From NCBI GenBank assembly GCA_963718915.1, contig CAVRAI010000015.1:167812-231811 (forward strand): a stretch of DNA of 64,000 bases, in the 5' to 3' direction. Below are positions 1-64,000 of this stretch, piece by piece. The DNA is from an uncultured Chloroflexia bacterium. Lineage in GTDB: Bacteria; Chloroflexota; Ktedonobacteria; Ktedonobacterales; JADMIN01. The position numbers were made by a program, and so were the translations under genes. Position 1 is the first letter of the stretch; each line of letters begins with the position of its first letter. The notes under the pieces were generated by a model. That model did no database searches. It was not told where the DNA came from and saw nothing but the letters and a program-made list of their open reading frames with translations.

Positions 1-1
1 C

Positions 2-328
2 GAACTCGACTGGGGCGAGGAAGGACTGACCCGCGACGAGATTCGCGCGCGCTATCCAAAGTTGCCTTCGGCGCTCTACCTGCGGCTGCCCGCGAGCAAG
101 CATTTTACCTCCACCGACGATGTGATTCTGAACGTCGCGGACTCGCGCGAGCGCGCCGAGGGCGAGATTCCCGGTGATTCGGGGGACAGCCCGGAGGCCG
201 AATCCCTTGGCGATGGCGGCCCGCCCGCGTGGGGGCCAGACCCGATCTACTCGCGCTATGGCAAAGAGGATGGCGGCAGCGCCGAAGACACCGAGGAGCT
301 TTTCTTGCCCGAAGAGGACGAGGAGTAG
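2..328 (+). CDS. 3' end of a CDS starting upstream of the window; acidic Gly/Asp/Glu-rich tail, no domain recognised
   Basis: Frame of tracked ORF 62..328 stays open back to base 2 (ELDWGEEGLTRDEIRARYPK...); stop at 326-328. Confidence 0.4.
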   Translation, partial: ELDWGEEGLTRDEIRARYPKLPSALYLRLPASKHFTSTDDVILNVADSRERAEGEIPGDSGDSPEAESLGDGGPPAWGPDPIYSRYGKEDGGSAEDTEELFLPEEDEE

Positions 329-494
329 CGCGACTCGCAGCCAGCGAGGATCGAAGTATCGGCTGCGGGTGGCGTGTCTGGCTCTGCAATTCGCGGTGGG
401 CAGACGCGCGAGACGTTAAGAATGTCTATCAAAACCGTCATCGTCGCCATGCTTGCCAGCACATGCGTGAGCATGCCAGGGAAGGAAGGGGCTT

Positions 495-1043
495 ATGACC
501 GGGCCATACCTCATCGTCCTGTCTGGCCTGCCCGGGAGTGGCAAGAGCACTATCGCCGAACTGCTGGCAAAACGCCTGCGTTTGCCTATCTTTTCCGTTG
601 ATCCTATCGAGTCTGCTATCGTCACGGCTGGAATTGCCAGGAGCTTTGAGACAGGTCTAGCTGCCTACCTTGTTGCGGCAACGCTTGCCGATGAGCAACT
701 CAAGCTCGGAAGCTCAGTGATCATCGACGCCGTCAATGCCGAGGAAGAAGCTAAAGATGTCTGGCGTGGGCTGGCAAAGAAGCATAGGGTTGAGTTGATC
801 GTCCTCCTTGTCGCGCTTGAAAGTTCACTCCACAAGCAGCGCCTTGAATCCCGTGTGCGGAACCTCCACGGCTTCGGCGAAGTCACCTGGGACAATGTCG
901 AAGCTCGACGGAAGGCATTCACTGCTTGGAAGGAGCCGGTTTTGGAACTCGACGCTTCGCGTGATGTTGAGATGAGTGTTGAGATAGCGGTGCAGTATAT
1001 CGAGACACGATTCACCCAAACCGAGCGCAACGAAGATGTCTGA
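495..1043 (+). CDS. P-loop ATP-binding protein, AAA_33 / small-kinase-like
   Basis: Walker A GLPGSGKST near the N-terminus; 182 aa, size and layout typical of AAA_33 kinases. Confidence 0.7.
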   Translation: MTGPYLIVLSGLPGSGKSTIAELLAKRLRLPIFSVDPIESAIVTAGIARSFETGLAAYLVAATLADEQLKLGSSVIIDAVNAEEEAKDVWRGLAKKHRVELIVLLVALESSLHKQRLESRVRNLHGFGEVTWDNVEARRKAFTAWKEPVLELDASRDVEMSVEIAVQYIETRFTQTERNEDV

Positions 1044-1371
1044 TCGAGCGATAATCGCTACAAGCAGTTTCGAAAGTCGATGCGGCGAGAGTCTGTTACA
1101 CCCTCGAGCAGGCAGTGGAGACCGTCGGCCCTGAGTGCCCTGACCTCCCCGCCTTGGCGCACTGACCCCTACCTTTAGGGAGGGGATAGCGCCACCTAGA
1201 ACAGGTGTGCTATGCTCCAGCGGTACGGCTTGAGGAAGCGCCTGCTCCTAGAGACCAGGCGCCCGTCCCATCGGACCGGGCAGGCCCGTCAGGCGCGAAC
1301 GTCGTCCATTGGGACAGACGTCGCCTGGGCATCACTCCTGGAGAGTGTCAACGTGTGTCCATAGGAGAGGC

Positions 1372-2043
1372 ATGATGAAGTATCTTCTCACGTCCGCTGG
1401 CGTCAAGAACACGAGCATCCACAACGCGCTGGTCGAGATGCTGGGCAAGCCAATCGCCGAGTGCGATGCCCTCTGCATTCCCACGGCCGTGTACGGGCAC
1501 CCCATGGCTGGTCCTCGCAATGCGTGGCGGTTCATCAGCGGACAAGAACCTCAATGCCCCATGGTTGGACTGGGGTGGAAGTCCATGGGAGTGCTGGAGC
1601 TCACCGCGCTGCCTAGCCTCGATGAGGAACGCTGGGTCCCCCTGGTCCGAGCGACCGACGTCCTGCTTGTCGAAGGCGGCGATGCCGCGTACTTGTGCCA
1701 CTGGATGCGAGCGTCCGGCCTCGCGGACCTCCTGCCGTCGCTGCGCGAGACGGTCTGGGTGGGACTGAGCGCCGGGAGCATGGTGATGACCCCCCGTATC
1801 GGAGACGACTTCGTCACCTGGCATTCCCCGGCCGGCGACAGGACGCTGGGCGTGGTCGGCTTCTCGATCTTCCCGCACGTCGGCAACCCGGACCTGCCAG
1901 AGAACACCATGGCCGCCGCGGAAAAATGGGCGGCCAGCATCTCAGGTCCGGCGTATGCGATCGACGACGAGACCGCCATCAAAGTCGTCGACGGCGCCGT
2001 CGAAGTCGTCTCCGAGGGGCAGTGGAAGCTGTTTACCCCCTAA
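1372..2043 (+). CDS. Peptidase S51 (peptidase E) / type-1 glutamine amidotransferase-like protein
   Basis: MMKYLLTSAG..., VEGGDAAYL and GLSAGSMV motifs. GGAGAG RBS just upstream of ATG 1372; the track start at 1309 looks like an upstream extension. Confidence 0.75.
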   Translation: MMKYLLTSAGVKNTSIHNALVEMLGKPIAECDALCIPTAVYGHPMAGPRNAWRFISGQEPQCPMVGLGWKSMGVLELTALPSLDEERWVPLVRATDVLLVEGGDAAYLCHWMRASGLADLLPSLRETVWVGLSAGSMVMTPRIGDDFVTWHSPAGDRTLGVVGFSIFPHVGNPDLPENTMAAAEKWAASISGPAYAIDDETAIKVVDGAVEVVSEGQWKLFTP

Positions 2044-2240
2044 TCCACTGGGTCGGCCAGGAGCAGTTTGAGCCGTTGGTGCTCTAGCGTGGTTGACCCG
2101 ATCGCGCCTCGTACACCGCCGCCTCCACAGTTCGCCCGACGGCGGATGGAGGGCTGGATGAACGCCGAGCGCTGGTCCGAAAGATGAATGCTGCTCATAC
2201 GAGCAGGCTAATTCAGCAGCTGAGTGTTTTGGAACCGCCG

Positions 2241-2636
2241 CTAGCGCACTTTCGACGTGTTTAGCCCCACGGCTTCGACAATAAGTGCCTGCAACGCGGC
2301 CTCATCGACCCTGGCGCCTTCCTGGAAATCGATAGCGCGAACGGTATTGCTATCGAGGCGCGTATTGAAGAGCTTCTCCGGATCCTTCATTTGAGCGCCT
2401 TTGGGGAACGTCAATCTCACAGCATGCTTGAGCGTATCAGCCACACATATCGTTCCATTGTGGGACCACACGGGAACCCCTTCGGGTCTGGAGGGCTTTT
2501 TCCATTTCACTTCTTCAACCACGGCAGGGTCGGCTTCCTTGATCAACGCACGCAGTTGTGACAGTTTCGCACCTCGCCAATCACTTGATTTCTTAATGAT
2601 GTCGTCTATCTGTTGAGAGGCGGGTTTGTCTTCCAT
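2241..2636 (-). CDS. DUF1801 (YdhG-like) domain protein
   Basis: 131 aa with WKKPSRPEGVPVWSHNG...RLTFPKGA pattern typical of DUF1801. Confidence 0.6.
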   Translation of the reverse strand: MEDKPASQQIDDIIKKSSDWRGAKLSQLRALIKEADPAVVEEVKWKKPSRPEGVPVWSHNGTICVADTLKHAVRLTFPKGAQMKDPEKLFNTRLDSNTVRAIDFQEGARVDEAALQALIVEAVGLNTSKVR

Positions 2637-2825
2637 GTCGTGGCCTCCTGGATGACCTGGACAGCTTTAGCGTTCTCCACCGGACACCTCACCTTGGCTC
2701 TCGCCTGATGCTCTGGCCGATCTGTCTGCCAAACAGTAAGATGCTGGCTCACGGCACTGGGATACATGTCACCCAGGCGCAAGCCAGCAAGTCCCATCAC
2801 CGATGGACATCAGAGAACCGTCGCG

Positions 2826-3089
2826 CTACTTGCCTTCATAGTAGTCCGCGTTGATCTTGACGTATTCCTTCCACTGCACCGGGACGGCGCTCTCCTCGAA
2901 GATGGCGGTCACTGGACAGGCAGGCTCGCACGCGCCACAGTCGATGCATTCCTCTGGGTTGATATAGAGTATGTCAACGCTCTCGAAGTCGCTCTCGCCT
3001 TGCGCCGGGTGAATGCAGTCTACGGGGCACACATCCACGCAGGATGCATCTTTGACACCGACACAGGGCTGCGTGATCACATACGTCAT
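2826..3089 (-). CDS. fdxA: Ferredoxin, 7Fe (3Fe-4S + 4Fe-4S) FdxA type
   Basis: MTYVITQPC..CVDVCPVDC and CIDCGACEPACP cluster motifs. GAGGAG RBS upstream of ATG 3089; the longer tracked ORF to 3227 is an extension. Confidence 0.85.
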   Translation of the reverse strand: MTYVITQPCVGVKDASCVDVCPVDCIHPAQGESDFESVDILYINPEECIDCGACEPACPVTAIFEESAVPVQWKEYVKINADYYEGK

Positions 3090-3258
3090 GGAATAGAACT
3101 CCTCACTGCCTGAAAACCTGAAAATGAGCGCACATTGACGGTGCGCGTGTCGCCTGGACTGTGAGCGTCGGCCATCCGACACCATGCCATCCGCATACGT
3201 ACCATTGCGCGGATGGCGCTCTGCCACTCATTATACCGACTTCAACGCGCAACCGCTA

Positions 3259-4029
3259 CTATTGGCCCGTGGAATCTCCGCCATCGCGCTCCGCCTCCGC
3301 CGCGTTCGCCTCCGCCTCGGCGTCCAGTTCAGCCAGCAGCTTGCGGTCCAGCGGCGTCAACTCCAGCCGCGCGAAGAGATCGGGCCGCCGGGCGTGCGTC
3401 CGTCGGAGCGATTCTTTACGACGCCAGCGCGCGATGGCCGCGTGGTTGCCGCTGAGCAGCATCTCTGGCACACGCCATCCGCGAAACTCTGCGGGGCGTG
3501 TATAGTGCGGATACTCCAGCAGGCCCGCCGTGTGCGACTCCTCCTCGGTCGAGCCAGCCGCCAGCACCCCCGGTAGCAGGCGTGCAACCGCGTCCACCAG
3601 CACCATCGCCGCCAGCTCGCCGCCTGTCAGCACGAAATCGCCCAGCGAGATTTCATCGGTCACCAGATGCTCGCGCACCCGCTCGTCAACGCCTTCATAA
3701 TGTCCGCAAATCAGCGTGATGCGCGGCTCATCGGCCAGTTCGCGCGCGATCTGCTGGCTGAAGACACGCCCCTGCGGACTGAGCAGGATGATCGGCCCGC
3801 CGACGCCAAGCTGTTCCACGGCGGCGAAGAGCGGCTCCGGCTTCATCACCATGCCCGCGCCGCCGCCGTAGGGATAGTCATCCACGATGTGGTGGCGGTC
3901 GGTGGTGACATCGCGCGGATTGTGCAGCCCAATCTCCAGCAGGCCACGCTCGCGGGCACGCGCCAGGATGCTCTCGTCCAACGGCCCGCGAAACATCTCG
4001 GGGAAGAGTGTAAAGATCTCGAAGCGCAC
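3259..4029 (-). CDS. trmD: tRNA (guanine37-N1)-methyltransferase
   Basis: [13 protein letters not shown]..., [26 protein letters not shown]: canonical TrmD motifs. Has an acidic C-terminal extension. Confidence 0.9.
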
Positions 4030-4113
4030 CCATCGCCTCCCACATGAAAGAACCTACCGAATATGCAGCAATATGGTAGTATACGATAGCCCTTATTTTA
4101 TCAGAGACGGCTG

Positions 4114-5904
4114 ATGGCGGGGATGGCGAGTCGTAGCGCATATACGACACCGAGTAAGCCGGGAAATTCGCCGTGGCCTTCAGGCTACGGCGGGCTGGGT
4201 AGCGATCACAGGATCACGTATCGTATGGCAATTTTCTGGCCGACTGGAACACAGGAACAGGTGCGCGCGGGCGAGGCGTTGCGACGCGCGCTCAGCTCCG
4301 CAGTGACGCTCATCGGGGGTGGCGCGGGCATCCTGGCGCTCGACGATACCGGCGTCGCGGAGGAATCGGGAAGCGGCGTCGCGCAACGGGATGGCGAGGT
4401 AACCGTGCTTGCCTATGGCACCCGGCTGGAGGCGGCGCTGAGCCTGGTCAACCGGCTGGGCGCCGACGCGATTCCCCTGCCGATGGATGGGCGCCCGCGC
4501 GTGAGTGTGCTACCGGAATACTGGGGCGGCGAGATCGCGACCCTGGCGCTGGCCGACGCCGACGGCGCGATTGGCGAAATCCACCTGCTCGGCCCGGCAG
4601 GCTTCTCCAGTTCCCGTCCGCTGGCCGATGCCCGCCGACGCCAGGCGCTGGTCAACGAACTGACGACGGTGATACGACTTCATCAGGAACGCAGCCGTCT
4701 GCAACAGGAAAATCGCCAGCTCAGTTCAATTCTCTACTTCAGCGGCGACGGCATTGTAACAGTAGACTCCGCACTCCGCATCACCGGCTTCAATCAGGCG
4801 ATGGAGATGATGACCGCCTGGCACCCCCATGAGGCGATGGGCAAGTTCTACTACGATGTCCTACGCCCCCACGACCCGCAAGGCAAGCCGCTCGGCCTCG
4901 ACCGCGACCCGCTGCTGCTGGCGATCTCCAGCGGGCGAACGGCGCTCAACCGCGAGCTGATCCTGCTGACCCGTGACGGCCAGCGTGTCAATGTCTCGGT
5001 GACGGCGGCGGCCTATCAGGCAGCGCAGGGCCAGCCGATGGGAGGCGTGCTCAACGTGCGCGACATCACCCGCACGCGCGAAGCCGAAGAATTGCGCAGC
5101 ACCTTCGTCTCGGTCGTCTCGCACGAGTTGCAGACGCCGATTGCCATTATCAAGGGGTACGCCTCGACACTGGCGCGCGCGGATGCTCGCTGGGACGCCG
5201 AGGCGCTCCGCGAGCGGCTGCACGCCATCGAGGAGGAGGCCGACCGGCTCAACCATCTGGTGGCCAACGTGATGTATGCCTCACGCATCCAGGCTGGTGG
5301 GCTGACGATGGAGCGCGGCGAACTCGATCTCTCGGAGATGACCCGGTCGGTGGTGCGACGTTTCCTCGCGCGCAGCCCGGATCGCAAAATCTCGGTGCGG
5401 TTCCCGGCGGAGATGCCGCTGCTCTATGCGGATCGCGGGCGCATCGAGGAGGTGCTGCTCAATCTGCTGGATAACGCGGTCAAGTATTCACAGCGGGGGC
5501 TGGATATCCGCGTGCGCGGGCAGGTGACCGACGATGAGGTGATCGTCAGCGTCACCGACGCTGGACAGGGCATCCCGCTCCGCGAGCAGGAACGCATCTT
5601 CGAGCGCTTCCAGCAGCTCGACAATTCGGCCAGTCGGCGCGCGGCGGGCGCGGGCCTGGGCCTCTACATCTGCCGCGCCATCGTGGAGGCGCATGGTGGG
5701 CGCATCTGGGTGCAGAGCGAACTGGGCGCTGGTTCGACCTTCTTCTTCAGTCTGCCGCGCAGCGAGAAGCCGCAATTTCCGGTGGTGCTCTTCGGCGCGG
5801 CGCGTGAGACGCAGCATACACACGAAAACCGGGCGGATGGCGTTGCGGGCGCGACAGACGAGTTAGACGCGCTAGAGGAGTCGGATGATGGAACAGGGGT
5901 TTGA
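4114..5904 (+). CDS. Sensor histidine kinase (GAF/PAS-like N-terminus, HisKA, HATPase_c); resembles the KdpD catalytic portion
   Basis: H-box [10 protein letters not shown]-box [13 protein letters not shown]-boxes DAGQGIP and GAGLGL. Start uncertain (alternative ATG 4225). Confidence 0.8.
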
Positions 5905-6631
5905 CCCACGCAGCATTACGGTGCTGGTGGTCGATGATGAGCCAAGGCTGGTGGACGTGCTGCGTCTGGACCTGGAGATTGAGGGCTACCGCGTCGTTGC
6001 CGCCGCCAACGGCTACGAGGCGCTGGACCGGCTCAAGGATGACCTGCCCGACCTGGTGCTCCTCGACGTGATGATGCCGGAGATGGACGGCTTCGAGACG
6101 CTCCGTCATATTCGCGAGGTCTCGAATGTGCCGGTGGTGATGCTGACTGTTCGCCAGGAGGAGTCCGACCGCATCCGTGGCTTGGAAATCGGCGCCGACG
6201 ATTACCTGGCCAAGCCGTTCAGCCCGCGCGAGTTGCAATCGCGCATCCGTGCGCTGTTGAGGCGGACATTCACCCCCGCGCCCGCCCGCAAGACGCGCAT
6301 CATCGTCGATAGCGACCTGATGATCGACTTCGACCGGCGTGAGGTCTGGGTGCGCGGCCAGAAGGTGACGCTCCGCCCGACCGAATACCGGCTGCTCTAC
6401 CATCTCGTGAACAACGCCGGGCGGCTGATGACCCACGAGACGCTGCTCTCGAAGGTCTGGGGCCACGAATACCGCGACGAGTCGCACTATCTCCGCCTCT
6501 ACATCACCTACCTGCGGCAGAAGCTGGAGCGCAACCCTTCTCAGCCGCAATACATCCTGACCGAGCGCGGCGTGGGCTACCGCTTCCGCGAGCTGGCAGA
6601 GGAGGCCGACGCGCCCGCGCCCCAGCCATAG
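5885..6631 (+). CDS. OmpR-family response regulator, KdpE-like
   Basis: Receiver VLVVDDE...[13 protein letters not shown]...DDYLAKPF. Winged helix with [15 protein letters not shown]...ERGVGYRF. Overlaps the kinase stop by 20 nt. Confidence 0.85.
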
Positions 6632-6655
6632 CCAGGAGCATGTGAGAACGTACAC

Positions 6656-7102
6656 CTATGGCCTGTTCGCCGGGCCACCGGGAGCAAACTCGAGCGCCTG
6701 GAGCAGCCCCATCCCCAGAATCACGATGCCATAGACTGGGCCGAACGTCAGGCCCAGGAGCAGGCTGAGCGCCGCCAGGCTGCTGCCAACGAGCGCGCTG
6801 CCCCACCGGCCCACGCGCATCCAGCCCGCGGTGTCGGCGCTACCGACTGGCAATAGCTCAGCGCCCCAGCCAAAGTTTGCCAGGCCCAGAAATCCGATAG
6901 CCACCATGAAGAGTGGCGTGCCGTGCCCGATGGCGAGCATGAAGAGCGCGAAGCCGATCAGCCCCAGGCCGCTCACCGCGCCCGCCCAGGCAATGCCCTT
7001 GTGGCTTGGCGCTCCCCAGAAGAAGCGTTTCCAGAATCGTCGCATAGGATCCCCCAATGCCATAGCGCGAAGATTCAGCGCTATGGCCGCCAGCGCCGCC
7101 AC
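6656..7102 (-). CDS. Small integral membrane protein
   Basis: About 4 hydrophobic helices. Last gene of the XRE operon. Start uncertain (7102, 7063 or 7045). Confidence 0.5.
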   Translation of the reverse strand: MAALAAIALNLRAMALGDPMRRFWKRFFWGAPSHKGIAWAGAVSGLGLIGFALFMLAIGHGTPLFMVAIGFLGLANFGWGAELLPVGSADTAGWMRVGRWGSALVGSSLAALSLLLGLTFGPVYGIVILGMGLLQALEFAPGGPANRP

Positions 7103-7560
7103 ATATACCCGCCCAGCCAGGTAAGCGAGATCAGCAGCAGCAGGACGCCGATGGCCACGGGCATGGCGTCGCGAAGCGCTGGAAAGAAGATGACGCTGAA
7201 AAACAGGGCGTACAGTCCAAGGTAGGCGACGTAGAATGCGTCGGATTGCGCCGCCGAGTTCATCGCGCGCTGCCCTTCATCCATCCCGCGCGCGTCGAGA
7301 TAGTCGCCCTGCAACGCGAGGATCCCGACGGGAAGCGTCCCCGCCACGGCCAGCGCGAAGACCAGCGCGTTGATCGGGTTCAGCCGACCGATCCACCACG
7401 TCACGAGCGCGAAGAGCAACGCCGCCACCGCACACGCGAGATAGACCACGCCGATGAGGCGCTGTGAGATATGCCTCCGCCGACTCCGCGCGCTGGCGTC
7501 ACGTCGTGGCGTCCGTTGCTCAGTCATCGTTCCTGTCTCCATCATCTCTGCCCCCTCCAT
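7081..7560 (-). CDS. Integral membrane protein
   Basis: 4 hydrophobic helices (e.g. IGVVYLACAVAALLFALVTWWI). Start uncertain (7560/7545/7527); overlaps the end of the XRE gene. Confidence 0.5.
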   Translation of the reverse strand: MEGAEMMETGTMTEQRTPRRDASARSRRRHISQRLIGVVYLACAVAALLFALVTWWIGRLNPINALVFALAVAGTLPVGILALQGDYLDARGMDEGQRAMNSAAQSDAFYVAYLGLYALFFSVIFFPALRDAMPVAIGVLLLLISLTWLGGYMWRRWRP

Positions 7561-7822
7561 CGTATTTCTGGGCGCTCTGTGCAGCGGGCGCCTGTCCGCG
7601 GATGCGAGCATCTTCGTCTGGATCCAGCCAGAAGATCGTTTCGAGTGGCCGGTTGAAATAGGCCGCGAGCCGGAGCGCTAGCTCGATGGACGGCACGTAG
7701 CGTCCCACCTCGAGCGCCAGAATCGTATGCCGCGTGACCTCCAGATCGGCGGCAAGCTGCTCCTGCGTCAGACCATGCTCCTGGCGTAGCTCGCGCAGGC
7801 GATTGACGACACCCTTTGCCAC
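7520..7822 (-). CDS. XRE-family helix-turn-helix transcriptional regulator
   Basis: LRELRQEHGLTQEQLAADLEVTRHTILALEVGRYVPSIELALRLA is a classic HTH_3 domain. GTG start at 7822. Confidence 0.8.
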   Translation of the reverse strand: MAKGVVNRLRELRQEHGLTQEQLAADLEVTRHTILALEVGRYVPSIELALRLAAYFNRPLETIFWLDPDEDARIRGQAPAAQSAQKYDGGGRDDGDRNDD

Positions 7823-7849
7823 AGTACCGTGTTCTCCGTCCCGCTGGTC

Positions 7850-7885
7850 ATGTTAAGCTCACTTAACGTTAAGCATACTTAACAT
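7850..7885. promoter_or_regulatory. Candidate operator: triple TTAAC/GTTAA palindrome upstream of the XRE gene
   Basis: atgttaag-ctca-cttaacgttaag-cata-cttaacat. The centre is a perfect 12-bp palindrome and the outer arms are inverted. Lies 28-63 nt upstream of the GTG. Confidence 0.4.
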
Positions 7886-8040
7886 ACCCGGAGATTCGTC
7901 TTCTGTCAAGGAGGTGCGGTGATGCACAGATGACCTGGTCGTTACGTCTTACATGATACGAAGCGCTCATTCCAGCTCATTGCTTGCTCACTCATTGCCC
8001 GGATCATTGCGCCGGAGTCAGCCACATCAGGAGAATCCCA

Positions 8041-9237
8041 ATGCGACCTGCACTGAAGTTGCGCTGTATCACACTGCTACTGGCTTTGCTGCTGCTGGCG
8101 GCCTGTGGCCAAGCGATGGCGAAGCCCACCACCGCAACTACGCTCGCGCCGACGCCGACGCCGTTTCCGACTGTAACGCCCGCGCCGACGGTCGCTATTA
8201 TTCATTCCAGCGGCGATCCCATCCGGGGCAACGTCGCCTCCTGGGTGCATGCGAACCTGCCCGCGGGCTTTGGCATGCAGTTCCACGTCTCAGATTTGCG
8301 GGTGGCGGAGAGCAATGGCAAGGTGGCGTACTCGTGCGTTGTGCCAGGCAACCCGGATCAGCCGGGACATCCGCGTGTCGTCGTGACGCATGACGGTGGC
8401 GCATCCTGGGCATATACCACCAATATTCCGGTGATGTGGCTTTCATGCGACGCGCTCGCCGTGGATATGCTCAACCCGTCGGTGGTGGTCGCATCGGGTG
8501 ATTTTGTCAGCGGAACGCAGGAGGCCACTTTCGACGGTGGGCAGTCATGGCAGGCGCTCTCGCTGCCACCGCAGCAGGCGATTCTGCAACTCGCCACACG
8601 TGGCAATGTCACCTATGCGCTGATGAGCAAACCAAACGTCGGCCCCAACGGCGCGAGCACGATTCTCGCCGAGAGCAGCGATCACCTGCGTACGTGGCAG
8701 GAGATTGACGCGAATCTCGCTCCGACTAACCTCCGTGATTTCTGGATCAACCCCGGCAATGGCGCATTGCTGCTGCAAACGTATGCTAATGGCCTCTGGA
8801 CCTCGACCGATGATGGCGCGACCTGGCAGCAGATGGGGATTCCCACGAGCAGCGCCGTAGACTATATGGTGCAGCCGCCGATTGCCAATCAACCATGGCG
8901 GCTCTGCGCCGAATACTACGAGACCACCGCCTCGCTGATCTGCACAGTGGATGGCGGCCACGCCTGGTATAACCCGCCCGTAGGACCGTTCTGGCAGATG
9001 GCGGGCATTGCCAGCGACGGAGCGCTGCTGGTCTACGACGAGAACTATATGGTCTACCGCCTGCCAGTTGGCGCGACGCGATGGCAAAAGCTGGGCGCGG
9101 CGCCACACACGGGCTGCTGCATCCAGTATGTGCCAGCCAGCGCTGGTGGTATGCTGTGGATGCTCGCGGCGGAGAGCGATGGCGCGGGTGCGCCGCCAGA
9201 CCCACGGGCGATCTTTAGCGCGGCGTATCCCTATTAA
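8041..9237 (+). CDS. Secreted lipoprotein with BNR/Asp-box repeats (beta-propeller, Ycf48/sialidase-like)
   Basis: Lipobox LLLAAC|G. Repeated DGGASW, DGGQSW, DDGATW, DGGHAW motifs. AGGAG RBS before ATG 8041. Confidence 0.65.
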   Translation: MRPALKLRCITLLLALLLLAACGQAMAKPTTATTLAPTPTPFPTVTPAPTVAIIHSSGDPIRGNVASWVHANLPAGFGMQFHVSDLRVAESNGKVAYSCVVPGNPDQPGHPRVVVTHDGGASWAYTTNIPVMWLSCDALAVDMLNPSVVVASGDFVSGTQEATFDGGQSWQALSLPPQQAILQLATRGNVTYALMSKPNVGPNGASTILAESSDHLRTWQEIDANLAPTNLRDFWINPGNGALLLQTYANGLWTSTDDGATWQQMGIPTSSAVDYMVQPPIANQPWRLCAEYYETTASLICTVDGGHAWYNPPVGPFWQMAGIASDGALLVYDENYMVYRLPVGATRWQKLGAAPHTGCCIQYVPASAGGMLWMLAAESDGAGAPPDPRAIFSAAYPY

Positions 9238-9248
9238 CGCAGGGCCAG

Positions 9249-10061
9249 ATGAGCGCAATCGAGCTTCCAGAAGCATTTCTCAGCAGCCTCGTGGCTGAGT
9301 TCGTGACCGCGGATACCGTTGCCGTTGCGCTGGCGGGCAGCTACGCGCGCGGAGACGCGACCCGCTGGAGCGATGTCGATATCATCCGCTACGCCACGAC
9401 GATGCCCGCAACCAGCGAGGAGCGCTATACGCTCGCCATCCGCGACGGGCGGCTGGTCAGCGTCTCCACCACGACCATCGCGGCGAAACAGGCCGATATG
9501 CGGCGACCGGAAGAGGCGATCTTCGTGGTGCCGGGACTCCGCCAGGCGCGCATCTTGCACGATCCGTCGGGCGCGCTGGCGGCGCTACATCAGCAGGCGC
9601 GCGCCTTCACCTGGGAGCCGCTTCAAACGGCGGCCAACGCCTACGCCAGCGAGCTGGTGATGGGTCTGGCCGAGGAGGCGCATAAGCTGCTGGGCGCGCT
9701 CAGTCGCCGCGATGAGTCCGCCATACTCTACGCCGCGCATGGCGCCGTCGCCGGGCTGACGCGGGCCATCGTCGTGGGCAGGGGCGTGCTTATCGAGAGC
9801 GAGAACAGCTATTATCGCCAGGCGCAGGAGGCCACTGGACTCGACTCCGCCTGGACGCGCTACCATCGCGCAGCCGCCGGATTCGTCGCCGCTGCGAGCC
9901 GCAAGACGCCTGCCGTCGCCATTGGCATCGCCGCGCTCCACCTCTACCGCGAGACGGCGCGCCTGCTATCTTCACTGCTCCTCCCGCGCCATCTGCTGGT
10001 GATCGAGGCCACCCTCGAAGTAATCGCCACCTCCGCCTACGGGCTGACGCCAGAGAAGTAA
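9249..10061 (+). CDS. Nucleotidyltransferase-domain protein (KNTase-like, N-terminal NTase plus helical C-domain)
   Basis: [19 protein letters not shown] matches the GS...D.D pol-beta-type NTase motif. Confidence 0.6.
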
Positions 10062-10149
10062 AAAGGCGTCGGTCCCGAATGTCAGAAGGTATGCGTCCAC
10101 GGGTGTGATACGATGGCGAGGGGAATATTCAGCGGGGAGAGCCATTCTC

Positions 10150-12810
10150 GTGTCCGAGTTGCCAACCGGCCTCGTCACTTTCCTGTTTACCGATATCGAG
10201 GGGTCCACACGCCTGCTGCAACAGCTTGGCCCGCGCTATGGCGAGGCGCTGGCCCAGCAGCGGTCGTTGCTGCGCGCCGCGTTCGCGCGCCGTCATGGCT
10301 ACGAGGTGGATACCCAGGGCGACGCCTTCTTCGTCGCCTTCACCAGCGCGTGGGACGCCCTCTCCTGCGCCGCCGACATCCAGCGCGCGCTGGCGGAGGC
10401 GGAGTGGCCGGATGGCGCGAGCGTGCGCGTGCGTATCGGGCTGCATACGGGCGAGCCAGATATCGCCGCTGGCGGCTACGTTGGGCTGGATGTGCATCGC
10501 GGCGCGCGTATCTGCGCGGCGGGCCATGGTGGCCAGATAGTGCTCTCTCAGCCGACGTACGATCTGGTGAGCGAGGCGCGGACGGATGGCGTGACGCTAC
10601 ATGATCTGGGCGAGCACCGACTGCGCGACGTGCAGCAGCCTGAGCATCTCTATCATGCGGTCATTGCCAACCTGCCGCGAGATTTCCCCCCGCTCCGAAC
10701 CGTGCGGGCGCAGACACTGCCAATACCGCCGACGTCGCTCGTCGGGCGGCAGGAGGCGATCAGCGCGATTCGCGCGTTATTGATGCGCGGCGACGTGCGG
10801 CTGGTCACGCTGACCGGACCGGGTGGCATCGGCAAGACACGCCTCGGCCTCCAGGTCGCCTCGGATGTGATGGTCTCCTTCGCCGATGGCGTCTTTCACG
10901 TGCCGCTGGCGACTCTGAGTGATCCGGCGCTGGTGCTGCCAGCGATCAGCCGCGCGCTCGATGTCCGTGAGTCTGGTGGGGCGGCGAGCCTGCGGACGTG
11001 GCTAGCGGGTAAGCGCGTGCTGTTGCTGCTGGATAACTTCGAGCAGGTGATCGGCGCGGCCAATGCGGTCGCCGATGTGCTGGCCGACCATCCGGGAACG
11101 CGGATACTCGTCACCAGTCGTGAGGCGCTACACGTTCGTGGCGAGCATGAATATCTGGTGTCGCCGCTGGAGATTCCGGTATCCATCGAGGGTGAGCGCG
11201 CCGCCGAGCTCTTCGAGTTGAGCGACCTGGTACAGAATCCGTCCGTGGCGCTCTTCATCGAGCGGGCGCGCGCCATACGCCCGACCTTCGCCGTGACGCG
11301 GGCGAACCTGCCGATCATCGCGCGGATATGCGCCCGACTGGATGGCCTGCCGCTGGCCATCGAGCTGGCGGCGGCGCGTACCCGGCTGCTCTCGCCGCAG
11401 GCAATGGCGCCGCTGCTTTCCAGCCGCCTCGCGCTCTTGACCGACGGCCCACGCGATCTGCCCGCGCGCCAGCGTACCCTGCGCGACGCTATCGGCTGGA
11501 GCTACGATCTGCTCGCGCCGGAGGAACAGACGCTCTTCCGACGACTAACGCTCTTCGCGCGAGGCTTCACCTTTGACGCGGCGGTCGCGCTCAATACCGC
11601 GCTCGATGGCACATTGCCCATCGTGTATCTGGACCGCATTGCCTCGCTGGTTGATAAGAGCCTGCTGCGTCAGAGCGAGGATGAAGACGGCGAGTCGCGC
11701 TTCGGCATGCTGGAGACGATTCGCGAGTATGGCATGGAGCAGCTTTCCGTCAGCGGAGAACTGCCACGGGCACAGGAGGCCCATGCCGCCTACTATGCCG
11801 ATCTGGCCGAGCAGGCGGCGCGCGAGCTAACAGGACCGAACCAGCGCGCCTGGCTGGATCGTCTCGAACGCGATCATGCCAACATGCGGGTGGCGTTGCG
11901 TTGGGCGCGCGATAGCCAGAATACTCTGCTGGGGCTTCGGTTGGCCGCCGCGCTCTGGCGCTTCTGGTATGTGCATGGCTATCTGAGCGAGGGCCGTAGC
12001 TGGCTGGCGAGTCTACTGGCGCAGTCAGCCCAGGTCACATCACGGGGCAATAGCCAGTTGCAGACGGCGCGGGCGCGCGCACTGGCGGGGGCGGCGACCC
12101 TGGCCAGCACGCAGGGCGACGTCCGCGAGACTCAGCGGCTTGGCAAAGAGAGTCTGGCGCTCTGCCGCGCGACCGGCGACCGCGAGGGGCTGGCGATAGC
12201 GCTGACCATCCTCGGCTTTCTGGCGGTGCAGCAGGCGCGTCTCGATCAGGCGGCGTCGCTGGCCGAAGAGGCGCTGGCGATCAGCCGCGAACTGGGCGAC
12301 CAGTGGATTCTGGCGCGGGCGCTCTCCTGTCTTGGGCAGACAGCCTACTTCCAGATGGACTACGACCGCGCGCAGACGTACTTCGAGGAGTGTCTGCTGC
12401 TCAACCAGCGGGCGGGCAGTCTCTCCCATAGCGCGATCACCATGCTCTACCTCGGCCACGTTGCCCGCGAGCAGGGCGACCGTGAGGGCGCGCTGGATCG
12501 CTATCGCGAGGCGCTCCGGCTCAGCCGCGAGCTGGGCGACAAGCTGCGCATCGAACGCGAACTGGTGGCAATCGCCAGCATCTCCGCCGCATCCGGCCAG
12601 ATGGAGCGGGCCGCCCGCCAGTTGGGCGCCGCCGCGGCCCTCCGCCAGGCAATTGGCTCCGACCAGCACCCGCTCGACCGTGACGCCACCGCCGACGCCG
12701 AGCAGGCCGCGCGTGACGCGCTGGGCGACGACTTCGCCCGTATCGAGGCGATTGGGCGCGCGCTGCCGCTGGAGCAGGCGCTCGACGACGCGCTGGATGA
12801 TTCAGCATGA
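10150..12810 (+). CDS. Class III adenylate/guanylate cyclase domain fused to a STAND (NB-ARC-like) ATPase and TPR repeats
   Basis: [13 protein letters not shown]...QGDAFFVAF...GLHTGE (cyclase). Walker [12 protein letters not shown]-terminal TPR-like repeats. GTG 10150 follows GGGGAGA; the track start 10105 is also possible. Confidence 0.8.
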
Positions 12811-12926
12811 GCGCAATGGGTTCACTTCGCGGGTTATGTGCTAGAGTGAGTTGGCACGCATTTTGCTTGGTTTCTTTGCAGAGTACATACACACACTGAG
12901 AAGCCATCCGCCGAGAGGAGCATGCA

Positions 12927-13655
12927 ATGCCTTCCCCTTCCGACGTGTCATCCCTTCCCACACATCCACCGCGTGTAGCGCCCCGCCGTGGGTCGCGCCG
13001 GTTCGCTGGTCTGGCCCTCCTCGCGAGCGGACTTCTCATCGGGATCGCGTCGTTTTTACCCTGGATTCAGCGTGCCACGGCTGCCGTCGGCCATAAGCCC
13101 GCCACGACCAGTAGCCACACGGCGGCACAGGATCTTGTCGGCGTGATCTATCAGACGATGCATGCCCCAGACAGTGTGGCTACCTACGGTAACGCCATCA
13201 ACGACGGTATGGCCGCGTTCGCCATGTGGGGCGTGCCATTCCTGCTGATCCTCTTCGGCCTGAGCGTCCTGTTGGCGCGCACCTGGGCGCCTCGGCTGCG
13301 CACGCGGGTCTTCTACCTCCTCCTCGTCGGCGCGAATGTGGCGTTCACAGTGCTGCTGGTCTGGCTCTACAGCACTACCTACGTTGATGCCGGCGTTGTG
13401 ACCAATATGCGTCAGATCGGGCCAGCCGTTGCCCTGCTCGGCGACTTCTTCGCGCTGGTGGGAATTCTCTGGCTGGCGCGTCTCCCCAGGATTTCCAAGA
13501 TGCCTAAGACGCCCAAGACACCTAAGAAGTCCACTACGCCTACCCGGTCGAGTAGACGCGAGGAGACCACCAAAGGCCCAGTTGCGCCACCGCCACTAAC
13601 TCCGCCACCAAACTCCGGGCCGCCGCGCGAGCTAGTCCCAGTCGAGGACTGGTGA
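12927..13655 (+). CDS. Membrane protein with Pro/Lys/Thr-rich C-terminal tail
   Basis: 4-5 hydrophobic helices, then KMPKTPKTPKKSTTP...PPPLTPPPNSGPP. GAGAGGAG RBS before ATG 12927. Confidence 0.55.
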   Translation: MPSPSDVSSLPTHPPRVAPRRGSRRFAGLALLASGLLIGIASFLPWIQRATAAVGHKPATTSSHTAAQDLVGVIYQTMHAPDSVATYGNAINDGMAAFAMWGVPFLLILFGLSVLLARTWAPRLRTRVFYLLLVGANVAFTVLLVWLYSTTYVDAGVVTNMRQIGPAVALLGDFFALVGILWLARLPRISKMPKTPKTPKKSTTPTRSSRREETTKGPVAPPPLTPPPNSGPPRELVPVEDW

Positions 13656-13872
13656 GCACGGAGGACTTAAATATGGTTGGGGATGGCCGGAGAATTCGGT
13701 CGCCATCCTCGCGCCATTCCTTCCGCCTGCGCTGGACCTGCTCAATATCCCATCACGAAGCTGTGACCGACCGTCAGACTTCATGTGGGGTTGTTGACAG
13801 CAGACGGAGGGGTGTACGTATTATCTAGACCCGATCAGGAAGGATTACGTCCTGATAGTTGCCGAACGTTGC

Positions 13873-14187
13873 TCAATTTCGAGCGACATAACGAACGATA
13901 TACTCGATTGTCGCTGCCTTTGATCGCTTGTTTGCTGCTGGTGCTTGAGGGTTTCGTTGCTCGACCCTGCGCGCTGCATCCTTTAGTTTTTCGTGCGAGA
14001 ACAGGTCAAGCACAGTGCCTAATTGGTCTGCACCGTACGCCTCGTAGACGAGGTAGGGATCTACGGGCGCAGAAGTATTCAACGTGAACCCCTCAACATG
14101 CTTGACAGGCAGAGGTTTAGCGCGAGCGCTTTGGGCGTTGTGCTGGATGATGCCGTGCCACGTTTCTGAGCTCCGGCAGCACGCCAT
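13873..14187 (-). CDS. Hypothetical protein, last ORF of the Mrr/ParA cassette
   Basis: ORF only. Overlaps the 80-aa ORF by 71 nt in another frame; could be its frameshifted continuation. Confidence 0.3.
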   Translation of the reverse strand: MACCRSSETWHGIIQHNAQSARAKPLPVKHVEGFTLNTSAPVDPYLVYEAYGADQLGTVLDLFSHEKLKDAARRVEQRNPQAPAANKRSKAATIEYIVRYVARN

Positions 14188-14359
14188 AGAGTACGCGCAC
14201 CCGCCTGGCGAAGGTCGAGTTACTCTCCAACTCCTCAGCTGCCGCGATGAGGATTGCCTTCTCTAGGCGTTTGGCGTCGTTTAGACCTAAGAGCTGTGCC
14301 GCCTGCTTTGATGCCGCGCTTGGTGTCAAACGCGGTGCTGTTACGCTACTTGCTGACAT
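14117..14359 (-). CDS. Hypothetical small protein downstream of parA-like gene (position expected for a ParB/ParG-type partner)
   Basis: Overlaps the parA-like stop by 14 nt; no domain recognised. Confidence 0.3.
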   Translation of the reverse strand: MSASSVTAPRLTPSAASKQAAQLLGLNDAKRLEKAILIAAAEELESNSTFARRVRVLYGVLPELRNVARHHPAQRPKRSR

Positions 14360-15377
14360 CGCTCACCATCGCTTTCACAAACTCATCGTACTTGGTCGCC
14401 GCAGGGCCCATCTTGGCCGTCAGCCGGAAGATAGCGCGCAACCCGCCGCTACCTGTCGCCTGGTGCGCTACTTCAATGCGATCATCGACTGGAATTACCG
14501 TGTTATAGATGTTGATGTGCTCGTTCGTGAGGAAGAGGCGTAAGGTGGCGAGTGCTTCGTCGGCAGCCTTGCCCGGTTTCCATCGGGTAATGAGGCAGCC
14601 TAAGATGCGAGAGTGTGCCTCCTCTGTGGTACCCGTCAATGCGCCCATCGTTGCTGCCATTTCAGATCTATCCACACCTTGGACCGCAAACGTCTCAGCG
14701 AACGCTGGAATCAGAATGTAGTCCGCCGCCGCCAGTGCTGCACGCGCATAAAATGTGTCACCAGCTGGGGTGTCGAGAATGATCCAGTCATATGGCAGGG
14801 TACTCGCGTTACCATTCTGCTGTGCTGGTGCTGGCACCGCTAGGTGCCGCAGATCGTCCACAAAACGCAGTTCGGCCTTCGTGCGTTCAACACCGGCGAA
14901 TAGCGGCCGATAGAGATCACCCTGGGCAGGTACGAGCGACAGATTCTTGAAACGTGTCTCGCGAACCAATACCGAGAGTGGCACCCCTGTGCGCAGATAA
15001 TCGGTCACATAGGTGGTATCAGGCGGCTGGGGAGCAGTTTTCGCCTCCACTTTCGACAGACCCGGTGGTATTGGCCGGGGAAGTGATTGCGTAAGGCTCG
15101 CCTGACCGTCAAGATCGATTAACAGCACACGTTGATTGTGTGGTTGGTCGGCTAGGGCGAAGCCGATGTTAAGCGCCGTAGTCGTCTTGGCGACGCCGCC
15201 CTTGGTATTTGCCACCGCCAGGATGCGTGCATGCCGAGGCGGACGGCGCGTCGCCTTCGCCAGGTCACTGCCTTTGAAGAGCCATACTGGTGAGGTAGGT
15301 TGCGTAGGAGCAAGTGATATACCATCAAACGTGCCGTTGAGACGTGAGCCACCCACATAGGTGATATAGCGCATCAG
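14346..15377 (-). CDS. ParA/Soj-family (MinD/ParA-type) P-loop ATPase with about 65-aa N-terminal extension
   Basis: Deviant Walker A NTKGGVAKTT; LLIDLDGQAS; WIILDTPAG. ATG 15377 lies 7 nt after the Mrr-like stop. Confidence 0.75.
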   Translation of the reverse strand: MMRYITYVGGSRLNGTFDGISLAPTQPTSPVWLFKGSDLAKATRRPPRHARILAVANTKGGVAKTTTALNIGFALADQPHNQRVLLIDLDGQASLTQSLPRPIPPGLSKVEAKTAPQPPDTTYVTDYLRTGVPLSVLVRETRFKNLSLVPAQGDLYRPLFAGVERTKAELRFVDDLRHLAVPAPAQQNGNASTLPYDWIILDTPAGDTFYARAALAAADYILIPAFAETFAVQGVDRSEMAATMGALTGTTEEAHSRILGCLITRWKPGKAADEALATLRLFLTNEHINIYNTVIPVDDRIEVAHQATGSGGLRAIFRLTAKMGPAATKYDEFVKAMVSDVSK

Positions 15378-15387
15378 CATGGAACCG

Positions 15388-15798
15388 TCAATCAGCGGAC
15401 CCGTCACCGACATTAGCTGCGGCCTGCCAAGCATTGTCGTTGAAGCCGCTTGTGGTGACGAGGAAGCCTGGGACGTTACCTGCTATTGCCAGCACGCCTA
15501 CAAAGTCGGCCACATTGTGGTAGTCCAGCAGATTCGTCGGCGCATATCGTCGCACCTCGACGCGAGCCGTGGGCTTGCCCTGGTTGGTGCCCGAGTAGAG
15601 GTTCAGGTCTACGCCAGGGCCATTTGGGAACTGCTTCAGCGCCACATGCTCAACCGAGTACCCAGCGCACGTAAAGACGTGTGCGACGAACTGCTCAAAA
15701 TCTTGCCAGCTAAGATCTAACATCGCCTGGACGGACGGGTGAGAGAAGAGTTCCTCGAATAGCGCCGTCTTTGCGGGGTCCACATTGCTCGCCACCAC
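15388..15798 (-). CDS. Mrr-like restriction endonuclease domain protein (Mrr_cat, PD-(D/E)xK)
   Basis: LSWQDFEQFVAHVF..AGYSV...GVDL...VEVRRY...FLVTTSGF matches the Mrr_cat layout. AGGGGG RBS before GTG 15798. Confidence 0.6.
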   Translation of the reverse strand: MVASNVDPAKTALFEELFSHPSVQAMLDLSWQDFEQFVAHVFTCAGYSVEHVALKQFPNGPGVDLNLYSGTNQGKPTARVEVRRYAPTNLLDYHNVADFVGVLAIAGNVPGFLVTTSGFNDNAWQAAANVGDGSAD

Positions 15799-16974
15799 GC
15801 GTTAACCCCCTGTTCTTCACCACCATTTGAGATACTCCACAACATTTATGCAGCGACCAATGGGCGTTGCGGTGCGTAGCGCGACTATAGCATACTAGGA
15901 GGTAAAACACAATCGGTATGACTGAAGGGTATGTTTTCAGACGCGAGTAGAACGGTATGCCTGGATCGATCGAGTTATCTCGGTAGACGAAATACTCAAG
16001 ATACCTTTTATCAGAAGTACCAGCCTACTGACGACGGCCCCAGAAGCGTACGGTTCCAACGGACGGTCAAGCGGAAACGGAATGCGAAAACCGAAGAAAT
16101 ACAGGCCAATGCGCTACCGATGGTCGGGCGGTTACCTGAATGTGACGCCTAATGGCTTCGCTGGAGCCACCGGCTCCCAATCTCCTGCGCTATGAGTGCA
16201 ATCTGAAGGGCCTGACGAGTTTCTTGCTCATGCTGTAACGAATGCAGGTGAGTCCTGACGCGCCTGATCCTCCTGGGGTCACGCTGCGTGCTCGGGCTTC
16301 CTCATGGCCTCTTCGCGCGCTGGTGCAGCAAGATCGGGCGAAGGGATCCGTCACCCGAGCCATATAACGCTGGCGACGAAGATTAGCGGTACCATGCCCT
16401 CATATCATCTCACACTTCACTGGTCTCATCTGCCTACACTGACAACCGAATCCCTGAAGGGGTGCGCTACTCTATTAATCGAGTGGACGACGCGACGTCC
16501 ATTGAAGAGACCGTACGACAGATCGCTACAGGCGGTGGCGCGTATCGGCAAGCAGGCGACGGCAGCGCCTTTCAATGCGTGTACGGCGTCGCGCAAAACC
16601 GGTCGGACGCTCAGCATTTGGTTTCTGGCGTTTTACCAGCAACTCATATTTGTGGTCAGCACCGAACACCCAGATTGACTGAGTTGGATTCAAGTAGGTC
16701 GTCATGGGAGTGTATTCGACAGGGTTCTTGCAGGCCGTAACCGTCCGGACGGAATCGTCTGAGGATAAGAAAGTGCGGGCGGGCCAGCCGGTTACGCAAG
16801 CAGTTCTGGCGGTTCAAGACTTCGCGTAAAGCGGAACGGAGATCTTGCTGGCGTCGAGAACTCGGGCGCGGCTACACTCTGCTGAGAGGCTGGACGTTGC
16901 GGGCGTCTTCGACTTATGCTTCAGCATACTCTACTCACACATCACACGCCAGGCTTGACGAGGAGCGACTACCG

Positions 16975-17542
16975 ATGCGCATGGCATTCGTGATTTATGA
17001 CGGCATGACCGCGCTGGACTTCATCGGCGCGTATGACCCGCTGACGCGACTGAACACGATGGATCTGCTGCCCGACGTGGCGTGGCATGTCTGCGCGACC
17101 ACCACGACCGTCCGCGATATCGGCGGCCTGCGCTTCGTGCCCGATCTCGTCGGCGAGCCGCTGACTGGCTACGATCTCGTCTTCGTGCCGGGCGGCTTCG
17201 GCACGCGCGCATTGATGGACGATGCCGACTTCATCGCGTGGATCAGAACGGCGGCGGAGGCGCCGCTGCTCGCCTCGGTCTGCACTGGCTCACTGCTGCT
17301 GGGCGCGGCGGGGCTGCTCAAGGACGTTCGCGCGACGACCCATCCCAGCGCCTACGAGGATCTGCGCCCATTCTGCCGCGAGGTGGTGCAGGAGCGCATT
17401 GTGGACGAGGGGCGTATCATCACCGGGCGCGGCGTCACCTCCTCGATTGACCTGGGGCTGCTACCTGGTCGAGAGGCTGGCGGGCAAAGCCATCCGGCAG
17501 CGCATCAAGGCGCAGATGGACTACCCCTATGGCGACGAATGA
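16975..17542 (+). pseudogene. DJ-1/PfpI-family protein interrupted by a single +1 frameshift
   Basis: MRMAFVIYDGMTALDF...VCTGSLLLG...GVTSSIDLGL in frame 1. This continues as YLVERLAGKAIRQRIKAQMDYPYGDE in frame 2; junction near 17455-17462 (ctggggctgctacctg). Confidence 0.7.
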
Positions 17543-18281
17543 CGCGCATGCAACGGCGGATGCGCGCGTCGCGGCGTTCTGGGCCAGCTTCCTCGGCTGC
17601 ACGCCTGAGCAACTGGAAACGTCAGGCACGTGGGTTGGGCCGCACGCCGACACCGGGCTTGCGGACTACAGGGGCGCGTATCTGCTTCGCCGGGGTGATT
17701 CGTGCGTCGTTTCCGTGCCCGCGCCGCTGCTTACGATAGTTACCGCTCAGTTATCGAGTTTATCCGCAGCTTCTAGCTTCGATATTACGCGGCTGCAACG
17801 ACTCTTTGGCGACGCCATCGCGCGAATCGTCGGCCCAGCATGGCAGGGCTACCTCTGGGCCGACGACTTCAGGCCAGTTGCGCGGCCGAACGTGCGCCAA
17901 CTGAACGATGCGGACGATCCAGCGCTGCGATGGCTGGAAGAGGCTTGCGACGAGCAGGAGTGGGAGGAAGTTGGCATCGGCAGGGCAGAGCAGGTAGTTT
18001 TCGGCGCGTTCGTCGGGGATCACCTCGTCGCGGCGGGTATGGGCGAGCGGCTCGCCGCAACCCTTCTGCACATCGGCATCATCACCCATCCCGACTATCG
18101 CGGCCAAGGACACGGACGCGCGGTGGTCAGCGCTATCGCCGCGTATGGGCTTGGGGTCGGCCTGGTACCGCGATACCAGGCGCTGGCGGCGAACACTCCC
18201 TCGGTGGCTATCGCCCGCGCCCTCGGCTTCTCCCACTACGCGACGACCCTTGCCGTCCGCCTCTCGCGGCTGGATATCTGA
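17529..18281 (+). CDS. GNAT-family N-acetyltransferase
   Basis: C-terminal IITHPDYRGQGHGRAVVSAI...ARALGF matches GNAT motif A. Confidence 0.65.
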   Translation: MATNDAHATADARVAAFWASFLGCTPEQLETSGTWVGPHADTGLADYRGAYLLRRGDSCVVSVPAPLLTIVTAQLSSLSAASSFDITRLQRLFGDAIARIVGPAWQGYLWADDFRPVARPNVRQLNDADDPALRWLEEACDEQEWEEVGIGRAEQVVFGAFVGDHLVAAGMGERLAATLLHIGIITHPDYRGQGHGRAVVSAIAAYGLGVGLVPRYQALAANTPSVAIARALGFSHYATTLAVRLSRLDI

Positions 18282-18285
18282 TGCC

Positions 18286-18315
18286 TTGATCGAACTGGTA
18301 ATTTTGTTCTATCAT
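18286..18315 (+). promoter_or_regulatory. Sigma70-like promoter candidate for the 18362 gene
   Basis: TTGATC-N18-TATCAT, followed by AGGGAGG RBS and ATG 18362. Confidence 0.3.
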
Positions 18316-18361
18316 CTGGCAGTGCGATTCATGCTATCTCCTCACAGGGAGGCGCCACCAT

Positions 18362-18697
18362 ATGGGCCAGCAAACGATCACGCCGCAAGAGCGCTATGCC
18401 GCGCTCGTCGAGGAATTTCTCGGCGAGAAGGATGTCGAGCAATCGGGCAAAGGCTTCGGGTCAGACGCGCTGAAGGTGCGCGGCAAAATCTTCGCCATGC
18501 TCTCGCAGGGGCGGCTCGTCGTCAAGCTGCCGCGCCAGCGGGTGGACGCGCTGGTGGCGTCGGGCGACGGCGAGCGCTTCGATCCGCGCCGCGACGGCCG
18601 GGTGATGAAAGAGTGGCTGGCCCTCGCCCCAACATCGCCGCTGGAATGGCTGCAGCTGGCGCGTGAGGCGCGGACGTTCGTGGCGTCTACCCGCTAG
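18362..18697 (+). CDS. Small conserved protein, TfoX_N/YjbR-like fold (tentative)
   Basis: GFGSDALKVRGKIFAMLSQGRLVVKLP...MKEWLAL pattern; RBS present. Confidence 0.4.
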   Translation: MGQQTITPQERYAALVEEFLGEKDVEQSGKGFGSDALKVRGKIFAMLSQGRLVVKLPRQRVDALVASGDGERFDPRRDGRVMKEWLALAPTSPLEWLQLAREARTFVASTR

Positions 18698-19245
18698 CCC
18701 GCGTAGTCATCCGTCATGAAGCGATGCTGCTCGAAACGGTCGCGGCACTCCTCGATGATCTTCCACGCGGCTAGGGCGTCGAACCAGTCGCGCACGTCCG
18801 TCTGGACACCCTGTAGCTCTTTGTAGGTACGGAAGAAGGCGGCAATCTCGCGCGGCCAGTGTTCCGGCAGGTCGGGCAGGTCGCGGATGTCCTTGTAGCG
18901 CGGGTCATCCACAGGAACCGCCAGAATCTTCTCGTCCATCCCCTTTTCGTCAAACATTGTCAGCGTGCCAATTGGCCGCGCGCGCACGTGGCAGCCGGGA
19001 AACGTCGGCTCATCCACCACCACCAGCACATCCAGCGGATCGCCGTCGCCGGAGAGTGTGCCCGGCACGAAGCCGTAGTCGGTCGGGTAGTGAACCGACG
19101 AGTAGAGCACACGGTCGAGCCGCATGACGCCGCGCTCGTGGTCGTACTCATATTTGTTGCGGCTGCCGCGCGGAATCTCGATCATCACCTCGATCCAGCC
19201 GTCATCCCGCCCACCACGCAGGGTATCCTCGCTCTTTTCGCTCAT
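18694..19245 (-). CDS. ppa: Inorganic pyrophosphatase (family I)
   Basis: IEIPRGSRNKYEYD, YPTDYGFVPGT, DGDPLDVLV. GAGGAGG RBS before ATG 19245. Confidence 0.9.
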   Translation of the reverse strand: MSEKSEDTLRGGRDDGWIEVMIEIPRGSRNKYEYDHERGVMRLDRVLYSSVHYPTDYGFVPGTLSGDGDPLDVLVVVDEPTFPGCHVRARPIGTLTMFDEKGMDEKILAVPVDDPRYKDIRDLPDLPEHWPREIAAFFRTYKELQGVQTDVRDWFDALAAWKIIEECRDRFEQHRFMTDDYAG

Positions 19246-19314
19246 CGCCACGCCTCCTCGCTCTGATGTCACCGTTATAACGAGATTATCGCGCGTAGTG
19301 GCGTGGGCCTGCTA

Positions 19315-21078
19315 TCAGTGCTTCGCGATATAGCCCGACACCCAGGCATCGTTGGGGAAGAGGCCACGCGCATCCTCCACAAAATCGCCCTTGACCCATG
19401 TCCGCAATGCATAGTGATTCATCCATTGATACAGTGGGCAGATGGCGACGTTGTCGATCAGCAACTGCTCGGCCTGGTTATAGAGCGGGACGCGCTGCGC
19501 CATATCAGGCAGCGCATCGGCCTGGCGCATGAGGCCGTCGGCGGCGGGAACGGTTGTGCTGGTGTTCAGGGTATTATAAGGCGCGTCGCTGGCATAGAGC
19601 AGTGAGAGAAAATCCTGGGGGTCGGGATAATCAGCCGACCAGGAGAAGCGGTACATTTGATACTGATTCCGTATGCTCTCAGCAAAAATCGTATCGGGCG
19701 GCGGTTGCTGCGCTACAGAGACGCCAAGCGCCTGATGCCATTGCTGCTGATAGAGCGAGAGCGCCGCTCGTGTCATGTCGGACGCCCACGCTGTGGTGAG
19801 CCTGACCGTGGGGGCTTTCCCACCATGCGCCGCGAGATAGCGCCGCCAGTATTGTTGGGCCAATGGGACGTCCCCCGTCGTCGGCGCGCCGTCAACGCCC
19901 TTCAACTGGGCGTTGTAGCCATCCATCCCCTGCGGGACGAGATGCCAGCTCGGGAGGTTGAGACCCTGATACGCTTGCTGGTTGACGTCGTCGCGATTGA
20001 GCGCCAGACAAAACGCCTTGCGTGCGTTGAGATCATCGAAGGGCGCAATCTTCCAGTTGAATGCGACCCCTGAAATAATCAGCGCGGGTTGCTCGTGGTA
20101 ATACGTCTGTTTCTTCATCAGGCTCATGGCGGGGTCAGTGGACGAGATCGCCGTCCAGGCAATCGTGGGGTCGCTTCTGAACACGCTCGAATCACTCGTC
20201 TCTGCCCCTGACGTGACGAAGTCGACCTCGGTGAAGTGAGGCTTCTTACCAGCGTGTAGTCCCCACCAGTTGGGATTGGGCTTCAGTGTCAGGCGAGCAA
20301 GGGTATCTTGAGCACCCAGCTGCAATCCAGCAACATAAAACATGCCGCTGCCACCCTGCCCCGTTGCTCCCGTCGTCAGATTCTTGACCCAGGCGCCATC
20401 TTTGCCCAGGTCAGCGCCCGAGACAACCCCACGTTCGACGACGGAGGATAGGGGGTATGACAGCGCTGCCAGGAAGTAGCCCGCAGGCTGCGCCAGTGTG
20501 ATAGTGAGGGTGTTGGCGCTGTCGTTGGGCACAATGGAGTCGCCCTCCAGCGTCTTGATGGCGCCACTCGCCTGCCCATCGGAGCACTTTTCCGCGCTGA
20601 ATGCGCTGGCGTCTTTGATGGCAGCGAGATAGTACGCCAGCGGTGTCCCCAGACAGGGGCTGGCGGCGCGATCCATCGACCAGGCATAGTCAGACGGCTT
20701 GACCGGCGTGCCATCGGAGAAACGCTGGTTGGGACGGAGAGCGAATGTGTAGCTCAATCCGTCAGGGCTGATCGTCCACGAACTGGCTCCCCATGGCTCG
20801 ATGCGCTCGTTACGGTCGAGTGTCACCAGCCCATCGAAGAGCAGGCTGGTGGTTTGCGTAGTCAAGGGGTCATAGGCCTCGGTTGGGTCGAGGAACACAG
20901 TAAACTGTCCCCATGCGGCAGATGCGAAAGCCATCTTCAGCGTCTGGTCTTTCGTCATGTCAGATTGCTTCGCCTGCCAGGGAAGGTCGCAGCCAGTCAG
21001 CAGCAGCGTCAGCAGGCCAAACAACAGTGCGAGTTGGGCAAGCCGAGAACGAACCCTGTGTATGAGCATACCCATCAT
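19315..21078 (-). CDS. ABC transporter substrate-binding lipoprotein, family 5 (peptide/nickel type)
   Basis: Signal peptide with LLLTGC lipobox; 587 aa SBP_bac_5-like sequence. Confidence 0.75.
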   Translation of the reverse strand: MMGMLIHRVRSRLAQLALLFGLLTLLLTGCDLPWQAKQSDMTKDQTLKMAFASAAWGQFTVFLDPTEAYDPLTTQTTSLLFDGLVTLDRNERIEPWGASSWTISPDGLSYTFALRPNQRFSDGTPVKPSDYAWSMDRAASPCLGTPLAYYLAAIKDASAFSAEKCSDGQASGAIKTLEGDSIVPNDSANTLTITLAQPAGYFLAALSYPLSSVVERGVVSGADLGKDGAWVKNLTTGATGQGGSGMFYVAGLQLGAQDTLARLTLKPNPNWWGLHAGKKPHFTEVDFVTSGAETSDSSVFRSDPTIAWTAISSTDPAMSLMKKQTYYHEQPALIISGVAFNWKIAPFDDLNARKAFCLALNRDDVNQQAYQGLNLPSWHLVPQGMDGYNAQLKGVDGAPTTGDVPLAQQYWRRYLAAHGGKAPTVRLTTAWASDMTRAALSLYQQQWHQALGVSVAQQPPPDTIFAESIRNQYQMYRFSWSADYPDPQDFLSLLYASDAPYNTLNTSTTVPAADGLMRQADALPDMAQRVPLYNQAEQLLIDNVAICPLYQWMNHYALRTWVKGDFVEDARGLFPNDAWVSGYIAKH

Positions 21079-21201
21079 CCTTCCGGCGGACAGAGAGACG
21101 ATGCATTCGCGAAGGATACGTCACGCGGACATAATGTGTCATAGGACGGCACAATGCCCGCAACCTTTACACCGTGACGCGGAGAAATTTTTAGCAGCTA
21201 C

Positions 21202-21230
21202 TTGACGCGAACGTAAACATATTTCATACT
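21202..21230 (+). promoter_or_regulatory. Promoter candidate upstream of the MerR gene
   Basis: TTGACG-N17-CATACT about 100 nt upstream of ATG 21331. Confidence 0.25.
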
Positions 21231-21330
21231 TCGCCGTAGTGGCTGTCCATCATACGAGCCGCCATACGAGAGCGAGGCAGGTTTATCCATGGCGCTATCG
21301 TCCGCCGCTGCCACGTCAGATACGCCGAAG

Positions 21331-21702
21331 ATGTACACCATCGGCGACCTCGCCCGCGAGCTGGATGTCTCCACCCGCACCATCCGCTACTACGAGGAGC
21401 GCGGCCTCCTTAGTCCGCAGCGCACTATCAACACCCAGCAGCGCCTCTATACCCCCGGCGACCGCGTGCGCCTCAAACTGCTGTTGCGGGCGCGAGGTCT
21501 CGGCTTCCGGCTGGAAGACATCCGCGAGCTTTTCGAGATTTACGATGCGACCCACGATGAGAGACGCCAGGGGAAGCGGCTGCGCCAGATGATCGCCGAG
21601 CGGCTGGAACAGGTCGAGGCGCAACTGCGTGATATAACCGATCTGCGCGATGAATTGCGCGACGCGCTGGCGACGGTTGATCGCCAGATTCTGCCGGAAT
21701 AG
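21331..21702 (+). CDS. MerR-family regulator, LiuR-like by context
   Basis: MYTIGDLARELDVSTRTIRYYEERGLL HTH_MerR motif. First gene of the carboxylase cluster. Confidence 0.8.
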   Translation: MYTIGDLARELDVSTRTIRYYEERGLLSPQRTINTQQRLYTPGDRVRLKLLLRARGLGFRLEDIRELFEIYDATHDERRQGKRLRQMIAERLEQVEAQLRDITDLRDELRDALATVDRQILPE

Positions 21703-21744
21703 ATTGTCTCTCGATGCGCTCACGTCGTCGTGAGGGAGGACACC

Positions 21745-22590
21745 ATGCAGAGCATCTTTCGTCCCGGACTCTTCGCGGATCAGGTGATTGTCGTCAGCGG
21801 TGGCGGCACAGGCATTGGTCGCGCCACCGCCCGCGAACTGGCGGCGCTCGGCGCGCACGTCGTCATCTGCTCGCGCTCGCCGGAGCATCTGGAGCCAACC
21901 CGCGCGGAGATCGAGGCGGCGGGCGGCGCGGTGACGGCGCTGACCTGTAACATCCGCGACGCCGAATCCGTTGAGGCGCTCTTTGCCACCGTCGAGGAGC
22001 GGCTGGGACGCGCGCATGGGCTGGTGAACAACGCGGGCGGCCAGTTTATCAGCCCGGCGGAGGCGATTACCCCGAAGGGCTGGCATGCTGTCGTCGAGAC
22101 GAACCTCACCGGCGGCTTCCTGATGGCGCAGGCGGCGTTTCGCCATGGGATGCAGTCGCACGGCGGCGCTATCGTGAATATCGTCGCCGAGGTCTGGCGT
22201 GGCTTCCCCGGCATGGCGCATAGCGGCGCGGCCCGCGCGGGTGTCATCAATCTGACACAGTCGCTGGCGTTGGAGTGGGCGCGCTACGGCATCCATGTCA
22301 ACGCGGTCGCGCCGGGGATCATTGATTCGAGCGGCCTCAAGACGTATCCCGAAGCGGTGCGCGCGGGGCTGGCCAACATCGCCCGCGAGACGCCATCCGG
22401 GCGTATGGGAACGGAGGGCGAGATCGCCGCGTCGGTGGTCTTCCTGCTCTCGCCCGCCGCCGCCTATATTTCCGGCGCGACGCTCAAGGTGGACGGCGCC
22501 AGCTCGCTCTATCGCCTCCAGGGCTATGTCATCCCCGACCACGAGCCGTGGGAGACATATAGCGCATTTTCCGCTTCTGAGGAGGAGTAG
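21745..22590 (+). CDS. Short-chain dehydrogenase/reductase (AtuB-position SDR)
   Basis: VVSGGGTGIGRA Rossmann motif, NNAG, HSGAARAG. GAGGGAGGA RBS before ATG 21745. Confidence 0.8.
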   Translation: MQSIFRPGLFADQVIVVSGGGTGIGRATARELAALGAHVVICSRSPEHLEPTRAEIEAAGGAVTALTCNIRDAESVEALFATVEERLGRAHGLVNNAGGQFISPAEAITPKGWHAVVETNLTGGFLMAQAAFRHGMQSHGGAIVNIVAEVWRGFPGMAHSGAARAGVINLTQSLALEWARYGIHVNAVAPGIIDSSGLKTYPEAVRAGLANIARETPSGRMGTEGEIAASVVFLLSPAAAYISGATLKVDGASSLYRLQGYVIPDHEPWETYSAFSASEEE

Positions 22591-22651
22591 CGCATATCGT
22601 CATAGAGGTGATCATGCACCCGACGAACTGACTTCCAGAAGAGGAGTATGT

Positions 22652-23527
22652 ATGAGCGATCAACAGATGCCCGCCGCTGGCCACGTATCCCCGTTCGAGA
22701 GCATCCGCCGCACCGACGATGAGGGCCACGAATACTGGTCCGCGCGCGATCTATCCAGGGTGTTGGGGTATACGAACTGGCGCAATTTCAAGTATGCCAT
22801 CGAGAAGGCACGCATTGCCTGCGAGAATAGTAATCATGAGTCTTCGGATCATTTTGATGCTAGCATCAATATGATCGAGACCGGAAAAGGAGCGCGCCGA
22901 GAGATAGAAGACGTTCTCCTCTCGCGCTATGCCTGCTACTTGATCGTGCAGAACGCAGACCCTTCCAAAGAGATCGTGGCGCTTGGGCAGACCTATTTCG
23001 CGGTGCAAACGCGCCGTGCCGAAATCGCTGACGATGAACTCGCCGAACTGACCGATGACCAGAAGCGCCTGTATATCCGGGCGCAGTTGAAGGAACACAA
23101 TCGGCTGCTTGCGACAACGGCGAGTGACGCGGGAGTCGTCACCTCGAATGACTTTGCCATCTTCCAGGATCATGGCTATATGGGCCTCTACGGCGGGCTG
23201 AATGCCAGAGACATCCACACGCGCAAAAGACTGAAGAAGAGCCAACAGATTCTGGATCATATGGATAGCACTGAGCTTGCCGCGAATCTCTTTCGCGCGA
23301 CGCAGACCGAAGAAAAGCTGCGCCGTGAGAATGTTCAGGGAAAGTCAGAAGCAAATCAGACGCACTTCGCGGTTGGACGGAAGGTACGCCAGACGATTGA
23401 GGAGTTGGGAGGCACAATGCCGGAAGATTTGCCAACGCCGCCCAAGAGTATCAAGCAGCTTGAGCGCGAAGAGAAGCGGCGTGCCATATCCGATATGCAG
23501 CCATCACTCTTCCCTGAAGACCAATAG
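22652..23527 (+). CDS. dinD: DNA damage-inducible protein D (DinD)-like protein
   Basis: FESIRRTDDEGHEYWSARDLSRVLGYTNWRNFKYAIEKARIACENS...RYACYLIVQN...QTYFAVQTRR matches DinD family. GAGGAG RBS before ATG 22652. About 50% GC in a hand count. Confidence 0.7.
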   Translation: MSDQQMPAAGHVSPFESIRRTDDEGHEYWSARDLSRVLGYTNWRNFKYAIEKARIACENSNHESSDHFDASINMIETGKGARREIEDVLLSRYACYLIVQNADPSKEIVALGQTYFAVQTRRAEIADDELAELTDDQKRLYIRAQLKEHNRLLATTASDAGVVTSNDFAIFQDHGYMGLYGGLNARDIHTRKRLKKSQQILDHMDSTELAANLFRATQTEEKLRRENVQGKSEANQTHFAVGRKVRQTIEELGGTMPEDLPTPPKSIKQLEREEKRRAISDMQPSLFPEDQ

Positions 23528-23542
23528 AAAGAGCGCCTATCC

Positions 23543-23731
23543 ATGCAGCCTCAGCAGCCGACGACCGAACGAGACACACGACCCGCCGAGAAACAGCGCG
23601 ACGAGCAGCTAGCGACAGACGATAGCCACGAGATGCCGTGCCCGGTCTGCGGCGCGCCGATGCCCGATCTCAAGGGCGGCAAGGCGAGCATCTGTCTGGT
23701 CTGCGGCTTCAAAGACAGCTGTTGCTACTAG
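23543..23731 (+). CDS. Small zinc-ribbon protein
   Basis: CPVCGAPM...CLVCGF CxxC pairs. ORF only. Confidence 0.35.
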   Translation: MQPQQPTTERDTRPAEKQRDEQLATDDSHEMPCPVCGAPMPDLKGGKASICLVCGFKDSCCY

Positions 23732-23743
23732 AAGGCTTGACCC

Positions 23744-25354
23744 ATGTCCATCCTGCCCACTACCGTCGATACCCGCAGCGCCGAGTTCCAGCGGAACACG
23801 GAGGCCATGCGCCGCCTGCTGGACGAGTTCGAGGCGCGCCAACGACAGGCGCGCCAGGGTGGCAGCGAGCGCGCCCGCCAGCGCCACATCGCGCGTGGCA
23901 AGTTGCTCCCCCGCGAGCGCGTCGAAATGCTGCTCGATCCGGGTACGCCGTTCCTGGAACTGAGCACGCTGGCGGGCTGGGATATGTACAATAACGAGTC
24001 GCCCGCTGGCTCCGGCATCAACGGCATCGGTGTGGTGAGCGGCGTCGAGTGTATGGTCACCGCCAACGACGCGACCGCCAAGGGTGGGGCGAGTTACCCT
24101 ATCTCGGTCAAGAAGGCGCTGCGGGCGCAGGAAATCGCCGCGACCAACCATCTCCCGTGTATCTATCTGGTCGAGTCGGCGGGCGCTAATCTGCTCTATC
24201 AGGCGGAGTTATTCGCCGATCTTGGCGGGCGCACCTTTGCCAACCAGACGCGCATGTCGGCGGCGGGCATCCCGCAGATCGCGCTGGTCTTTGGCAACTC
24301 GACGGCGGGCGGCGCCTACATCCCCGGCCTCTCGGACTATACTGTGCTGGTGAAGAAGCAGGCGAAGGTCTTCCTCGGTGGGCCGCCGCTGGTGAAGATG
24401 GCGACCGGCGAGGAGGTGGACGACGAGGCGCTCGGCGGAGCGGAGATGCACACCCGTGTCTCTGGCCTGGGCGACTACCTCGCCGAGGATGACGCCGACG
24501 CCCTACGCATCGGACGCGAGATCGTGGCGCGGCTCAACCGGCGCAAGGAGATACAGGCGCAGATGGCGACGCCAGAGGAGCCACACTACGACCCCGAGGA
24601 GCTGCTGGGCATCATCCCCGCCGACCCGCGCCAGCCGTTGGAGATCCGCGAGGTAATCGCGCGACTGGTGGATGGCTCGCGCTTCGAGGAGTTCAAGCGC
24701 GACTTTGGCCCGACGCTGGTCACCGGCCATGCGCATATCAATGGCTTCCCGGTGGGTATTCTCGGCAATAACGGTGTGCTCTTCTCCGACTCTGCCATGA
24801 AGGCGGCGCAATTCATCCAGCTCTGCAATGTCTCGCGCACGCCACTGATTTACCTGCAAAACATCACCGGCTTCATGGTGGGCCGTTCCTACGAGGAGGA
24901 GGGCATCATCAAGCACGGCGCCAAGATGATCAACGCCGTCGCCAACTCCACGGTGCCGCAGTTCACGGCCATCGTCGGTGGCTCGTTTGGCGCGGGCAAC
25001 TATGCCATGTGTGGGCGGACCTACGATCCGGCGCTGCTCTTCGCCTGGCCCAACAGCCACATCGCCGTGATGGGCGCGGAACAGGCGGCGGGCGTGCTGG
25101 CCATCGTGCAGGAGGATGCGGCGCGCGCTCGTGGCGTCGAGCCGGACCGCGCGCAGATCGAGATGATGCGGCAGGCGGTGCGGCAGAAGTTCGACGTCGA
25201 GGCCTCGGCCTATTACGCCACGGCGCGGCTCTGGGATGACGGTATCCTCGATCCACGCGAGACACGGATGGCGCTGACGGTCGGCCTCTCGATGTCGTAT
25301 AACCGCGACTGGGTGTCGCAGGGCGCGCCACGCTACGGCGTCTTTCGCATGTAG
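23744..25354 (+). CDS. Acyl-CoA carboxylase carboxyltransferase (beta) subunit, methylcrotonyl-/geranyl-CoA carboxylase type
   Basis: 536 aa. GKLLPRERVEMLLDPGTPFLELS and GGAYIPG motifs of the MccB/AtuC family. Confidence 0.9.
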   Translation: MSILPTTVDTRSAEFQRNTEAMRRLLDEFEARQRQARQGGSERARQRHIARGKLLPRERVEMLLDPGTPFLELSTLAGWDMYNNESPAGSGINGIGVVSGVECMVTANDATAKGGASYPISVKKALRAQEIAATNHLPCIYLVESAGANLLYQAELFADLGGRTFANQTRMSAAGIPQIALVFGNSTAGGAYIPGLSDYTVLVKKQAKVFLGGPPLVKMATGEEVDDEALGGAEMHTRVSGLGDYLAEDDADALRIGREIVARLNRRKEIQAQMATPEEPHYDPEELLGIIPADPRQPLEIREVIARLVDGSRFEEFKRDFGPTLVTGHAHINGFPVGILGNNGVLFSDSAMKAAQFIQLCNVSRTPLIYLQNITGFMVGRSYEEEGIIKHGAKMINAVANSTVPQFTAIVGGSFGAGNYAMCGRTYDPALLFAWPNSHIAVMGAEQAAGVLAIVQEDAARARGVEPDRAQIEMMRQAVRQKFDVEASAYYATARLWDDGILDPRETRMALTVGLSMSYNRDWVSQGAPRYGVFRM

Positions 25355-25394
25355 TAGATGGGCAGTGATGGCGTAATGCTATAAGGAGGCGGCG

Positions 25395-25763
25395 ATGATC
25401 GATGCGGTGAATCTGGCGCAGAAGCTGACGCTTTTCCAGGAGTACTGGAGTCCGAAGGTCGTCGGCGAGCTAAATGACAACTATCTCAAAGTGGTCAAGG
25501 TGAAGGGCGAGTTCGTCTGGCATAAGCACGACGAGGACGACGAGCTATTCCTGGTGCTGAAGGGGCGGCTGGTCATTCAGCTGCGCGACCAGGATATCAC
25601 GCTCAGTGAGGGCGACTTCGTCGTTATTCCCAAAGGCGTCGAGCATCGGCCCGTCGCCGCAGACGAGGCGCACATCCTGCTGATCGAGCCAAAGACCGTC
25701 GTCAATACTGGAGACGCTACCGACGCGCGCACCATCGCGCCAGATGATCTATCGAAGATATAG
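25395..25763 (+). CDS. Cupin-domain protein
   Basis: WHKHDEDDELFLVLKG...IPKGVEHRP cupin motifs. Confidence 0.7.
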   Translation: MIDAVNLAQKLTLFQEYWSPKVVGELNDNYLKVVKVKGEFVWHKHDEDDELFLVLKGRLVIQLRDQDITLSEGDFVVIPKGVEHRPVAADEAHILLIEPKTVVNTGDATDARTIAPDDLSKI

Positions 25764-25774
25764 CAGCGCCTCCT

Positions 25775-25833
25775 AGCCCGCGCAGGCGGGCTTTGCGGCC
25801 AACGGCCCGTAGGCGCGGCTTTAGCCGCCAGCC
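25775..25833. repeat. Intergenic double-hairpin repeat, family R1, copy a
   Basis: agcccgcGCAGgcgggct...gcggcTTTAgccgccagcc. Similar copies at 27137-27198, 29866-29933, 50797-50864, and inverted at about 50678-50750. Confidence 0.85.
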
Positions 25834-25852
25834 ATTGTGGCGAGGATGAATC

Positions 25853-27025
25853 ATGAGCAACAATCTCTATTTCACCGATGAACACGAGATGTTCCGCCAG
25901 ACGGTGCGGCGCTTTGTGGACCAGGAGATCAATCCCCATGTGGACGAGTGGGAGGAGGCGGGCATCTGGCCTGCGCATGAACTCTTCGCCAAAATGGGGC
26001 CGCTCGGCTTCCTCGGCCTGACCTACCCCGAAGAATACGGCGGCCAGGGACTCGACTTCTGGTACACCACCGTCTTCTGCGAGGAGTTGGCGCGCATCAA
26101 CTGCGCGGGTGTCCCGATGGGCATCTCGGTACACACCGATATGTGTACGCCCGCACTGGCACACCACGGCTCGCATGAGTTGAAGAAACTGTTTCTGGAG
26201 CCGAGTATTCGCGGCGACATGGTCGGCTGCATCGGCGTGACTGAGCCGGACGCTGGGTCGGATGTCGCGGCGATTCGCACGCGCGCTGAATCCGATGGCG
26301 ACGACTGGGTGATTACCGGGCGCAAGCTCTTTATCACCAACGGCACGCAGGCCGACTGGGTCTGTCTGCTGGCGCGCACCAGTGATGAAGGCGGCTTTCG
26401 CGGCATGTCGCTGATTATGGTTCCAACGAAGACGCCGGGCTTCACGGTCAGCCGCAAATTGCGCAAACTGGGCAACTGGTCGAGCGATACGGCGGAACTC
26501 ATCCTGGATGGCGTGCGCGTGCCGAAGTCCAACACCATCGGCGCAGAGGGGATGGGCTTCATCCTCCAGATGCAGCAGTTCCAGCGCGAGCGGCTCGTCG
26601 GCGCGATCCTCGCCTGCAACCAGTCGGAGCGTATCGTCCGCGACACCATCGCCTATACCCGCGAGCGCCAGACCTTCGGCCAGCCGCTGATCGACAACCA
26701 GGTGATCCACTTCCGCATGTGCGAGCTGCTGACCGAGATCGAGCTGCTGCGTCAGTTGAACTACCACTGCGTCCGCATGATGGTGGCGGGGCAGGATGTG
26801 ACGCGCGAGGCGTCGATGGCGAAGCTGAAGGCGGGGCGGCTTGCCCGCGAGGTGGCCGATAGCTGCCTGCAATATTATGGCGGCATGGGCTATATGGAGG
26901 AGACGCCGATCTCGCGCGCCTTCCGCGACTCGCGGCTGCTCTCGATTGGCGCGGGCGCCGACGAGGTGATGCTGGGCATCATCGCCAAGCTCGAAGGCAT
27001 TCTTCCGGGCAAGAAGAAGAACTAG
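25853..27025 (+). CDS. Acyl-CoA dehydrogenase (isovaleryl-/citronellyl-CoA dehydrogenase type)
   Basis: 390 aa. GVTEPDAGSDVA and YYGGMGY motifs. Confidence 0.9.
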   Translation: MSNNLYFTDEHEMFRQTVRRFVDQEINPHVDEWEEAGIWPAHELFAKMGPLGFLGLTYPEEYGGQGLDFWYTTVFCEELARINCAGVPMGISVHTDMCTPALAHHGSHELKKLFLEPSIRGDMVGCIGVTEPDAGSDVAAIRTRAESDGDDWVITGRKLFITNGTQADWVCLLARTSDEGGFRGMSLIMVPTKTPGFTVSRKLRKLGNWSSDTAELILDGVRVPKSNTIGAEGMGFILQMQQFQRERLVGAILACNQSERIVRDTIAYTRERQTFGQPLIDNQVIHFRMCELLTEIELLRQLNYHCVRMMVAGQDVTREASMAKLKAGRLAREVADSCLQYYGGMGYMEETPISRAFRDSRLLSIGAGADEVMLGIIAKLEGILPGKKKN

Positions 27026-27060
27026 GGATAACGGCTGTAGGGGCGCTTTCGTGTAAGATG

Positions 27061-27259
27061 GGCGCGCCGCAGGCTGAAGCCCTACGGCTAATCCTGGCCT
27101 TTCGGCGCCGTAGGCGATGGCGAGCATGCTTGTAGCAGCCCGCGCAGGCGGGCTTTGCGGATGCGCAGCATCCCTTAGGCGCGGCTTCAGCCGCCAGCGC
27201 TAATCTGGTCGTTCCAGCATTGCGTAAGATTAGCCGCGGCATTCATGCCGCGAAGGTGG
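27061..27259. repeat. Composite repeat locus: R3 (27061-27096) + R1 (27137-27198) + R4 (27228-27259)
   Basis: Each module recurs elsewhere in the window (see findings). Confidence 0.8.
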
Positions 27260-27375
27260 ATTATCACTCACCTTGCCCTGTTTGCCGCGAACCCGGACTA
27301 TTATCATACTCGCCAGCACCGGGCGTGTCTGGTTCCTCTCTTCCAGTGGGGGAGGGGTTAGGTGAGGGGGTAGTC

Positions 27376-28737
27376 ATGCTGCGCATCGGCTCCGCTGAGG
27401 GATTCTATGGCGACGACGTGACGCGCGCCCTGCCGATGATCGAGGGCGGGCATGTCGATGTCGTCTGCTTCGAGGCGCTCTCGGAACTGACGCTGGCCAT
27501 CTTGCGGCGTGACCAGATGCGCGACCCTACGCGCGGCTATACTCGTGACATTGACGTGATCGCCGAGCGTATCCTCCCGCTGGCCTTCGCACGCAAAATC
27601 CCGCTCATCACCAATGGCGGCGGCCTCAATCCCACAGGCGCGGCGGAACGCGTGCGGGCGACAGCGAAACGTCTGGGGCTGGACGGCCTGAAAGTCGCGA
27701 CTGTCACTGGCGACGATGTGCTGCTACGCTTGAGTGAGCTGGTAGCGGGTGGCGAGCCGTTGGCCAACATCGAGACGGGCGAGCCGCTGACACTCTCCGG
27801 CCCGCCCATTGTCACGGCCAACGCCTATCTGGGCGCGCTCCCCATCGCCGAGGCGCTGCGTCAGGGCGCCGATATCGTCATCGCCGGGCGCGTGGCCGAC
27901 CCGTGCCTCTACCTCGCGCCGATGCTGCAACGCTTCGGCTGGGCGGCGGACGACTGGAATCGGCTGGCCAGCGGCATCATCTGTGGCCATCTGCTCGAAT
28001 GCACCGGGCAGGTGGTCGGCGGCAACAGTCTGGCGCTGCTGGACGAGATGACGCCCGCCGCGCTCGCGCATCCCGGCTATCCCATCGCCGAGGTCGAGGA
28101 CGATGGCGGCTTTGTCGTCACCAAAACGCCGGGAACACCGGGGCGTGTCAGCGTCGAGACAGTCAAGGAGCAGCTGCTCTACGAGATGCACGATCCGGCG
28201 GCCTACATCACGCCCGATGTCGTCGCCGACGTGACGACGCTCCACCTCAGCGACGATGGCCTCGACCGCGTGCGTGTCACGGGCGTGAGCGGGCATCCGC
28301 GTACCGACTCACTCAAGGTGAATATCGCCCGGTTGGAGGGCTACAGCCGCGAGTTGCTCTTTCTGCTGGGCTGGCCCACCGTCTGGCGTAAAGAAGAGCA
28401 GTTGCGCGGCATGCTGGCCGAGGCATGGCAGGGGCTGGCGATCACGCGCGTCGAGTACACGCATCCGGGACTCGATAGCCTCTATGGACCGCTGGAGCCG
28501 CCGCCCGCTGATCCGCTGGAGCTGGTAGCGCGCGTCATGTTCACGGCCAACGACCAGGAGACGCTGAAGACGGCGGTGCGTCGCGCGATGGCGCTGGGCC
28601 TGTCTGGCCCGGCGGGGATGTCGGTCTCGGGCACGTCGGTGGGCGCCGACCCGCGCCCACTGCTGGGACTCTGGCCCGCGCTAGTGCGTCGCGAGCTGAT
28701 CGAGCCGAGGATTCACGTTGAGGTGAGGGAGGTATAA
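27376..28737 (+). CDS. AtuA-like acyclic terpene utilisation protein (DUF1446)
   Basis: MLRIGSAEGFYGDD...FEALSELTLAIL...ANAYLGA...GHLLECTGQ typical of DUF1446. ATG 27376; the track start 27220 runs through repeats. Confidence 0.8.
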   Translation: MLRIGSAEGFYGDDVTRALPMIEGGHVDVVCFEALSELTLAILRRDQMRDPTRGYTRDIDVIAERILPLAFARKIPLITNGGGLNPTGAAERVRATAKRLGLDGLKVATVTGDDVLLRLSELVAGGEPLANIETGEPLTLSGPPIVTANAYLGALPIAEALRQGADIVIAGRVADPCLYLAPMLQRFGWAADDWNRLASGIICGHLLECTGQVVGGNSLALLDEMTPAALAHPGYPIAEVEDDGGFVVTKTPGTPGRVSVETVKEQLLYEMHDPAAYITPDVVADVTTLHLSDDGLDRVRVTGVSGHPRTDSLKVNIARLEGYSRELLFLLGWPTVWRKEEQLRGMLAEAWQGLAITRVEYTHPGLDSLYGPLEPPPADPLELVARVMFTANDQETLKTAVRRAMALGLSGPAGMSVSGTSVGADPRPLLGLWPALVRRELIEPRIHVEVREV

Positions 28738-28816
28738 AGAGCGAAGGTGGTGGTAGGAGCCGTTTCACGGCATGATGTCGTTTTAGAAATTGCGACGGAG
28801 ACGGGCATTGCGGTGG

Positions 28817-29040
28817 GGCGAGGCAAGCCGTAGCGTTCACGTTACGGCGAATGGGCTGGGGATGCGGGAAATTCGCCGGAGCATTATGAACTTTCACTTT
28901 TTACCCCGAACACGGCGCGTTGTGGCGCGCGAGGCAGGCCGTAGCGTTTACGCTACGGCGAATGGAGGAGTGATCCGGAAGGGGAAAATTCGCCGGGGCA
29001 TTCATGCTCTGGCACGCGCACCCCAGCACGCTGTTCGGAG
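28817..29040. repeat. Two tandem units (about 110-nt period) of repeat family R2
   Basis: Unit 1 at 28817-28891 and unit 2 at 28927-29006. Both have a gccgtagcgTT(C/T)Acg(t/c)tacggc hairpin, then gaatgg...ggg(a)aaattcgccgg(a/g)gcatt(a/c)atg. Confidence 0.85.
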
Positions 29041-29090
29041 GTATTTCTTAACGTTCATGAACCGCCAGCGTCTAAGTGGAGAGATTGCCA

Positions 29091-29423
29091 ATGCCCAACG
29101 ATAACACCACACTCCGCCGCGTCTACGAGCTTGCCTATGGGCGCGCGGGCGACAAGGGCAACATTGCCAATGTCAGCGTCATCGCGCGCTCGTCCGCCGC
29201 GTATACTGAACTCAAAGAGAAGCTGACGGCGGAGCGCGTGCGGGCGCATCTCGGCCCCATCGTGCGCGGACGGGTCGAGCGATACGCGCTGGACAACATC
29301 GCGGCGCTGAACTTCGTGCTCTATGATGCGCTAGATGGCGGCGCGACACGCTCGCTACGGCTGGATGCGCTCGGCAAATCGCTGGCGGGCGCGGTGCTCT
29401 ATATGCCAGTTGATCCGGCGTGA
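29091..29423 (+). CDS. Small AtuA-associated protein (usual about 100-aa partner of DUF1446 genes)
   Basis: LRRVYELAYGRAGDKGNIANVSVIA... Position directly after the AtuA-like gene. Confidence 0.55.
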   Translation: MPNDNTTLRRVYELAYGRAGDKGNIANVSVIARSSAAYTELKEKLTAERVRAHLGPIVRGRVERYALDNIAALNFVLYDALDGGATRSLRLDALGKSLAGAVLYMPVDPA

Positions 29424-29451
29424 GGCCACTCAGAACTATTCGAGGCAACCG

Positions 29452-29784
29452 ATGGATTTTGAAACGTATCGTCAGGATGTCTTTCGCACCGTCCGCCCGG
29501 AGACGCCCGAACGCGAGCGGCTGTTGATCGCCGCGCTGGGGCTGTGCGGCGAGTCGGGTGAGGTGGCGGAAAACGTCAAGAAGGCGCTTTTCCAGGGGCA
29601 TGCGCTGGAGACGAGCGCGCTCCGCGATGAGTTAGGCGACGTCCTCTGGTACTTCGTCTTTCTCTGCGAGACCGTGGGTCTGACCGTCGAGGAGGTGATG
29701 GAGGCGAATGTCGCCAAGCGGCGCAAGCGCTACCCCGACGGCTTCAGCAGCGAGCGCAGCAAGCAACGCGAGGATACAAAGTAA
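29452..29784 (+). CDS. MazG-like nucleotide pyrophosphohydrolase (single-domain)
   Basis: GLCGESGEVAENVKK...ELGDVLWY EExxE/D-type MazG motifs. Confidence 0.7.
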   Translation: MDFETYRQDVFRTVRPETPERERLLIAALGLCGESGEVAENVKKALFQGHALETSALRDELGDVLWYFVFLCETVGLTVEEVMEANVAKRRKRYPDGFSSERSKQREDTK

Positions 29785-29793
29785 ATGCAGCAA

Positions 29794-29933
29794 TTTCGCG
29801 GCATTCATGCTGCGGCTAACCCGACCCGTACGATATATGCCTCCTTGATAGGTGGCGGGTGTGGGGAGCCTGCGAAGGCAGGCTTTGTGGCCGAACGAAG
29901 TGAGGTCATTGAGGCGCGGTTTTAACCGCCAGC
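29794..29933. repeat. Repeat locus: inverted R4 (29794-29821) + R1 copy c (29866-29933)
   Basis: tttcgcggcattcatgctgcggctaacc is the reverse complement of the 27228 module. The R1 copy carries compensatory stem changes. Confidence 0.8.
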
Positions 29934-29999
29934 CGTCGTGAACCGATGGGCCATATTAGGAACACGCAGGAACACGTAAGATAGGCAGGTGATGCGCAG

Positions 30000-30808
30000 G
30001 TGAAACGGTTCGAGACCATCGCCCTTTCAGTCAAGGGGCCGGTCGCGCGTGTCCGGCTCAACCGTCCCGACGCGCGCAATGCGTTGAGCTTTGCCATGGT
30101 CGAGGAACTGCTCACCTGTTTTGCTGCCCTGCGAGACGATCCCGCCTTTCACGATGTGCGTGTGGTGTTGCTCTGCGCCAATGGCAAGACGTTCTGCGCG
30201 GGTGGTGATCTGCGCGACATGACACGTCCATCGGAAGAGCAGCGGGAGGCGCTGTCGAAGATGGACGCCCTGTTGCAAGCCATCAATCAGGCCCCTCAGG
30301 TGGTGATCGCGCGCGTGCAGGGGGCCGCGCTCGGCGGTGGGTTAGGGCTGGTCTGTGTCTCGGATATCGCCATCGCCGGATATAGCGCCAGTTTCGGGCT
30401 GCCCGAAGCGCAGTTGGGACTCGCGCCCGCGCTGATCTCGCCGTATGTGCTGGCGCGGCTGGGCTTCACGCGCACCCGTGAACTGATGCTGACTGGCGAA
30501 CGGTTCGACGCGATCGCCGCACACACCTGGGGGCTTGTGCAGCACTACTGCGCCGACTTCGAGCTGGACGCCCGCGTGCGCGCGGTGATGCTCGACGTAT
30601 TGCGGGCCGCGCCCGAAGCGTTACGCGCCTGCAAAGAGTTGCTCTTCACCGTGGCGGCGGGCGGCGACACCCTCGCCTATCGCGTCGCGCTACTGGAACG
30701 CCTGCGAACGGGTGAGGACGCGCAACTGGGCGCTCAGGCGTTCTTGCGGAAGCAACCGGCGCCGTGGGTCATCGAGCAGGTGGACGATTTTGACGACGCG
30801 GAGGACGC

Positions 30809-30812
<4 letters not shown>
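30000..30812 (+). CDS. Enoyl-CoA hydratase/isomerase (methylglutaconyl-/isohexenylglutaconyl-CoA hydratase position)
   Basis: RLNRPDARNAL, FCAGGDL, GAALGGGLGL crotonase motifs. GTG start. Confidence 0.85.
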
Positions 30813-32923
<2,111 letters not shown>

Positions 32924-33076
32924 GCATTCACACCGAGCCGATTCAGCGGTTACGCGCAGTCTGGCCAGTTTCGCTTCGCTTCACCGTCACTTTCTTCCAA
33001 CCATAACCGTAGAACGGGTATATAGCGCACATCTGCTGGGTATCTCTGTACGTCAGGATGAACGGAGGTCGCCGCC

Positions 33077-34900
33077 ATGGATGCTGAAGTCAATCTCGCC
33101 CAACTGTTTCGCAATCGCTCCGCGACCTATGGCGAGCGTATCCGCTGGCGCGAGCAGCGCAACGGCGTCTGGCGCAAAGCCACCTGGACCGAGAACCAGG
33201 CTATCGTCAACCGAGTGATCGCCGGGCTGGACGCCCTCGGCGCGCGTCCTGGCGACGTGATTGGCGTCCTCAGCAACACGCGCTGGGAATGGCTGACGGC
33301 GGACTGGGCGATTCTGGGGCTGGGCGCGGTGACGGTGACGGTTTATCCGTCGAATACGCCCGCGACCGTCGCCTACATCCTTGGAAACGCCCGCGCGCGC
33401 TTCGTCTTCGCCGAGAACCGGGCGCAGTTCGAGAAGCTCGCCAGCATCCGCGACCAGATACCCAACGTCGAGAAGGTGATCCTCTTCGAGGACGCCGAAA
33501 CGCTCGTTGGTGATCCGTGGGTCATCTCGTTCGCCGCGCTGCAGACGCTGAGCAGCCGAACCGCCGCCGAGGCTGACGCGTTCGCCTCCGAGCGCGCCGC
33601 CGCCATCGCGCCCGACGATTTGGCGACGCTCGTCTACACCTCCGGCACGACGGGCCAGCCCAAGGGCGTCGAGCTGCTCCACAGCACGCTGATGGCGCAG
33701 TTGGACGGCGTCCGCGCGATGATGGAGACGATCCACCCCGGCGATGTAGATGTGCTCTTCCTGCCGCTGGCGCACGTCTTTGGCCGCGAGGAGCATCTCT
33801 CCGGCCATGATCGCGGCCTGGAAACCGTTGTGGTCTCTTCGTTCGACCATCTGGCGGAGGCGCTGCGGGAGAACAGCCCCGACCTGCTCTTCAGCGTGCC
33901 ACGTGTCTATGAGAAAGCCTATGCCGCCATTCAGGCGAAGGCTGCCGCAGGCTCGCATACCCAGCAGCGTATCTTCAACTGGGCCACACGTGTCGGCATC
34001 GAGGCAGTGACCCAACAGGCGGAGGGTAAGCCGCTCCCGGCGGGGCTGCGCATGCGCTATCGGCTGGCGGACAGGCTGGTCTTCAAGAAGGTGCGGGCGG
34101 CGCTTGGCGGCAAGATCAAGTTCTCGATCACTGCGGCGGCCCCGCTCGATAAGTCGATCCTGGAGTTCTTCAACGCGGCGGGCGTGCTGCTGCTGGAGGG
34201 CTGGGGGATGACCGAGACGAGCGGCGGCTTCACGCTCAATACCGTCAAAGATTACCGCTTCGGCAGCATCGGTCATCCCTACGCGGGCCACGAGTTGCGC
34301 ATTGCCGAGGATGGCGAGATTCTGGTGAAGGGGCCATGTGTCACTCGCGGCTACCATGATAATCCTCAGGCGACGGCGGGGGCAATTGATAGCGAGGGCT
34401 GGCTGCATACCGGTGATGTCGGTGAGATCGACGCCGATGGCTATGTCTATATCCGCGACCGCAAGAAAGACTTGATTATCACCGCCTCTGGCAAGAACAT
34501 CGCGCCCCAGGCGGTCGAGAACGCGCTCAAGGCGGCGCCGTGCGTCTCGCAGGTGGCTGTCTATGGCGACCGCAAGCCGTATCTGGTGGCGCTGGTCACC
34601 CTCGATCCGGAGGCGGTGAAGACGTGGGCCAACGACCAGGGCATCGCCAGCGACGATATCACCGCCGTCTATAGCGATCCGCGCTTCCGGGCATATCTGG
34701 ATGCCGGACTCCAGCGCGCCAACCGGCAGCTTGCCAGCTATGAGACGGTGAAGTATTACGAGGCGCTGCCCGAAGATTTCACCGTCGAGAACGATCTGCT
34801 GACGCCGACGCTCAAGATTCGGCGGCGACAGATTCACGCGCGCTACCACGACCTCTACGAGAGCCTCTATCAGCCCTCGAAGGCCGAGGCGGCGTTCTGA
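33077..34900 (+). CDS. Long-chain fatty-acid--CoA ligase (AMP-dependent synthetase)
   Basis: LVYTSGTTGQPKGV AMP-binding signature, GWLHTGD, RKKDLI. Confidence 0.85.
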   Translation: MDAEVNLAQLFRNRSATYGERIRWREQRNGVWRKATWTENQAIVNRVIAGLDALGARPGDVIGVLSNTRWEWLTADWAILGLGAVTVTVYPSNTPATVAYILGNARARFVFAENRAQFEKLASIRDQIPNVEKVILFEDAETLVGDPWVISFAALQTLSSRTAAEADAFASERAAAIAPDDLATLVYTSGTTGQPKGVELLHSTLMAQLDGVRAMMETIHPGDVDVLFLPLAHVFGREEHLSGHDRGLETVVVSSFDHLAEALRENSPDLLFSVPRVYEKAYAAIQAKAAAGSHTQQRIFNWATRVGIEAVTQQAEGKPLPAGLRMRYRLADRLVFKKVRAALGGKIKFSITAAAPLDKSILEFFNAAGVLLLEGWGMTETSGGFTLNTVKDYRFGSIGHPYAGHELRIAEDGEILVKGPCVTRGYHDNPQATAGAIDSEGWLHTGDVGEIDADGYVYIRDRKKDLIITASGKNIAPQAVENALKAAPCVSQVAVYGDRKPYLVALVTLDPEAVKTWANDQGIASDDITAVYSDPRFRAYLDAGLQRANRQLASYETVKYYEALPEDFTVENDLLTPTLKIRRRQIHARYHDLYESLYQPSKAEAAF

Positions 34901-34979
34901 GAACCTCACCTCCATCCCCTCTCCCGCGAGGAGAGGGGAGCCGGATTTGCGAGTCCGAATATCGCTATAGGAGAAGGTG

Positions 34980-35360
34980 ATGAGCACTGCCGATGAAGAG
35001 GCGATTCGCGCCATCGAGCGCGAGCGGTTGCGCGCGCTGGTCGCGGCGGATATGGATGTCGCGCGCCAGTTGCATGCCGACGATTTCCAGCTCATCACGC
35101 CAAGTGGATCCACGTACTCGAAAGAGGAGTATCTCGGCAGGGTGGACTCTGGCGTCTTCAACTATCTGCGCTGGGAACCTGACTCGCCCATCGAGGTACG
35201 CCTCTACGGCCAGGCGGCGGTCATCCGCTATCAGTCACAGCTCGAAGGCATTATGCGCGGCGAGCCTATGGAGCTTGCCAGCTACTGGCATGTGGACGTG
35301 TACGAGCAGCGCGACGGTCGGTGGCAGGTCGTCTGGTCGCAGGCTACCCGCATCGCCTGA
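34980..35360 (+). CDS. DUF4440/SnoaL-like (NTF2 fold) protein
   Basis: About 126 aa ending DGRWQVVWSQATRI. GGAGAAGG RBS. Confidence 0.55.
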   Translation: MSTADEEAIRAIERERLRALVAADMDVARQLHADDFQLITPSGSTYSKEEYLGRVDSGVFNYLRWEPDSPIEVRLYGQAAVIRYQSQLEGIMRGEPMELASYWHVDVYEQRDGRWQVVWSQATRIA

Positions 35361-35458
35361 CGCGCAGCAAGCTCAGCTATCGTACGCTATACCTCCGCAT
35401 CAGTGGTACAATCGCGGCAGAGAGCGGCGTTTTCTGTGCGCGGAGGTTTAGAAGCGTT

Positions 35459-36337
35459 ATGCGGGTGATCGAGACGATTGACGAGATGCGGGCGGTGCGG
35501 CGCGGCTGGATGAGTGAGACTGTTGGGCTTGTGCCGACGATGGGATTTCTGCATGCGGGGCATCTCTCGCTGGTCGTGGAGGCGCGCGCGGTGAACGAGC
35601 ACGTCGCCGTCAGCATCTTCGTCAATCCGACGCAGTTTGCCCCCACCGAAGACCTCTCGCGCTATCCGCGTGACCTGCCGCGCGACCTGGCGATGCTGGA
35701 GGCGGCGGGCGTCGATGTCGTCTTTACCCCGAGCGCCGACGAGATCTATCCACCGGGGTACGCCACCTACGTCGAGCCGTCGGGAGTGCTGGCCGAGCGG
35801 TTGGAGGCGGCGACGCGGCCCAGTCACTTTCGCGGCGTGGCAACCGTTGTCACCAAGCTGCTGCAGATCGTCACGCCGGATAACATCTACTTCGGCCAAA
35901 AGGACGCGCAACAGGTGGCCGTCGTCCGCCGGTTGGTGGCTGACCTGAATCTGCCGACGAATGTGCGCGTGCTGCCGATTGTGCGCGAGGCCGATGGGCT
36001 GGCGATGAGTAGTCGCAACAAATACCTCGGCCCGGAAGATCGCGCCGCCGCCATCATCCTCAATCGCGCGCTTGAGGCATGCGCACAAGCCTTCGACTCG
36101 CGGCCAGCGGAGGGCGTCGCCGCCGTGATTGCCGCAATGGCGCAGGTGGTGACAGGTGAGCCACGCGCCCAGCTTGACTACGCCGACGTCTGCGACCCCG
36201 ACACCTTCGTGCCCCTGACGGAGCTACGCCCGCCCGCGCTGCTGGCCATCGCGGCGAAGGTTGGCCCCGCCCGGCTGATCGACAACTTCCTCCTCCGCGC
36301 TGACGGAACATGGGAGAAGGGCGTCAGTGTCGAGTAG
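35459..36337 (+). CDS. panC: Pantoate--beta-alanine ligase
   Basis: VPTMGFLHAGHLSLV, FVNPTQF, YFGQKDAQQ, AMSSRN. Confidence 0.9.
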   Translation: MRVIETIDEMRAVRRGWMSETVGLVPTMGFLHAGHLSLVVEARAVNEHVAVSIFVNPTQFAPTEDLSRYPRDLPRDLAMLEAAGVDVVFTPSADEIYPPGYATYVEPSGVLAERLEAATRPSHFRGVATVVTKLLQIVTPDNIYFGQKDAQQVAVVRRLVADLNLPTNVRVLPIVREADGLAMSSRNKYLGPEDRAAAIILNRALEACAQAFDSRPAEGVAAVIAAMAQVVTGEPRAQLDYADVCDPDTFVPLTELRPPALLAIAAKVGPARLIDNFLLRADGTWEKGVSVE

Positions 36338-36425
36338 TCCGCCGATTCATCCGTGTGGCCCGTGCTATACTGAAGCATGGAATCAGGCATACCTTGAGAT
36401 GTTGCTAATCCATGGGGAGAAGCAT

Positions 36426-36689
36426 ATGAGTCAGGCATCACTGCTCCGCGCTTATGAGGAGATTGCCAGCTTTTTCGCGGGAAGCCCGTCACCCGAAGAT
36501 ATTGCGGCATTTCGCCTGTCGGATGAGACTGTCGCGCGGCTTCGCGAGTTGCTCGAAAAGAACTCCGCTGGGACGCTGACCCCCGATGAGGACGATGAAC
36601 TCGACCAGGTGGGCCATCTCAACCGCATGCTGTTGCTCATCCGCTCGCGATTGCCCGCTGATGCAAAAGCCGTTACCGTCGCCCCTTGA
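36426..36689 (+). CDS. Hypothetical small protein
   Basis: ORF with ATG 36426; no domain recognised. Confidence 0.35.
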   Translation: MSQASLLRAYEEIASFFAGSPSPEDIAAFRLSDETVARLRELLEKNSAGTLTPDEDDELDQVGHLNRMLLLIRSRLPADAKAVTVAP

Positions 36690-37509
36690 CGGCCCACGCC
36701 CGCGCGATCAGCGCTATCGAGCCGTCGCTGGCAATGGGCAGTTGACTGCGTAGCGATTCACGAAGCTCTGCCCGCTGCTGCTCGGGAAGTGACATCACAT
36801 AGCCGGGCGCCGGTCCCTGGCCGCTGAGGAACGGCGTCCAGTAGTCGTCGAAGTCATGGAAGACCGTTGGCACGTCGATGGCGCGGGTCTCTACCTGATG
36901 TAGCCCGGCCTGTGTGAAGAGGCGCCCGAGCGTTTCAGCGGCGAAATGTGGAAAGCGCTTGCCCTCATCCAGCGCCTCGTCGTCGGGATTGAGCGCGAGC
37001 GCCGCGTCCCAGAAGTAGCGCATCAGTTGCATCTCGCCCGCATAGTCCCAGACATACGCCGCGACGACGCCACCTGGGCGGACAACGCGCGCCAGTTCGG
37101 CGATGGCCAGTTCGGGTTCCGGTACAAAGTTGAGCGCCAGCCCCGAGACGACCACATCGGCGGCGGCATCTGGCTCCGGCAGCCCCTGGGCGTCACCTAC
37201 CGCGAAGCTGGCCCGTGGGTCGGCGGTATGCAGGCGCGCGAACTCGATGAAGTCGGGCGAGCGGTCGATCCCGCGCACGCTGGCGGGGGTAGCCTGTGCG
37301 AGTATCGTCTGGGTGAGCGCGCCCGTGCCGCAGCCGATATCCAGCCAGTCGGCATCGGCGGGCATCGCCAGCCACGCCAGAAATTCGCGGGCGACCAACC
37401 GACTCCAGCGGCCAACATACGACTCATACATCCCGCCATCGTCCCAGCGACTGGCGGGAATCGCGCCACGCCCGGCACTGCCAGCATCGGCGACGTTATC
37501 GGTAGTCAT
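36673..37509 (-). CDS. Class I SAM-dependent methyltransferase
   Basis: WLDIGCGTGALT motif I; DVVVSGLALNFV. Confidence 0.75.
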   Translation of the reverse strand: MTTDNVADAGSAGRGAIPASRWDDGGMYESYVGRWSRLVAREFLAWLAMPADADWLDIGCGTGALTQTILAQATPASVRGIDRSPDFIEFARLHTADPRASFAVGDAQGLPEPDAAADVVVSGLALNFVPEPELAIAELARVVRPGGVVAAYVWDYAGEMQLMRYFWDAALALNPDDEALDEGKRFPHFAAETLGRLFTQAGLHQVETRAIDVPTVFHDFDDYWTPFLSGQGPAPGYVMSLPEQQRAELRESLRSQLPIASDGSIALIARAWAVKGRR

Positions 37510-37580
37510 GGTCTGTCCCCTTCCCCAACGCGCGCATTGATCTACCTTCCCATAGAGCAGGATGTCTCAGGATTCTCGTT

Positions 37581-38467
37581 ATGTCCAGCGCCATCTTTCC
37601 CAGAGATGCGATGATAGGAGCAGGTGAAAATACCGATGCCGATGCTGGAGGGATGGACACAAAGATGGATATGAGCGGCGGGGATGAGTCGCGGGTCGTG
37701 GCGTTTCGCTGGGTGGGCAGCGAGGAGGCGTATCTCAATCAGCCCACGATGGCGGAGTGTGGCAGTATCGTCATCGGGCGCTACGGTGGCCGGACCGAGG
37801 CGGGCGCCCACAAGAACGAGGATGGCGCGCTCGTCTGGTGCGACGCGGCGGGCGCGTGGGAGTTCGCCGCGCTGCTGGACGCCCACTATTCGGCGGAGAG
37901 CGCCGAGCTGATCCTCGCCACGCTGGAGGCCGAGCGTCCGCGCCTGCTGGCCGCGCTGGCGCTGCCGGTCACGTCGGCGTTTCGCGCGCTCCAGGAGGCC
38001 CTGCTGGCGATCTTCATGGATGAGGACTTTCGCGCGCAGTGCCGCGAGGTCTACGGCGAGGCGTCGTGCCTGTTCGTCGCGCGCAAGGGCGCTATCTCTG
38101 GTGGTTCTCCGTCGGCGACTGCCTGGCGTATTTCCTCCATCCCGAGACGGCGCGGCTGGGCGAGTATCTGCTCAATCAGCGCGTCTTCTTCCAGTGGATC
38201 GGCCAGCACAACACCTTCGATGAGCCGGTGCCGTGCTACTCGACCGGTACGCAGCGGCTCTATCGCGGCGAGGCGCTGATCGCGCTCTCAACCGATGGCG
38301 TCTTCGAGTCCATCCCGGAGTTCTATGACCAGCCGGAGCAACTGCTCTATCAACTCGCCCGCGAGGAGCAACTCTACGACGGCGTTGGCCGCGCGCTCGA
38401 CGCGGTCCACGATGCCCGCGGCCGTGACAGCGCGACGTTGGTGGCGTGGCGTGTGCGGAGCCGGTGA
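37581..38467 (+). pseudogene. PP2C-family phosphatase-like protein split by one frameshift
   Basis: Frame 0 gives ...GAHKNEDGALVW...EASCLFVARKG. It continues in frame 2 as RYLWWFSVGDCLAYFLHPE...STDGVFE...; junction near 38080-38095. Confidence 0.55.
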
Positions 38468-38531
38468 TCCCTCTTTTGTCATGTGGGGCACGGCATCCGC
38501 TGACGAAGCGCTCCGGAAGGAGCGCTTCGCC

Positions 38532-38897
38532 ATGACCAAACCCAGGGAACCAAGCCACACGCTGGCCTTCGTTGACGACTACTGCGCGCACTATCGGTCA
38601 GTGTTTCGCAATGTGCGCCATTTCGAACAGTTCATCCAGCTGGAACTGAGGCTGCTCGCCGAAACCAAACGCAAGTCATTGCCACGTCTGGCCAAGACCG
38701 CCAAGGCAGATCGCCAGGCGCTGCACCATTTCCTGGCCAATGCGGAGTGGTTCGTGAACGAGCTCTGTGCCATCAGGTTCCGCCTGACCCGTGACATGCT
38801 CGTGTTTTCAATGGCCAAACAGCCCATGAAAATACGCAATGATGAACTGGGGTGCACGGGGTTTGCTAACAGCCGCCGATATGTGGCCTACTCTTAG
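38532..38897 (+). mobile_element. Remnant of an IS701-like (DDE) transposase, N-terminal about 90 aa only
   Basis: FVDDYCAHYRSVFRNVRHFEQFIQLELRLLAETKRKSLPRLAKTAKADRQALHHFLANAEW matches the N-terminus of IS701-family transposases. No catalytic domain follows. Confidence 0.5.
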
Positions 38898-38927
38898 AGG
38901 ATAGAATATACGCAATTCTGGCCGTTC

Positions 38928-39461
38928 ATGATTGAGGAGGCTTCTTTCGTGGCAAAGCAGTATAGCAGCGCCCCGGCGATGCAGATCGACCCCAACAAAC
39001 ACTACGACGCGATTTTTCATACGCAGCGCGGTGACTTCACCGTCGAGCTTTTCGCGAAGCAGGCGCCCGTCACCGTCAATAACTTCGTGGCGCTGGCCCG
39101 CGACGGCTTCTACAACGGCACGACCTTCCACCGCGTCATCAATGGCTTCATGGCGCAGGGTGGCGACCCGACCGGCACCGGAACCGGCGGCCCCGGCTAC
39201 TCCTTCGCCGACGAGCCGAGCGCGCTGGCCCTCAAACATGAAGGCGCGGGCACCCTCAGCATGGCGAACGCTGGCCGCAACACCAATGGCTCCCAGTTCT
39301 TCATCACCTACGGCCCAACGCCGCACCTCAACGGCAAGCACGCCGTCTTTGGCAGGGTGACCAGCGGCATGGATGTGGTCAACAGCATCCGCGAGCGCGA
39401 CCCTCAACGCGACCGACAGCCCGGCGACGCGATCAACAGCATCGAAATCCGCGAAATTTAG
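38928..39461 (+). CDS. Peptidyl-prolyl cis-trans isomerase, cyclophilin type
   Basis: [15 protein letters not shown] and [17 protein letters not shown]. Confidence 0.9.
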
Positions 39462-39464
39462 CCC

Positions 39465-40289
39465 ATGCCCACGTTCGCGGTAATCGCTGATATGCACGGC
39501 AACCTGCCCGCGCTGGAGGCCGTGCTGGATGATCTTGCGGTCGTCAAGCCCGACGCCATCTATATCGCGGGCGACTTCGTCAATCGCGGGCCAGCGAGCG
39601 GCTCCGTCGTCGAACGGGCGATGGCGCTGGGGCTGCCTGCCATTAGCGGCAACCACGATACCTGGCTGGCGATGCTGGCGCGCGGCGAGCGCCTCCCTGA
39701 GAACTGGGATGATCTGTGGTGGCAGCCGCAGCGGCTGGCGATAGACGGGCTGACGCCTGAAATGTTTGCCTGGATCGATGCGCTGCCCGCGACGATGCGC
39801 ATCGAGCTACCGGAGGCGGCGCCCGCCCTGCTGGTTCACGGCAGCCCGCGACACGCGCGCGAGGGCATGGGCCGCATGTTCTCCGACGAGCAGGCGGCTG
39901 AGATGCTGCGGACCGTCGAGGAGCGCACGGTCATTGGCGCGCATATCCATTACCCCTGGGAGCGCCATGTCAACGGCACGCATGTGGTCGTGATTGGGGC
40001 GGTCGGTTGTCCCTTCAACGGCGATATCAATGCGCAGTACGGCCTCTTCACCTGGGACGGCGAGGAATGGCGCTTCGAGCATTGCAGCGTGCCGTATGAC
40101 CACGAGCCGCTCTATGCCGCCTGGCGCAGTAGCGGCTATCTCGATGGCGGTTGCCTCTCCGCCGAGCTGATGCAGCTTGAGCACCGCACCGCCCGCACCC
40201 ACTACGTGCCGTTCTGGGACTGGTGCTTGGCCAACGATCTGCCGCTAACCCGTGAGAGTTACGAGCGCTTCGCCGAGGAGCGTGGGTAG
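39465..40289 (+). CDS. Metallophosphoesterase (calcineurin-like)
   Basis: VIADMHGN, GDFVNRGP, GNHD motifs. Confidence 0.75.
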   Translation: MPTFAVIADMHGNLPALEAVLDDLAVVKPDAIYIAGDFVNRGPASGSVVERAMALGLPAISGNHDTWLAMLARGERLPENWDDLWWQPQRLAIDGLTPEMFAWIDALPATMRIELPEAAPALLVHGSPRHAREGMGRMFSDEQAAEMLRTVEERTVIGAHIHYPWERHVNGTHVVVIGAVGCPFNGDINAQYGLFTWDGEEWRFEHCSVPYDHEPLYAAWRSSGYLDGGCLSAELMQLEHRTARTHYVPFWDWCLANDLPLTRESYERFAEERG

Positions 40290-40314
40290 GCGCGGGCGAC
40301 AGGTGTCTCGGCAT

Positions 40315-40590
40315 GGCGCGCCGCAGGCCGAAGCCCCGCAGCTAACCCTGTTTGCTCGGTACCGATGTAGATGCTGAGAGGGAGCGCGTTGGACGCGATT
40401 AGCCGCAGCATTTACGAACATTTAGCATGAACCCCGTACAGCGTGCTGGGGTGAGCGTGCCGGAGCCTGCAAGCACATGGGCTGGAGAGGCGGGAAATTC
40501 GCCGTAGCGTTCACGCTCCGGTCTGCCTCGCCTGCCACGACGCGCGGTGTTCGGCGCACAAATCAAAAGTACATTATGCCGCGAAGGTGG
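40315..40590. repeat. Composite/nested repeat locus: R3 (40315-40350), then split R4 halves (40397-40413 and 40572-40590) flanking an inverted R2 copy (about 40438-40532)
   Basis: Direct sequence comparison with 27061-27259 and 28817-29040. Confidence 0.75.
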
Positions 40591-40610
40591 CCCCAATCAA
40601 CTGCCCGCGC

Positions 40611-40658
40611 TCGCGAAAAACACAAAACGCCGTCGGAATTATCTCCCGACGGCGTTTT
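40611..40658 (-). terminator. Rho-independent terminator downstream of tRNA-Val
   Basis: Perfect 13-bp stem aaaacgccgtcgg/ccgacggcgtttt with a 9-nt loop. On the minus strand it is followed by ttttgtgttttt. Confidence 0.65.
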
Positions 40659-40681
40659 CCTGTGGCCACTCTTGGTTACTC

Positions 40682-40758
40682 TGGTGGGCGATACAGAACT
40701 CGAATCTGTGACCTCCACGATGTCAACGTGGCGCTCTAACCAACTGAGCTAATCGCCC
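40682..40758 (-). tRNA. tRNA-Val (anticodon GAC), CCA encoded
   Basis: Hand-folded cloverleaf: acceptor gggcgat/atcgccc, D stem gctc/gagc, anticodon stem ccacg/cgtgg with loop ttGACat, T stem acaga/tctgt with loop ttcgagt. Confidence 0.9.
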
Positions 40759-40844
40759 GCGCAGGGAAAGTGTACCATTGCGAGCACGCCAGCGTCAAGC
40801 GTTGAGAAATGGGATGATATTGAGATTTTATGGTATTCGGCCTA

Positions 40845-41957
40845 CTATAGAATGGTCAACCCATCGACGCTAGGCAAATCTTCCCATCTCATTGGTTCCG
40901 TTGGCCTTTGCATTTCCGCTCCTCGCAACTCATCGAGCCAGCTTGCTAAGCCTTCCCAAAGCGCTCTGCCTGGAGCGCCTTGAAGCTCCGATATTTCAGC
41001 CATATATCGCACATGGTTAGCCATCCAGGGGTGCTGGATATCATCCCAATAGCGTTTTATCCATTCTGCTAAAGTCCGTTCGTCCCCGCTATTGAGCGCG
41101 GTAAGCAATGCATCAAGTCCGCGTAGATCCGCGAGGGGAACATTTGCCGCCTCCATGATGCCGAGTTCTCTATTAGATTGCCAAAATTGTTCAGCGTTGG
41201 AGTCCCATATTAGTCTATCAAAGGCTACATCAATACCATGCATACGCGCTTGTTCTAGTAATCGCAAGTGTCTCCACATATGCTTTCCAAGACTCCTGTC
41301 CGATTGCCAGGCATCCCGAGTTGCGCTACGAAGCGCATCAAGCGCTGAGTTGGAGAGCAATATGTTGTAGTTATCCCGAACACGCTGCTGCGCATCAGAC
41401 CAGTTGCTGGTCGTGAGGAATTCTGCAATGGAACGTCGCGGCTCGCCCATGTGCTGCAGCGCTTCCTCTTTGCTAGGTCGCCACTGAGAAACAATGTCTT
41501 GGATATCTTGACCACGAGCAATAGCCTCAACCAACCGAGCCGCATGCTCAAAGTTAACAGATCCAACCGTTGCCAATTCCACGGGAAACCGACTTTGATG
41601 ATGAACTAACTCCAGAGCTACAGGCTGACGAAATTGATCCACGTACTCAGCAAGTACATGGTAAATCGCACGTTCGTCACCTGTGCTTATAGCAGTCAAC
41701 AGCGCGTATACACCTGTCCGGGTCTGAAGGGGAGTAGCAGATCGCTCTAATGCGACACTGATATCGCGAACGTACTCAATCGGCTGACTGTATACTTCGA
41801 TAGTGGCCTCGATTCCATGCTCCCGCACACGTTGCAATAGTTTCTTCATTTGCCAGAGAAAATCTGCCATTGTCCTGTCGCCCTGCTCCCAGGATCGTTC
41901 AATATCCTGCTCCAGGGCATCCAGTGTTGCGCGGGCGGTCAAGACGACATGATTCAT
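40845..41957 (-). CDS. Hypothetical protein made of two tandem repeats of an unrecognised helical domain (about 170 aa each)
   Basis: LDALEQDIERSWEQGDR..MADFLWQMKKLLQRVREHGIE...LLTAISTGDERAI parallels LDALRSATRDAWQSDRS..GKHMWRHLRLLEQARMHGID...LLTALNSGDERTL. About 43% GC. Start uncertain (41957 or up to 42227). Confidence 0.5.
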   Translation of the reverse strand: MNHVVLTARATLDALEQDIERSWEQGDRTMADFLWQMKKLLQRVREHGIEATIEVYSQPIEYVRDISVALERSATPLQTRTGVYALLTAISTGDERAIYHVLAEYVDQFRQPVALELVHHQSRFPVELATVGSVNFEHAARLVEAIARGQDIQDIVSQWRPSKEEALQHMGEPRRSIAEFLTTSNWSDAQQRVRDNYNILLSNSALDALRSATRDAWQSDRSLGKHMWRHLRLLEQARMHGIDVAFDRLIWDSNAEQFWQSNRELGIMEAANVPLADLRGLDALLTALNSGDERTLAEWIKRYWDDIQHPWMANHVRYMAEISELQGAPGRALWEGLASWLDELRGAEMQRPTEPMRWEDLPSVDGLTIL

Positions 41958-42313
41958 CCGTATGATCTCGCACCTCATATCGAAGGTCGATGCTGAGAAT
42001 AGTAATAGCAACGCATCGCGGTAGGGCAATGATGAAATCGAATCGGTAGTATTTCCCCACATTGACATCGTTCGCAACCTCCTGAATCCGAGAAGAGAGC
42101 AGACAACGTTAGTAGTGGTGGCAGTGGACTTGGTAAGGCGATTGCTCTGCCATTGGCTGAAAGATGCATTCCGCGACAATTGATAAACTGGTCGTTCGAT
42201 TCTAGCAGTAATGCAGTGATTCGGCAAGTTGTATAGGTCGCTCCATCGAGTGATTGTTAAAGGTTCGGTCGCCAGCCGCTGATTCGCCTGTCGCCGGAAA
42301 CGGACGCCATATG

Positions 42314-43606
42314 CTACGAGCCATGCGGCGAATTATCAGGTCGGGCGCGCTCCTGGGGAGAGAGCCAGAGCGAGACGTGTGCGGGCTGCATTGTGGAATC
42401 TACCGTGGTTAGAAGCTGCTCGGTAAGCTCGCTCAGATCGACGCTGCCGCGCAATGTGCTGCTGAAGGCGGCGATAGTGTGGGCCGCGTCGTATGTGCGG
42501 CGGTAGAAGCGGCGGTCGATGACCGACTGAATGCGACGGCGTAGCGGCTGGAAGAGCGCGGCAATCAGCAGAGTCGAGACGACGATCACCGGCGTGCTGT
42601 TCTGGTGGCCTGTCAGGTCGCGCGCCAGCGTCTCAAGCAGCACGACACTCCCAAAGTAGAGCGCGGCAAGAACGCCAGTCAAAAGGCCATAGACCAGCGT
42701 GCGATTGATGAGGGCGTCAATATCCCAGAGCTGTGAGCGCAGAATCGCAACCGCGAATGAGAGCGGAATAAATGCCACCAGCACTGTCTGGATGACGTTA
42801 CCCACCATATAGACGAGCGCGCCTGCCTTGAAGAAGATTGTCAGCACGACGTAGAGCACGATGATCTCAAGCAGGACGCCGCCGAGACCTACAACCATCC
42901 CATAGACCACCCACTTCGTCTGCTGGCGCTCGCGTGGTGTGGAGACCCGGCGATAGCGCACAATCTGCGCGATAACCAGGGTGGACTCCAGGAGTAGAAA
43001 CAGGATGAAGGACAGGACGGCTATCACCGGTATGCCATTCGTCACGACGGGCGACGCAAAGATATCCGCTGCCCAGTAGATGACTCCGATGACAAAGACC
43101 CAGCGCATCCAGCGGGGAGCAAAGCTGCCGCTTGGAAAGAGATAGAAGACCAGGCTGATGCAGATGTCGCCGCCGAACTGAAGCGTGTTGACCGCGAATT
43201 GCCACGAGGTCGGCAGCGCTATCAGGTTGACGTTGTTGATGGCGATTGGCCCCAGCAGCAACGTATAGGCAACCAGCAGCGCCACGCGATTATCCGCCCT
43301 GCGCAGAAAAATGATGAGGGCGACGACCGCAAAGATGAGCCATGAGATGAGTGAGAGTGCGACGGTGAAATGCGCGTAGGCGTCGAGCGAAAGCCCAAGG
43401 GCGATGAGATCGCTGCCATTGGCGCTGGCGGTCAGCTGGCCGCCGAAATCTGGCGCATCGCTGGTGGGCAGCACATGATGGAGCGCGGCGAAGTAGGGTG
43501 GAATGCTGGCAAGGGTGAGTCCGAGCGTCGCAATAGCCAGCACGATCCAGCCGATCTGCGCCAGGTGCAGCCAGAATGTCGAACGCTGGAGTAATCTCGC
43601 CTTCAT
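42314..43606 (-). CDS. Polytopic membrane protein (about 10 TM) with cytoplasmic C-terminal domain
   Basis: Multiple hydrophobic helices. C-terminus DRRFYRRTYDAAHTIAAF...LSELTEQLL resembles the linker preceding kinase cores, but no kinase domain is present. ATG 43606. Confidence 0.55.
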   Translation of the reverse strand: MKARLLQRSTFWLHLAQIGWIVLAIATLGLTLASIPPYFAALHHVLPTSDAPDFGGQLTASANGSDLIALGLSLDAYAHFTVALSLISWLIFAVVALIIFLRRADNRVALLVAYTLLLGPIAINNVNLIALPTSWQFAVNTLQFGGDICISLVFYLFPSGSFAPRWMRWVFVIGVIYWAADIFASPVVTNGIPVIAVLSFILFLLLESTLVIAQIVRYRRVSTPRERQQTKWVVYGMVVGLGGVLLEIIVLYVVLTIFFKAGALVYMVGNVIQTVLVAFIPLSFAVAILRSQLWDIDALINRTLVYGLLTGVLAALYFGSVVLLETLARDLTGHQNSTPVIVVSTLLIAALFQPLRRRIQSVIDRRFYRRTYDAAHTIAAFSSTLRGSVDLSELTEQLLTTVDSTMQPAHVSLWLSPQERARPDNSPHGS

Positions 43607-43834
43607 CGGATGTGCGCTCGTTTCTTCGCCAGTGAGTTGCGCGTAGTGTACCGCGTTTAGGGTGTTGTGTGACTCAGTATACGGATGCACCGTTACGGCA
43701 CCGTTACGGGAATTCCTCACCATCGGCAACAGGAAGGCGGTGTAGCGTGTATATCGCTCGGCGAAGAGAAAGAAGCCCCTCCCACTCTCTCCACGCCGAG
43801 AGAATAAGGAGAGGCTTCGTGTGTTCTGGGTGTG

Positions 43835-45481
43835 TTATCCGACGGTCGCGGGCACGGGTTCCTCCGTGGGCGTTTCGCTGGTGGCCATCGGGCGGTTACG
43901 GCCCGGCAGGAGCAGCGACATCGCCAGCAGGATGAACGAGCCGAAGAAGATCAGCCAGAAGATGCTCTGGATGGCCGCAGTCCCCGCCTGGACGCCAATC
44001 TGTGTCTCGATGGCGCGTAGTATCGGCGCTAGCGCGGGATTGCTCGGGTTGAGCGCGCCCGCTCCCTGGCCCGCCGCTGCCTGCAACTGCGTGAGAAGAT
44101 TGGTTGCCTGCGAGCGCGTGTTGTCGATCAGCACCGTCGTCAGGATGGCCACGCCGATGGACGAGAAGATGAACTTGGTGGACATGACCAGCGACGATGC
44201 TTTGGCGAGCGCCTCGCCCTTCAGCGCTTCGAGCGCGAGCGTCTGCACCGAGATGGCGATCATGGCGAACCCTACCCCAATCAGGAGCAGCGGCCAGCGC
44301 ACGTCCGCGGCGGCGGCGGTCGCCGGAATCGCGGCATGAGTCTGAACGGAGGCGAGGATCTGGCGGCCATCCGCTGTCGTGTGAATGATCTGGGTCAGCA
44401 GCCACGCGCTCGCAATCGAGATGGCCGCGCCACCAAAGACAACCCAGCGTGGCCCAACGGCACGGTAGAGCGCGGCGGCAATAATGGTGCCGAGCAACGT
44501 GCCCGCGCCCAGCGGCGCCATCGCCACGCCAGTATCGAGCGCCGAGAGATTCGGCAGGTGAATGGCTTCGAGGTAGAGTGGCAGCAAGACCAGCAGACCG
44601 AACGTGATGAGCGCCGCCGTCCAGCTGATCAGGTTGCTAATCAGGAAGTCGCGCCGGGCGAACTGGCGCAGGTCCAGCGCGGGATCGCGGCTGATGCGGA
44701 GCGAGTAGAAGGCGAAGATTACCAGCGCCACCGCGCCGCCGCCTATGAGCGCCCAGACTGGCCAGTAGCCCCAGCCGTAGAGATCGCCACCCGGATTCGC
44801 CGCGGTGACGGTGTCGGGATTGGTCGTCGCAACCAGCTTCAGCCCGTAGAGTATGGCGATGATACCAAGCGTCGAGAGGCCCAGGCCAACGTAGTCGAAC
44901 CGGCCAACGGATCGATCGGCGGCGCTATCAGCGGGCAAGACCAGCAGCGCCAGCAGTATCGCGATGATGCACACAGGCAGGTTGACGACGAAAATGCTAT
45001 GCCAGTCGAAGGTGTCGGTCAGGTAGCCACCGAGAATTGGGCCAAATACCGGCGCGAACAGGATTGGAATGGCGATCAGGGCGCTGGCCCGCGCGCGCTG
45101 CTCCTGCGGGAACTGGTCGAATGCCACCGCCGTCCCGATGGGGAGCAGCATGCCGCCGCCGATGCCCTGCACTACGCGGAAGGCGATCAGCCAGCCGATG
45201 CCAGGTGAGATGGCGCACAACAGCGAGCCAATCGTGAAGATGGAAAGGCCTGCGATAAAGATGCGCTTGCGCCCGAAGCGGCTCGCCAGATAGCCACCGA
45301 CGGCGACGACGGAGGCGTTTGCCAGAAAGAACCCGGTGACGATCCACTGAGCGGTGTTGATGTCTGTATGTAGGTCGTCGCGAATTGGGTTGAGTGCGAC
45401 GGTAACGATGGTGGTGTCCAGCACGACGGGAATCAGTCCCAGTGCGGCCACTATGGCGATGAGATAGCGATTGCGCCTCAT
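43835..45481 (-). CDS. MFS transporter, DHA2 (EmrB/QacA, 14-TM) type
   Basis: LDTTIVTVAL, GYLASRFGRKRIF (motif A), VVQGIGGGMLLP. Confidence 0.85.
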   Translation of the reverse strand: MRRNRYLIAIVAALGLIPVVLDTTIVTVALNPIRDDLHTDINTAQWIVTGFFLANASVVAVGGYLASRFGRKRIFIAGLSIFTIGSLLCAISPGIGWLIAFRVVQGIGGGMLLPIGTAVAFDQFPQEQRARASALIAIPILFAPVFGPILGGYLTDTFDWHSIFVVNLPVCIIAILLALLVLPADSAADRSVGRFDYVGLGLSTLGIIAILYGLKLVATTNPDTVTAANPGGDLYGWGYWPVWALIGGGAVALVIFAFYSLRISRDPALDLRQFARRDFLISNLISWTAALITFGLLVLLPLYLEAIHLPNLSALDTGVAMAPLGAGTLLGTIIAAALYRAVGPRWVVFGGAAISIASAWLLTQIIHTTADGRQILASVQTHAAIPATAAAADVRWPLLLIGVGFAMIAISVQTLALEALKGEALAKASSLVMSTKFIFSSIGVAILTTVLIDNTRSQATNLLTQLQAAAGQGAGALNPSNPALAPILRAIETQIGVQAGTAAIQSIFWLIFFGSFILLAMSLLLPGRNRPMATSETPTEEPVPATVG

Positions 45482-45787
45482 GGCAGTGTTCTCCCTCCTC
45501 TAGAATGACGCACCGCTCGCCACCTGGAGTGTAGCGCGGCTTGCGGTGGAAGCTGTTCATAGCTGCATCGTAGCCGCCTCAGGCGGTGGTGTCCCCATGC
45601 GGAAGGATGGTTGAGAGGATGGTTTTCGAAGATGGGCTGGTGTGGTGGGCTGGCCCCTGAGTTGAGGTCATACGAGAGTGCGGCATAAGTCAACCGCAAC
45701 GTTGGAACGGACAATGCGGTTGTTATTTAAGAGATGGTTGGGACAGCGCGTAGCAGATTTGTATTCACATGAGAAGGGCAGACAAAC

Positions 45788-46159
45788 ATGGATTGGAAGC
45801 TCGAACTGGTGGCGATCCCTGTATCGGATGTGGATCGGGCGAAAGCGTTTTATACCGAGAAGGCCGGATTCCATGCGGATCACGATTATCAGGTGAGTGA
45901 GGGACTTCGGTTCGTGCAGTTGACCCCGCCAGGGTCGGCGTGCTCGATTGCCATCGGCGAAGGCATCACCGAGGCGGCGCCAGGCTCTGTGCAGGGCATG
46001 CAGATCGTGGTATCAGACATCGACGCCGCACGCACGGAACTGCTTGAGCGTGGCGTGGAGGTCGGCGACGTGCAGGATTTCCCCTGGGGTAAGTTTGTCT
46101 TCTTCAACGATCCAGATGGCAATCGTTGGGCAGTGCAGGCGATCCCTCCCCGCTCCTGA
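45788..46159 (+). CDS. VOC/glyoxalase-family protein
   Basis: LVAIPVSDVDRAKAFY...FFNDPDGNRWAV. Confidence 0.8.
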   Translation: MDWKLELVAIPVSDVDRAKAFYTEKAGFHADHDYQVSEGLRFVQLTPPGSACSIAIGEGITEAAPGSVQGMQIVVSDIDAARTELLERGVEVGDVQDFPWGKFVFFNDPDGNRWAVQAIPPRS

Positions 46160-46181
46160 GGTCGAGGCGCGGGCTATGCGC

Positions 46182-49100
46182 TCAGGCGATCAGCCGTAGC
46201 TCGCGGGCGCGCGCCACTGCCTGCATCCGGCCACGGACGCCCAGCTTGCGGTAGATGTGCGCGACGTGCCACTTGACGGTGCTAAGCGCGAGCACCAGAT
46301 CGCCCGCAATCTCCTCATTCGAGCGCCCCGTCGCCAGCAGCCGCAACACGTCTGCCTCGCGTGGCGATAGGACGTCTAGCGGACTAATAAGCGTGGGAAC
46401 ATCAACGGTGCGGCCAAACGCCACCAGCAGCCCGCGCGCATGCTCGCGTTCGCGTGATGATGCGATTGACGCTGGCTTGCTGGCCAGGTAGTGCGCCAGC
46501 AGGTCGGCCATGACCTCGCCTTCGTCGAGGAAGACGCGCACGAATCCTTCAGGCGCGCCGATGGTAAGGGCGCCGTGTAACATGCAGGTCGCCGTTTCGG
46601 TATCGCCAGCCAGCCAGCTTGCCAGCGCCAGCAGCATCCGCGCCTCCATCAGATTGCGCCACTGCCCGGTGTCATTCGCCCGTTGCGCCACTTGCTCCAT
46701 GAGGGCGCTGGCCGCGTCGATTTCCCCCCTAGCCAGCAGGACACGGGCTATGGAGAGGTCTTCGAGGTCATTCATAAACGCCAGCGGCGCCGTCGGACCG
46801 GGATCACCTTGCTGGCGGCTGCGCAGACGCCCCTCGGCCCAGCGGCTCGCCTCGTCCAGCTTGCCGGACGCGATCAGCACGCGGGCGCGCACGATTTCCA
46901 TCTGATTGAGATCCCAGGGCGCCAGTTGCCTCATTTGTACCATCGTGCGAATCCGTTCGAGGGTGGTTAGCGCCTCGTCATAGCGGCCGCGCGCATAGAG
47001 CACCTGCGCCAGATAGTTCAGTCCATCGTTGATGTACTCCGGGCTGCCCGTGTCTTCGCTGATGGCCACCGCGCGCCGCAGCAGGGTTTCGGCGGTGTCG
47101 AGTTCGTTCCATTCGCGGCGAATCTCGCCATGGATGCAATAGCTCATCGCAGCAAGCGGTATATCCTCATCCGGCAGCATCCGCAGCGCCTCGGCGCAGA
47201 CCTGCGCGGCCTCGCGGAGCCGACACTGGTAGACGAGCGCGCTCGCTTTCGTGACCAGCGCGATAAACGCCACCAGCATATTGCCACCACGGCGGCTGTC
47301 TTCGGCTACCTCGCCAATGGTGCGCTCAGCCTCGGCGAGATTGCCCTCACCAAAGACGCCAATAACATGGCTAATCCAGAGTGTCAAAGCGCGTAACAGT
47401 CGGTCGCTCGGCGGTAATTGCAGCAATGCTTCCTGCGCCTGCGTCGCGCCACCCAGAATGTCACCCGACCAGAGCGCCAGAAACGAGCGGACCGCAGCAA
47501 ATTCGCCACGGATATTGGCCGGTAGGCCATCCTTCCCGCCATAGCGCTTTTCCAGGGCATCCAGCCACGCGACGGCGTCAGGCTCCTCGCCCTGCAAGAG
47601 CAGCGCCACGGCAAAGAGCAGGCAGAGGTGCGGATGAGCCAGGATGACATCGCGTGGCAGCGAGCGCCCCCATCGTGCCATCCCCGCCACCTCGCCGTGC
47701 AGCACCAGGCGGTCGCTCTCCTGTTCGATGTGCGCCGCCGCCTCCGCGAACAATCCGGCGGCCAGCAGATGGCGGATAGCGTCGTCGGGCATGCCATGCT
47801 GCCAGAGCCAGTCTGCCGCGCGCTCGTGGCACTGTTTCACGCTCTCGGGCATTCGCCGCTCCAGCCGCTCGCGCAATACCTCGGCGAAGAGATGGTGATA
47901 GCGATACCAGGTCTGCGCGGCGTCGAGCGGGGTGACGAAGAGTTGCTCCTGCGTCAGCTGCGCGAGCAAGACGGCGCTGTCGTTACGTCCCGTCACGGCG
48001 TCGCAGAGCGGGCCGGTCAGGCGCTCCAGCGGCGAGGTCAGCAGCAGAAACGCCTGGATGTCGTCGGGCTGGCGCTCCAGCACCTCGTCTATCAGGAACT
48101 CGGCGATGTAGCGTGGCGTCGCGGAGCCATCGGTCGCGAGATTGGGGACACCCTGCTGGTTGCGCAGCGAGAGCGCGGCGAGTTGCAGGCCAGCCACCCA
48201 GCCTTCTGTGCGCTCTTCGAGATGCGCCAGTTGCTCCGGCGGCAGGGTGACGCGCATCGTCTCGCGCATGAAGCGGCCTGCTTCGTCCGCCGAAAAGCGC
48301 AGATCGGCGGCGTCTAGCTCGGCAATGCGGCCCTGGGCACGGAGCCGCGCCATCGGAAATGCGGGCGTGGAGCGTGTCGCGACCAGCAGATGGAGCATGG
48401 CCGGCGCGTGCTCGACCAGGAAGACCAGCCCCTGGTCAATGGCTGGCGTCGCCGCGCGGTGGTAGTCGTCAAGCACGAGCAGGATGGGCGTCTTGGCGGC
48501 GGCCAGGTCGTTGATGAGGACAGTCAGCATCCGCTCGATGGGCGCTGGCCGGGGGAGTTCGAGCATGTGGCGGGCGGTGGCGCTGATGTCGGGCTGCGCG
48601 CCGTCCAACGCGGCGAGCGTATATTGCCAGAAGCGGGTGGGATCCTGTTCAGACTCTTCCAGGCTGACCCAGGCAACCCCCCAGCCCTGTTGCCGGACCT
48701 GCTCGCTCGTCATCATCAGCAGGGTGGTCTTGCCAAAGCCAGCGGGCGCGGCGATGATGGCGCAGGGGCGCTCGACGGCTTCGAGGCAGCGGGCCATCAC
48801 CCCCGGGCGCGCCATGAGTGATGGCGTCGCGACCGGCGTGGCGATTTTGGTGGCGATCAGCGGCGAGAGCCAGGCGTCCGCGACGTTTTCCCGTTCGCGC
48901 TTGTCACCGTTCGCGCCCAGCTTTGCCATCTCGGCCAGTGCGCGCGCCGCCTCGTCCAGCCGCTCGGTGGTCAGCTCGACGGAGCGGCCAAGATAGGTCT
49001 TGCGCAGCGTGCCGTCTTGTCGGCGATAGGCATACCAGAAGTGGCTGCCGGAGCGCTCCTCCTGCCGCGCGGTGAAGCGTCCCGCCGCGCCGCGATAGGC

Positions 49101-49214
49101 GAACGACCGCGCCTCGTCCAGCCAGTCGAACCAGTCCGCCGTTCCTACTGGTATTGGCGGGTCGGCTGGGCTTGTCATGAGTATCCCATCGCGAACGGTT
49201 GGCAGTCGTGTCAT
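46182..49214 (-). CDS. MalT/LuxR-type STAND transcriptional regulator (N-terminal domain + AAA ATPase + TPR-like + LuxR HTH)
   Basis: Walker A APAGFGKTTLL. C-terminal LSPREADVLRLLATGRSNEEIAGDLVLALSTVKWHVAHIYRKLGV. GGGGGA RBS before ATG 49214 (track start 49301). Confidence 0.8.
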   Translation of the reverse strand: MTRLPTVRDGILMTSPADPPIPVGTADWFDWLDEARSFAYRGAAGRFTARQEERSGSHFWYAYRRQDGTLRKTYLGRSVELTTERLDEAARALAEMAKLGANGDKRERENVADAWLSPLIATKIATPVATPSLMARPGVMARCLEAVERPCAIIAAPAGFGKTTLLMMTSEQVRQQGWGVAWVSLEESEQDPTRFWQYTLAALDGAQPDISATARHMLELPRPAPIERMLTVLINDLAAAKTPILLVLDDYHRAATPAIDQGLVFLVEHAPAMLHLLVATRSTPAFPMARLRAQGRIAELDAADLRFSADEAGRFMRETMRVTLPPEQLAHLEERTEGWVAGLQLAALSLRNQQGVPNLATDGSATPRYIAEFLIDEVLERQPDDIQAFLLLTSPLERLTGPLCDAVTGRNDSAVLLAQLTQEQLFVTPLDAAQTWYRYHHLFAEVLRERLERRMPESVKQCHERAADWLWQHGMPDDAIRHLLAAGLFAEAAAHIEQESDRLVLHGEVAGMARWGRSLPRDVILAHPHLCLLFAVALLLQGEEPDAVAWLDALEKRYGGKDGLPANIRGEFAAVRSFLALWSGDILGGATQAQEALLQLPPSDRLLRALTLWISHVIGVFGEGNLAEAERTIGEVAEDSRRGGNMLVAFIALVTKASALVYQCRLREAAQVCAEALRMLPDEDIPLAAMSYCIHGEIRREWNELDTAETLLRRAVAISEDTGSPEYINDGLNYLAQVLYARGRYDEALTTLERIRTMVQMRQLAPWDLNQMEIVRARVLIASGKLDEASRWAEGRLRSRQQGDPGPTAPLAFMNDLEDLSIARVLLARGEIDAASALMEQVAQRANDTGQWRNLMEARMLLALASWLAGDTETATCMLHGALTIGAPEGFVRVFLDEGEVMADLLAHYLASKPASIASSREREHARGLLVAFGRTVDVPTLISPLDVLSPREADVLRLLATGRSNEEIAGDLVLALSTVKWHVAHIYRKLGVRGRMQAVARARELRLIA

Positions 49215-49304
49215 CGTATCCCCCACTTTTGGGTAACTTTGGGTAGCCAGAGATATGATAGCACGCGAGGCAGAAAGAACAAGCGGATGTTGGACGGACA
49301 TGTT

Positions 49305-49426
49305 GGGGCGCCGCGCCGTGGCCTAAAGCGCCACGGCTAATCCTGGTGCAACCATTCCCGCTTGCCATCGGAAGAGAGCGCCGAACCAGCGGGGTTAGCC
49401 GCAGGTCTTCAGCCTGCGGCGTGGGG
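49305..49426. repeat. Inverted pair of repeat family R3
   Basis: Forward copy at 49305-49346, ending ...gccacggctaatcctgg. Inverted copy at 49393-49426, ggttagccgcaggtcttcagcctgcggcgtgggg. Compare 27061-27096 and 40315-40350. Confidence 0.75.
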
Positions 49427-49527
49427 TTACCAGCACGCCCCTCCCACAATCGTCCGCTCTCGCGTATACTACGGGTATATCGCGTGTCGCTCGCTTCACC
49501 TGATTCACTTCTTGAGGAGGCTGTCAC

Positions 49528-50676
49528 ATGGCCAACGCCCTGCCGATCTTTGTCAGCCACAGCCACGAGGATGCCGCCTTCTGCCAGGCGCTGGTGACGG
49601 CGCTCCGTGGCGCGGGCGCCGATGTCTGGTATGACGAGCACAATCTAGGCGCGGGCCATCTGATGGACGTCATTCAGCAGGAGCTTGATCGCCGCAAAAT
49701 CTTCATTGTCATCCTCTCGAAGCGCGCCTTCGCCTCCAAATGGGTCAAGCGTGAGACGGGCTGGGCATACTCGCTCTACGACCGCGACCCCACCCGCGTC
49801 ATCTTGCCCGTGACGGCTGCCACCATCGAGCGCGACGACTTTAGCGGCGCGACCGGCTGGCTCTACCTGGAGGAGTTCAAGCGGATCGAGGCGCCAGGCT
49901 ACCAGCCGTACCCGCAGGCCGAGGCGGTGGGCCGCGTGCTCCATGCACTTGCGCTGACCCCAGCAGGCGAGGCGCCTGCCCCAACTGCTCCACAGCCGAG
50001 CGAGAGTGTTGACGACCTACTGACCAAGGGCAAAGCGCTCATGGCACAGCACAAGGTGACAGAACCGATGCGGTTCTTTGAACGGGCCACCGAGATTGAT
50101 CCAAACAATTTCGACGCCTGGGCAAACCTGGGTCGTCTCTATCTGTGGGACGGACAGACGCAGCGGGGGCTTGATGCCATTGACCGGGCACTCACCTTGC
50201 GTGACAACGATCCCTATATCTGGTTTTATCGAGGGCAGAGTATGTTCGGTCTGCAACGCTATGAGGAGGCGCTCGCGTCGTTTGACCATGCACTAGCCCT
50301 GAACCTAGAGGCTGAAGAGGCTCCGAAACACCCGTTTTCCCGTGTCTATCTCTGGTACCACAAGGCTATTGCTTATGAGAAGTTGCAGCGCTACGAAGAG
50401 GCTTTGGATGCTTACGATCGCCAGCTGGCGAGCGATGACCACTACCGAGTTGACAATAGGCTTTGGTTCGGCAAAGGGCGTGCGCTCATAAGCTTAAGGC
50501 GCTACAAAGAGGCGCTCGAAGCTATCGAGAACGCGAGTCGGGGTCTGTTTCTGTATCCCGGGGCCGACAAGCTAGAATTAGAATACTACCGAGACAGAGC
50601 AATTGCTCTGCGCGGATTAGGACGAACTCGTGAAGCGAAGGAGGCTGAGGCGCGTGCGAAGGCACTGGGCGGGTAG
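49528..50676 (+). CDS. TIR-domain protein with C-terminal TPR repeats
   Basis: IFVSHSHEDAAF...IFIVILSKRAFASKWVKRE (TIR, conserved Glu present). At least 5 TPR-like repeats (...YEEALASFDHAL...YEEALDAYDRQL...YKEALEAIENA). GAGGAGG RBS. Confidence 0.8.
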   Translation: MANALPIFVSHSHEDAAFCQALVTALRGAGADVWYDEHNLGAGHLMDVIQQELDRRKIFIVILSKRAFASKWVKRETGWAYSLYDRDPTRVILPVTAATIERDDFSGATGWLYLEEFKRIEAPGYQPYPQAEAVGRVLHALALTPAGEAPAPTAPQPSESVDDLLTKGKALMAQHKVTEPMRFFERATEIDPNNFDAWANLGRLYLWDGQTQRGLDAIDRALTLRDNDPYIWFYRGQSMFGLQRYEEALASFDHALALNLEAEEAPKHPFSRVYLWYHKAIAYEKLQRYEEALDAYDRQLASDDHYRVDNRLWFGKGRALISLRRYKEALEAIENASRGLFLYPGADKLELEYYRDRAIALRGLGRTREAKEAEARAKALGG

Positions 50677-50677
50677 A

Positions 50678-50864
50678 GGGTGCGGGCGGTTCAAACCGCG
50701 CCTCTTTGACCTCACTCCGTTTGGCCACAAAACCCGCCTGCGCGGGTTTCAGAGACCCGCTCACCATTGGATTCATCATCAGGACAGGTTCTGGGGAGTC
50801 CGCGCAGGCGGACTTCGTGGCGGAGCGGAGCGAGGCCATTTAGGCGCGACTTCAGTCGCCAGCC
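50678..50864. repeat. Inverted pair of R1 repeats directly after the TIR-TPR stop codon
   Basis: Copy at about 50678-50750 is the reverse complement of the R1 consensus; 50797-50864 is a forward copy. Confidence 0.8.
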
Positions 50865-50899
50865 GTGTGGCGTGTCCCTCCTGTTCATCCAAACCCGCA

Positions 50900-51337
50900 T
50901 TATCCGCCCGCGCTCCCCGCGTCGCTGTCGGCAGGCGGCGTTTCGGGCATGGCGGCGGCGCGGATGGCGGCCAGTAGCTCGGCAATGCGTACCGGCTTGT
51001 CGAGATAGGCGGCTGCGCCCGCGTTGAGCGCGAGCACCTTCACATTAGGGTCGGCGTAGGCGCTGAGGATGATCACTTTGGTATCGGGCAGCAGCGCGCG
51101 CAGGTCTTTGAGCACCAACCGTTTCGAGATGAAGCGCGTGTCTCCGGTGATGATGTCCATATCCAGCAGCAGCACATCCGGGCACAGGCGCTCGACCGCC
51201 TCGATGACCTCGCTCCCGCTGGCGGCCTCGCCGACAACGCTCATATCCGACTGCCTCGCGAGCGCGCGCCGCAGAATGGCGCGCATGGCCTGCGTGCCCT
51301 CGGCAATCAGTATGGAAATGGTGGCGTTCTCGCTCAT
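50900..51337 (-). CDS. Stand-alone response-regulator receiver (CheY-like)
   Basis: ISILIAEG...DVLLLDMD...VIILSAY...YLDKPV. No output domain. Confidence 0.75.
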   Translation of the reverse strand: MSENATISILIAEGTQAMRAILRRALARQSDMSVVGEAASGSEVIEAVERLCPDVLLLDMDIITGDTRFISKRLVLKDLRALLPDTKVIILSAYADPNVKVLALNAGAAAYLDKPVRIAELLAAIRAAAMPETPPADSDAGSAGG

Positions 51338-51385
51338 GGTCAACCAGACCTCATTAACGAATGCTCGTCTGCTGACCACATGATA

Positions 51386-51793
51386 CTACATTGCGTCGGT
51401 GGCGGGAAGCGTCACGGTCTCGGCAAGCGCTCGAATCGTCTCGGGGAGGGCGGTCAGCGTCTCGAACTTGGAGAGGAAGCAGGTGGCGCCCGCAGCGAGC
51501 GCGCGGGTGCGTGTCATGAGGTCGTCCTCCATGCTGAGGACGATAATTGGCGTATCAGGCAGCACGGCGCGTAGCGCTTTAGTCGCGGCAATGCCATCCA
51601 TCTGCGGCATACGCGCATCCATCACGATCACATCGGGACGCAGTTGCAGCGCCAGAGTGAGCGCCTCCACGCCGTTTGCGGCCTCGCCGATGACCCGCAT
51701 ATCTGGCTCCAGCCGCAGCCAGAGCTTCAGCCCATAGCGAACCGCCAGGCAATTATCGGCAATCAGCAACGTAATGGTAGATTCCTTGCCCAT
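51386..51793 (-). CDS. Stand-alone response-regulator receiver (CheY-like)
   Basis: ITLLIADN...DVIVMDARMPQMDG...IIVLSME...FLSK. GCAGGAGGC RBS before ATG 51793. Confidence 0.75.
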   Translation of the reverse strand: MGKESTITLLIADNCLAVRYGLKLWLRLEPDMRVIGEAANGVEALTLALQLRPDVIVMDARMPQMDGIAATKALRAVLPDTPIIVLSMEDDLMTRTRALAAGATCFLSKFETLTALPETIRALAETVTLPATDAM

Positions 51794-52271
51794 CTCGTCT
51801 GCCTCCTGCGCTGTTGAATACATGGACAACGTTGGCCAGTGTATCCGCCAACCTGACATATCGTAGTACAGGATGAGGCATCCGAAATCGCGCAAATGAT
51901 GTGTTGTCTCTCAGTCTTTGGACTGAATCGGATATCTTTACCCTACACACCGCCACCTGGGCATTCTCAAGCGAGAGAAGGCAAATGCCTCGCCGCCAGG
52001 TCATAGGGCCAGGATGGCGCGCACGTCGTACTATGACCATGAATACTTGCCTTCACCATCCTCAAATCTATGCTCGCCCGCCGTAGTCCGCATGTTGCTT
52101 CGTAAGTTTAGTAAACGAGACTTGATTCTTTCCCGAATTCTGCTATCATGATTTGCACAATCGCGCGTAAGATATTCGCCCGAGTAAGAGCGTCTAATGA
52201 CGTAAGAGGGCCGATGGCCAGCGCCATCGTGAGGATGGAAGCGCGGTTTGTCGCCTCGATTGTATATCTAC

Positions 52272-52299
52272 TTGACCAGTTGCAAAAACATGATATCCT
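52272..52299 (+). promoter_or_regulatory. Promoter candidate for the vWA/PP2C/kinase locus
   Basis: TTGACC-N16-TATCCT with TG extended -10 (tgatatcct), inside a 480-bp AT-richer gap. Confidence 0.25.
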
Positions 52300-52374
52300 C
52301 GATTCTGAGTTCGACAGAACGACTATGCATAGTGTGGTATAGTTGGGGAAAACAGGCGACAACAGGAGGCATTG

Positions 52375-53622
52375 ATGGATGTCCAAAAGCTGGAGGCCGT
52401 AGATCCAACACTTGCGCATGAAATCAACACCTTTGCTGTCAGCATTCCGCGCGATGCCAAAATGGGGCTTGGCCGCCTGGAGAGTGTTGTGCAGCGATTT
52501 GACTACCTTTCGCCCGACGCGGCCAACCTGATCCTGGATCCCAACAGTTTTGCGCAAGAGGTCGAACAGATCTATGAAAGAAGGATCCCTTTCTGGATCA
52601 TTATGCGCAACATTACCAGCATCCTTCCCTTGTTGGCGACCTGGATCTCCCTTTTTCTGGCATCAAACGCCTACAGCGATTTCATTAAGCATCCTCTTGA
52701 GGGACAAGATACTACGGCATCGTTCTTCGTCTTATGGCAGAACAGCTTTTATGGCCGCCCAACGTACTCTTTCTCCGTCGCCGCGATAATCGACGTTGTT
52801 CTGCTGGCTCTCTTCCTCTACCTGACGATTTCGGTGCAGCGCCAGGAGCAGAGAGCGCAGACGAAGGCCACGGTATTTGCCAATAACCTTCAGGCGATCT
52901 CCACCCGCCTGGTCGGCTTCATCGCGGAAAAAGGCAGCATCGCGCTTCCTCCCGGCGCCAACGTCCAGACGGTGGCCGATGCGGTCAATCGCGCCAGCAC
53001 GCAGGCGATTCAGGCCAGCAGGCAGATTGCGGATGAGGCGCGGAAACACATCGACGACGCCGAGAAGCGTGTTGATGCCCTGGTGAATCAGTTATCGCAA
53101 CGGCTCACCGACATCCAGACGCAGATGAAGGATCTGGCGACCGCGACGAATAGCCTCGGCACGTCGGCGACAACACTCTCGTCGGGCGCAACTTCACTTG
53201 CGGGCAGCGCGGGACAGTATATCGCGGCGGGGCAGGAAATCAAGCAACACTTATCAACCCTGAACCAGACCGAGACGCAGCTGACCCAGCATCTGGGTAC
53301 GATTGCCACAAGCGTCAGCACGGCGGTCAACGGGTTCACCAGCGCGACCCAGGAGGTACAGACGCTCTCGAAACTGGTCGATCAGGCGTCACGGCACGTC
53401 GCGGGCGCCACCGGCAGCCTGCAGGCGACAGGGCAATCGCTCTATGACACCGCCCAGGAGCTTAGTCGTTCAGGTAGAGCGATCGAGGACGCCTCCCATC
53501 AGTTCGAACAGGCCTTGCGGGTCGCTGGCTATAACAGCCGTCGCGGCGGCGGCGGGAGCGTCTTTGACTGGATGTTTCGGCGAGGCTCGAAGCGTCGCGT
53601 CCGAAAGGGAGGTACGCCATGA
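52375..53622 (+). CDS. Membrane protein: cytoplasmic N-domain, 2 TM helices, about 250-aa Ala/Ser/Thr/Gln-rich coiled-coil, Arg/Gly-rich basic tail
   Basis: TM segments IPFWIIMRNITSILPLLATWISLFLA and FSVAAIIDVVLLALFLYLTISV. Heptad-like low-complexity region. Tail RRGGGGSVFDWMFRRGSKRRVRKGG. ACAGGAGGC RBS before ATG 52375. Confidence 0.65.
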   Translation: MDVQKLEAVDPTLAHEINTFAVSIPRDAKMGLGRLESVVQRFDYLSPDAANLILDPNSFAQEVEQIYERRIPFWIIMRNITSILPLLATWISLFLASNAYSDFIKHPLEGQDTTASFFVLWQNSFYGRPTYSFSVAAIIDVVLLALFLYLTISVQRQEQRAQTKATVFANNLQAISTRLVGFIAEKGSIALPPGANVQTVADAVNRASTQAIQASRQIADEARKHIDDAEKRVDALVNQLSQRLTDIQTQMKDLATATNSLGTSATTLSSGATSLAGSAGQYIAAGQEIKQHLSTLNQTETQLTQHLGTIATSVSTAVNGFTSATQEVQTLSKLVDQASRHVAGATGSLQATGQSLYDTAQELSRSGRAIEDASHQFEQALRVAGYNSRRGGGGSVFDWMFRRGSKRRVRKGGTP

Positions 53623-54242
53623 TGCGCTCGCTTAGCAGTGAACGCAAGTTGCCGATCTATCTGCTCATCGATACATCGGCAGCAATGAGTGGGGCTGCGA
53701 TTGATTCGATGAGAAGTTCTCTGCTCGAGTTGAAACACCAGCTCGTCGAGTCTCCACAGACGTTGGAGAACGCCCTGGTGAGTCTGATTGTTTTTAGTGA
53801 TGTCGCGCGACTGTATGAGTTTGTGCCAATCGATGAACTGGACCCGCCTGCCCTGGTTGCGTCGGGAGGGCGATCCGTCGGGGCGGCCCTGCATGTGCTG
53901 GTCGAGTCGCTCCAGCATGATATCGATGCATTGCGGGTTGGTTCTCGCAGTCCGCAGCGTCCGCTGGTGGTCCTGGTTCTCGGCGGGCCGACAACCGACT
54001 CCTACGAGCGCGATCTCAACGCGCTCCTCGCGCTGCCAGCAGGGCGTCGACCAACGTTTGTCGTACTGGCCTGTGGTGATGCGGTCGACACATCGTTTTT
54101 GCAGCCGCTTCATCCATTCACATTTCACACAAGAGTGGTCACGCCGGAGACACTGGCGCAAGCGTTTGGCGTTGTCTCGCGGACGATCATTCAGTCGTCG
54201 CGCGGAGTGCCGCGGGATACCCTGGTTCCGCCAGTCAATTAG
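53619..54242 (+). CDS. vWA-domain protein, TerY-like, degenerate MIDAS
   Basis: KLPIYLLIDTSAAMSG (DxSxA) ... LVVLVLGGPTTD (TDG replaced by LGG). ATGA overlap with the upstream stop. Confidence 0.8.
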   Translation: MMRSLSSERKLPIYLLIDTSAAMSGAAIDSMRSSLLELKHQLVESPQTLENALVSLIVFSDVARLYEFVPIDELDPPALVASGGRSVGAALHVLVESLQHDIDALRVGSRSPQRPLVVLVLGGPTTDSYERDLNALLALPAGRRPTFVVLACGDAVDTSFLQPLHPFTFHTRVVTPETLAQAFGVVSRTIIQSSRGVPRDTLVPPVN

Positions 54243-54335
54243 TAGTGGCTGGCGCTGCTCGCTCGTATATGCGCCAATGGAGCGAGTGGCAATGAGGCGA
54301 TTCAGCCGTGCAGGCATGAAAGGGGCATGGGACGT

Positions 54336-54998
54336 ATGGATCCATCCATGGGTGGGCAGCAACGAAAATTTCCGGTGTATCTCCTGTTAGACTGTTCCAG
54401 TTCGATGTCAGGCGCGCCGATCATCGCCGTCAATGAAGGGCTGGAGCTTGTCTATCGAGAGTTGATGCGAGATCCGCAGGCGCGAGAAAGTGTCTGGATC
54501 AGTCTCATACGTTTTGCGTCCGCGGCTTCGCAGGATCCGCTGACTCCTATCGATCAATTTGTTCCGCCGACGGTCACTGCGAGTGGCAGCACGGCGATGG
54601 GCGGCGCGTTCACGCTCCTCGTCGATTCCATCAAACAGGACCTGGCGGCCAAGTCTGGTAGTCATCGCGGCGACTATCGCCCGCTGGTTTTCCTGCTGAC
54701 AGACGGCGCCCCAACCGATAACTGGCAAGGCCCTGTGCAAAACCTGAAGGCGCTCAGCGGCGCGCAGAAACCCGCCATTGTCGCGCTGGGCTGTGGCGGC
54801 GGTGTGAACGCGCCGATGCTCAGTCAGGTCACGAGTGAAGTCTATTTGATGGCCAATGTCACGGGCGATCAGTTGAAGGCGTTCTTCCGCCTCATCTCGG
54901 GGTCTATCGTCTCGGCGTCACGCGCGGCGGGGGCGGGTGGCGAAGCCAGCATGCAGGCGCCAGACGCGATTCCCGGCGTCATCAAGTACTCGCCGTAA
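54336..54998 (+). CDS. vWA-domain protein, TerY-like, intact MIDAS
   Basis: KFPVYLLLDCSSSMSG (DxSxS) ... ASGSTAMG ... LVFLLTDGAPTD. Start 54336 or 54327. Confidence 0.85.
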   Translation: MDPSMGGQQRKFPVYLLLDCSSSMSGAPIIAVNEGLELVYRELMRDPQARESVWISLIRFASAASQDPLTPIDQFVPPTVTASGSTAMGGAFTLLVDSIKQDLAAKSGSHRGDYRPLVFLLTDGAPTDNWQGPVQNLKALSGAQKPAIVALGCGGGVNAPMLSQVTSEVYLMANVTGDQLKAFFRLISGSIVSASRAAGAGGEASMQAPDAIPGVIKYSP

Positions 54999-55038
54999 TT
55001 CCCGGCGTTTTTGCCCGCGATGCGTCTCTACCCGGCCC

Positions 55039-55083
55039 GCGCATGTGCCGCATGTGTTGCGTGAGTCGCATGTGTCGTATGAA
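55039..55083. repeat. Five imperfect tandem 9-mers (CGCATGTGY-like)
   Basis: cgcatgtgc cgcatgtgt tgcgtgagt cgcatgtgt cgtatgaac, in the gap between the 2nd and 3rd vWA genes. Confidence 0.6.
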
Positions 55084-55203
55084 CCGCAGACACTGGATGA
55101 GATGCATCGCGCCAAATGATAAAGCTCACCGGGCTGCTCTGGCGGCCCGGATAGTTGCGATGTAGCGCGCGATGCGCGACGGAGTCAGAGAAGAGGCTCA
55201 GCG

Positions 55204-55860
55204 ATGTCGGGAACCCGTGTGCGCCCAAGACGACTGCCGGTCTTCTTCCTCGTCGATGACTCCGCGGCCATGATCGGCGCCATGGCGGTCGCGGCCTCTG
55301 AAGGGTTGCAGGCGTTTCAGCGAGACGTACAGGCGCATGACATTGGCGTGCGCAGCGTCTACTTGAGTGTCTCCCTGCTGGGCGAACAGGCGTACACGTC
55401 GCCGCTCAACTCCCTCGCGCTTTTCACCATGCCGTCGTTCCAGGCGCAGGGCGAGTGTTCGCTCACTCCGGGGCTGCGGCACGTGCAACGCGAGATTGAC
55501 GACTCGGTGGTCGCGGACGCGCCCGAACAGTTGCGCGATCTGCACCCTACCGTCTTTGTCATTGTTGGTGGAGCGCTCAAAGACGACCCCGATGACCTGC
55601 GGGCGGCGGTGGATTCCCTTGCGCAGCTCGATGGCGCGCGGCGGCCACGGCTTTTTACCATCACCGCCGCGCGTGACCATGATGCGCTCAAGCTCCTGGG
55701 CGGCCATCTGCTGCAGATGTCGCACGCCGATGGCGACACTGTGGCGAATGCGTTCGCATGGGCCAGGGAACTTGTCATCGCTATCTGCGAGATGCAGGCG
55801 CGCGGTGAGCACGACCTGAATCTGCCAGCCTATCCCGCGGGAATCACACTCCTGTCGTAG
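55204..55860 (+). CDS. vWA-domain protein, divergent TerY-like, degenerate MIDAS
   Basis: RLPVFFLVDDSAAMIG (DxSxA) ... VFVIVGGALKDD. Confidence 0.7.
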   Translation: MSGTRVRPRRLPVFFLVDDSAAMIGAMAVAASEGLQAFQRDVQAHDIGVRSVYLSVSLLGEQAYTSPLNSLALFTMPSFQAQGECSLTPGLRHVQREIDDSVVADAPEQLRDLHPTVFVIVGGALKDDPDDLRAAVDSLAQLDGARRPRLFTITAARDHDALKLLGGHLLQMSHADGDTVANAFAWARELVIAICEMQARGEHDLNLPAYPAGITLLS

Positions 55861-55962
55861 TGCTCGTACTGCGCGACTCAATCGAACGCCTGTGCTGCGC
55901 GAATCGCCGCCACTGGCTGGCGGCGCGTGATGCGTCGATCTATCGACCTCCACGGAGGGACA

Positions 55963-56280
55963 ATGGCTGGCATGAAGAAGTTCGGGTCGGGTTGTCTGAG
56001 AATTGCGCTCATGGCAGGCGTGATCGCGATTGTAATCGCGTTTGCCTTTCTCAGTTGGCCTAGGAGCGGCGCCATTCAGCTTTCTTCACCGGATCATTCC
56101 AGAGACAGTCATGGCAGGGTGTCGCGCGACGTCTGCATTCCATCGAATCGCTATCCTGGCCGCCATCGTTCTGGCTGGTGGCATGCATCATCGCTGGGTC
56201 TGATATTGGGCCGTGTGTTCTTTGCCAAGAGTCCGCGCCAAGAGACAAGTGCACAAGCGCAGGAGGTCTGGTTCCCATGA
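55963..56280 (+). CDS. Possible small single-pass membrane protein; may itself be frame-disrupted
   Basis: GGAGGG RBS. MKKFGSGCLRIALMAGVIAIVIAFAFLSW. A second hydrophobic stretch (RIAILAAIVLAGG) lies in another frame. Confidence 0.3.
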   Translation: MAGMKKFGSGCLRIALMAGVIAIVIAFAFLSWPRSGAIQLSSPDHSRDSHGRVSRDVCIPSNRYPGRHRSGWWHASSLGLILGRVFFAKSPRQETSAQAQEVWFP

Positions 56281-57804
56281 TGAACGATAACGCTCCCCGA
56301 TACCGACGATGTAGAGCAATTGCGAGCGGATCGCAAGCAATACTATGACGATGCCCAGAACAACCAATAGAATGTACAACAACATGAAAGCCGACCGGGA
56401 CAACGTACAGGCCGACCGGGATAATATTCAGCAACAACTGGATCAACTAAAAGCCGACAGGGAAAAAACAGTAAGCCGCGACAAATATGAGAGGCTTAAG
56501 CAAGATTATCAACTACTAGAAAGCGACTTTAAGCGCGCGCAAGACGGCCTATCAAACTGCACAAGAGATCAATCGAATCAGCTGCAACAGCAGATTGACC
56601 AGCCTTAACCGTGAAGTTGCGAACCTGCGCGGTGACAGTAATAACCTCACCTGGCGGCTACGAACCGCGAAAGAGCGCGAGCAGGCGCTGATGCTGGAGA
56701 ACCAGGGGCGGGAGCGTGAGGTTCAGCGGTTGCGCGAGCGCCTCACGCAGTTGCAGCGGGGCGGAGCCGCCGGGCCTATCGCGACTGCGGAGTTTGCAGA
56801 TCCTGAGCCGGGCGATCCGCCCGATTATGAGCGCGAGAAAGAGAAACACAACCATCGTAAGGTCATTCCTGAAAACGGTGGGCCGTTCCAACTGGCCGAA
56901 GGGTGGCGGCTTATCGGCGCCAGTCGGCGCGGACGCGGGCACGAACTTAACCATAAATATCGCGATGACGATTTCGCGGTACAGGTGTTTGGGAATGGGC
57001 GCGCGGTGGCGGTGGCCATCGCGGATGGCCTGGGCAGCAAGGAGTTCTCCCGCTGGGGCGCTCGCTCGGCGGTCAATGGCGCGATACTCGCCCTTGAGGA
57101 ACGTGGCGTGCTGCAACTCGCCACCACGGTCGCAAAGCTGGGTGAGCAGCGACGGCCATCAGCTCGCACAAGCCTCACAAGCCGCACAGCGCCAGTTCGA
57201 CGAAGAAATGTTTAACAGGCATAAAGCTCGTGATGAGTTCGCGAAACAACTGATCGAGCAGATGCTAGTTGGGGCGCGCGACATGGTTAGGCAGAAAGCG
57301 GATAAAGAATCCAAATCTGTCGATGAGCTGCACTCGACACTGCTGGTCTTTCTCGCGATTCCGCACAAGATGCCGCACAACGAGCAGTTCATGTTCTTCG
57401 CCAGCGCGCAGGTGGGCGATGGCGCAATACGGTCGGTCAGCCGCGCCACATCGAGCGGACAGTGGACGTTGCAGGAGCAGCCGCAGCTCAACGGCATCGA
57501 CAATGAGGTGCAGCCGTTCATGCGTTTCGATCCCAGTCACTACCGCGATCGCGATTTCATTCATGTCACCGACCTGGAATCGCCCGAGTTCATCGTCGGC
57601 ATGACCGACGGCACACTGGACGATATCGAGGGTGGTCCCGATGAGAATGGGCTATTCAAGGGCATCGAGGACTTCTATGGTCGCATCAGGCAAGAGGCGA
57701 TAGCCACGCGCACACCCGCGTCGGGTTTATACGAGTTTCTGGGCTATCGGAAACGCGCCTCGTTCGATGATCGCACGCTCGTCTGTCTATATCGGGGATC
57801 GTAG
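56277..57804 (+). pseudogene. Coiled-coil + PP2C-family phosphatase, readable only across about 4 frame changes
   Basis: AGGAGG RBS and ATG 56277. Frames run 0>1>2>0>1 with junctions near 56296-56300, 56366-56370, 56598-56606 and 57136-57150. PP2C motifs RRGRGHELNHKYRDDDF, AVAIADGLGS, VGDGA, GMTDG. Confidence 0.65.
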
Positions 57805-57816
57805 AGGAGAAAGCTT

Positions 57817-59263
57817 ATGCCATCGCCGTCGGTGACTGTGACCTATGCTGACAATACCACTGAAGAGTTCGTAGATGTTATTGGGCAGGGCGCGCAGGGC
57901 ATCATTCTTGCCTCGCGGGATGGCCGCAGCGCCGTCAAGCTCTACCCTCCTAGCACCTCACTGGCCGATGCGCAGCGCCGTGCCGAAATTATTTTGCGTC
58001 TCATCAATGAACTGAACCCGACCAGGGATGATCCCTACTGGCAAGACTACTTCACCTGGCCCGAAAAACTGGTCGTCAGCCCTCTGATAGGCTATCGTAT
58101 GCGCCTCGCCGCGAATATGAAGACGATGGCGAATTATGTTTCCCAAAAACATTCAACAGCATGGCCCCCAAAGACCAGGGGTGGTTCCTGGGACGCATGG
58201 CCGCCGCCATCAAGATCGCCAACGTCGCCCAGCGCATGTCGGCGCGTGGCATCTGCTATCCAGACTTCTCCTTCAACAACGTGATGCTCGACGCCTTCGA
58301 CGGGCGCATGACGCTTGATCGACTGCGACAGTATTACCGTTCCGGGCACCGTGCCCCCGGAGGTGATTGGCACGTTTAATTTCTGGCGCCAGAGCTGTGG
58401 AGCCAGCAGCAGAAGATTCCCACCGTCACGAGCGACCGCCACTCGCTGGCGACGGTGCTCTACTACCTGCTGGTCGGCTATCATCCGCTGATAGGGTGAC
58501 AAAGTCCATTTCCCCGACGATCCTGACAAGGACGATGTGGCGCGCCTTGGCCCGCAGGCGCTCTATATCGAGGACCCCAACGACCAGTCGAACCGGAATG
58601 CTACACCAGCGCATCTTTGCCAGCATGCTCGGTACAGAACTGGACGAACTCTTCCGCGAGGTGTTTGTCGCGGGGCTACATCATCCTACCGCTCGCCCGC
58701 AGCCGCAGCAGTGGCTTCCGGCGCTTGTGCGTGCCTTTGACCGGATTGTTCCCTGCGAGACGCCCGCGCCGCAGTGCTGGTGGCACAGCTTTGTCGCGCT
58801 TCCGCAGAACAACTTCACCTGTCCCTGCTGCAATCAGCGCCTCCGGGAGCCACGTACGCTGCCGTTTGTCTACCTGTTGCCGCATAACAAGACCAAAGAT
58901 CCCGAAGCCTATGACGAGGCCATTGGCCGCGATAAGCATCACATCGTGGGCTGGCCGGAGCGCTCGCTCTTTGAATGGCATACGATCATCGGCAAGCCCG
59001 CCTGGCACACCGACCCGCAGCATCCGGTCTCGCGCACGCCACAGGCTACATTCCTACATAACAGCGGCAGCGACGAGTGGCAGTTGCGGAACGATGCGCT
59101 GCCGGAGATGGCGGTGCGTAGCGGAGGATCGTGGACCCCGGTGGCGCGGGGAGCGTCCACACCGCTGACCCACGGCACGGTGCTTCGCTTTGGTCCTGGG
59201 CCTGTTGTCGGCTCCGGCCCCGTTTATTATCGCGCGCGGGTTGTGCTGCACCATCTGGCATAA
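57817..59263 (+). pseudogene. Ser/Thr protein kinase with C-terminal Cys-cluster and FHA-like domain, readable only across at least 5 frame changes
   Basis: G-loop GQGAQG, SAVKLY, catalytic PDFSFNNVML, LIDCDS, FLAPEL, then CETPAPQCW...CPCCNQ. Junctions near 58138-58166, 58311-58316, 58374-58380, 58494-58497 and 58594-58600. Confidence 0.65.
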
Positions 59264-59273
59264 GGGGGAACGC

Positions 59274-59816
59274 ATGCCATTGCGCGCTATTCCGAAGATA
59301 GATGAGCGCCAACCGTGGCCGACGATTACGATCTCGACGCGCGAGCGCGAAGTAATCGCCACGCCTGCTCACGCGCCCGCGCCCGTGCCGGGGTCGAGAA
59401 AGACCACCCATCCCTTAGCGCAAAAAAGGGTCACGGCGCCGCCGAGCCACACGCAGGGAACACAGAACCCGCCACCGCTGCCGCCGCTGTCAGCATCGCC
59501 GGGTGGCGCGGGAAGCGTTGTGTTGGGATGGCTCGCCGCTTTCCCCAAGGGTGCGCTGATCGGCGCTACCTTGTTTGCGATCTATTATGGATTCTTTCTC
59601 AATCGCGCGTTCTGGCTGGTCGATTGGCACTGGGCCTATCTCGCGGGTGGAGTGGTTCTGGCCACCATCCTGATTCGCTTCGACCGCATGCTGATCCTGC
59701 TGGCGGCTGTTGGGTTGTGGTATAGCCGCGCGACCCTGCTAGATGCGCCGGAGCTGTTCGCGGTCTGGATTGCTGGTGGCATTATTGGTCGGCTACTGTA
59801 TGAGGCGTTGCCGTAA
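59274..59816 (+). CDS. Membrane protein: Pro-rich N-terminus plus about 4 TM helices
   Basis: AAGGGGGA RBS. GSVVLGWLAAFPKGALIGATLFAIYYGFFL, WAYLAGGVVLATILIRF and similar stretches. Confidence 0.55.
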   Translation: MPLRAIPKIDERQPWPTITISTREREVIATPAHAPAPVPGSRKTTHPLAQKRVTAPPSHTQGTQNPPPLPPLSASPGGAGSVVLGWLAAFPKGALIGATLFAIYYGFFLNRAFWLVDWHWAYLAGGVVLATILIRFDRMLILLAAVGLWYSRATLLDAPELFAVWIAGGIIGRLLYEALP

Positions 59817-59836
59817 GTTTGTCTGAGGAGGCCGTC

Positions 59837-60196
59837 ATGGCAAGAGACCTGCCCTACCTGCCCAGTCCAGCTGCATCCGGGTCGTGGCCGACGTTTAGTC
59901 TCGATATGGGTACCCGCCAGAACATCGCAAGCGGGAGAGGTCCGCGAGCCAGTGGGTCGAATCCTTCCCCGCAAGGCGCTCACGTAGGTGTGATGCCGCC
60001 GCCACCCTTGAACCCTGGCGGCGCACAGGACTCTAACCCCGGCGGAGTAGGGGGCGGCAACGTGGTACGTCGGTACGATCCGGCTACAGGCCAAATTATT
60101 CGTACCCCGCAGGCGCAAACGCATGCCACTAGGCCGGGCGAGCCGGGTGGGATCAAACCGGCGAAACAACCCATCCGGACGGCTGGTCCGCAATAA
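59837..60196 (+). CDS. Gly/Pro-rich, probably disordered protein
   Basis: GAGGAGG RBS 5 nt before ATG 59837. Low-complexity sequence; no domain. Confidence 0.35.
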   Translation: MARDLPYLPSPAASGSWPTFSLDMGTRQNIASGRGPRASGSNPSPQGAHVGVMPPPPLNPGGAQDSNPGGVGGGNVVRRYDPATGQIIRTPQAQTHATRPGEPGGIKPAKQPIRTAGPQ

Positions 60197-60271
60197 CGAA
60201 AAGAACAAAAGATGGTCTGTGATGCTCCATAGCGGGGCGTGTTTTGGGGTACTGGGTAAGGCAGGATTGTC

Positions 60272-60848
60272 ATGCTGAATCGTCAACGCGATAGTCATGG
60301 GCCAAATGTAGGCTGGCTGTTTGCCGATCTGCTTCTTGCGCTGGCGGTGATCTTTCTGGTCGCCAACGCCTCTGGCTCTATCGCTAAATCTGTCAGGCCC
60401 ATCATGACGCCCACCCCGACGTTGGCGCCAACGCCTGTGCCGCCGCCGCCGCCATCGACCAAGAACTATTTCGCATTTCCCATCAAGTTTGATGACTTTG
60501 CTCTGGAGAGTGGAGACGGTAGCACGGCTACAGCATCGTACGCGACCAGATTGAAGCCCGACTGACAGAGAAGGGCTATGCAATTCGTGTGGAGCCGTGC
60601 TGGTGCTTGTCTTTGGTGGCACCCCTTCACTGGATGATCGCTATGCGACAAATCGTGCGACAAACGCCGCTGATGCCGTCATCAACCAGTTGAAAGCGGA
60701 GGGCAGTCAGGGTTTTGTCTTCACCAAGGCACAATACCATTCGCCGTTCCTCTTCAAAAGCCAGTTTGGCATGGTGCAAGATTCAGGTCTACTTTTTCAA
60801 CACCTCCAAACAGTGCGAGCCGTAGCCTGTGATACGAAATACGTTTAG
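60272..60848 (+). pseudogene. MotB/OmpA-like membrane protein (tentative), frame-disrupted
   Basis: N-terminal GWLFADLLLALAVIFLV resembles the MotB TM plug region, followed by a Pro-rich linker. Continuation ...QIEARLTEKGYAI... (frame 1) and VLVFGGTPSLDDRYATNRATNAADAVINQL (frame 0) needs shifts near 60540 and 60595. Possible third shift near 60780. Confidence 0.35.
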
Positions 60849-60866
60849 CATGTTGTCGTTGGGCGC

Positions 60867-61004
60867 CTGTCTGTAGCGTAAACGCTACGGCGCGCGCACC
60901 AAACCGCAACAACCCAGACGGACTTGGTGTGAGCGGAGAGGCTACAGCGAATTTCCCGTCTGCATCATTTGCCCATTCGCCGTAGCATTTACGCTTCGGC
61001 CTGC
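60867..61004. repeat. Inverted pair of R2 hairpin modules
   Basis: Forward module at 60867-60897, ctgtagcgtaaacgctacgg. Inverted module at 60972-61004, cccattcgccgtagcatttacgcttcggcctgc. gcgaatttccc at 60947-60957. Confidence 0.7.
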
Positions 61005-61009
61005 TCCCC

Positions 61010-62698
61010 TTACTCAAGCGTCACATCAGTGCGGACGACCCCGGCGCGGTCGTGGCGGGCGATCAGCTTCACCACGCCGCCCCGAGGCGCGCGCACGACC
61101 CACTCGGCGCTGGCGCGGTCGGTCGTCGGGTCGCCCACATCCCAACCAAAGGGCGACGACGGCTTGTAGGCGCGCCCCTCCACCTGGCCGAGCACCAGCC
61201 GTGTGTGGCCCGATGCCAGCGACGCGCCCTCCGGCAGCTCGATCTCGCAGACCACGCCACGCACCAGCTTATTGTCCAGCGCGCTCTTCATCACATAGGT
61301 GGGCAGCCAGCCGCTATTCTGCACCGCCAGCCGCACGCGATACGCTCCATCGCCCAGCGGCGCCGCGCTCGCCTCGAAAAGCTCAAGGCGTGGCGAGATG
61401 AGCAATTGCCAGACCAGCCAGCGCGGGAACTTCGCCAGCTCGCGTTCGAGGAACTGCGACGGCGGATTCGAGAAAGCGTAGAACTCATTCCAGCCGCCCA
61501 GTTCCACCGGGCCAAGTTGCGGATGCTCGAAGGGATACCAGTCGATGTAGCCTTTGCCTTCCAGCGCCTCATCGCTCCACTTCAGCAGCTTCTGGTCGTC
61601 CTCCAGCGGATGCTCGCGGAACCAGTCGATATATTTGTAGTCGGTGATGCCGGCCTCACGCTGCGGACTCCATATCTCCACCGTCCAGGCGAAGACGCCC
61701 AGGTGCGCGACCATCCAGTCGTCGAGCGCGCCGGTAATGACCGATTTGGGATGGTACTTGAAGTCGTGAAAGACGGAGATGTTGGGGTAGCCGCTGATCT
61801 CTGTGCCTTTCGCGCCAATCTTCTGATACGTCCAGAGATCCTCGGCGGAGAAGTTCTCGTCGCTCTGGTGGCTGAAGGGCCGGAGTAGCACCCCGGCAAA
61901 CGTGTGAAACGCAACGCCGCCCGTGATGTTGGGATGCTCGGCGATGAAGTGTACCAGCGCGCGTACCTCTGGCTCCGACGTCGGATAGGCGCCCGCGCCC
62001 CGCTGCTCATGCTCCTGCCGCCAGAGCGCTGGAAAGTTGCGGTTGAGGTCCAGACCCTCCTTCGGCGGCTGAATCGTAATCTCCACGCCGTCAAAGTCGC
62101 GCAGTTGACCCTCTGGCAGCACCCGGTAATACTGCCCGCCCGTCTCATCTGGCTCGCGGCGCACCAGCAGGCGCGGCTCATCTGGGCAGACCTTCCAGGC
62201 GCCATTGGGGTCGGGGATGCGCATGGCCAGGATACGGCCATCGCCGTCAATATCTTCGGTCAGCAGGCCGTGCGTGTGCTCCTCATCGTAGGGATAGGCG
62301 CGCGTGCTAGAGCGGATGAACTTTGGCATATCGGCCAGCGCCCACTCCGCGCCATCGGGATTGACGCGCGGGCAGACGTAGAAGACGCGCGTATCGAGGC
62401 AGCGGGTAATATCGTCGTCGTTGCCATAGCCGCTGGCCAGCGTGTTGAGCAGATAGAGACACGCGCTCGAGGGCGAGACCTCGGTCGCGTGGATGTTGCC
62501 GTCCACCCAGAGCGCGGGTTTCTCGCTAGCCTCGCCCGTGGCGAAGTTCGTCACCGCCACAACCCAGATATCGCGGCCCTCGTGGCTCTTGCCGATACTC
62601 TCAACCCGCATCAACTGGGGATTCTCTTCGGCGAACGCCTGAACCAGCCGCGTCAGGTCGTCGTAGCGATAGAACCGGTCGAATCGTATCTCAGGCAT
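61010..62698 (-). CDS. M14-family zinc carboxypeptidase
   Basis: IGKSHEGRDIWVV, WVDGNIHATE (HxxE zinc site), FHTFAGVLL. Start 62698 or 62710. Confidence 0.85.
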   Translation of the reverse strand: MPEIRFDRFYRYDDLTRLVQAFAEENPQLMRVESIGKSHEGRDIWVVAVTNFATGEASEKPALWVDGNIHATEVSPSSACLYLLNTLASGYGNDDDITRCLDTRVFYVCPRVNPDGAEWALADMPKFIRSSTRAYPYDEEHTHGLLTEDIDGDGRILAMRIPDPNGAWKVCPDEPRLLVRREPDETGGQYYRVLPEGQLRDFDGVEITIQPPKEGLDLNRNFPALWRQEHEQRGAGAYPTSEPEVRALVHFIAEHPNITGGVAFHTFAGVLLRPFSHQSDENFSAEDLWTYQKIGAKGTEISGYPNISVFHDFKYHPKSVITGALDDWMVAHLGVFAWTVEIWSPQREAGITDYKYIDWFREHPLEDDQKLLKWSDEALEGKGYIDWYPFEHPQLGPVELGGWNEFYAFSNPPSQFLERELAKFPRWLVWQLLISPRLELFEASAAPLGDGAYRVRLAVQNSGWLPTYVMKSALDNKLVRGVVCEIELPEGASLASGHTRLVLGQVEGRAYKPSSPFGWDVGDPTTDRASAEWVVRAPRGGVVKLIARHDRAGVVRTDVTLE

Positions 62699-63413
62699 CT
62701 TGTTCTCCATCGTCCACTGGCTGCGCCGCTGACTCAGCCTGCTCAACGTTATCGGTAACTGCCACGCCGTCCGGAATCTCTGGAATCTTCGGCGGTGTCT
62801 CCTGTTCGCTTGCTGTCTCCGCCCTCTTGGGGATGGCGACGGTTGGAGGCGTCTCGCCGCTTATCTCAGCTACCTCCAGGGCGGCTCGTAGCGCGGGGTA
62901 GCAGGCGCGAGTGACCTCTGGCAGCGTGTAATCGCCCAGCGCGACCGCAACCAGCAGGCGGGCCGTCTCACCACGCGCCAGTTCATAGTGCTCGTCGGTG
63001 ATCGCGCCAATCGCGTGCGCGGCCTCCAGTTCCTCCTGGTCGAGCAGCAGGGGCGTACCCTCTGGAATCCAGGCGATGTCGAGATAGAGATCGTCGTACC
63101 AGGGAATGCCATCCTCACCGATGCCCTGCTCGGCCACCAGATCGATATACTCCTGCACGGGCTGGCCATCGGCGTCGAACATGGTCGTGTGGGTATAGTT
63201 CGCGCCTTCGGGGAAGAGTTGCAGCCACGCATAGCCCGCGTCGGCGATGCAGATGCGCTGCTCGTGATGCATCACCCAGAGCGGCTCGGCAACCTCCAGC
63301 ATCAGCAGCAGCGTCGCGTAGCCGTTCACTCGACCGTCGGCAATGCGCTGGCAGATGAAGCGCTGTGCCCGCAGACGTGGCCATCCGGGCCGGTCGGCGC
63401 GCTTATACGTCAT
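62691..63413 (-). CDS. DUF402-domain protein (FomD/nucleoside-diphosphatase-like fold)
   Basis: WYDDLYLDIAWIPEGTPLLLDQEELEAA is typical of DUF402. Overlaps the carboxypeptidase start by 8 nt. Confidence 0.65.
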   Translation of the reverse strand: MTYKRADRPGWPRLRAQRFICQRIADGRVNGYATLLLMLEVAEPLWVMHHEQRICIADAGYAWLQLFPEGANYTHTTMFDADGQPVQEYIDLVAEQGIGEDGIPWYDDLYLDIAWIPEGTPLLLDQEELEAAHAIGAITDEHYELARGETARLLVAVALGDYTLPEVTRACYPALRAALEVAEISGETPPTVAIPKRAETASEQETPPKIPEIPDGVAVTDNVEQAESAAQPVDDGEQDA

Positions 63414-63465
63414 GGTTGGGTCCGTTCTTGAGCCTGGGGATTGCCATCCTCTTTATCTATTCAGA

Positions 63466-64000
63466 CTATACGGTACGCAGTCGCCCCCCAGCCGCCCGGC
63501 GCAGACGATCCTCGATGGCCAGGCCCAGCCCCCGTCTGCCGAAGCTATGCGCCAGCAACAGGTCCAGTCCGGCGGCATCCAGCTCGCGCAGGGCCGCATA
63601 GAGTCGGCGCGAGATCGCCGCGAGATCATCCATCGGGCCAAGCCGGGCGACGCGCACGCCAACGCCTTCCAGTGTAGCGGCTTCCTCGTCGGCTGCCAAC
63701 GCCCCCACCCGTTCGCCCCGCGCCAGTCCCTCGGCGGCCAGCGCAAGCATGGCGGCGAGCGCCTCCGCGCCAGTGGCGTCGAAGACGATCAGCCAGGTGT
63801 GTGGGGCGTAGTGGCGCGCCATCTGTCCCGGCGCATGGGCTGGCTCGGTGTTTTCATCGTCCTGACGACCTGATGGCGCAATTTGTGCGGATTCTAGCGC
63901 GTAGAGATCCGGCAGGATAGTGTGTAAGGCTTCCAGTGTGACGCCGCCGGGCCGTAACAGGCGCGGTGGGCTGGTGGTGAGGTCGACGACCGTGGACTCG
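63466..64000 (-). CDS. sua5: L-threonylcarbamoyladenylate synthase (Sua5/TsaC), 3' portion only; the gene continues beyond the window
   Basis: ESTVVDLTTSPPRLLRPGGVTLEAL (YrdC-domain end) followed by a Sua5 C-terminal domain. In frame with tracked ORF 63466..63822. Confidence 0.8.
   Translation of the reverse strand, partial: ESTVVDLTTSPPRLLRPGGVTLEALHTILPDLYALESAQIAPSGRQDDENTEPAHAPGQMARHYAPHTWLIVFDATGAEALAAMLALAAEGLARGERVGALAADEEAATLEGVGVRVARLGPMDDLAAISRRLYAALRELDAAGLDLLLAHSFGRRGLGLAIEDRLRRAAGGRLRTV

Follow-up and report, generated by a model that had tools for sequence, protein, structure and literature searches.

The question raised by this locus is why a short intergenic repeat, R1, keeps its stems paired while its sequence drifts. 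The first-pass annotation of the window (the whole 64-kb stretch of DNA analysed here) had described five copies of a double hairpin and read the pattern as that of a selected structure and not of a recently copied element. All five copies are present, no more than 1-4 nt from the positions first given, and a covariance model found exactly these five at 63.6-78.6 bits, the next-best match scoring 14.8 bits (Table 1). Both conserved R1 halves have five exact matches each in the window, against 0.14 and 0.01 predicted from dinucleotide shuffles. The unit (56-68 nt, as is each copy in the window) consists of three hairpins rather than two: H1 (7 bp, GNAG loop), a middle hairpin of variable length (H2) and H3 (5 bp, TTYA loop). 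Terminal inverted repeats are absent from the R1 unit, and R1 copies lack target-site duplications, none of the variable kind having been found.

Table 1. R1 copies, their hairpins and the R1 doublet in the 64-kb window.
Feature	Position	Strand	Stem/loop/stem	Score (bits, covariance model)	Remark
Copy 1	25775-25832	+		78.6	three-hairpin minimum-energy fold
Copy 1 H1	25775-25792	+	AGCCCGC/GCAG/GCGGGCT		
Copy 1 H2	25797-25807	+	GGCC/AAC/GGCC		
Copy 1 H3	25815-25828	+	GCGGC/TTTA/GCCGC		followed by tail CAGC
Copy 2	27137-27198	+		77.1	
Copy 2 H1	27137-27154	+			
Copy 2 H2	27159-27173	+	GGATGC/GCA/GCATCC		
Copy 2 H3	27181-27194	+			
Copy 3	29867-29933	+		69.7	
Copy 3 H1	29867-29884	+	AGCCTGC/GAAG/GCAGGCT		
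Copy 3 H2	29887-29909	+			long
Copy 3 H3	29916-29929	+	GCGGT/TTTA/ACCGC		
Copy 5	50682-50748	-		63.6	left arm of doublet
Copy 5 H1	50731-50748	-			+ strand coordinates
Copy 5 H3	50686-50699	-			+ strand coordinates
Copy 4	50797-50863	+		71.6	right arm of doublet
Copy 4 H1	50797-50814	+	AGTCCGC/GCAG/GCGGACT		
Copy 4 H3	50846-50859	+	GCGAC/TTCA/GTCGC		
Head-to-head doublet	50682-50863				arm, 48-nt unique spacer (50749-50796), arm

Copy 1 is flanked by a cupin gene, whose stop is at 25763, and by atuD, which starts at 25853; copy 3 has a MazG-like gene (end 29784) on one side and an enoyl-CoA hydratase gene (start 30000) on the other. AtuA truly begins with the ATG at 27376, not the TTG at 27220, which places copy 2 within a 350-nt atuD-atuA spacer, where it is enclosed by two hairpins of another repeat family (27061-27100 and 27229-27256). 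Copies 5 and 4 form a doublet of different subtypes, 70% complementary, with their H1 ends facing each other and their H3-AGC ends toward two convergent genes. These are a TIR-TPR gene (49528-50676; Pfam TIR_2 and TPR matches), 5 nt after whose stop codon copy 5 starts, and a response-regulator gene (50900-51379, - strand; Pfam Response_reg match), 36 nt before whose stop-codon end copy 4 ends. The earlier statement that most copies closely follow stop codons is borne out by copies 1 and 5, at 11 and 5 nt rather than 12 and 2 nt; copy 2 does not fit it. The annotation correctly noted that no copy has a U-tract: a terminator scan picked up none of the five, and it placed a canonical U-tailed terminator at 40624-40658 in the same window.

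Covariation was assessed on 150 R1 copies from 34 Chloroflexota genomes. In this sample, 96.6% of stem cells were paired, against 85.8% in shuffles, and double-change cells numbered 280, about four times the 73 ± 12 of the shuffles; only 5-32 were left once the partner column was slid. RNAalifold independently recovered the same three helices, the variable middle segment being itself a covarying hairpin, and H1 variants beyond the search pattern pair as well, for example AAACCCAT/ATGGGTTT. The proposal that pairing is kept while sequence drifts is thus statistically solid, and each stem variant first quoted for it, with both strands changed, is Watson-Crick compensated. It should be noted that the search pattern left the covarying positions free and fixed the loop and linker positions, so that loop and linker uniformity in the sample is no measure of conservation. 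G.T mismatches in the stems were no more frequent than A.C mismatches. The motif before H3 was YAGG in 134 of 169 copies and GTAGG in only 14.

Stretches matching the R1 pattern numbered at least 112 in genomes and at least 120 in metagenomes, and named records among the matches listed were nearly all Chloroflexota; there were no matches in 2.9 million viral contigs. R1 is a dispersed repeat family with members in at least 34 genomes. Exact duplicates were found only three times among 169 copies, 150 of which lie outside genes. By context, 38 copies were convergent, 21 divergent, 37 co-directional sense and 28 co-directional antisense, and no bias relative to gene orientation was found. Within operons, R1 sits 8-23 nt past a stop codon and about 20 nt ahead of the next start codon, and such copies must therefore be transcribed.

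About 45% of R1 copies sit in inverted doublets with spacers of 10-226 nt. Neighbouring pairs were head-to-head in 39 of 39 cases in genomes and in 36 of 38 in an independent metagenome set, where none was tail-to-tail and the other two were overlapping calls; the covariance model added about nine head-to-head pairs versus three tandem and no tail-to-tail ones. Both arms had the same H1 type in only 2 of 39 doublets, against 25% expected, and partner identity was 0.74, versus 0.79 for random R1 pairs of the same genome. The spacers are mutually unrelated in sequence and length, and no recognisable gene remnant was found in them. Since the arms are preferentially of different subtypes and the spacers unrelated, the doublets are not copy-paste REPINs.

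A cognate protein of RAYT/IS200-like type, envisaged in the first-pass annotation, was found in related genomes. In five distinct related loci (ten contigs, from genomes and metagenomes), an R1 pair, head-to-head as in the dispersed doublets, brackets a Y1/HUH transposase of 145-150 aa. The Y1_Tnp ORFs (Pfam 60-68 bits, cut-off 23) are flanked by R1(-) and R1(+) in L103, L197 and L237, and the same flanking is seen in L239, L241, L242, L245, L247 and L253 for the intact homologs, 145-149 aa long (P0121, P0197 and P0132). There was no exception among the contigs tested, the L240 contig ending 18 nt into its downstream copy. Upstream, R1(-) ends 30-44 nt ahead of the ATG; downstream, R1(+) starts at or overlaps the stop codon, which lies inside or abuts H1. 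The transposase aligns with IS608 TnpA at the HUH motif and at the catalytic Tyr. The protein scores 55-61 bits against the NCBIfam IS200/IS605 model, i.e. only at threshold (cut-off 55), and 20-24 bits against the NCBI RAYT equivalog model, far under its cut-off of 80. No tnpB gene was found at the R1-transposase loci.

Identical transposase proteins occur in 6 and in at least 8 contigs from different samples with constant neighbouring genes, and no second insertion site of the full R1-tnpA-R1 unit was seen among those contigs. Each of these two gene versions keeps one fixed gene context, a pattern to be expected of a RAYT but not of a multicopy insertion sequence. The gene was present at only 3 of 232 R1 loci among the matches listed, a proportion that means hundreds of repeats per gene copy. 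One genome, DATBTW, carries a dispersed doublet (L013) together with an R1-flanked transposase (L245). Since the 64-kb window has no transposase gene, the link between R1 and the transposase rests on these related genomes.

Comparison of orthologous sites revealed turnover. In atu operon spacers, R1 has been gained, lost and replaced among orthologs, and some operons have no R1. Copy 1 is 93% identical to its ortholog in L113 (AtuD 94% identical), with four substitutions, none in stems, and orthologous copies are better conserved than the spacer around them. Copy 2 is missing in L113, the closest relative, where about 12 unrelated nt stand in place of about 97 nt including R1. The site of copy 3 holds an R1 with a different H1 variant in L114 (49 bits) and a decayed one in L115 (18 bits), and no R1 in L117 and L118. 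Downstream of the TIR-TPR gene, the L017 ortholog also has a head-to-head doublet. In L004 and L022, the flanks of the orthologous doublets are 92% identical, but all variable stem positions differ, each compensated; between L033 and L078, GGC-TTCA-GCC is swapped for GAC-TTTA-GTC. Much of the compensatory difference between copies reflects sorting and exchange of pre-existing hairpin-competent variants and not independent double mutations at each locus.

R1 is very probably a REP-type element of Ktedonobacterales-like Chloroflexota and the cognate repeat of an IS200-like Y1/HUH transposase of the RAYT kind. The R1-bracketed transposase has the REPtron (REP plus RAYT) architecture, and because R1 pairs bracket an IS200-like tyrosine transposase, we regard R1 as a new family of a known kind of system rather than a new kind of element. 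The five copies in the window are old, diverged passengers of that system, not fresh duplicates. Of the initial interpretation, the selected structure stands, as pairing is kept, and so does the absence of recent copying, given the few exact duplicates; the opposition of structure to copying falls with the dispersed family, its turnover and its cognate transposase, R1 being a selected structure and a copied element at once. The absence of gene-orientation bias and of any excess of G.T over A.C favours a hairpin acting at the DNA level, which the transposase would recognise in single-stranded form, over a strand-specific RNA. By analogy with the TnpA of IS200/IS605 and with TnpA-REP of E. coli, the transposase would bind folded R1 hairpins on single-stranded DNA and would then cut and rejoin close by; propagation or exchange would be open only to variants whose stems still pair, which would produce the compensatory pattern. 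Transcribed operonic copies would probably be secondary 3'-5' exonuclease barriers or processing sites, a role demonstrated for enterobacterial REPs. The rarity of exact duplicates and the frame disruptions in three transposase loci leave current R1 activity putative. Counting against the REP/RAYT reading are a three-hairpin unit of about 60 nt, atypical for a REP, the low RAYT-model score and the scarce GTAG tag.

It is unlikely that R1 pairs are instead the ends of an autonomous, purely parasitic IS200-family insertion sequence, with solo copies and doublets as MITE/PATE-like deletion derivatives, rather than a host-fixed system of RAYT type. Such elements share with R1 the Pfam Y1_Tnp family, the absence of target-site duplications and, within each unit, hairpins at subterminal positions instead of terminal inverted repeats; the IS200/IS605 model fits the protein better than the RAYT model, the R1-tnpA-R1 unit of about 600 nt is of IS200 size, and the doublets resemble this unit without its gene. 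However, the two ends of an IS200/IS605 element do not form an inverted repeat, whereas R1 ends are inverted copies of one another; the gene is single-locus, rare among R1 loci and without tnpB, and doublet spacers are unrelated and devoid of gene remnants. A primarily functional RNA (a terminator lacking a U-tract, an element that stabilises 3' ends or a site of intercistronic processing, selected locus by locus for what it does to the flanking genes) appears improbable. It would accommodate the transcribed operonic copies and the better conservation of orthologous copies relative to their spacers, copy 1 with unchanged stems among them, and E. coli REPs are known to stabilise upstream mRNA. 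Against it, R1 has no transcription-orientation bias (singletons 22 sense versus 12 antisense), tolerates G.U no more than A.C, varies in occupancy of one operon junction in close relatives and has folding z-scores of only -1.1 to -2.3, in an organism with canonical U-tailed terminators; the head-to-head rule and the transposase linkage would be left unexplained.

We consider it very improbable that compensation arose without selection, through intra-strand template switching that perfects quasi-palindromes and gene conversion that homogenises copies, in which case pairing would be uninformative on function. Quasi-palindromes are known to be corrected by template switching, an established mutational process, and orthologs differ in blocks that match other family variants (L033 and L078; the L004 and L022 doublets), resembling conversion or replacement rather than point mutation. 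These processes may contribute to stem maintenance but are not the whole explanation: they do not create a family with shared loops and linkers, three ordered modules and a fixed pair orientation across 34 genomes, nor do they account for the link to a transposase of a hairpin-binding class. The idea that R1 is, or derives from, solitary or degenerate CRISPR repeat units can practically be dismissed. The 24-nt consensus of Rfam RF01356 (CRISPR-DR28), GGCAAaGCCCGCCUGCGCGGGCuA, equals the reverse complement of H1 plus linker at 23 of 24 positions (38.6 bits, gathering threshold 35), and the other four window copies score 24.8-34.1 bits. Nevertheless, R1 copies are not arrayed (in the window, successive starts are 1362, 2730 and 20930 nt apart), neighbours are inverted and essentially never tandem, and the match covers 24 of about 60 nt, one hairpin of three. 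The model also matches isolated sites in Burkholderia and Acidovorax (PMC3521395, PMC4099980) and therefore behaves as a generic GC-rich hairpin model.

REPtrons, which combine REP elements with a RAYT (TnpA-REP) Y1 transposase, occur in E. coli, Pseudomonas and Stenotrophomonas. Like R1, their repeats are short GC-rich palindromes with many extragenic copies, which lie in convergent gene gaps more often than in divergent ones; also shared are frequent inverted pairs, the absence of target-site duplications and a single-locus Y1/HUH transposase gene between two inverted repeat copies. They differ in that a REP is one hairpin of 20-40 nt and R1 a fixed three-hairpin module; moreover, the R1 transposase stands closer to TnpA of IS200/IS608 than to the RAYT model of enterobacteria, and its stop codon lies in or at H1. 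The GTAG tag, which defines the best-studied REP class, is mostly missing in R1. REP families, arranged mostly as head-head dimers and frequently linked to a RAYT, have already been reported among the Chloroflexi, namely the GTAG-23 REPs of Thermomicrobium roseum and Roseiflexus castenholzii (Di Nocera et al. 2013, PMC3733652). Each GTAG-23 element is one hairpin of about 24 nt with a GTAG tag, and in T. roseum such elements cluster in blocks at a few loci (PMC3733652), whereas R1 is a dispersed three-hairpin repeat in which GTAG is mostly missing; this distinction is drawn from the description of GTAG-23, not from its sequence. REPINs of Pseudomonas fluorescens resemble R1 doublets in their inverted arrangement, short spacers and one exclusive relative orientation, but their arms are near-identical and the whole doublet is copied, unlike the mixed arms and unrelated spacers of R1. 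The BIMEs of E. coli are mosaics in which REPs of the Y and Z types alternate in orientation. R1 showed no long tandem alternations, its arms had no conserved linker motifs between them, and it is not known to carry an IHF or gyrase site. R1 shares with BIMEs the heterotypic inverted pairs and the mosaic intergenic regions built from several hairpin repeat families; for copies 2 and 3 in the window, the partner position is taken by a hairpin of another repeat family.

R1, the intergenic repeat with five copies in the window, works like a REP/RAYT system (repetitive extragenic palindromes with their REP-associated Y1 tyrosine transposase), has the architecture by which such systems are defined and adds a family to this known kind. 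All five copies claimed in the first-pass annotation were recovered with degenerate patterns and with a covariance model. Each conserved half of the repeat gave exactly five matches in the window, against 0.14 and 0.01 expected from dinucleotide-preserving shuffles, and the covariance model scored the five copies at 63.6-78.6 bits, the next-best window match reaching 14.8 bits. The stem variants quoted earlier were also correct. The description of R1 as a double hairpin has to be revised: the unit consists of three hairpins (H1, H2 and H3), a fold given by ViennaRNA for four of the five window copies, and unguided RNAalifold on the R1 alignment returned the identical three helices. Profiles anchored on 169 copies place the 5' edge at an A five bases ahead of GCGNAGGC and the 3' edge at CGCC-AGC, for a length of 56-68 nt. 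H1 pairs over 7 bp around a GNAG loop, H3 has a GCGNN/NNCGC stem with a TTYA loop, and the H2 stem, of 3-10 bp, accounts by its varying length for all of the length differences. Solo H1 or H3 modules are rare, no more than 8 of the 324 loose H1 matches adopting the fold, and R1 is therefore coherent as a unit. In 48% of copies, versus 7% far upstream, the 5' flank shows a weak pyrimidine-rich signal (TCTGS or TCCY), which may be a target preference or a frayed element end.

The evolution of R1 preserves its structure. Folding z-scores of the window copies are weak (-1.1 to -2.3), stability alone not being significant in a GC-rich background because GC-rich shuffles fold well too; the case for the structure is thus covariation and not energy. 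The proposal that pairing is kept while the stem sequence drifts was borne out in an alignment (A2) of 150 distinct copies, in which 96.6% of stem cells hold a standard pair versus 85.8% after shuffling. Both sides had changed in 280 cells versus 73 ± 12 in shuffles, none of 500 shuffles attaining 280, and sliding the 3' partner by 1-3 columns left only 5-32 such cells. The exchanges include pairs 2 (GC 110, AU 37) and 3 (CG 97, UA 38, GC 12) of H1, pair 4 of H2 (CG 66, GC 40, UA 11) and pair 5 of H3 (UA 71, CG 62, AU 9, GC 3). With the terminal H1 pair set aside, G.T wobble cells are about as rare as A.C cells (roughly 17 each), which fits a strand-symmetric Watson-Crick requirement rather than an RNA read off one strand. 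Additional H1 variants that the search expression could not select are perfect hairpins too, for example AAACCCAT/ATGGGTTT and GGACCCAC/GTGGGTC. It should be noted that loops and linkers were fixed by the search pattern, so that the sample cannot gauge their conservation.

The family was scanned in one genome per species, using a pattern in which all covarying positions were N and the 5' arm of H1 was left out. At least 112 stretches were found in genomes and at least 120 in soil metagenomes, with no match in 2.9 million viral contigs and no meaningful match in the plasmid collection. The genomic stretches listed come from 33 assemblies, or 34 genomes with the window's own. Among the matches listed, the hosts are named Ktedonobacterales, Ktedonobacteria, 'Thermomicrobiales', Chloroflexia or Chloroflexota, the exception being three Centralia MAGs named Proteobacteria. 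Typical copies are present in 'Proteobacteria bacterium Centralia_MAG_377/675' (L003, L015, L085 and L088 in JAJPIU01; L084 in JAJPKG01; L-numbers are loci fetched from other genomes or metagenomes); as all other hosts listed are Chloroflexota, these bins are probably mislabelled or contaminated. The best homologues of the window's AtuD protein are likewise from Ktedonobacterales. We found no paper describing the R1 family, nor any literature linking Ktedonobacter(ia) with REP or palindromic-repeat terms.

R1 is physically linked to a Y1 transposase. A RAYT- or IS200-like protein, raised as a point to check in the first-pass annotation, was indeed found outside the window, in the form of Y1_Tnp genes bracketed by R1 pairs at five distinct loci of related genomes (L103, L197, L237/L239, L241-246 and L247-254). 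A tblastn search with the E. coli RAYT (a sequence that the NCBIfam RAYT model confirms at 179 bits) and a search with an HUH/Tyr expression found nothing in the first 0.85 Mb of R1 loci. After metagenome loci were added (1.56 Mb of R1-containing loci), IS200 and IS608 TnpA queries gave three hits, L103, L197 and L237, which places the transposase gene at 3 of 232 R1 loci. These matches were validated with Pfam (Y1_Tnp PF01797, 60-68 bits) and NCBIfam (IS200/IS605 NF033573, 55-61 bits, cut-off 55). All three frames are disrupted: the genes of L103 and L197 shift frame near residue 88, and that of L237 carries a 16-nt tandem duplication. Although L103 (~476-490) and L197 (~1564-1597) hold independent genes, their changes fall at the same place, around residues 88-92 and ahead of FFKWQGAY, where intact homologues are uninterrupted; parallel decay, an assembly error or a conserved frameshift site could each account for this.

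The repaired protein has 649 homologues in the database (E <= 1e-15), many of them intact at 140-150 aa, several from named Ktedonobacterales and many labelled RayT by IMG. Its HUH motif (HVHLL) and catalytic Tyr (YIAxQ) align with IS608 TnpA. At all intact loci fetched, the gene lies between R1(-) and R1(+), which is the architecture of a REPtron (a REP with its RAYT), and no tnpB was present beside the transposase gene at the loci fetched. The intact homologues P0197 and P0132 occur in 6 and at least 8 contigs, respectively, from different samples, with constant neighbouring genes for each. The transposase stop codon coincides with the GTAG loop of H1 in L237/L239; it is a TAG whose last two bases open AGTCCGC in L241 and a TAA whose last two bases open AACCCGC in L247.

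Coordinates of R1 copies, R1-flanked Y1 transposase genes and other features in the window and in fetched loci (L-numbers)
Feature	Sequence	Coordinates	Strand	Remark
R1 copy 1	window	25775-25832	+	
R1 copy 2	window	27137-27198	+	
R1 copy 3	window	29867-29933	+	
R1 copy 4	window	50797-50863	+	doublet with copy 5
R1 copy 5	window	50682-50748	-	doublet with copy 4
CRISPR-DR28 match	window	25774-25797	-	H1 + linker; copy 1, above gathering score
CRISPR-DR28 match	window	27136-27159	-	H1 + linker
CRISPR-DR28 match	window	50726-50749	+	H1 + linker
CRISPR-DR28 match	window	50796-50819	-	H1 + linker
tRNA-Val(GAC)	window	40682-40758	-	
Hairpin after tRNA-Val gene	window	40624-40658	-	15-bp hairpin + T-run; canonical intrinsic terminator
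R1(-), Y1_Tnp gene, R1(+)	L103	197-254; gene; 777-834		
R1(-), Y1_Tnp gene, R1(+)	L197	1209-1266; gene; 1706-1772		
R1(-), Y1_Tnp gene, R1(+)	L237	1097-1171; gene; 1671-1737		
R1(-), gene, R1(+)	L239	119-185; 230-679; 669-743		intact
R1(-), gene, R1(+)	L241	1048-1110; 1141-1581; 1580-1645		intact
R1(-), gene, R1(+)	L247	1975-2043; 2079-2516; 2515-2582		intact
Second repeat family	window	27061-27100; 27229-27256; 29795-29822; 40315-40351		27229-27256 inverted
Second repeat family	window	49312-49346 + 49378-49421		inverted pair
Third repeat family	window	4157-4195; 28817-29025; 40470-40535; 60931-61004		28817-29025: two units 111 nt apart
Fourth hairpin	window	27335-27360		
Fourth hairpin	L113	2590-2615		
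Fourth hairpin	L033/L078, L114/L115, L046, L048			

The R1-flanked transposase has the geometry of R1 doublets, which are the same arrangement without the gene. All 39 pairs of R1 neighbours within 400 nt are head-to-head (H1 ends inward, H3-AGC ends outward), with spacers of 10-226 nt. The covariance model adds about nine head-to-head pairs and three tandem ones in which copies are truncated or weak, but none that is tail-to-tail; in an independent metagenome set, 36 of 38 pairs are head-to-head and none tail-to-tail, the other two 'tandem' calls being overlapping matches. The doublet of the window (50682-50863), located between convergent TIR-TPR and response-regulator genes, obeys the same rule. 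The two arms share an H1 type in only 2 of 39 doublets versus 25% expected, and partners are 0.74 identical versus 0.79 for random copies of the same genome. Spacers are unrelated and have in common only short inverted termini, CCAGA...TCTGG or GGGA...TCCC. With heterotypic arms and unrelated spacers, these doublets are not REPINs, in which near-identical arms and a conserved spacer are copied as a unit; the instability of long perfect palindromes is a plausible cause of the heterotypy. A model in which doublets form when R1 inserts on either side of a small palindrome is unsupported, inverted 5-mers or 6-mers showing no excess upstream of singletons, that is, lone copies (19 versus 23-24 in controls). 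TIR-domain proteins adjoin R1 doublets in three genomes (TIR-TPR at 49528-50676 of the window and at 1453-2484 of L017; TIR with FGE-sulfatase at 2605-4101 of L020), probably by coincidence, because R1 is so common.

Turnover was apparent at orthologous sites. Copy 1 is kept in L113 (AtuD 94% identical) with four substitutions, none in stems. Copy 2 is missing there, and the window has about 97 additional nucleotides, including this copy, within what is in L113 the spacer of an inverted pair of another hairpin repeat. The site of copy 3 carries a copy with another H1 variant in L114 (49 bits) and a decayed one in L115 (18 bits); L117 and L118 have no copy there (spacers of 16-111 nt). Between L004 and L022, whose flanks are 92% identical, orthologous doublets differ at all variable stem positions, always with compensation, and one copy differs between L033 and L078 by a block (GGC-TTCA-GCC versus GAC-TTTA-GTC). 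Such changes are too concerted for independent point mutations and point to replacement or conversion by other family members. The earlier view of R1 as a selected structure and not a recently copied element therefore stands in part: the structure is kept and copies are diverse, also within genomes, with only 3 exact duplicates among 169, and identical H1 and H3 types reappear across many genomes in many combinations; however, R1 is a dispersed family with replacement at orthologous sites.

Gene calls made with a purpose-written codon-usage ORF caller place 150 of 169 copies outside called genes. Contexts are more often convergent (38) than divergent (21), without an orientation rule (37 co-directional sense, 28 antisense; singletons, 22 sense and 12 antisense). 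Replication-strand bias estimated by GC skew in 8-kb loci is weak (t = -2.8, 37 versus 25) and opposite in sign to that of the window. Genes between R1 copies 0.5-3 kb apart are all housekeeping. Many copies exactly fill short operon spacers, 8-23 nt past a stop codon and 16-36 nt ahead of the next ATG, the ribosome-binding site directly following R1. Copies 1-3 are internal to an atu/liu-type operon (23.7-33 kb) encoding a carboxyltransferase, a cupin, AtuD, AtuA, an AtuA-ferredoxin domain protein, a MazG-like protein, an enoyl-CoA hydratase and a biotin carboxylase. The longest AtuA ORF begins at TTG 27220; the Pfam AtuA domain starts at residue 54, and the L113 orthologue aligns from ATG 27376 (MLRIGSAEGFYGDD). 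In this stretch (27220-27378), the long ORF opens with 52 codons of spacer filled with repeats; automatic annotation would thus make the gene too long, an example of ORF callers extending start codons into R1-type repeats. In the same operon, a CATCGT-type tandem repeat (32844-32933) at the 3' end of the biotin carboxylase/BCCP gene (30809-32923) encodes the C-terminal tail PSSSSSSSSSSSSSPSPSPSS.

Other identities proposed for such hairpins were weighed. The statement that no copy has a U-tract was accurate: no T-run follows any window copy and a terminator scan reports none. As there is also no orientation bias and several copies lie between co-transcribed operon genes, R1 is not an intrinsic terminator. 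The same scan does detect the terminator of tRNA-Val, whose T-run indicates that the organism uses U-tailed terminators. In Rfam, only CRISPR-DR28 matches R1, with no other RNA family at E < 0.01, and H1 plus linker corresponds to its 24-nt consensus in reverse complement. A CRISPR repeat was rejected, since R1 forms no arrays, its neighbours are inverted (39/39; 36/38 in metagenomes) and no tandem full copies occur among pairs found by regular expression; start-to-start spacings in the window are 1362-20930 nt. Isolated CRISPR-DR28 sites in Rfam-based annotations of the beta-proteobacteria Burkholderia and Acidovorax (PMC3521395, PMC4099980) argue that the model is not specific to CRISPR repeats, and it appears to capture a generic REP-like hairpin. 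A MITE with terminal inverted repeats and target-site duplications, named in the first-pass annotation as the case against its reading, is contradicted by a single unit that lacks terminal inverted repeats. No variable target-site duplication of at least 5 nt was found above chance at singletons or doublets, and a MITE of a DDE transposon was rejected on both grounds; a 2-3 nt duplication is possible, and the sole apparent flanking repeat is R1's own AGC at both ends.

R1 resembles REPs and REPtrons as a short palindromic repeat with many dispersed extragenic copies (5 in the 64-kb window) and, in related genomes, a Y1/HUH transposase gene that has R1 copies in inverted orientation on its two sides. 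In Chloroflexi, REPs have been described before, mostly as head-head dimers (GTAG-23; PMC3733652). However, the R1 transposase scores only 20-24 bits against the RAYT equivalog NF047646 (cut-off 80; E. coli RAYT control, 179), so R1 works as a REPtron, yet its transposase lies outside that clade. Unlike classical REPs, R1 is not of the single-hairpin form and mostly lacks the GTAG tag: where other REPs carry a GTAG (or CGTC) foot, H3 is preceded by GTAGG in 14 of 169 copies and by YAGG in 134, and the base ahead of the A of H1 is mostly C. As in IS200/IS605, the R1-flanked gene is a Y1 transposase with HUH and catalytic Tyr, but the unit ends in inverted R1 copies, whereas IS200/IS605 left and right ends are non-inverted, and each protein has one context in the contigs fetched, whereas whole IS200/IS605 elements occur in multiple copies at different sites. 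R1 thus reveals no new kind of system; it adds a REP-transposase pair whose transposase sits nearer IS200 than classical RAYTs.

IS608 TnpA and E. coli TnpA-REP recognise folded hairpins on single-stranded DNA. By analogy with these enzymes, the R1 transposase would recognise folded R1 hairpins on single-stranded DNA and, because it would read folded hairpins, only stem-competent variants would be propagated or exchanged. Transcribed copies would modulate mRNA decay inside operons. We consider it rather unlikely that Chloroflexota domesticated an IS200-type transposase independently, giving a system that falls outside the RAYT groups described so far, has a three-hairpin recognition module and pairs its repeats to serve the host. 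Under independent domestication, a role at the host level, and not simple parasitism, would underlie the strict head-to-head pairing and its preference for heterotypic arms; an R1 pair could possibly be a paired binding site organising DNA or insulating operon junctions, by analogy with BIMEs, and the stop codon inside H1 could possibly couple transposase expression to the folding of the gene's own repeat.

As a REP/RAYT-like family, R1 accounts for a conspicuous kind of intergenic sequence in poorly studied, mostly uncultured soil Ktedonobacterales-like Chloroflexota. Its hairpins should not be labelled as CRISPR repeats (although CRISPR-DR28 fires), terminators or novel small RNAs. The three-hairpin module offers a useful case for comparisons of folded-DNA reading by Y1 transposases, and the hundreds of compensated stem variants form a natural data set on the evolution of structure-dependent mobile repeats.

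Other hairpin repeats share the intergenic regions of the window. A second family has an imperfect 9-10-bp hairpin with a TGAA/TTCA loop followed by GCTAATCC. Inverted pairs occur in this family as well, and next to R1 copies 2 and 3 it takes the place expected for a head-to-head partner, about 40 nt 5' of R1. The R1 covariance model matches it weakly (12.6 bits at 27066-27154, minus strand), and it may be a distant relative of the H3 module. A third, multi-hairpin family (GCCGTAGCG-TTCA-CGTTACGGC, then GAATGGGC...GGGAAATTCGCCGGAGCATTCATGC) is found in either orientation; between loci, its arms reach 83 nt at 81% complementarity. A fourth recurrent hairpin, CCTCTCYCC...GGGGAGGGG, lies just 5' of the AtuA start and, in other genomes, downstream of map; GAGGGGAG is the commonest 8-mer upstream of R1 singletons.
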